This document shows positions 1 through 32,000 of a DNA stretch of 32,000 bases, piece by piece. How positions within the stretch are numbered: the first letter of the stretch is position 1; each line of letters begins with the position of its first letter. A model generated the notes under the pieces. It did not search any database and had not been told where the DNA came from. It saw only the letters and a list, made by a program, of their open reading frames with translations. The position numbers and the translations under genes were made by a program. Source of the DNA: Candidatus Heimdallarchaeota archaeon (lineage in GTDB: Archaea; Asgardarchaeota; Heimdallarchaeia; JABLTI01); NCBI GenBank assembly GCA_030614005.1, contig JAUWKS010000013.1, positions 1 to 32,000 on the forward strand, read 5' to 3'.

Positions 1-153
1 ACAAATTAGTTATGGATTAAAATAAATTGAAACTATTAGAAAACCTTCTAAAACCTTAAGGAAAGGAATAAATCACTTTAACAGAAAAAATAAAATAGGT
101 GCTGTTTAGCATACAACCATATAGACGCAGAGAAAAGTTTCGAGGCACAACCA

Positions 154-462
154 ATGAGTATAGAAAAAATACGAGAAGCAGAAAAACAGGCTGAAAAAAC
201 AATTGTTGGTTCAAGACAGAAATCTCAAGAACAAATAAGGGATGCACAAATAGAATCAAAGAAAATGCTGGAAGAAGCTAAGAAAGATGCTCAAAAAGAA
301 TTTGAGAAACTACAAGCTCAATCTACAAAGAATATTGAGAAAGAACAGAAAAAATCTCAAGTTGTTATAGAGAAATCTATTGCAGAAATTACCGAATCTA
401 GCAAGAAGAAGCATAAAGATGCAGTCAAGATTATTGTTGACAATGTAACAACAATTGATTAA
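154..462 (+). CDS. A/V-type ATP synthase peripheral stalk subunit H (G-like)
   Basis: 102-aa coiled coil starting with the typical IEKIREAEKQAEKTI pattern, ending KDAVKIIVDNV; directly upstream of ATPase subunit F. Confidence 0.75.
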   Translation: MSIEKIREAEKQAEKTIVGSRQKSQEQIRDAQIESKKMLEEAKKDAQKEFEKLQAQSTKNIEKEQKKSQVVIEKSIAEITESSKKKHKDAVKIIVDNVTTID

Positions 463-471
463 AATTAGAGA

Positions 472-852
472 ATGATTCTAGGATTGAATGAAATGAAAAT
501 TGTAAGTATGACTAGCGCTGAAATCGCAATGGGTTTGCGATTAGGTGGGTTAAAAGACTGCCATGTTGTAGAAAACCCAGAAGAATGTGGTGATTTGCTT
601 ATTGAGTTATCACAAGATACTAATATTGGCATCTTACTAGTAGATGATGGCATTGCTAGAATACATCACAAACTTATAGATCAAATCAGAGCAAACAAAA
701 AGACTTTTCCAATTATTGTAGAAATTCAAACTACAGCCAAAACAGGAGCAGGTGAAGGCATCGACCCACTCAAGGATCTTATCAAACGAGCAATTGGTGT
801 TGATATCTCTGCAGAGAAAGAGCAAGAAGAGCAAACACCGGCAATCAAATAA
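472..852 (+). CDS. atpF: A/V-type ATP synthase subunit F
   Basis: AMGLRLGG, DTNIGILLVDD, FPIIVEI and IDPLKDLIKRAIGVDI motifs typical of archaeal subunit F; start may be the later Met (MKIVSM). Confidence 0.9.
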   Translation: MILGLNEMKIVSMTSAEIAMGLRLGGLKDCHVVENPEECGDLLIELSQDTNIGILLVDDGIARIHHKLIDQIRANKKTFPIIVEIQTTAKTGAGEGIDPLKDLIKRAIGVDISAEKEQEEQTPAIK

Positions 853-900
853 CAACTACTTTTCAATTCTTCTTTTACACTAGCTTTTCTTTTTCATTTT
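853..900 (+). terminator. T-rich archaeal-type terminator after the ATPase H-F pair
   Basis: Run of oligo-T tracts (cttttcaattcttcttttacactagcttttctttttcattttt) right after the atpF stop. Confidence 0.4.
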
Positions 901-956
901 TGTTGTAGCAACTATCATTAAATTAGACAGCAAGTATAGTTTCAGGTTGAATAGGC

Positions 957-2987
957 ATGTATAAGAAAAAAATCAACACTAAACCATTTTTGGGTGCACT
1001 AAAACTCAATTGGTGTGATCAATGTAATTTACCTATTCTAGATAAAAAACGATGTGGCAAATGTGGTTCTGAAACAAGAAAAGTGAAGCATGCTCCTCCT
1101 GGTGATGTTCGCCCAGCTTTTGAAAAAGACATCGTGAGAATAAGTGCGATAATTGATGACAAATTTGGTGTTGGAAGCTCAGAAGCTCTCGGGCTAAACA
1201 GACAGCGATTGGTTTTATTGAATGAAGTCGGTTTCGATGATTTAATGGATGAGATAATTATTGATGGAGTAGTTGTTGGGTCCATTAGATATCTTTTACA
1301 ATTAGAGGACTGGGATTTCTTTCCAAGATTAATTGGTGCTCAAAGAATTTTTGAACGAGATTCTCCACATAAGAAAAAACAAGTAACTGTGGACGAAGGT
1401 GCAGTAAAATACATCGCTGATGGAGCAAATGCGCTAGCTCCTGGTATCAAGGATATTGATCCTCATCTAAGAAAAAGTGAGGCGGTGGTAGTACTCAGTC
1501 CCACTGGAAAGGTCCTTTCTACAGGAACAATGAGAATTAATGCTAATGAATTGAAGGAAAAAAAGAAAGGTACTGTAGCGAAACCAAAACATTTTCTGAG
1601 GAAAATCCCAGAACCAACCAATCCAAATACTGCGGCTCCAAACCAAACTTGGGATGAAGCAGTAGTTGCGAATACTATTACACTACAAGAATATGAAGTT
1701 AGAGCATTGAGAGGAATACAAAGGGTCATCGATAGAAATCCTAAATTGCCCCTCTCTGTTTCATTTAGTGGTGGTAAAGATTCCCTGGTTTGTTTAGGAT
1801 TAGCTCGTAAGCTAACTGACATCGATTTTAAAATTATCTTTTTGAATACTGGTTTAGAGTTTCCTGAAACTCTACAGTATATCGAAGAAGTTATTTCTAA
1901 ATATAATTATGATGATCGATTCTGTCGAATGGACATTCCTACAGAAAAATTTTGGCAAAATGTAGAAAAATATGGTCCCCCTGGAAAGGACTACCGTTAT
2001 TGTTGTAAAATATTAAAAATTGGCCCAATTAATGATTTAATTGAGAAATGCATAGGACAAAAGACCCTAAGCCTAATAGGGCAAAGAGCATACGAAAGCA
2101 GAGCAAGAGCAGAAAGCAAAATTGTGTGGACTAATCCATGGATTCCCAACCAACTAAACTTCACACCAATTCAAAAATGGACTGCGCTGCATGTTTGGTT
2201 ATACATTTTCAAAGAAAAACTAGATTATAATCCATTATACGAAAGAGGTTTTGCAAGAATTGGTTGTTGGTTGTGTCCTGCTAGTAATCAAGGGACATTT
2301 GAAATAATCAAAAAGGTTAGTCCTAATCTTTGGTCTGAATGGAATAGTTTCCTAGAAAATTGGCGTGAAAAAAATAATTTGCCAAAAGAGTGGCTCACTT
2401 GGGGTTTGTGGCGTTGGAAGAAATTGCCAAAGAAAATATTCGACCTCGCAAACGAACAAAACATTACGTTAGATTATGAGAAGCGCGTTCAAAAAGAACC
2501 CGGTGATTGGGATTTGCAGTTTCAATTGATAGAGGGTTTTGCTACATGCAAATCAGGTGATTTGATTTTTGAAGGGACATTTGATTCCGCTTTAAATCTC
2601 ACCCGTTTACAACAATTCTGGGAAATTTTCAGCGAAACTGATTTTGATGAAAACCTCGGAATTTTAAGAGGGGTTGCATCTGATGATATTTCAGTTACTT
2701 TATCAGCAGATGGAGCTTTAACCGCTAGTGGACGCGATGCAAGAAAGATTGAAGTTCTTTTGAAAAAACTTATCCTAGAGGTCTTTCGATCAGAGGAATG
2801 TACCGGTTGTCGTGTCTGTATATCACATTGTCCCACAAAAGCAATTGTTATGAATGAAGACTACAATCAAGTTGAGATTACTGAAGATCTTTGTAATCAA
2901 TGCGGTGACTGTCACAATAGATGTCCAGTAATAAAATTTGGTCATACTGAAATTGAAACAATTTTCTTAGAAGATGAGAAAGAGTAG
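957..2987 (+). CDS. PAPS-reductase-family PP-loop protein with N-terminal Zn ribbon, PUA domain and C-terminal 2x[4Fe-4S] ferredoxin
   Basis: CDQC/CGKC ribbon; PUA-like VTVDEGAVKYIADGANALAPGI; PP-loop SFSGGKDS; RYCCK and RIGCWLCP; CTGCRVCISHCP and CNQCGDCHNRCP. Confidence 0.9.
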   Translation: MYKKKINTKPFLGALKLNWCDQCNLPILDKKRCGKCGSETRKVKHAPPGDVRPAFEKDIVRISAIIDDKFGVGSSEALGLNRQRLVLLNEVGFDDLMDEIIIDGVVVGSIRYLLQLEDWDFFPRLIGAQRIFERDSPHKKKQVTVDEGAVKYIADGANALAPGIKDIDPHLRKSEAVVVLSPTGKVLSTGTMRINANELKEKKKGTVAKPKHFLRKIPEPTNPNTAAPNQTWDEAVVANTITLQEYEVRALRGIQRVIDRNPKLPLSVSFSGGKDSLVCLGLARKLTDIDFKIIFLNTGLEFPETLQYIEEVISKYNYDDRFCRMDIPTEKFWQNVEKYGPPGKDYRYCCKILKIGPINDLIEKCIGQKTLSLIGQRAYESRARAESKIVWTNPWIPNQLNFTPIQKWTALHVWLYIFKEKLDYNPLYERGFARIGCWLCPASNQGTFEIIKKVSPNLWSEWNSFLENWREKNNLPKEWLTWGLWRWKKLPKKIFDLANEQNITLDYEKRVQKEPGDWDLQFQLIEGFATCKSGDLIFEGTFDSALNLTRLQQFWEIFSETDFDENLGILRGVASDDISVTLSADGALTASGRDARKIEVLLKKLILEVFRSEECTGCRVCISHCPTKAIVMNEDYNQVEITEDLCNQCGDCHNRCPVIKFGHTEIETIFLEDEKE

Positions 2988-3032
2988 TCCTAGACCACAA
3001 CGATCTAGTCCTATTACTTATCGATTTTCTTT

Positions 3033-3374
3033 CTATTTTGATTTTAGAAACATAATTGCTTTAGCCATATCCCCATCACATTCAAGAAGAGCATCTTCAG
3101 CTTCTTTTTCTGAAGCTCCTGTTTGTGAGGCAACTAATGCAATATCTTCATCCGATATTTCAATTTCAATAATTTCTACGTCAGTTCGATTTCTTTTTTT
3201 TGCATTTCCAGAAATTTGGTACACTTCTTGACCCATGTTCATTTTTGTTACTTCTGCTCTTGGGATAGCAAGCTCATAATCAGAAAAACGTATGATAACT
3301 TCCTCAACACCTTCGAGTTCCTGCATTTTCATCTTTTTCATCATTTTTTGAAGATCACGTGGATTTATGCCCAT
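3033..3374 (-). CDS. nac: Nascent polypeptide-associated complex protein (archaeal NAC, NAC+UBA domains)
   Basis: MGINPRDLQKMMKKM, VEEVIIR, YQISG, and C-terminal UBA EEDIALVASQTGASEKEAEDALLECDGDMAKAIMFL. Confidence 0.95.
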   Translation of the reverse strand: MGINPRDLQKMMKKMKMQELEGVEEVIIRFSDYELAIPRAEVTKMNMGQEVYQISGNAKKRNRTDVEIIEIEISDEDIALVASQTGASEKEAEDALLECDGDMAKAIMFLKSK

Positions 3375-3532
3375 TATATATCGCCTTTATTGTTTAGCCT
3401 TATTTTCAGTACTACATCAAAACTATTTCTATTTTTAGTTTTCCCTATTTACGATTAACATTTGGAATATTTTTCAAAAAAAGTAATCTTGGGAAGTAAA
3501 TTTCCCATAATACACTATATGAAATCTTGCAT

Positions 3533-3910
3533 TTAATAAGAAGCTACATCTACACGCCATTCATCATTGTCATCTTTATCTTTGACTATATGAATAGGCA
3601 CTTGACCTGAGCCTTGTTTTTTTCCTTCTTTATTCAAACGATGGAAGAATAATTTTACTTTTTTATCCGTACTTTGCCTTTCATCTTTAAGTTTGAACTT
3701 GTAAGAATATTCTAGTTCATCTACATACTTTCTGCCAGTTTTCCAATAAAAATCTGGAGAAGAACCATATCTATCTGCTTGTCCTTGATGGAATTTTCGC
3801 ATGGTTTTCAACCATTCGTCTCTATTGTTTTCCATTAGCAAATTGTAATGCAAAGTAGCGATTTCTTCGGGACTCATCCCAGGTTTAACTTTATCTGCCA
3901 TGATAATCAA
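3533..3910 (-). CDS. Hypothetical protein, possible NTF2-like/DUF4878-like fold
   Basis: Codirectional with mtnA; SPEEIATLHYNLL helix and VPIHIVKD...EWRV end resemble NTF2-like patterns; probable start at Met4 (3901). Confidence 0.55.
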   Translation of the reverse strand: MIIMADKVKPGMSPEEIATLHYNLLMENNRDEWLKTMRKFHQGQADRYGSSPDFYWKTGRKYVDELEYSYKFKLKDERQSTDKKVKLFFHRLNKEGKKQGSGQVPIHIVKDKDDNDEWRVDVASY

Positions 3911-3970
3911 CTAGTTCATTTATCAAAAATAACCGAAAAATCTTTGTTTTAACGCATTTGTAAGATAAAT

Positions 3971-5083
3971 TCATCCAAAAAATCGTTTAATTGATTGTTC
4001 AAGTGGTTGTTGCAATATTTCTGTGGGAGTAATTATTCCTGATATATTCTTTGCTGGAGTAATATCAAAGGCAGGATTGACATTTTGTGAAAATGGATGA
4101 TGGATAATTCTCCTTTTTGCTTTTGTTTCATTTATTGAATCTATACTCATAGCTGTTCGAACTTCTTCTCCACTACGTTCTTCAATAATTATCTCTTTAC
4201 CAGATGCTGTTTTCAAATCAAAAGTACTTCTTGGTGCAGCAACGTAAAATGGTACTTTATGTTCTTTACAAAGAACACTTAGAGTGTATGTACCAATTTT
4301 ATTTGCTATATCCCCGTTGCTTACTATTCTATCAGCTCCAACTATGACCAAATCGATTTTACCCTGACTAATTAAATGACCTGCTGCTCCATCAGCATTT
4401 ATGAAATGCTCAATTCCTTCATTGTGAAGTTCCCAAGCGGTTAGTCTTCCACCCTGAATTCTGGGTCTTGTTTCATTTACATAGACAGTAATTTCTTTTC
4501 CAACTTCGTTTGCCTTTCTTATGGGCGCTAATGCCGTACCAAAATCAATCGTAGCTAGTGCTCCAGCATTACAGATAGTCATTATTGTACACTTATCTGC
4601 AATTAATCGATTGCCAACTTCACCTATTCCTCTACATTCCTCTAGTGTTTCCTTGACAATGGTTTCGACCATGGATTTAACGGACTCGATATTTTTGGTT
4701 ACAGAAAGACTTGAATCCAAAACTGCCTCGAGACGATATAGAGCATTGAATAAATCTACAGCAGTTGGTCGTGTCTTTGCTAGCTCCTCTGAAGCATTTT
4801 TCAGTTTCTTTTCAAGTTGGGAAAAATCTTCGCCAATAAAAGCATTCGCTGCTTGAAGTATACCATATGCAGCAGTTATTCCAATCAAAGGTGCCCCTCG
4901 TACAACCATTTCTTTAATAGCAAAACACGTTTGTTTAAGGTCTTTTGCTTGGAAAATTTCAAAAGAAAAAGGTAGCTTACGTTGATCTATTGCATTAATT
5001 GTTCCTTTCTCATCCAACCAAATAGAATGGAAATTTTTAATTTCTTTGTTGATTATAACTTTCAAATCTGAGTGCCCAACCAT
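3971..5083 (-). CDS. mtnA: S-methyl-5-thioribose-1-phosphate isomerase (eIF-2B family)
   Basis: IDQRKLP, MVVRGAPLIG, TRPTAVDL, TICNAGALAT, ETRPRIQGGRLTAWEL, GADRI-NGD-ANKIGTY, NPAFDITP. Confidence 0.92.
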   Translation of the reverse strand: MVGHSDLKVIINKEIKNFHSIWLDEKGTINAIDQRKLPFSFEIFQAKDLKQTCFAIKEMVVRGAPLIGITAAYGILQAANAFIGEDFSQLEKKLKNASEELAKTRPTAVDLFNALYRLEAVLDSSLSVTKNIESVKSMVETIVKETLEECRGIGEVGNRLIADKCTIMTICNAGALATIDFGTALAPIRKANEVGKEITVYVNETRPRIQGGRLTAWELHNEGIEHFINADGAAGHLISQGKIDLVIVGADRIVSNGDIANKIGTYTLSVLCKEHKVPFYVAAPRSTFDLKTASGKEIIIEERSGEEVRTAMSIDSINETKAKRRIIHHPFSQNVNPAFDITPAKNISGIITPTEILQQPLEQSIKRFFG

Positions 5084-5827
5084 TTATTCTGAGTCTATTG
5101 GTAACTCACAAAAGATATAGGTGTTTTTCTCTCCAACTTCATCACTGAATTTTTTCATTGATGGTTTCCATTTATCCCCAATTCCAGCTAAAATAAATAT
5201 ACCACCTACCTTTGCCATAGACTTCTTAACCAGCTCATACATCATTTTTAGAGTTGTACCAGTTCGGCAACTATCTTCAATTATTAAAACTCGATCGTCT
5301 AATGTGAGTAAACCTTTTGGGAGATTCAGGGACAAAAGTTCTCCTGTTGACTCTTGAGGATAATGAACTTTAACGAATTCTCTTACACCTAGATCACGTG
5401 TTCGTTTTGCAATTGCAATATCAACACCTAATTCTGTTGCTAAATGGACTCCCATCGGTAACCCTTCTGGTGCAACTACTCCAATTTTCGTTATACCTGC
5501 ATCTTTGAAATTATCTGCAACATATTGGGCTACGAGCTTTAACAAAGAGGTATTTCCTAATAACATAGTAGTATCAAAATATCCTCTGAAAAATACTAGC
5601 TGATCTTTTACAAGCTGTTCAACATTAAGATTTCTTTTAGCGATTACAATTATTTCATCCGCTCGTTCCGATGCGGGAAGAACATGACCTTTGATATATC
5701 TATTTAGTACTACCTTGGAATAACCCATAATTGAGCTTAATTCTTCGTACGAATGGTATCGCTTGAGCATCCTGAGGAGCTCGATTGAGCGGATTCTTTT
5801 TCGGAGGTCATCCAGATAGGTTGTCAT
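5084..5827 (-). CDS. HTH + phosphoribosyltransferase fusion (archaeal PurR-like regulator / APRT-like)
   Basis: N-terminal HTH (YEELSSIMGYSKVVLNRYIKGHVLP) followed by a PRT fold with PRPP loop VLIIEDSCRTGTT; its TAA abuts the mtnA ATG (TAAATG). Confidence 0.85.
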   Translation of the reverse strand: MTTYLDDLRKRIRSIELLRMLKRYHSYEELSSIMGYSKVVLNRYIKGHVLPASERADEIIVIAKRNLNVEQLVKDQLVFFRGYFDTTMLLGNTSLLKLVAQYVADNFKDAGITKIGVVAPEGLPMGVHLATELGVDIAIAKRTRDLGVREFVKVHYPQESTGELLSLNLPKGLLTLDDRVLIIEDSCRTGTTLKMMYELVKKSMAKVGGIFILAGIGDKWKPSMKKFSDEVGEKNTYIFCELPIDSE

Positions 5828-6039
5828 AATTATGCACCATTTGAAGTGATTAAAAACTAAAACATCCTTTCAAAAAAGTTGAAGTTAAATTAACACTTTC
5901 ATGTAAATAAATAGACTTGTTTGTATTTAATGTTTATTCAAAAGTGGATAATTTCTTACTTTTGGATATCTTTTTTTACTACTAATGTTTCATATCAAGC
6001 AATTTAATTCTCTACCAATAAAACCTGCTGTGATAAAAT

Positions 6040-7209
6040 ATGTTTGAAGAACAAGAGAAAATTTTGAAGGAAGAATTTCCACAATTACTGGATAGAGTCT
6101 GGTTGAACAGTTCTGCTTTTGTACCTCATGCAAAGTCCGTAGTAAAAGCAATGCATCAATTCATCAATTATTTTCATGATCCTACTATTGGAGAAGCAGT
6201 CGATAATCACTTCCGGGATGTTACAAATGATACAATGGATGGTGCTGCAAAATTATTCAAATGTAAATCTGATGATGTTTCACTGGTTATTAACACTGCT
6301 CATGGATTGAATTTTCCTTTACTGGGTATCGATTGGGAAAAAGGAGATAATATTGTTACAAGTGAATTGGAGTTCCCAACAAATTATTACCCTTGGAAGT
6401 ATATTAGTAGACGAAAACAGGTTGAGCTTCGTGAAGCAAAGATAAATGAGAAACTGCAAATCAGCGAAGATGAAATTATTGAGCTGATAGATGATAAAAC
6501 CAAACTAGTTGCTCTTTCATTAGTTCAATTTAATACAGGTCAAAGGGTGGATCCTAAGAGAATTACCAAAGTAGCACATGATCATGGGGCGCTGGTTGCA
6601 TTTGATGCAATACAAGCATGTGGAGCAACTGAAGTCTATCCTAAAGAAATGGGTGCTGATTTTCTAAGTGCAGGTGGACCAAAATACTTGATGGGTCCAT
6701 TAGGTATTGGTTTATGTTATATTAGTTCAAACGTAGTTGAATCAATGGAACCACCAATGCAAGGTACTGGCAATTATGACTTTACAGATGGTGACTGGAT
6801 GAATAGAGAAAAACCATATCACAAAGGAGCCAAACGTTTCCAAAATGGAACTGTACCGTTCTATTGTGTTGCAGGATTAAATGCTTCATTGAAACTGATT
6901 AACTCGATTGGCATTGAAACAGTTTCTAAACACAATCATTCTCTGATAGAACAACTGATAGAAGGATTAGAAGAGCTTGATTTACAAATTATTACTCCCT
7001 ATGAATCCTCACGTAGAGGGGTTTTAGTTCACGCTCGTGTTGATAAAAGCAAAGATTTGAATAAAATCGTTGAAACCATGGAAGAAAAACACAAAGTAAC
7101 TATATCAACAAGATATGATGGTCTGCGATTTTCAGTTCACTTATATAATACTGAAGACGATATTCAGAAGGGTCTCGTAGCTCTTAAGCACACTCTGAAG
7201 GAAATTTAA
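6040..7209 (+). CDS. PLP-dependent aminotransferase class V (cysteine desulfurase/C-S lyase-like)
   Basis: WLNSSA, NTAHGLN, DAIQACG, SAGGPKYLMGPLGIG (PLP lysine), LRFSVHLYNT. Confidence 0.9.
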   Translation: MFEEQEKILKEEFPQLLDRVWLNSSAFVPHAKSVVKAMHQFINYFHDPTIGEAVDNHFRDVTNDTMDGAAKLFKCKSDDVSLVINTAHGLNFPLLGIDWEKGDNIVTSELEFPTNYYPWKYISRRKQVELREAKINEKLQISEDEIIELIDDKTKLVALSLVQFNTGQRVDPKRITKVAHDHGALVAFDAIQACGATEVYPKEMGADFLSAGGPKYLMGPLGIGLCYISSNVVESMEPPMQGTGNYDFTDGDWMNREKPYHKGAKRFQNGTVPFYCVAGLNASLKLINSIGIETVSKHNHSLIEQLIEGLEELDLQIITPYESSRRGVLVHARVDKSKDLNKIVETMEEKHKVTISTRYDGLRFSVHLYNTEDDIQKGLVALKHTLKEI

Positions 7210-7256
7210 CCCCTTTCCTCCCCTTTTTTGTCCCTTCATTTGCTTACCTTTTTTAG
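7210..7256 (+). terminator. Pyrimidine/T-rich terminator
   Basis: ccctttcctcccctttttt...ccttttttag immediately after the stop. Confidence 0.4.
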
Positions 7257-7335
7257 TGTTTCATGGATAATTAATTTATAGAGTCGATAGTAATTAAGAA
7301 CAGAAGTAACCATTTATCTTAGATGAGGTTAAGCG

Positions 7336-8244
7336 ATGAAACAAAAAATCGAAATAAATACTATGATTGCTAGAAATGTCTATACATCGGAGTCATTTGA
7401 TTTTGTTAAAAAAGTGGTAGAAATTTTTTGTAAGGATACTATCCCTAAAAAAGCAAATGAAATACACCGGCAAAATAAACTCAATCATTATACTGATGAA
7501 TTTCGATTATATGGCACTAAAGAAAAGGGCATTAAATATCACTCTTATTACAAAATAGCTGACACTAAACAAGAAAAATCAAGCATTTATACTCATACTA
7601 ACGAAACATTTGGTTATGCTGATTTTTGGATAAAATTTACTCTAAGTTCTCACGATGGTCTTATTCTAGAAATAGATATTGCGGACAAAGAAAAAGCAGA
7701 AAGCATTATTGAATTATTTGAGAAGGATTTTGGCTATAGTCGAGAGCAAACAAAGGAAGAAGTATTTGATGAAATTATTCACGATCTTCGTACGAGAGGT
7801 TCTGAAAGGAAAGGTGAATATGGCATCGAAATGGGTTTAACTGCTATCCAAATATATCCGGATGATTTCTGGGCACAATTCTACTTGGGTTTATCTTATG
7901 CCCTTAACAATCAGCACAAAGAAGCTATCAATCATTTAGAAGCTGCAACGAAAATCGATCCAAAAAGTTATGATGTTTTTTATAATTTAGCAAAAAGCTA
8001 TTTGGAAGTAGATCAATTAAAAAAAGCCAAAAAAGCTATTCTGCATGCAAAATCTCTAGCTGAAAATAATCATGTAATTATCTATTACCTTGCACTAATT
8101 CTTGACAAAATGGATGCTAAAGAGGACGCAATAAAATATTACAAGAAGACTTTGGAAACATCTCCTGAGAAAAAACCCAGTGATAAACGAACAGGTAAAA
8201 GTTATCTAAAAGAAGCACAAAAGCGATTAAAAGAATTAGAATAG
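7336..8244 (+). CDS. TPR-repeat protein with uncharacterised N-terminal alpha/beta domain
   Basis: TPR-like repeats AQFYLGLSY...A..IDP, VFYNLAKSY, IIYYLALIL in the C-terminal half. Confidence 0.8.
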   Translation: MKQKIEINTMIARNVYTSESFDFVKKVVEIFCKDTIPKKANEIHRQNKLNHYTDEFRLYGTKEKGIKYHSYYKIADTKQEKSSIYTHTNETFGYADFWIKFTLSSHDGLILEIDIADKEKAESIIELFEKDFGYSREQTKEEVFDEIIHDLRTRGSERKGEYGIEMGLTAIQIYPDDFWAQFYLGLSYALNNQHKEAINHLEAATKIDPKSYDVFYNLAKSYLEVDQLKKAKKAILHAKSLAENNHVIIYYLALILDKMDAKEDAIKYYKKTLETSPEKKPSDKRTGKSYLKEAQKRLKELE

Positions 8245-8274
8245 AGAAAATAAATTGAAAGTGAGGAGATTGAT

Positions 8275-8673
8275 TTATTCAATTCCTCTAAGATCTTGGT
8301 GTTGCAAGTATTTATTTTGAACACTTTTGCTTAAATCACCAATATTTGATGAAGATAAAACGCTTAACTGCGCTTTTACGCCGATTCGTTCACCGCTTGC
8401 TATTTGCATTCCAGACCTGCTTGCAGTATCTGCACGTCTTCGATCAGTTCTTTGGATGATAATCCCTGAACCTTTGGCATATACTAATGTCCATTTGTTT
8501 TCGACTTTCTCATATAACAATACTGCATCAGAACCATTTTGACTAGCATATTTTTCTAATTTATCAGGTTCATTACTAAGATAGGTGAAATATTGTTCTG
8601 CAATGTCAGATTTTTCGATTTCTTTGAATTCGTCTTTATCTCTTGTATAGATAAAACAGTGTTTATTACTCAA
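8275..8673 (-). CDS. Hypothetical protein, possible divergent gelsolin-like domain
   Basis: TTG-start 132-aa ORF filling an otherwise empty gap; strand-strand-helix pattern DAVLLYE-KWTLVY-KGSG-IIIQRTDRRRA. Fold call is tentative. Confidence 0.5.
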   Translation of the reverse strand: MSNKHCFIYTRDKDEFKEIEKSDIAEQYFTYLSNEPDKLEKYASQNGSDAVLLYEKVENKWTLVYAKGSGIIIQRTDRRRADTASRSGMQIASGERIGVKAQLSVLSSSNIGDLSKSVQNKYLQHQDLRGIE

Positions 8674-8869
8674 GTGTAATCAGACTCCAAGTTGTTAAAT
8701 TTTTAAGACTTTTTCAAGTTGATTTTTAATGTTGTATTTTGAATGATTTTCTAATAAAACCATTAACGAAATACTATTTCGAAAATGTCCTTTTTAACAT
8801 ATTGCTTTCGGTAAATTCGAACAACAAGAAATCTGCGGATGTTTTTGCTAGAAAAAAAGCGCATCAAAT

Positions 8870-9214
8870 TCAAACTTCTCTTTCATGTTCGAAACTAGTA
8901 ATTCTGTTTCTACTTGCATCATAACGAACTTTTTTGAAAGGCATATGTTTTTGCAAGTGGTTTTTGAGGCAACTGTTCTGACGATGAAAGTATTCTTTGT
9001 GCTCTTCACAATAGAATAGAATTTCTTGATCTAAGAAAGGCTTCCCACAACAAGCACAGATTTTATCTTGAATTTCAATATAGCATTTAAAATGAATAGT
9101 TAGATTTTCGGTAATGTGCACTAAATCATCTTTATGTATCTTTTGATTACACATTGAACAAACCATTTCCTGATTGTCTTGTTCAAATGTTAGTTCTGTG
9201 TTTTCATTATACAC
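8870..9214 (-). CDS. Small tandem zinc-finger protein (LIM/PHD-like treble clef)
   Basis: GTG start with upstream AGGTGA; C-x2-C-x18-H-x2-C then C-x2-C-x12-C-x2-H-x4-H-x4-C-x3-H. Confidence 0.7.
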   Translation of the reverse strand: MYNENTELTFEQDNQEMVCSMCNQKIHKDDLVHITENLTIHFKCYIEIQDKICACCGKPFLDQEILFYCEEHKEYFHRQNSCLKNHLQKHMPFKKVRYDASRNRITSFEHEREV

Positions 9215-9506
9215 ATTCGTTCACCTGCTGCTCTTTCATCTAATGTTAGACTGTTTACGCGCACCTGTTGTGTGATAAATTGTTCATTTTTATTAAAGAG
9301 AACTGGGTTGGGAGACGACCGAATATATTCGAAAATTCATTTCTATAATGGAGAAGCACTACCAAACTATTATATGTAAACAATTGTGTCAATAGTAAAT
9401 TATCAGACAATGTAGAGTTGATACTGAGTTCAGCTATATCATAGTCTTCGCAAAGATTTTTAAGCAAACATTTAACGCTTGAATATCAGAATAAAAAAAG
9501 TTTATT

Positions 9507-9511
9507 GGTGA
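9507..9511 (+). promoter_or_regulatory. Shine-Dalgarno-like GGTGA upstream of rps12
   Basis: GGTGA 8 nt before the ATG at 9520; same motif precedes rps7 (9963-9967), dnaK (17855-17859), the ubiquitin gene (22512-22517, minus) and larB. Confidence 0.6.
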
Positions 9512-9519
9512 AATAAGAA

Positions 9520-9963
9520 ATGCCAGGTAGTAAAAGTCCACGAGGCGAGTTCGCAGGCCGCCAAATCAAAAACAAAAGAAAGAAATTCCGTTGGAAGGAT
9601 ATTTACTACAAGAGAAAAATATTGGGTTTAGATAAGAAAACCGATCCTCTTGCTGCAGCTCCTCAAGCATCTGGAATTGTTGTAGAGAAATACGGTGTTG
9701 AATCTAAACAACCAAATTCAGCTCTTCGTAAATGTGTCCGAGTTCAATTAATTAAGAACGGTAAACAAATTGGTGCCTTTGTACCACTAGACGGTGGATT
9801 AACCCACATTGCTGAACATGATAGAGTAATCGTTGAAGGTATTGGTGGAGCAAAAGGTGGAGCAAAAGGAGACCTTCCAGGTATCAAATGGCGCGTTTCG
9901 AAAGTAAATGGCGTTTCGCTCGAAAGTTTAGTTTACGGTAAGAAAGAAAAACCTGTACGATAG
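9520..9963 (+). CDS. rps12: 30S ribosomal protein uS12 (archaeal S12/S23e type)
   Basis: [34 protein letters not shown]. Confidence 0.98.
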
Positions 9964-9973
9964 GTGAAATGAA

Positions 9974-10957
9974 ATGCCTAAAGATAAGAAAGACAAAAAG
10001 GTAGCTACTAAAGAAAAAGCAGATAAAAAAGATAAATCTGCAAAGAAGAAGGAAGCTTCCAAAAAAGAAGAGAAGAAAGCTCCAAAGAAAGAGAAAGCAG
10101 CTGCAGAATCAAAGAAAGATAAGAAGAAGACAAAGGAAGCCTCAAAGAAAGAAGAAAAGAAGGCTCCAAAGAAAGAGAAAGCAGCAGCTAAGGTCGCACC
10201 AAAAGAAACTTCTCCTAAAAAAGAAGAGAAGAAACCAGCAGCGGCTAAAAAAGAGGAAGCTAAACCAGCAGTAGCAGATAAAGAAGTTAAACCAAAAGCT
10301 GCCAAAACAGAAGAAAAACTAAAGACAACTCCAAAGAAACAACCTGAAGACAAAAAGGTTGAGGAAGAAAAGGAAGAGGAATTACCTAATTATGATCATA
10401 TCAAACTTTTCAACAAATGGAGTTATACTGATATAGAAATTATCGATCCCGGTCTTAAAGCATATATTAGTCTTCGACAAGTTATTATCCCTCACACAGG
10501 TGGCAGATACGCACATCGAAGATTTAAGAAAGCTGAAATGCCAATTGTTGAACGCCTTGTCAACAAATTAATGAAAACTAAGAGAGGCACTGGTAAGAAA
10601 ATAAGAATGATTAAAGCTGTTAGAATTGCTTTTGAAATAATCAATTTACAAACAGGAAAGAATCCTATTCAAGTTCTTATTGATGCAATTCAAAAAACAT
10701 CTCCAAGAGAAGAAGTTACTAGAATAACTTATGGTGGAATGGCTCAATTACAATCAGTCGATGTTGCACCTATGAGAAGAAGTGATATTTCTTTAAAAAA
10801 CATTGTTGAAGGTGTATACAAGAAATCATTCAATAACATTCTTTCTTCTGAAGAAATCCTTGCAAAAGAATTAATCGATGCTTCTGAAAACAAAACATCA
10901 AGCTTCGCAGTTAGTAAAATGCAAGAAATTGAGCGTGTCGCTCTAAGTGCTAGATAA
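9974..10957 (+). CDS. rps7: 30S ribosomal protein uS7 with ~136-aa Lys/Glu/Ala-rich N-terminal extension
   Basis: Core from IKLFNKWSY: PHTGGRY, PIVERLVNKLM, NPIQVL, PREEVTRI, VDVAPMRR, ERVALSAR. Confidence 0.96.
   Translation: MPKDKKDKKVATKEKADKKDKSAKKKEASKKEEKKAPKKEKAAAESKKDKKKTKEASKKEEKKAPKKEKAAAKVAPKETSPKKEEKKPAAAKKEEAKPAVADKEVKPKAAKTEEKLKTTPKKQPEDKKVEEEKEEELPNYDHIKLFNKWSYTDIEIIDPGLKAYISLRQVIIPHTGGRYAHRRFKKAEMPIVERLVNKLMKTKRGTGKKIRMIKAVRIAFEIINLQTGKNPIQVLIDAIQKTSPREEVTRITYGGMAQLQSVDVAPMRRSDISLKNIVEGVYKKSFNNILSSEEILAKELIDASENKTSSFAVSKMQEIERVALSAR
10049..10189 (+). repeat. Duplicated 57-nt unit (KEASKKEEKKAPKKEKAAA) in the uS7 extension, period 84 nt
   Basis: Copies at 10049-10105 and 10133-10189 encode an identical 19-aa peptide with several synonymous differences. 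Confidence 0.9.
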
Positions 10958-11009
10958 ATAATTCAGAAAGGAAATCATCTGCCCAAAAAGGGCATCCTTT
11001 ATTCTTTTT

Positions 11010-12269
11010 TCATTTCAATTCAGTTACTTCTTCTTGTCCTAAATTGAGGATTTCATTTACCTTTTTGGATTCAATCCATTGATATTTGCGATTTTGGTTT
11101 ATAATGAGGAAAACTGAGAGAATCAAAAGACTGCATAAATAGGCGATTTCAATAAGTCCCTTTCCAAATGAGAAATAGGAAGTCACCAATTGAATTACTA
11201 ATGGAATTAAAACAATTAATCCAAAATAACCAAGAATGAGACTAAACCATTCCGGACGTAGATCGATTTTTGTTTTTTCTTGTTGTTTATATGGTTCTTG
11301 AGTTTTTGGTTTCTTTGTTTTCTTTAATATAATAAGAGTAGATCCCACAATGGTGCCAATTCCAGCTAAACCAATTATTACAAGATAAATAATGAAATAG
11401 ACATTGTAAAGATTGAAATAATCGAAAATTGCACTGAGTGAAATAATGAAATTCCAAGCAGCATGTAGAATTGTTACTAGAATCACTTTTTCTGTCAGAA
11501 AATAGATTGTGCCAAGAATTAAACCAATTAAAAAAGTGAAAATAAAATGAATAACAAAATAATAGAAGGAATAGGTAAGATCTACCGATGAATGCGCAAA
11601 AGCAAAGATTATACTTGAGAAAGTGATTGCAGCGTATTTATTCATACCTTGTTTTAAAGTTTGAATCATAGACCATCGATAAAAAATCTCTTCAGCTATT
11701 GGGGCACCAATTGAAACCAAAATGATTGCGAAAATAATCACTCCAAGGTTCCCCGAATTGAAAAAATCATACGGAGTTTCTACAGAAAAATCAGGAAAGA
11801 ATTTGTTTTCAATTAGCGAAATTATTGTTTGTAAACCGGCAACAATGAAAAATATTAGTGCAAAACCATAGCCCAGGATTTTTAGATCTTTCTTCGAAAT
11901 TTTAAAACCTATTTTAGAAGGGATGAATTTTGTTTTTCTATTCATTCCAAAAATAATAAAACCGATGATTACTGTTGCGATCAAATTAACAATTAAAAGA
12001 GCATAAATAACATTTGTAGAATTTTGGTCATAGTAACCATTAGCATCTACTTCTATAATTTGAAACGTCGAAAAAATCATCAATAAAATTACTCCAAAAA
12101 GTGAACCAATAACTTGAAATGATGAGTAATAAAAAACTGAAAACCATAGCCCAAAATTCGCGAAGAATTTTTTCTCATCGATCTTTTCTTTTTGATCATC
12201 AATAGAATTAGTATCTATTTGTAACTCACCTGTTTCTTCTATCATTGGTTTAGACTCTTCTGGTAACAT
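11010..12269 (-). CDS. CPBP family intramembrane glutamic endopeptidase (Abi/CAAX protease Rce1-like)
   Basis: Polytopic; APIAEEIFYR (EExxxR), IFAFAH (FxxxH), LHAAWN (HxxxN). Confidence 0.9.
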   Translation of the reverse strand: MLPEESKPMIEETGELQIDTNSIDDQKEKIDEKKFFANFGLWFSVFYYSSFQVIGSLFGVILLMIFSTFQIIEVDANGYYDQNSTNVIYALLIVNLIATVIIGFIIFGMNRKTKFIPSKIGFKISKKDLKILGYGFALIFFIVAGLQTIISLIENKFFPDFSVETPYDFFNSGNLGVIIFAIILVSIGAPIAEEIFYRWSMIQTLKQGMNKYAAITFSSIIFAFAHSSVDLTYSFYYFVIHFIFTFLIGLILGTIYFLTEKVILVTILHAAWNFIISLSAIFDYFNLYNVYFIIYLVIIGLAGIGTIVGSTLIILKKTKKPKTQEPYKQQEKTKIDLRPEWFSLILGYFGLIVLIPLVIQLVTSYFSFGKGLIEIAYLCSLLILSVFLIINQNRKYQWIESKKVNEILNLGQEEVTELK

Positions 12270-12360
12270 ATTTAATCATCTCAATGGTCTAATTTTATTG
12301 ATGAGGATAATAGTTATTTATAAAATTATAATACAGTAATAATATAGCTAGATAATTCTT

Positions 12361-12675
12361 GTGGAGATTTGTAAAACAATGAGCTACGATATTCTATCTT
12401 CGATTCTTGGAAACAACGTGCCAGTTAAACTCGTGGAATTTTTCATAGTGAATAATGAGGGGATGTTTCAATTGACAGATATAGCTAAAATGATCGGCAT
12501 ATCTCACTCAAGAGTTCATGATTTGATTGACAATTTGGTGAAATATCGCATTGTATTTGAAACAAGGCAAAGTAGAACTCGGTTATTTGAATTAAATAAA
12601 AATAATCCTGTTGTAAAACAGCTCCAAGAATTATATAGAATAACAAGAGCATATAAACTTGCAAGTGAATATTAA
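12361..12675 (+). CDS. Winged-helix (ArsR/MarR-like) DNA-binding protein
   Basis: FQLTDIAKMIGISHSRVHDLIDNLVKYRIV HTH plus wing RTRLFELNKNNPVV; probable ATG start at 12379. Confidence 0.8.
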   Translation: MEICKTMSYDILSSILGNNVPVKLVEFFIVNNEGMFQLTDIAKMIGISHSRVHDLIDNLVKYRIVFETRQSRTRLFELNKNNPVVKQLQELYRITRAYKLASEY

Positions 12676-12724
12676 ATAATAACGATTTAGAGCCACTAAT
12701 TGCAAAGTAAGGAAGGTAGGAACG

Positions 12725-13468
12725 ATGGTTGAAGAAAACAGAAAAAAAAGAGCTTTTTTGCTTGATATGATAACAGATGCTCAATCATTTATTTATCAAG
12801 GGAAAAAAATTGAAGCACTCCAATGTTTTGACAAAATATTGGAGAAGTTTCCGGAAGAAATACCAGCGATATATGGAAAAGGAATGGTTTATTTTGAATT
12901 TGGTGAAATAGAACAAGCAATAGGTCAATTTGATATTGTTCTTGAGATGGATCCCAATGAAATAGATTCGTTATATGCCAAAGGAGCAATTTTGAGTAAT
13001 CTTGGAAAAAACCAAGAAGCACTTACACTTCTTGAAAAAACCATTGAGTTGGATCCAAAATTACATATTGCGTGGTTAGCTAAAGGGTATATTTTTCTAA
13101 ATGAGGAAAAGTATGACGAAGCGATTATCAGTTTTTCAAAAGTAGAAGAATTAGGACAAAAAGAATCAGTGTATACTGGAAAGGGGCATGCTCTTAGAAA
13201 AATGGACAAATTTGAAGAAGCAGAAACAAACTATAAACTTGCACTTGGTATTGATCCCTATGATGCCGAAGCTTTATTCGGTCTTGGAGCAATTGAATAT
13301 AGAAACAACAAATTGAAACAAGCACTTGATTATCTTTACAGAAGTGTTGTGCAAGATGAAGAAATCGTAGAAGCTTGGGAAATTTTAGTAGAAGTTTATA
13401 GGTTGCTGAAAAAACCTGAGAAAGAAAAAATTGCTCGAGATAAATTGAAAGCACTAAAAGAAAAATAA
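12725..13468 (+). CDS. Tetratricopeptide repeat protein
   Basis: About six 34-aa TPRs (AIYGKGMVY, SLYAKGAIL, AWLAKGYIF, VYTGKGHAL, ALFGLGAIE). Confidence 0.92.
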   Translation: MVEENRKKRAFLLDMITDAQSFIYQGKKIEALQCFDKILEKFPEEIPAIYGKGMVYFEFGEIEQAIGQFDIVLEMDPNEIDSLYAKGAILSNLGKNQEALTLLEKTIELDPKLHIAWLAKGYIFLNEEKYDEAIISFSKVEELGQKESVYTGKGHALRKMDKFEEAETNYKLALGIDPYDAEALFGLGAIEYRNNKLKQALDYLYRSVVQDEEIVEAWEILVEVYRLLKKPEKEKIARDKLKALKEK

Positions 13469-13582
13469 ACAATCTTTGAGCTTACTGTACAAATTACTTC
13501 TATTTTCAGCGAACACAAAAAACTTATCTTTCACTATATCTAAAATTAGTTGGAATCAAATTTCCAAGGAAAATAGATAATA

Positions 13583-14272
13583 ATGTTTGTAGTAAAAATT
13601 GGTGGTTCAATACTATTTGATAAAGATTATCAATTAAAACAAAAATTACTTTCAAATTATGCAAAAACAATTCGTAATATCTTTAGTGAATCCAAGAAAA
13701 AATGTGCTATCGTAGTTGGTGGCGGAAAACTTGCTAGAAAATATATTGCTGCAACTCGTGCTTTGGGCGCAACTGAAGCCTATAATGATATTATGGGTAT
13801 AGAAGCAGCCAAATTGAACGCAAGATTGCTTATTGGAGCTTTAGGTGATATGGCTTATCCAGAACCTCCTAATAGTTCCCAAGAGTTTCATGCACTATTT
13901 AATGTAACAGATAAAATCATCGTTTGTGGTGGATTTCAACCTGGACAATCAACAAACGCTGTTGCAGCAACAATTGCTGAAATAGTATCTGCTGAGAAAC
14001 TATTGAATCTCACAGATGTAGATGGTGTATATACTGCAGATCCTGATAAAGATCCCAATGCAAAGTTGTTGAAAGAATTAGCAATAAATGATCTTATATC
14101 ATTAATAGCAAAACAGACAACAAAAGCAGGTCAATATCCACTGTTCGATAATACTGCAGTCCAAATTGTTCAAAGATCTAAAATCGTTTTGCAATTTATT
14201 AACGGGACCGATCCAGAAAACTTAACGAAAGCAATAGCAGGAAAATCAATTGGAACACTAATAACTCATTAA
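13583..14272 (+). CDS. pyrH: Uridylate kinase (archaeal type)
   Basis: VVKIGGS, IVVGGGKLARKYI, GGFQPGQSTNAVAA, TDVDGVYTADP. Confidence 0.95.
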   Translation: MFVVKIGGSILFDKDYQLKQKLLSNYAKTIRNIFSESKKKCAIVVGGGKLARKYIAATRALGATEAYNDIMGIEAAKLNARLLIGALGDMAYPEPPNSSQEFHALFNVTDKIIVCGGFQPGQSTNAVAATIAEIVSAEKLLNLTDVDGVYTADPDKDPNAKLLKELAINDLISLIAKQTTKAGQYPLFDNTAVQIVQRSKIVLQFINGTDPENLTKAIAGKSIGTLITH

Positions 14273-14325
14273 TTTGAAAGTAAATTATCAATCATAAAGA
14301 TAACAATTATTTATTTTCTTTTTCC

Positions 14326-15996
14326 TTGGTTATTTGGAAAAAGGATGTAAAAGTAATGAATGTTGTAAAAAAAGAGGAAGAAGAACAAGGTGAATCTTCA
14401 GTTGTTGAAGAGGAAAAGAAATCCAAAAAACAAAAACCTCCAAAAAAGGACACTGTGAAAAAAGAAAAAGTGAAAAAGGAACCCAAAGCTACTCAAGAAA
14501 TAGCTGCAGAAGAAATTATTGAAGAAGAGCAAGATGAAGATACTGACGAAGAGGTATCAACAAAATTTGATAAAGATGAATATATCTATCAAAAATTGGT
14601 TAAGAGACGAAATCATGTTTATTCTTGCATAGCAAATGTATTAAAGAATTACAACAGAAAAAAAGTTTTAGATGCTTTCATTCCTGAGAGAGAAAAATTA
14701 GCTATGAGCCTTGCAACCATTCTAATGACAAAGGATGGATTATCTGCTGGTGATTTCAGTAATTTATCAACTTACAGCTCAGAAGGTAAACAGGATAACT
14801 TAACAACAAATGAAATAATAGCTCTATCAGCAATTAATTTTCTTATAAATCAAGTTCATTCCCTAACTAAAGAAGGAGAAGGGGAAATGGAATTTTCAAA
14901 AGAAGCAAAAAAACATTTGAAGGAACTAGCAATTGATTGGGCAAAATTACGTGATCAAGCATTTATGTTCTCAAATGGTATGATAAAATTGGAATACGAA
15001 TTGCATGATGAACTTCATTTTGTCAAAACGGAATTATATCAAGAAACCGAATTGAAATTGAAAAGTATTGGTATTTCGCAAGATACAGGAGCAACTACGA
15101 AGCTTCGTGAATTGCGGGATCAAAGACGAAAAATATCTGATAGAACCATTCAAGAATTAAATGATATGGTAAGATCTTGGCACAGTGAAATTGCTTATTT
15201 AAGAAGAATTACCGAATTCTATGCTTCAATGAGGCAATTAAATGATGAAGAAGTTGAGGCATTATCCATTCTGTTTGAGAATTTTGGCAGTTTGATGGGC
15301 TTATCTAACTTAAAAAACCCATTTAAAGATTTGAAGATGTCTGTGATAGATGATTTACGCAGCAGAAACGCGAAACTCGATCCTTTAGAAGAAATGCGAT
15401 TTTTGCTCTACGAAACAATAATGAAATTTCAATTAGGTAATGAAAATGTTCCATATTTCCTTTGCAGAAAAATAACCAAAAATGACGAACATTATTTACA
15501 AATACCAATTATTTCTTTACTGCTATTTTCACGATTCTGTAACTCTTATAGTGAAACAACTAGAAGCAAAAAAGCACACGACCTAGAATTAATAGCTTCT
15601 GAAATTGCAACATTATCTGGTTGGGAAATTGTAGATCAAAATGTGGAAATTCTAAGCGAAGGAGACACTGTAACAGAAATTGATATTATTATTAAACGGA
15701 AAAAAACAGTCATCGTAATTGAAGTTAAAGACTTAGCATTATGGCGTGGTTGGTACTTTGACCGAGAGAGTTTAATCAAAAGATATGAAATTTTCACTAT
15801 AGCAGCAAAGAAATTAAGGGAACGACGACTTTTACTAAAACTCCCAACTGCTAAATTGCTAATTGTAACAGCACTAAACGAGCGTTGGAAAAATGCAGAT
15901 CATATACCAATCGTTCCTTTAAAATCACTACACAAATACTTGAAAAAATTAAAAAGATTAGAAAAAAAGCGCTCAAGTAAACCTAAGAGAAGATAA
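14326..15996 (+). CDS. Large hypothetical protein with C-terminal PD-(D/E)XK (NERD/Mrr-like) nuclease domain
   Basis: EIDIIIKRKKTVIVIEVKD matches the (D)-x10-13-ExK signature; charged low-complexity N-terminus; probable ATG start at 14356. Confidence 0.65.
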   Translation: MVIWKKDVKVMNVVKKEEEEQGESSVVEEEKKSKKQKPPKKDTVKKEKVKKEPKATQEIAAEEIIEEEQDEDTDEEVSTKFDKDEYIYQKLVKRRNHVYSCIANVLKNYNRKKVLDAFIPEREKLAMSLATILMTKDGLSAGDFSNLSTYSSEGKQDNLTTNEIIALSAINFLINQVHSLTKEGEGEMEFSKEAKKHLKELAIDWAKLRDQAFMFSNGMIKLEYELHDELHFVKTELYQETELKLKSIGISQDTGATTKLRELRDQRRKISDRTIQELNDMVRSWHSEIAYLRRITEFYASMRQLNDEEVEALSILFENFGSLMGLSNLKNPFKDLKMSVIDDLRSRNAKLDPLEEMRFLLYETIMKFQLGNENVPYFLCRKITKNDEHYLQIPIISLLLFSRFCNSYSETTRSKKAHDLELIASEIATLSGWEIVDQNVEILSEGDTVTEIDIIIKRKKTVIVIEVKDLALWRGWYFDRESLIKRYEIFTIAAKKLRERRLLLKLPTAKLLIVTALNERWKNADHIPIVPLKSLHKYLKKLKRLEKKRSSKPKRR

Positions 15997-16002
15997 TTCT
16001 TC

Positions 16003-16767
16003 TCATTTTTCACTTTTTTGGCTTTCTGAATCGATTTCTATTGGAGCTACATCATTACTTTTATTGTCAATACTTTGCATGAAATCGAATCTTCGTAGTA
16101 AATCGAAATAAATTAATATTTCAACCATGCAGGCAACAAAGGCAATTGTACGCATAATTGGAAATGCCACTGTGTTAGATTCATAATCAACTTGCAGAAG
16201 GCTAAGAATATTTGAAATAGGATAAATTAACGCAAACACACCAAAAATGTAAGGGAAAAGACTACCACCATAACCAATATTTGCTTTGCTCTTTAATCGT
16301 CTTTGGAAGATATCAAAGACAATAAAAACGAAGATCAAAAGTAAGCTGGTAACTAATTCAAAGGTATAAAATATGTTGTTCATATAGATTATGTAATCTT
16401 CCATAGTACCATGTAATTCTATAGGACCCGGTATCAGTTGTGTAAATTTGAAGAAAATATATGCAGCTTTAATACAAACGTAAAAGTAAAGGGATATTGA
16501 AGCAAAAATTGCCAACTTGTTAATTTTAATATAGTATATACTTAACATCATCATTCCTGTTGCTAGTACACAAGTAAATGATGCGAAGAGAATATTAGTA
16601 ATAATATTTTCAATAAGGTTGAAGTTTGTAGTACTTTTTTCAACAAAGGTTGTGTTGTAAAGAATAAATCGAATTAATGCCCAAGTTGTGTCTATAACTA
16701 TTAAAGGGATAAGCAATTGAGTTCCGATTTTGGCAATTCTTTGAGCGTATTTGAAATTAATCCCCAT
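16003..16767 (-). CDS. Hypothetical polytopic membrane protein (~6 TM)
   Basis: Six hydrophobic segments; no recognisable motif. Confidence 0.7.
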   Translation of the reverse strand: MGINFKYAQRIAKIGTQLLIPLIVIDTTWALIRFILYNTTFVEKSTTNFNLIENIITNILFASFTCVLATGMMMLSIYYIKINKLAIFASISLYFYVCIKAAYIFFKFTQLIPGPIELHGTMEDYIIYMNNIFYTFELVTSLLLIFVFIVFDIFQRRLKSKANIGYGGSLFPYIFGVFALIYPISNILSLLQVDYESNTVAFPIMRTIAFVACMVEILIYFDLLRRFDFMQSIDNKSNDVAPIEIDSESQKSEK

Positions 16768-16937
16768 TAATATCTTCCACCAATGATTTGTATTTCAAGA
16801 TTATGAAGATAATACTAACAAAAGATTTCAAGTTCTAGTACTATTAAAATGATTTGCCTAGTGATATAATTCTATTAGTCTACAAGTGATTTTACTTTAT
16901 TTTCTAAGATACTACAGCCAAAATCATCTTAGAAAGT

Positions 16938-16973
16938 TAATTCCTCACATAAAAATAATTACTCACATAAATA
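16938..16973. repeat. Tandem 18-bp imperfect direct repeat upstream of grpE-dnaK
   Basis: taattcctcacataaaaa (16938-16955) and taattactcacataaata (16956-16973), 16/18 identical, followed by TATA-like gatatatttaaaa. Confidence 0.7.
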
Positions 16974-17133
16974 GATATATTTAAAACGTTTGTTTTACCA
17001 AAGGGAATTAATAAATAAGAATAGCTTATCAAAAATATTCTCAATAGAAGATACATTAAAATAACACTTGATAAGAAAATTCAAACCTAACAGAAAAAAA
17101 ACTCGTTGAATGAAATAGGAGTAAGAAACAACT

Positions 17134-17838
17134 ATGAATGGTTCAAATAAGAATAAGAAACAAAAAATTAATGAAACCAATGATTCAAAGGAAGAACCAA
17201 TTACTACAAATGACAATGAATTAGAAGATCCTTCAAGAATTCAAGAAATTTTGAAAAAAATCGACGAAACTCCTAAAGCAAAAAAACTCCTCAAAGAATT
17301 TGATGGACAATTCAAAGATATTAGTATCAAAGATATATTAGAAACAGATGACAAACTTCAGGAAGAAATTCTGAAGGTTAAAAAAGAACGAAAAGAATAC
17401 TTAGACTCACTTCAAAGATTCAAAGCTGATTTTGAGAACTATAAAAAACGTGCTCAGAAACAAGAAGAAAGTAATATTCGGTATTCATCTGATCGAATAC
17501 TTTCCAAAGTCTTTGAACCTATAGATGACTTAAGCAGAATTATTGATTTTGCAATAAAAAACAAAGAGAATAAAGTACCGTTGGATGGATTAGAAATGAC
17601 CTACAAAAAATTAGTAAAAATCTTGGAAGAAGAAGGTGTTTCAATTATTAATCCTCAACCCGGTGATATTTTTGATCCAAAGTACCACGAAGCAATTTGT
17701 GTTGACAATTCTGATAGGTTCCGTGCAAATGAAATCGTTCAGCAATTTGAAAAGGGCTATAAAATAAAGGATCGAGTTATTCGAGCATCTAAAGTTATGG
17801 TCTCTTCAGAAGAAAAGAACGAAAAAAACAACGATTAA
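17134..17838 (+). CDS. grpE: Nucleotide exchange factor GrpE
   Basis: [45 protein letters not shown]. Confidence 0.96.
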
Positions 17839-17866
17839 AATAAAGGTAAAAAATGGTGAAAATAAA

Positions 17867-19747
17867 ATGGCAAAAGCTATAGGTATAGATTTAGGAACAA
17901 CAAATTCCGCAATTGCATTTATGGAAGGAGGTAATCCAACTATCATTCCAAATGCAGAAGGAGGAAGAATCACTCCCTCTATTGTAACAATTACAAAAGA
18001 CGGAGAACATATAGTAGGGGACATTGCAAAGCGGCAAGCAATCTCCAAACCTGAGAGAACAATTCGTTCAATAAAAAGAAAGATGGGTTCTACTCATAAA
18101 GTAACTATTGATAACAAATCTTACACTCCACAAGAAATCTCGGCAATGATTTTACGTAAATTGAAGAAAGATGCCGAAGATTATCTTGGTGAGGAAATAA
18201 AAGAGGCAGTTATTACTTGTCCAGCATACTTTACAGATAGTCAAAGGCAAGCTACTAAAGATGCCGGAAAAATCGCTGGTCTCGAAGTTTTAAGAATCAT
18301 TAACGAACCAACATCAGCATGCTTGGCGTACGGTGTTGGAAAGAATAAAGAAGAAACTATACTCGTTTTTGATCTTGGTGGTGGAACATTTGATGTTTCA
18401 ATTCTTGAAACTGCTGAAGGGCTTTTTGAAGTAAAAGCAACCAGTGGAAACACCCTCCTAGGTGGAGATGATTTTGATGATCGGATTATGGAAACAGTAT
18501 TTGATTATTTCAAAAAAGAAGCAGGAGTTGATTTGAAAAAAGATGCTTCTGCTGTTCAAAGAGTAAAAGAAGGTTCTGAAAAAGCTAAAATTGAGCTTTC
18601 CAATAAGCAAAGGGCAACAATTGATATTCCTTTCATTACTGTAGACAAAGCTGGTAAACCAAAGAATCTCAACTATGAAATTACAAGGGCACAATTCCAA
18701 GGAATGACTGCAGACTTAGTAGAAAAAACCATGGGACCAACTCGTCAAGCATTAAAGGATTCCAAGAAAAAACCAGCAGATATTGACAAAGTTCTGCTTG
18801 TAGGTGGAGCTACAAGAATGCCAGCAATTAGAGATGCAATCGCTAAAATGTTTGGCGAAGAGAAAATCTACAAAGGAATTAATCCTGATGAATGTGTTGC
18901 TGTAGGTGCAGCAATTCAAGCTGGTATCATTAAAGGAGATGTAAAAGATGTTTTGCTTTTAGATGTAACTCCATTAACCTTAGGAATTGAAACCTTAGGA
19001 CAAGTATACACACCAATGGTTGATAGAAATACTACTATCCCTACAAGTAAGAGTCAAATTTTCTCAACAGCAAGCGAAAATCAACCTAGTGTTGAAATTC
19101 ATGTCCTACAGGGAGAACGAAAATTCTCCAAGGACAACAAAACGTTGGGAAGATTCCAATTAATAGGTATACCCCCTGCTCCAAGAGGAGTTCCACAAAT
19201 CGAAGTAACTTTTGATATAGATGTCAATGGAATTGTTTCAGTTAAAGCAAAAGATATGGGTACTGGAAACGAACAAAAGGTAACAGTAACTTCTCCAAGT
19301 GGAATTCATAAGGAAGATATTGAACGTATGGTTAAAGACGCAGAACAATATGAAGCTGAAGACCAAAAACGATTAGATGAAGTGCAATTAAAGAACGAAG
19401 CTGATGCTCTTGTCTATGGTGTAGATAAAACGCTCAAAGACTTAGAAGGAAAAATCAGTGAAGATGAAGTGAGTCAAATCAAAGAAAAACAAGAAGAATT
19501 GAGGCAAGCACTAACCACTGATAACAGCGATCAAATTAAACAAAAGAAAGATGCTTTAATGGAAACATTGAATGAAATCGTTTCAAAAGTTTACCAACAA
19601 GCTGGCGGACAACCAGGAGCAGCTGGATTTGACCCAAGTCAATTTGCTGAAGGTGCAGGTGCATCCTTTGCTCCTCCAGGCACGTCTGCAGAACCTGAAC
19701 ATGTTGTTGACGTTGATTACGAAGTTACAGATGATGAAGACGAATAA
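17867..19747 (+). CDS. dnaK: Molecular chaperone DnaK (Hsp70)
   Basis: [68 protein letters not shown]. Confidence 0.99.
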
Positions 19748-19756
19748 AAATAACTT

Positions 19757-19793
19757 TGGAAGTAGAACTACTTCCATCCTACTCTTTTTTTTT
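19757..19793 (+). terminator. Hairpin plus oligo-T terminator after dnaK
   Basis: tggaagtag-aa-ctacttcca perfect 9-bp inverted repeat (19757-19776) followed by a T9 tract. Confidence 0.7.
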
Positions 19794-19841
19794 ATTATAG
19801 TATTTTCTAAAAGATTTCTATTGTAACTGTTTAAAATGAAA

Positions 19842-20711
19842 TTACAATGGAACTTTCTTGCCGTATTTATCGCGACCAAATTTACCGAAATCCGATACTT
19901 TTTGAAGTTGATCTTGGTTCAATACTGGTCCATCTATACATAACCGTAGACCAAGAGGATCTACAGTGCATTGCCCACATAGTCCTATAGCACATTTGAA
20001 ATAACGATCGGCTAAACAGGCTTGAAATGGGATGTGTTTTGTTTCTGTAATTTTAAATGCAGAATACATCATTAGTTCTGGACCACAAGAGTAAACGTGA
20101 TCGTATATTGCTCCTTCTTCAAAACTTGATTCAAAACAATTTGTAGAAAACCCTTCATATCCAAATGAACCATCATCTGTGCTTGGTTTGTAGATAAAGT
20201 TAGCATTTTTGTTTTCTAATTTTTCAAAATATTTTTTGTAAGCTAGTTCTTCTACAGCTCTTGCACCATGGAATAAAGTTACTTTTAGCTTCTTACTAAG
20301 AGCATCTTCAACAAGAAATTTGGTTGGTGCTATTCCTGTGCCACCTCCAATAATGGCCACTTTTTTGCCCTTTAGAGTGAAACCCTTGCCATATGGTCCT
20401 CGTATTCCTAAAAGATCTCCCTTTTTTAATCTATGAATTGCTTCTGTAGCTTTGCCTATTTTTGCTACAGCAAAAGATAAGGTTCCTTTATCAGGTTTAC
20501 AACTAGCAATTCCCATTGGTTTTTCATCAACGTTATATAACCATAGCATTGCAAATTGTCCGGGAGAAGCGAATTTAGCTATTTCAGGGATAGTTAAAGT
20601 GATTGACTTTATTGGTACTCGACAATCATTTGGTGTAAGATTAGTAATTTCATCAATAGGAACCACTTTCAATGTTCCAAGTTTCTGTATTGTCATCTTT
20701 TTTTCTCCCAA
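19842..20711 (-). CDS. pyrK: Dihydroorotate dehydrogenase electron transfer subunit
   Basis: PGQFAMLW, RGPYGKGF, GGGTGIAP, CGPELMM, CAIGLCGQC, LCIDGPV; probable ATG start at 20696. Confidence 0.93.
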   Translation of the reverse strand: MGEKKMTIQKLGTLKVVPIDEITNLTPNDCRVPIKSITLTIPEIAKFASPGQFAMLWLYNVDEKPMGIASCKPDKGTLSFAVAKIGKATEAIHRLKKGDLLGIRGPYGKGFTLKGKKVAIIGGGTGIAPTKFLVEDALSKKLKVTLFHGARAVEELAYKKYFEKLENKNANFIYKPSTDDGSFGYEGFSTNCFESSFEEGAIYDHVYSCGPELMMYSAFKITETKHIPFQACLADRYFKCAIGLCGQCTVDPLGLRLCIDGPVLNQDQLQKVSDFGKFGRDKYGKKVPL

Positions 20712-20712
20712 A

Positions 20713-21642
20713 CTAATCTGTATGTGCTAATCCTATTAAATCTGAAGCTATCTTGAACCCTTCAGTTTTCAAATATTGTTGTAATCCTTCTGCTAAATCA
20801 TTGAATATTGATATTTTCAACGGATCTTGACAATATGCCAATGCTGTTCCTATTTGAACAGCTGATGCACCAGCTAACATAAACTCAACAACATCTTCCC
20901 ACTTTGAAACTCCGCCTACGCCAACAATGGGTATTTTATCTCCGAAAGCAGAATAAAGGTCATAGATACATTTTACCGCAATAGGTTTCACTGCCGTACC
21001 CGATAATCCTCCAAATTTATTAGCAAGGATTGGTTTTCGGTAATTAATATCAATAGCCATCGCTCGTACAGTATTGATAACAACTAATGCATCTGCCCCA
21101 CCATCAATTGCTGCCTGAGCAGGTATTGTAAGATCAGTTAAATTAGGAGAAATTTTCACCAAGATTGGTTTTGAAATTGCTTTTTTGACTTGTTGAGTAA
21201 TTTCCTTAACTAGATCTGGATCTTGACCAATAATTGCACCATAACGACCTCCATGTGGGCATGATATATTTAACTCATAGGCATCTGGTTTTCCTTTGGA
21301 AAGTGTTTTTGCTACATGAACAAATTCATTCACTGATTCTCCAAAAATGCTCGCTATTATTGGTACATTAGTTCGGTTCTTTGTTTCTTTAATCTCCTTA
21401 TAGAAGACATCGCAACCAGGATTTGGTAATCCCATCGCATTTATTAGTGAACCATTTCCTAATTCTATAACAGTTGGATTTGGATAACCTGATTTTGGTT
21501 CCGGACCAATAGATTTGGTAACGATTGCTCCACAACCCATTTCAGCAATACGAGTCATTATTGATGCTGTGACACCAAGGACACCTGAAGCAAGCATAAA
21601 TGGGTTGTTCATTTTTAATCCGCAAAGATTTGTCTCAATCAA
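20713..21642 (-). CDS. pyrD: Dihydroorotate dehydrogenase family 1B catalytic subunit
   Basis: NPFMLASG, NAMGLPNPG, ELNISCPH, VKISPN, GGLSGTAVKP, GASAVQIGTA; TTG start. Confidence 0.96.
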   Translation of the reverse strand: MIETNLCGLKMNNPFMLASGVLGVTASIMTRIAEMGCGAIVTKSIGPEPKSGYPNPTVIELGNGSLINAMGLPNPGCDVFYKEIKETKNRTNVPIIASIFGESVNEFVHVAKTLSKGKPDAYELNISCPHGGRYGAIIGQDPDLVKEITQQVKKAISKPILVKISPNLTDLTIPAQAAIDGGADALVVINTVRAMAIDINYRKPILANKFGGLSGTAVKPIAVKCIYDLYSAFGDKIPIVGVGGVSKWEDVVEFMLAGASAVQIGTALAYCQDPLKISIFNDLAEGLQQYLKTEGFKIASDLIGLAHTD

Positions 21643-21743
21643 GCTGAAGATTCTCCTCTATAATCATTCAACTAGTTGATTTCAAAAATCTTTGGATGTT
21701 GAATAACCTTAGAGCTGAAAAATCGAAAAAGAGAAAAGGAATA

Positions 21744-21774
21744 CTTGGAATGAATTAATAAATTGTATTCCAAG
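21744..21774 (-). terminator. Hairpin with downstream U-rich tract overlapping the end of the truncated MBL ORF
   Basis: CTTGGAAT-N15-ATTCCAAG inverted repeat; on the minus strand it is followed by tattccttttctcttttt. Confidence 0.5.
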
Positions 21775-21991
21775 CATAGATATTATCATAAAAGGAGTTC
21801 ATATTGGCAAAGCTAACAAGACCAATATAACCATGAGTAAGAAAAATTGCTTGTGATTTGTCTGCAAATTTATTAATCGTTTCTTTTTCAGATAGTAAAG
21901 CGGGATTCATAGGGTAAAAGGGATCAATAAGGATTCCGTGTTCAGCATCAGAGATATGAAATCCTGCTGTACCTAACCAAGTGATATTCAT
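21755..21991 (-). pseudogene. Truncated metallo-beta-lactamase-fold hydrolase (UlaG/UPF0173-like)
   Basis: MNITWLGTAGF, ILIDPF, AIFLTHG, then the HxHxDH motif breaks (THGYIG) and a stop follows 25 codons later; I saw no recognisable continuation in the other frames. Confidence 0.75.
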
Positions 21992-22268
21992 AATGCTCGC
22001 CTACAAATTTTGTTTAAAAATTATTTCTTCTCTGCCTTTTTATTTTTTTTATCATTGAAATAGAGTAGCGTAATTCTTCATATGGTTGGTTCGATTAGAA
22101 TCTGGGTGTGCGAAAAGAGCAGCTATGAATAAACTTAATCTATAATTAAAAACGCTTTAGATTGATTTTTTTCTATGAGATATTGATTAACATCACAGAA
22201 AAAACTCTTAAAATAACAATAAATTTAATTCAAACATCTATTAAAAAAAACAGGAATAAAAAAAAGAT

Positions 22269-22502
22269 TTATCCGCCCTCTGTACGGGCGATTAGATATA
22301 CTTTCTCATAATCGGTGATTCCGACTTCTTCAAATGTTTCGTTATCATCAAGTTGTCTTCCACGGAAAACAACTATTACCGCGCTAGCTGGAATTCTCTT
22401 CTGCCGTGATATTTCCCTTTTCAATTCAGCAATAGTTGAATTAGGTTTCACTTCACAATCGATTACTCCTCCACCAATCGCGGATACAACTCTTACAATC
22501 AT
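22269..22502 (-). CDS. Ubiquitin-like protein (eukaryote-type Ub fold, exposed C-terminal GG)
   Basis: 77 aa; TIAELKREI, VVFRGRQLDD, VYLIARTEGG parallel Ub/NEDD8 patterns; AGGTGA SD upstream. Confidence 0.9.
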   Translation of the reverse strand: MIVRVVSAIGGGVIDCEVKPNSTIAELKREISRQKRIPASAVIVVFRGRQLDDNETFEEVGITDYEKVYLIARTEGG

Positions 22503-22621
22503 CTTGATTTTTCACCTTAGATTTAGTTTTACATTAACTGTATAGATTTTATCTCTACTACAGTTTGAGCTAATATACAATATAAACCATTTCAAATGGA
22601 ACATTAGCTCTTCTCACCTAT

Positions 22622-23383
22622 TTATTCAATTACTATTGCTTTTTGCTTATTTATTAAAGCTCCCATTAATCCCCCACCGAAGCCATTATCAATATTTACT
22701 ACTGCAACATTTGGTGCACAGCTGTTTAACATGGTTAGCATAGCAGAAATCCCTTTCATATTTGCCCCATAACCTACAGATGTTGGAACAGCGATGACAG
22801 GGCAAGCAGCAAGCCCGGCAACAACAGAAGGAAGCGCACCTTCCATACCAGCTATTGCTACAATAGCATTCGCAGAGAAAATTTTATCACGGTAATGAAG
22901 CAAACGATGAATACCAGCAACTCCGGCATCATAGATTCGAGTAATATTTGCGCCCATTATTTCGGCTGTTAAAGCAGCTTCTTCCGCAACAGGAATATCT
23001 GCTGTACCACCGCAAATAATCAATAAAGAACCAACCTTTTTTCTTTGGATTCTATCAAGATAAATGATTCTTGCTTGGGGGCAAAATTGTAAGTTTTTAT
23101 CAACCTTTTTCAATTCGTTGTAAATTTCTTCAGTTGCTCGGGTTAATAGGATATTCTCATTTCGTTCGCTAAGAGAAGCGTATATACCCTTGATTTGTTC
23201 TAATGTTTTACCTGGACAATAAACCACTTCTGGAAAACCTTTCCTTAAAGCTCGATGATGATCTACTTTTGCATAACCAAGGTCTTCAAAAGGGAGATCT
23301 TTGAGTTTAGCTACTACAGTATCAAGAGAAACGCGATTTTCTTTATATTCTTCCAGTAATTTCTTTAGTTTATTTTGATCCAT
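22622..23383 (-). CDS. larB: Nickel-pincer cofactor biosynthesis carboxylase/hydrolase LarB
   Basis: VDHHRALRKGFPEVVY, GTADIPVAEEA, DAGVAGIHRL, AGMEGALPSVVAGL, PTSVGYG, VVNIDNGFG. Confidence 0.93.
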   Translation of the reverse strand: MDQNKLKKLLEEYKENRVSLDTVVAKLKDLPFEDLGYAKVDHHRALRKGFPEVVYCPGKTLEQIKGIYASLSERNENILLTRATEEIYNELKKVDKNLQFCPQARIIYLDRIQRKKVGSLLIICGGTADIPVAEEAALTAEIMGANITRIYDAGVAGIHRLLHYRDKIFSANAIVAIAGMEGALPSVVAGLAACPVIAVPTSVGYGANMKGISAMLTMLNSCAPNVAVVNIDNGFGGGLMGALINKQKAIVIE

Positions 23384-23424
23384 AATTTTTTCACCTTGAA
23401 TGTAATTTTCAGACCAGATTGTAT

Positions 23425-24228
23425 CTACTTCTGAGTTTTATTCATTGAACCTTTCTTGTATCCATTTAAATCCAATGTTGCATAATCGAAACCAATTTCT
23501 TTAAATCTAGTCATTATTTTTTCAGCATTTTCAACAAGTATTGGAAAATCAGCGGGGGATACTTCAACTCGAGCAAGTAATCCATGAACTCGGACACGAA
23601 GTCGAAGAATATTTAATTCCTTCAAATATTCTTCTGCTTGATAAACCATAGCTAACTTCTCTTTCGTTATTTTCTCTCCAAAGAAAAAGCGTGTAGCTAA
23701 ACAAGGAGATGAGGGTTTATCCCAGCAGGCTAGACCAAGCTGTTTTGAAAACAACCTGATTTCTTCTTTCGTTAGCTGGGCATCGATTAAGGGACTTTTA
23801 ACAGAGTATTCTTGAACTGCCTGATAACCAGGACGATAATCATCTAAATCATCGAAATTAGAACCTTCAATGAGTTGTCCAGAGATTTTGTGTGTTTTGC
23901 AATATTGTTGTATAGCTTCTATTGTACCTTTCTTACAAATATAGCATCTATCTGGAGGATTGTCTTCAAACCAGGAATAATCCATTTCTGAAGTATCAAT
24001 AATCAAATGTTTTATTCCAATATCTTTTGCAAGAAGTTTTGCTTCTTCGAGTTCATGACTTGGAAATTGGGGTGTATCTAGCGTCAGAGCAATTGCTTTA
24101 TCGCCTAACACATTAAAAACAACTTGAGCTAAAAAAGTACTATCGACCCCTCCAGAGAAGGCAATTACTACCTCTTTCATTTCTGCAAGGATCAAATCTA
24201 ATTCTTCTATTTTATTTCTTTTATTCAT
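23425..24228 (-). CDS. larE: ATP-dependent sulfur transferase LarE
   Basis: PP-loop AFSGGVDS, RCYICK, GSNFDDLDDYRPG, WDKPSSPCLATR, RLRVRVHG. Confidence 0.93.
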   Translation of the reverse strand: MNKRNKIEELDLILAEMKEVVIAFSGGVDSTFLAQVVFNVLGDKAIALTLDTPQFPSHELEEAKLLAKDIGIKHLIIDTSEMDYSWFEDNPPDRCYICKKGTIEAIQQYCKTHKISGQLIEGSNFDDLDDYRPGYQAVQEYSVKSPLIDAQLTKEEIRLFSKQLGLACWDKPSSPCLATRFFFGEKITKEKLAMVYQAEEYLKELNILRLRVRVHGLLARVEVSPADFPILVENAEKIMTRFKEIGFDYATLDLNGYKKGSMNKTQK

Positions 24229-24251
24229 GATGTATCATTCAACAGGTTATT

Positions 24252-25478
24252 TTATGGTATGGCGAAAGTAAAGTTAATTGTCTTTACATCATCCCATGTC
24301 TTGCCGAATTTATTGTCTAAATGGGCAGTTGCTGTTATAGTGTACTCTCCACCATCAATTAGCAATCCATCTTCTACCCAAGCACCGATACTCATAGTTT
24401 TTTGTCCCTCGAAATTATACACAAGCGCCCAACCACCTTCACCCAGAACTTCACCACTTGTTTGGTTAGTTATTGTTAAAGTGAAAGATTGAAACCTTTG
24501 ATGCCAATGTCCTGGATTATTTATGGTGACTTCTGTAAATACAAACCAATGTTTCCCTCCAGTTACATCATAGGAATCTGTTTTATTGTAATCTAGATCA
24601 ACAATTCCTAAATGAGTCCCCCAATTAGCATCTAAAGTGTCTACTATTGGAACTAAAATAATAAGCCCGAGGACAATACCAGGTATAACAAAATGTTTCT
24701 TTTTCACTACTTTTTGATAGAAACTTCTCGAAATTTCCGCGAAGGTTTTTTCTCCATTCGAATCATTAGCTTCCTTTTTGGCAGTCTTTTCTTTAGAACC
24801 AGTTTCATCTCCAAAAACTTTCTTATCGTCAAAAACATCCGACTCTTGTTCTTCTTCGTCTTTACCCGTCATACTGAAAACAATGGATGCAAGGAAAACA
24901 ACACCAATAACAACTATAAGCACAGTTCGACCACTTGAACTTTGGAAGTAACTATAAATCCCACCTAGGTAGGGAATTCGACCAACAATTTTACCAACAA
25001 CTCGATCTTCGTGTATATTTAATTCATCAATTCTAATGAATTGAATAAATTCATCATTGGTTAAGTAATTATCACCTTTCGTAGTGAACCAGTAATCACC
25101 AGTTCCATCTTGATACACACGAGTCACCCTATGGACAATCGGGACGTCAACATCCTCTGTGTGATTTATATAATTAAAGACGATTGCATCTCCAACTTTT
25201 ATGGTGGATGGGTCTACTCCTCGAACAATAAGCATATCTTTCCTGATGTCATTTTCTCCACAAAATTCTTCTCTATTTGAACCCCAGTAAGATGGTTCCA
25301 TAGATTCACTAGTAACTACAACGAGTGGAGAGCTTGTATGCAGGAATACTCCTAGAACCTGATTGAAAGTAAGAACTAAGATTACAGCAACAATGATGAA
25401 GAATCCTATTTCAATAATGTCTTTTCTCCAAGTAGTTTTACTTTGTTTTTTAGAAATTTTTTCTGCTTTTTGTGACAA
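24252..25478 (-). CDS. sec11: Signal peptidase I (SEC11/ER-type) with extra TM and beta-rich C-terminal domain
   Basis: VVVTSESMEP (catalytic Ser), PIVHRV (His), TKGDN, VVGKIVGRIPYLG; ~200 extra C-terminal residues; TTG start. Confidence 0.9.
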   Translation of the reverse strand: MSQKAEKISKKQSKTTWRKDIIEIGFFIIVAVILVLTFNQVLGVFLHTSSPLVVVTSESMEPSYWGSNREEFCGENDIRKDMLIVRGVDPSTIKVGDAIVFNYINHTEDVDVPIVHRVTRVYQDGTGDYWFTTKGDNYLTNDEFIQFIRIDELNIHEDRVVGKIVGRIPYLGGIYSYFQSSSGRTVLIVVIGVVFLASIVFSMTGKDEEEQESDVFDDKKVFGDETGSKEKTAKKEANDSNGEKTFAEISRSFYQKVVKKKHFVIPGIVLGLIILVPIVDTLDANWGTHLGIVDLDYNKTDSYDVTGGKHWFVFTEVTINNPGHWHQRFQSFTLTITNQTSGEVLGEGGWALVYNFEGQKTMSIGAWVEDGLLIDGGEYTITATAHLDNKFGKTWDDVKTINFTFAIP

Positions 25479-25606
25479 ATTTGTTGTGCTTCCTTTTCGT
25501 TAGTCTAGTGGTGAATTATTGATACTTAAATAAAATACTTTTCCTCAATTTTCTTAATATCAAGAGATAATAAGGATTATTAAGAGCTAACTAAATCTGT
25601 ATTCTT

Positions 25607-26161
25607 ATGAAAATCGAAGAGGCAATAGATGAAAAGCATAGCTTTATTCTTGTTGGATGTAATACCGCTAAAGAAAGAGATGGCATGAGTGAGTTGTGGC
25701 ACGTTCTAATAAAATATTGCAACATTGACCCTATAGAAGCATTTGAGCTGCCAATAAGAGGTCTCTATCTAATAGCCATAACAGAAAACCCCAAAGAAAT
25801 TGTTGCAGCAATAGGTTCAGTTGCCAAAGAGAAAAAATTCGATTTTCAAATTAGTAGAAAATTTATTCCCATCAATGAAATGATTGAAGGCTCTTTGGAT
25901 TATCTTGCAGAAAGAATCACTCCTTACCTTGAAAAAATACCTAAAAAAGCTCAATGGAGAATCACAATAAATAGAAGACATACCAAACTGAAAAAGGCTG
26001 ACATTATTGAAAAAATAGCTCTTTTACCTCAAGCACCGAAAGGCAAAGTAAACTTATCTAACCCTGATTGGGAGATTATCATAGAGGTTTTTGGTAGGTG
26101 GATCGGATTTAGTGTTTGTCCCGCAAATAGTGTTTTTAAAATCGCTGAAACTGAAGTTTGA
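25607..26161 (+). CDS. Stand-alone THUMP domain protein
   Basis: RKFIPI, WRITINRRH, KVNLSNPDWEIIIEVFG typical of THUMP. Confidence 0.85.
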   Translation: MKIEEAIDEKHSFILVGCNTAKERDGMSELWHVLIKYCNIDPIEAFELPIRGLYLIAITENPKEIVAAIGSVAKEKKFDFQISRKFIPINEMIEGSLDYLAERITPYLEKIPKKAQWRITINRRHTKLKKADIIEKIALLPQAPKGKVNLSNPDWEIIIEVFGRWIGFSVCPANSVFKIAETEV

Positions 26162-26180
26162 AGTCAAAGTAACTCATATA

Positions 26181-26798
26181 TCATTTCCAAATATTAAGTA
26201 AAGCTGATTTTTCAATCGCTATTTTCTCTATTATTTCATCTCGAGAGTTTTTAGTTTGGCGGAGAAATAACTGTATTTCTTTCTCAGCTATTTCGAGGTT
26301 TGACAAAATTTTCTTTTCATTCGTCATTGAAAAATCACTAACATCTAATCGGAAATTAGTATATTCAATATTTCTTGTTTTCAGGAATTCTTCAAAATCA
26401 AAAAATCCTTCCTTTGAAGGAGAGTGATTCTCCTCTGCTTGATTTAATTTGATATGCAAAGTTATTACTTCTTTGGATTCTATATTTAAGCCAACTTTTT
26501 CTATTGCTTTACTAATCTGCCTATAACCTGATAAATAGAGCAAAATTTCTGTATTCAATGTTTTAGCTAGATTATTTTTTTGCTTAAAAGCTTGCAATGA
26601 ATAATGTATACATGCTTTAAGATGTTGAAATCCCGCAACACTTCCAGAATCGATAATTAGAAGGTAATTATGCTTATCAAGCAATTTTTTTTCTGCTCGG
26701 ACCAGTTCCTTTACCATTTCAATGATCTGATTACTGGAGAATTTTTTTGTAAATGTTGCAAGAGAGATTTCTATCTGATGTGAATCTAACAATATCAT
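26181..26798 (-). CDS. cgi121: KEOPS complex subunit Cgi121
   Basis: VAGFQHLKACI, NLAKTLNTEILLYLSGYRQISKAIEKVG, AIEKSALL. Confidence 0.92.
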   Translation of the reverse strand: MILLDSHQIEISLATFTKKFSSNQIIEMVKELVRAEKKLLDKHNYLLIIDSGSVAGFQHLKACIHYSLQAFKQKNNLAKTLNTEILLYLSGYRQISKAIEKVGLNIESKEVITLHIKLNQAEENHSPSKEGFFDFEEFLKTRNIEYTNFRLDVSDFSMTNEKKILSNLEIAEKEIQLFLRQTKNSRDEIIEKIAIEKSALLNIWK

Positions 26799-26904
26799 GA
26801 ATATACACCGATTGTTTACTTAACTAATGGTAGTAATATTAAAACTTTTAATATTCTCCTAAAGTTTGACGAAAATTAAAAGAACATAGAGGTTATATCA
26901 AAAA

Positions 26905-27492
26905 GTGAATAAGATGTCTGATAATATTATTGTCTTTACACCCCAAAATATCTGGGATAAATTATTTGATTTAGCTCAACAAATCAAACAAGCAGATTTC
27001 ACTCCAGATGTTATTATCGGGATACTTAGAGGTGGGCTAGAAGTTACACGCACATTGAGTGATTTACTTGAAATAAAGCAAGTATCTACTTTTGGTGTAG
27101 GATTTTACAAAGGAATAAATGAAACTCTCAAGGAACCACAACTCACACAGGAATTGCTCTATGACGTAAAAAATAAGCATGTTCTATTAGTGGATGATGT
27201 TGTTGACACCGGAAAAAGTATGGCTTTTGCAATGAAATATCTGGAAATGAAAAAAGTTAACACCTATAAAACTGCAACTATTCACTATAAACCACAAGCA
27301 ATCTATAAGCCAGATTTTTTTGTAGAAGAAACATCAAATTGGATCGTCTATCCATGGGAGTACGTTGAATTTTCAAAACTATTTATTAGCAAACAAAGGG
27401 CCAATAACAAAACCTACCAGCAAATAGCTATTTCTCTTAAAAAATTGGGTATTCCAAAAAAAGTAGTTGATGATATTTTACCTGAAAATTAA
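26905..27492 (+). CDS. Purine phosphoribosyltransferase (HPRT/XPRT-like)
   Basis: IGILRGG, VLLVDDVVDTGKSM, WIVYPWE. Confidence 0.88.
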   Translation: MNKMSDNIIVFTPQNIWDKLFDLAQQIKQADFTPDVIIGILRGGLEVTRTLSDLLEIKQVSTFGVGFYKGINETLKEPQLTQELLYDVKNKHVLLVDDVVDTGKSMAFAMKYLEMKKVNTYKTATIHYKPQAIYKPDFFVEETSNWIVYPWEYVEFSKLFISKQRANNKTYQQIAISLKKLGIPKKVVDDILPEN

Positions 27493-27507
27493 AAAGTGAA
27501 TTATTTA

Positions 27508-27528
27508 CCCTCTGATTTTTTCAGAAGG
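27508..27528. terminator. Short hairpin between convergent genes
   Basis: ccctctga-ttttt-tcagaagg near-perfect inverted repeat in the 44-nt gap. Confidence 0.4.
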
Positions 27529-27536
27529 CAAATTGC

Positions 27537-28334
27537 TTATTTGGCATATTCTTCTGTTGATGGTTCTTTGTACAAATTGCGAATGAAATTTGGCATTACA
27601 TAACCAAGATATGCAAATATACACATAAGAATCGCTGCGCCGTAAGCTATATAATAGAATGGTGTAAATCCTTCTATTGAAAAGATTGGCATCAATCCAT
27701 CACTGGCGGTCATAAAGTCAAGAGCGAAACATATGTAGGTTGTCGATCCAAAAATTGCTGATAGGATTATAAATCGGAATCCTGCTTTTTCCCATTTTAG
27801 CTCTGCAGCTCGAAGTGGTCGAATAGTTAAGAACATCAAAGCAAAGAACGATATGAAAGTCAATGCTAAATGGTAAAGTGTTGGTAAAAGAGTATATTCT
27901 GGATTAGGCCAGGTATTGAATGTAGCTCCAACCAATAAACCAATTGTAATACCGTTTAATGCTCCAAAAATAATTGGAATAAGCATTTTTGTTCTTCGAA
28001 ACATAGGTGATTGTGAAAAAACTAAAGCAACAAACAACATAATGAAGACGTTACTGAGAGCTGAAAATCCATAACCAATGTTGATACCAAAATCACTGAA
28101 TCCAATACTGGTATAACTTGTACTTGTAATTATTTCCTTATCAATTAAATATTGAATGAGTTTGCCAAGGAATAAACCAAGAGCGCCTATAACCCAGGCA
28201 TTAAAAGCAACTGCTAATGCAAGTGCAGCAACTCTTCTTCGATCGAAATACCTATAGTATAATGCTGCTACTACAAATGAAACAGCAAGAAAAGCTATTC
28301 CTTCGGTAATAACTGCTGCAAGTGGGACATCCAT
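27537..28334 (-). CDS. 7TM membrane protein, paralog B
   Basis: Seven hydrophobic segments. Start reassigned to the ATG at 28334 (MDVPLAA), 1 nt after the upstream stop. Shares many motifs with 28336-29166. Confidence 0.8.
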   Translation of the reverse strand: MDVPLAAVITEGIAFLAVSFVVAALYYRYFDRRRVAALALAVAFNAWVIGALGLFLGKLIQYLIDKEIITSTSYTSIGFSDFGINIGYGFSALSNVFIMLFVALVFSQSPMFRRTKMLIPIIFGALNGITIGLLVGATFNTWPNPEYTLLPTLYHLALTFISFFALMFLTIRPLRAAELKWEKAGFRFIILSAIFGSTTYICFALDFMTASDGLMPIFSIEGFTPFYYIAYGAAILMCIFAYLGYVMPNFIRNLYKEPSTEEYAK

Positions 28335-28335
28335 T

Positions 28336-29166
28336 TTAGTTAACCTCCGGCTCTTTAAGCAAATTACGTAACCTCTTTGGCATAGCATACCCTAGATATG
28401 CAAATGTACACATAAGTATAGCAAATACCCACCCAGAATAATTAAAGATTGTATAACCTAAGCCAAATATATCGGGGAGTATTAATGGAAATATGAGGTC
28501 TAAAACAAACATTACATAAATCATTATTCCTGAAAAACCATAGAGGATAATAAAGGTAAAACCTGTTCGTTCCCATCTCAATGAAGCATCTTTTCTTTCT
28601 TTATAACTAAGAGCTAAGAGTAATGTAAATGAGAAGAGGGTTAAGATCAAATGATAAATTGTTTGAGCTATTGGATATTGAGGGTTATATACTTCAGTTA
28701 TATCTGCTCCATCTGCAACAGTCTTTAAGCTTAAAGAAAGAGTATTAATAATTAACCCAATCGTAATTCCATTAAGAATAGCATTCACTAATGGAATTGT
28801 TTTCTTAGTTCGCCTGAACATTGGTGTTTGAGAAAAGATCTGCGAGATAAATAAAACCATAAACATGTTACTTGCTGCTGAGAAAAGATAACCAAGATTG
28901 ATGCCATATCTAGAGTATTGTATTTCTCCTGCTGGTATCAGCGTGTTGATGTCTGGCATATTAATGTAATGTAAAATGAAACCTAAAAATACTGCAATTC
29001 CACTTAATCCCCAAAAGAGAAAGGTTATTGTTAAAGTTAAAGCAGGTAATTTTTCTCTGGATAGATATTTAGCAAAAAGCATTATGACAACTGTAAAAAC
29101 AGCAACGATTACAAATCCTACTATAATTATTGAACCAAGTTTTGGATTTTGAGGTATATCAGCCAT
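28336..29166 (-). CDS. 7TM membrane protein, paralog A
   Basis: Seven hydrophobic segments; GGAGTGA SD; motifs shared with paralog B. Confidence 0.8.
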   Translation of the reverse strand: MADIPQNPKLGSIIIVGFVIVAVFTVVIMLFAKYLSREKLPALTLTITFLFWGLSGIAVFLGFILHYINMPDINTLIPAGEIQYSRYGINLGYLFSAASNMFMVLFISQIFSQTPMFRRTKKTIPLVNAILNGITIGLIINTLSLSLKTVADGADITEVYNPQYPIAQTIYHLILTLFSFTLLLALSYKERKDASLRWERTGFTFIILYGFSGIMIYVMFVLDLIFPLILPDIFGLGYTIFNYSGWVFAILMCTFAYLGYAMPKRLRNLLKEPEVN

Positions 29167-29181
29167 GTTTTTTCACTCCAT

Positions 29182-29652
29182 TTACCAAAGAGCATCTTTC
29201 ATTTTGTCAATTGGTGACAATTCCTTTTTGTGCCACTCAATCATTTCAAGCATGGATTTCTTGAATTCAGATATCTTAACAATATCAAAATCATTGGGAT
29301 CGTAGACCTTTTTAAATTTCACTGCTATCTCCTTTGCTACACTTTCCCATTGAGATAATATTTTGTCATCCATTGATGTTTTAAAAACAAAAGTAACTGA
29401 AATTCCTTTTTCAGCCAAAATTTGAGCAATCAATTGTTCATTTAAACCCAACTTGAAAACACCTCTCTCAAGTTTCGTTGCAATGTCACGTATTTGATTA
29501 AGAGATTCCGAAAAAGCATCAGAATTAGGGTCAATATCTCCTATCTGAGTAGCAATCAAGGCTTCTCCAATATCTTTTGAGAAAATAATCGCGTTCTCAA
29601 TCATTGTAATTTTTTCTCCATATGACGGATAATATTCATTTGAATTTTTCAT
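29182..29652 (-). CDS. Stand-alone longin-like domain protein
   Basis: By-eye order beta-beta-alpha-beta-beta-beta-alpha-alpha: IENAIIFSKDIGEALIA / helix / VFKLG, LIAQI, ISVTFVF / two helices. Possible start at 29604 (GGAG upstream). Confidence 0.65.
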   Translation of the reverse strand: MKNSNEYYPSYGEKITMIENAIIFSKDIGEALIATQIGDIDPNSDAFSESLNQIRDIATKLERGVFKLGLNEQLIAQILAEKGISVTFVFKTSMDDKILSQWESVAKEIAVKFKKVYDPNDFDIVKISEFKKSMLEMIEWHKKELSPIDKMKDALW

Positions 29653-29782
29653 TAAACACTAAAATATACTATTCTTTGAGTAAATAAAGTTCACCCTATT
29701 TGCAAATCCGAGGGAAAACATAGCTAAATCAAAATTAGCTTTATTTAGGAGTGAATTTATTGTTAATGAAGTGATTTGATTC

Positions 29783-30874
29783 ATGAATAAAACAAGCGAT
29801 ATTCAGTATTATTCTGCACCAGGGAGAGTGTGCCTCTATGGTGAACATCAAGATTATCTTAAATTGAAGGTCGTTCCTGCTGCTATTAATCTTCGAACAA
29901 TAGTCGGCATTAAAGATAATGGTCTAGAAAGTATTCGAGTTAAATCACGTGAAATGGGGTCTTCTGATGAATTCTCGATTTCAAAGAAGATAAATTTAGC
30001 AAAAAATGAATTTGATTATCTTCGAGCAATAATTATTACTATGCAAAAAGAAGATTTAGTTGATAATTTAACTGGATTAGATGTTACTATTGAAAGCAGT
30101 ATACCAATTGGATCGGGTTTATCATCTTCTGCGGCATTATTAGTTGCTTGGGCAACCGCACTAAATGATCGGTTCCAATTGGATTTAAATATAGAAAAAA
30201 TTGCACTACTTTGCTTTAAAGCAGAAAATCACATCTTAGGTGTGAATTGCGGGATAATGGATCAATATTCCTCTTCGTTAGGTGGTATTATTGGCCTTGA
30301 TTGCGATGGTCCACCATATGAGATTTCAAAATATACAACTGATTTTTCAGGGTTGATTATTGGAGATAGTTGTGTAAGACGTTCAGCAAACGAACCGTTA
30401 ACTGTTTTGAAAAATCAACTATATTCTGGAATTGAAAATTTGCAGAAGGTTACACCATTTAACTTGAAAAAAATTACCTTTGAGGAACTGAAGAGAGCTA
30501 AAGCATCTATTGCACCAAATGAGTACAAGAGGTTACATGGTACAATAGTTATTCGAGATTTAACTGAAGAAGCACTGCGAAATTTAGCTAAGAAAAATAC
30601 TCATAATTTACCCTTATTAGGAGAATTATTAACAAAACAACAAGATGCTCTGAGAGATTTATTAGAAGTATCCATTCCTGAATTAGATAACCTGGTTATT
30701 GCATCATTAAAAGCAGGTGCACTTGGAGCCAAGCTAACCGGGGCAGGATATGGTGGTTGTATTATTGCCCTTGCTCCCGGGAAAGAAAAGGAAGTTGCAG
30801 TTGCAATAGAAAATGCCGGTGGAAAAGCAATAATATGCCAAGTAGATCCTGAAGGTGGTAAAAAGGAGAAATAG
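29783..30874 (+). CDS. GHMP kinase, galactokinase-like
   Basis: APGRVCLYGEHQDY, PIGSGLSSSAA, CGIMDQY, GAKLTGAGYGGC. Confidence 0.88.
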   Translation: MNKTSDIQYYSAPGRVCLYGEHQDYLKLKVVPAAINLRTIVGIKDNGLESIRVKSREMGSSDEFSISKKINLAKNEFDYLRAIIITMQKEDLVDNLTGLDVTIESSIPIGSGLSSSAALLVAWATALNDRFQLDLNIEKIALLCFKAENHILGVNCGIMDQYSSSLGGIIGLDCDGPPYEISKYTTDFSGLIIGDSCVRRSANEPLTVLKNQLYSGIENLQKVTPFNLKKITFEELKRAKASIAPNEYKRLHGTIVIRDLTEEALRNLAKKNTHNLPLLGELLTKQQDALRDLLEVSIPELDNLVIASLKAGALGAKLTGAGYGGCIIALAPGKEKEVAVAIENAGGKAIICQVDPEGGKKEK

Positions 30875-30901
30875 CTAAAGAAGCCTATTTCTCAGAAAAA
30901 A

Positions 30902-31999
30902 TTATTTTCTTCCAACTAATCTTGGATTTATTTTACCTTCAAGAACAAGATATTCAATTTCTCTTTGAATGGTTTCAGGTGGGAAGTTCATCTGCGTTGA
31001 AACTTTATTAATATCGATGTTTCCAATGTCTTGGTAACCTAAAGCAAGTTTTGCAACTTCACTTCTGAGTTGAAGATATGAATAGAGTACTGTTGTGTCT
31101 CTGTTAAATACTGCCATGAACTTTTGTGGGAGATATTCGATACGAATTACGCTAAGAATTTCATCTAACCGTAATTTTGTTTTATTAGCTAAATCTGCAA
31201 CAACAGCTTTACCATTATCTAATAATTCTTTATCACACCATTGCAATACTTCAGAAAGCACATCACTTGAAACAAAAAGACCAATTTTGAAGTACCTTCC
31301 AGTGATCTCTTTACGAGCATATAGTTCTTGAATAAGAACATTGATTAAACGAGATATTGGTTGCGCTTCCATATATTCGTAAATACTAATTCTTCCTCGT
31401 TCAGTAATATCTGTCCGAACTTGTTCTTTGTAGATTTCTATGAATTCTTGAATATTCCTTTGGAATTTGATATTTACTAGATGTGCTTGTTGTAGTGTGC
31501 TGGCGAGGTTCCCTTCTTGGAAGGCTTCCAAAGATTTCTTGAGGGCTACAAATTTCTTATTTTTCAAAACACGCTGATCGTCAACTTTATCAAAAATTGC
31601 TTGAATGGCATTGAAATCCCAAATACGCAGTTTCTTTAGTGACGTTCTGATTAGTAGATCTAAGAATAAGTTAATGATTTTTGAATCAGAAGTAGCTTCA
31701 AGATATTTGAACATTAAACCATCATAAATCTTGGTTTCTTCAATAAAGCTTCCAGTTCGCTCATAAATATCTGTTGCAGCAAAAACATATGGAATAGAAT
31801 GGAAAATCAAATCTTTCTTACCAGAATTAAGCATTTTTTTAGCTTGGTCTAGTGCCTGAAATGCAATATCTTCTGCTTCTTCGATTTTATCTCTATTTGC
31901 ATAAACCATTCCAGGAACAAGATAACAAATATATCCATCTTCAATGGGTACAGTGTTGAAGAGATTCTGGATAGTTGTTGCTATGATTTGAATGCTATT
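30902..31999 (-). CDS. 5'-truncated alpha-helical protein with C-terminal tandem winged-helix/PCI-like domains
   Basis: The frame stays open from the track start at 31909 to the window edge (NSIQIIATTIQNLFNTVPIEDGYICYLVPG-M). C-terminus IDINKVSTQMNFPPETIQREIEYLVLEGKINPRL fits the PCI/WH pattern. Confidence 0.7.
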   Translation of the reverse strand, partial: NSIQIIATTIQNLFNTVPIEDGYICYLVPGMVYANRDKIEEAEDIAFQALDQAKKMLNSGKKDLIFHSIPYVFAATDIYERTGSFIEETKIYDGLMFKYLEATSDSKIINLFLDLLIRTSLKKLRIWDFNAIQAIFDKVDDQRVLKNKKFVALKKSLEAFQEGNLASTLQQAHLVNIKFQRNIQEFIEIYKEQVRTDITERGRISIYEYMEAQPISRLINVLIQELYARKEITGRYFKIGLFVSSDVLSEVLQWCDKELLDNGKAVVADLANKTKLRLDEILSVIRIEYLPQKFMAVFNRDTTVLYSYLQLRSEVAKLALGYQDIGNIDINKVSTQMNFPPETIQREIEYLVLEGKINPRLVGRK

Positions 32000-32000
32000 T

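Follow-up and report, generated by a model that had tools for sequence, protein, structure and literature searches.

Single-chain signal peptidase I of Heimdallarchaeia with a predicted SPCS3-like accessory domain

SPCS3 (SPC22/23; yeast Spc3) has so far been regarded as a subunit of the signal peptidase complex that was born in eukaryotes, and surveys of translocon-linked proteins in Asgard archaea have named Sec61, OST and TRAP and no SPC subunit. The window analysed here, a stretch of 32,000 nucleotides from a Candidatus Heimdallarchaeota contig, contains on its minus strand a gene (24252..25478) that raises the question of whether an archaeal signal peptidase can carry its own accessory subunit, and whether that part is related to SPCS3 or only resembles it. 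The initial annotation, made from the sequence alone, had described the product as a SEC11 signal peptidase fused to an SPC22/23-like transmembrane helix and beta-domain, and had proposed a Rosetta-stone link to the eukaryotic complex. SPC22/23 of the human complex has been described as a beta-sandwich that 'embraces the catalytic core' (10.1101/2020.11.11.378711), and it is believed to place the active site near the membrane. In the literature searched, no earlier description of the fused SEC11/beta-sandwich architecture was found.

The gene is an open reading frame of 408 codons plus a stop codon that encodes a fused signal peptidase I with 58 homologues; it begins with TTG at a position where the homologues have methionine. 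Residues 26-198 match the sigpep_I_arch model of NCBIfam (TIGR02228) with 64.3 bits against a cut-off of 51.85, and human SEC11C and SEC11A match the same residues with E values of 9.5e-11 and 1.7e-09, respectively. All 34 homologues compared have S59 (in SESMEP), H116 (VHRV) and D136 (KGDN), which align with the corresponding boxes of SEC11A/C, and H116 stands where bacterial enzymes have lysine. By these characters the product is a signal peptidase I of the archaeal/ER type (MEROPS S26B; TIGR02228), with predicted cleavage activity. A search of the whole genome, which is 90% complete, found no other signal peptidase I, and thus the enzyme would be the housekeeping one and not a spare paralogue. 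A 13-residue insertion that human SEC11 lacks follows the catalytic serine box in the close family. The catalytic domains of long (fused) forms score about 50-85 bits against the archaeal signal peptidase model, and the short forms of other Asgard families score about 95-125 bits.

The genes around this locus offer no functional link to secretion. They encode a LarE-like PP-loop protein and a LarB/AIRC-like protein (22622-24228), directly downstream of which is a ubiquitin-family protein of 77 residues that ends in GG without a propeptide (22269-22502, minus strand; PF00240, E 1.4e-13), and, on the other side, a THUMP-domain protein (25607-26161) and a phosphoribosyltransferase (26905-27492) that adjoin a homologue of the KEOPS complex subunit Cgi121 (26181-26798, minus strand; PF08617, E 1.5e-11).

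The chain can be divided into seven segments, all given here on the minus strand. A basic N-terminal tail with seven lysine or arginine residues by charge count (residues 1-21; 25416..25478), predicted to be cytoplasmic, precedes a hydrophobic helix of 24 residues (TM1, residues 22-45; 25344..25415) that was placed by the AlphaFold2 model and segment analysis. This order suggests an N-in anchor with the catalytic domain outside. The SEC11-type catalytic domain (residues 46-183; 24930..25343), delimited by TIGR02228, the SEC11 alignment and the homologues, contains S59, H116 and D136. It is followed by TM2 (residues 184-203; 24870..24929), which the alignment pairs with the hydrophobic stretch at the C-terminal end of human SEC11C; this stretch is probably what Liaci et al. 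call the 'pseudo-SP helix'. The next segment is a charged loop of 58 residues, predicted to be cytoplasmic (residues 204-261; 24696..24869), which is disordered in the model (pLDDT < 50). A third helix (TM3, residues 262-282; 24633..24695), which the AlphaFold2 model and the charges mark as probably the accessory domain's anchor, of type II (N-in, C-out), leads to a seven-stranded Ig-like beta-sandwich of 126 residues (residues 283-408; 24255..24632), which is predicted to be extracytoplasmic and, from AlphaFold2, Foldseek and co-folding, to dock on the catalytic domain. The SEC11 core with its C-terminal helix, the third helix and the beta-domain of about 125 residues had all been recognized in the initial annotation, and every motif quoted there is present. 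Its acidic linker of about 55 residues holds as to length and the terminal KKK, but the loop is acidic only in its first half and has 15 aspartate or glutamate residues to 13 lysine or arginine residues overall.

Basic residues lie ahead of TM3 in every family examined, and the loop between TM2 and TM3, which differs in length between families, contains a RING finger in some relatives, as in family f2 (L041; zf-RING_2, 35.4 bits against a cut-off of 27.3). RING fingers are a cytoplasmic type of domain. Because of the positive-inside charges and the RING finger in the loop, both ectodomains are expected to be outside, on the side of the catalytic site, as the initial annotation had deduced, and the C-terminal part appears to have a type II topology with an extracytoplasmic beta-sandwich, as SPC22/23 has. 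The RING-bearing relative (L041:269-1807, plus strand; genome G097) has a zinc ribbon together with a RING-H2 finger in this loop. Its backbone architecture is the same as that of the window protein, whose loop is only charged and disordered. From their sequences, such relatives could possibly combine a membrane peptidase with a ubiquitin-ligase module. Frames of 494-567 residues in two further genomes (G219 and G297) are also long-form fused peptidases, and the one in G219 (L042) differs in having a long loop of low complexity in place of the RING finger and an extended N-terminus. A peptidase of family f10 (L034:106-1215, plus strand; genome G004) has a multi-helix membrane extension of about 200 residues before the catalytic domain and lacks the C-terminal beta-domain.

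The distribution of the fusion was surveyed at several depths. Nearly all of the 58 homologues found by database search are 374-437 residues long, and those that are named are labelled Heimdallarchaeota or Asgard; 12 named genome loci are consistent with that length and labelling. Frames of 335-567 residues contain essentially all of the type I signal peptidases in 69 genomes from the window's class. In the more remote families the C-terminal domain has diverged too far for the first profile, which missed it; read directly, these families have the same architecture and share the motif W-x3-Y-x-F-x-G-x-K. With a multi-family profile (A4; 20 sequences from about ten families) the domain was detected in 72 of the 76 class genomes sampled and in five other Asgard families outside the class (f9, f21, f22, f24, f26), and all strong matches fall within frames of 310-570 residues. 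In the three largest Asgard families, whose peptidases occupy frames of 190-250 residues, the same profile gave only weak, noise-level matches (4 of 163 genomes). The comparison of fused with split forms called for by the initial annotation yielded fused forms and no split form. A phmmer search of 1.84 billion representatives for a stand-alone domain returned only fused proteins, fragments and weak matches to repeat proteins (NHL, Calx-beta), and the A2 and A4 profiles, applied to proteins of 80-294 residues among 5.8 billion, returned only fragments on contigs of 645-736 bp, these searches being bounded by the sensitivity of HMMER and two of them also by a word pre-filter.

An error of assembly or gene calling that joined two adjacent genes would produce the same arrangement in a single genome. 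Nothing was found in favour of such an error. More than 80 genomes and numerous metagenome contigs have the frame without interruption, from which it follows that the fusion is not a gene-calling artefact; the apparent short forms that were checked (G068, G080) stop at contig ends. This explanation is considered so improbable as to be negligible. The fused peptidase is present twice in G234, G288 and G145 and in the named MAGs HM7_B34 and SMAG_U14241, and since both copies carry the C-terminal domain, the whole fusion was duplicated as a unit. One of the copies in G234, and the copy in G267, contain an in-frame TGA.

The nature of the C-terminal domain was approached through its fold and its sequence. 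When TM3 and the domain were folded without the rest of the protein (AlphaFold2, 34 homologues), they formed one helix followed by a seven-stranded sandwich (mean pLDDT 88.5, pTM 0.73); as modelled, the domain has a generic Ig-like fold. Foldseek ranked the luminal domain of TMEM106B first (E 4.6e-6), ahead of ApaG, LEA_2 and GH2 Ig domains, and placed human SPCS3 (7p2p_B) at rank 6 (E 1.1e-4, 176 columns including the transmembrane helix, TM-score 0.45/0.41, 12% identity); the full-length model gave a similar result. The resemblance to SPCS3 suspected in the initial annotation is therefore plausible as a structural match, but it is not distinctive, since GH2 Ig domains, TMEM106B and LEA_2 fit the domain at least as well. 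SPCS3 was absent among the best 50 structural matches of VIA-align; the ESM Atlas yielded TMEM106, LEA_2 and archaeal hypothetical proteins; and the best results of a protein-atlas feature search (0.83-0.84, archaeal hypothetical proteins of 154-167 residues) were below a meaningful level.

Searches for sequence homology to SPCS3 gave no signal. PF04573 (SPC22) has no match at E<=10 in the domain or in 34 homologues and, in 69 genomes of the class, gives nothing in the peptidase genes and only noise elsewhere. The A2 domain profile found nothing at E<=10 among PDB sequences, and scans with Pfam and NCBIfam gave no match to the domain; in the Pfam scan of the 34 homologues there were only scattered weak matches to Fn3, CBM and DUF families. 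W350 and G358 are the only invariant residues of the domain in 20 sequences from about ten families, W350 being also its only invariant tryptophan. Two loops, the histidine-rich NPGHWH (residues 321-326; 24483-24518, minus strand) and KFGKTW (residues 390-395; 24294-24311), are invariant or nearly so in the close family, and they could serve to bind a metal, a ligand or a substrate. The proposed Rosetta-stone link to SPC22/23 thus stands as regards architecture, a SEC11 enzyme joined to a type II helix and beta-sandwich, and is so far unsupported as regards family, there being no PF04573 signal and a fold that is generic.

Contact between the two ectodomains was predicted by co-folding the N-terminal half of the protein (alignment A3) with the half that comprises TM3 and the sandwich (alignment A2). 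The ipSAE was 0.80, compared to 0.30 for the best of three controls; the mark used was reached in calibration by 58 of 80 solved complexes and by 2 of 110 mismatched pairs, counts that are only rough because the alignments were the author's own. Three runs share at least 97% of contacts, with a partner pLDDT of at least 82. The confident contacts run from ectodomain to ectodomain, with W350, Y354, K360, G365 and W367 on the side of the sandwich, and P62, the VGD hairpin (G96, D97), R117 beside the catalytic histidine, the strand that follows and K134-N137 on the side of the peptidase. Among the contacts of lowest error (about 1 A expected) are those predicted between W350 and the invariant residues G96, D97 and R117, which adjoin the catalytic histidine. 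The beta-sandwich is thus predicted by the model to dock on the catalytic ectodomain, although the pass may partly reflect memory of the already solved SEC11-SPCS3 complex. The initial annotation would have been contradicted by a generic Ig module that makes no contact with the core; a generic Ig-like fold was indeed found, but with predicted contact. Against docking, conservation in the close family is the same for the interface residues of the beta-domain as for its other residues (0.60 versus 0.60), and NPGHWH and KFG, two loops with strong conservation, fall outside the confident interface. AlphaFold2 of the full-length protein, which had been proposed as the test of the arrangement, gave a weak model (pTM 0.39) in which the arrangement is unreadable, too uncertain to confirm it independently. 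No confident contact between transmembrane helices was reported in the co-fold, which agrees with the human arrangement, where the SPC22/23 helix lies across a lipid window from the SEC11 helix, but proves nothing.

The same data can be read as describing an unrelated ectodomain, a generic surface module for substrate capture, S-layer or glycan contact, or lipid handling that is tethered to the peptidase and does not brace it. The nearest folds, which are Ig domains of carbohydrate enzymes, TMEM106B and LEA_2, would suit such a module, as would the weak Fn3 and CBM matches in a few members and the position of the conserved loops outside the predicted interface. However, the co-fold is confident, reproducible and well above its controls, the tryptophan that is invariant across families sits within the predicted interface, and the domain was seen only attached to the peptidase in searches of about 1.8 and 5.8 billion proteins, whereas a general module would be expected elsewhere too. 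Because the domain is found only on the peptidase and is predicted to dock there, a merely tethered module is the less likely reading, and it is given a decidedly low probability.

The reading that is favoured, and that we hold to be probable with some reserve, is that signal peptidase and accessory clamp are built into one chain, the clamp working as SPCS3 does and being its functional analogue in fused form. The architecture on which this reading builds is observed across the class, is conserved and is accompanied by a confidently modelled fold; a point against a bracing role is that most Asgard and other archaeal signal peptidases are without such a domain. In the proposed enzyme, one chain would be the housekeeping type I signal peptidase and hold its own accessory subunit. 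TM1 would hold the SEC11-type catalytic domain at the outer surface of the membrane, TM2 would lead the chain back to the cytoplasm, and the flexible charged loop would connect it to TM3, by which the chain would be re-exported as a type II anchored Ig-like beta-sandwich. A conserved strand-turn-strand of the sandwich (W350...Y354-x-F-x-G358-x-K360...G365-x-W367) would pack against the likewise conserved VGD hairpin, the strand after the catalytic histidine and the KGDN box. So packed, the sandwich may brace the active site and keep it near the membrane surface, the role ascribed to SPC22/23 in eukaryotes.

Whether TM3 and the sandwich are also an archaeal homologue of SPC22/23, which would make the fusion a true Rosetta stone, is a question of origin, and an affirmative answer is compatible with the functional analogue. 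Common descent would account for a topology equal to that of SEC11 plus SPCS3, for the presence of SPCS3 among the best Foldseek matches over both helix and sandwich, for the predicted docking on the catalytic domain, and for a fusion carried by nearly all members of the window's class. These members bear the label Heimdallarchaeota, a group that has been reported to be more closely related to eukaryotes than any other (PMC10307638). The route could have been fission of the gene in the cytoplasmic loop to give SEC11 and SPCS3, or a fusion that joined two older genes. Since there is no SPC22 sequence signal and the fold is a generic Ig-like one, 'analogue' is favoured over 'precursor', and common descent is thought unlikely, though it merits consideration. 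Human SEC11C ends in the cytosol, its C-terminus preceded by a hydrophobic helix that crosses the membrane, and this 'pseudo-SP helix' is reported to be able to span a thinned membrane (10.1101/2020.11.11.378711). Given also the SPC22/23 beta-sandwich on the core, the archaeal gene, if split within the loop, would yield two proteins with precisely the topologies of SEC11 and SPCS3. The more specific proposal that the fused gene is the ancestral state of the eukaryotic core, with SPCS3/Spc3 derived by loop fission from the TM3-and-sandwich half of a Heimdall-type SEC11, is offered as a speculative one, more doubtful than not.

A SEC11 that has an SPCS3-like clamp built in throughout a class offers a concrete, testable model for the origin of the SEC11-SPCS3 core. 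If common descent is true, SPCS3 would be added to the eukaryotic signature proteins, as a new one from the translocon-associated machinery; if the likeness is convergent, peptidases of the ER/archaeal type would appear to have a tendency to recruit such a brace. Studies of the structure and mechanism of ER-type signal peptidases could, moreover, be simpler with an enzyme made of one chain.

Compared to ordinary archaeal signal peptidases I (TIGR02228; Haloferax Sec11a/b and the Methanococcus enzyme) and to Bacillus SipW, the N-terminal 205 residues of the window protein are alike in family, catalytic residues, TM1 and C-terminal transmembrane helix, but those enzymes end after the second helix or earlier, most Asgard ones in the frames of 190-250 residues described above. 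The luminal domain of TMEM106B and the LEA_2 proteins (PF03168) are among the nearest folds but give no sequence match (none at E<=10 to PF03168 or PF07092), and to our knowledge have no link to a peptidase. With respect to the eukaryotic complex, counterparts of SPC12 and SPC25 were not detected, their models giving only noise in 23 genomes at least 90% complete, as in control genomes, and the archaeal sandwich of about 125 residues differs from SPC22/23 in being generically Ig-like and without sequence similarity to PF04573. The pair of SEC11A/C and SPC22/23 (PDB 7P2P/7P2Q) nevertheless has a catalytic subunit of the same Ser-His-Asp ER/archaeal type, the C-terminal hydrophobic helix of which corresponds to TM2 here, and an accessory part that is likewise a type II transmembrane helix plus a beta-sandwich on the active-site side, bound to the catalytic domain in eukaryotes and predicted to be so here. 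What eukaryotes assemble from two polypeptides is present in the window protein as one.
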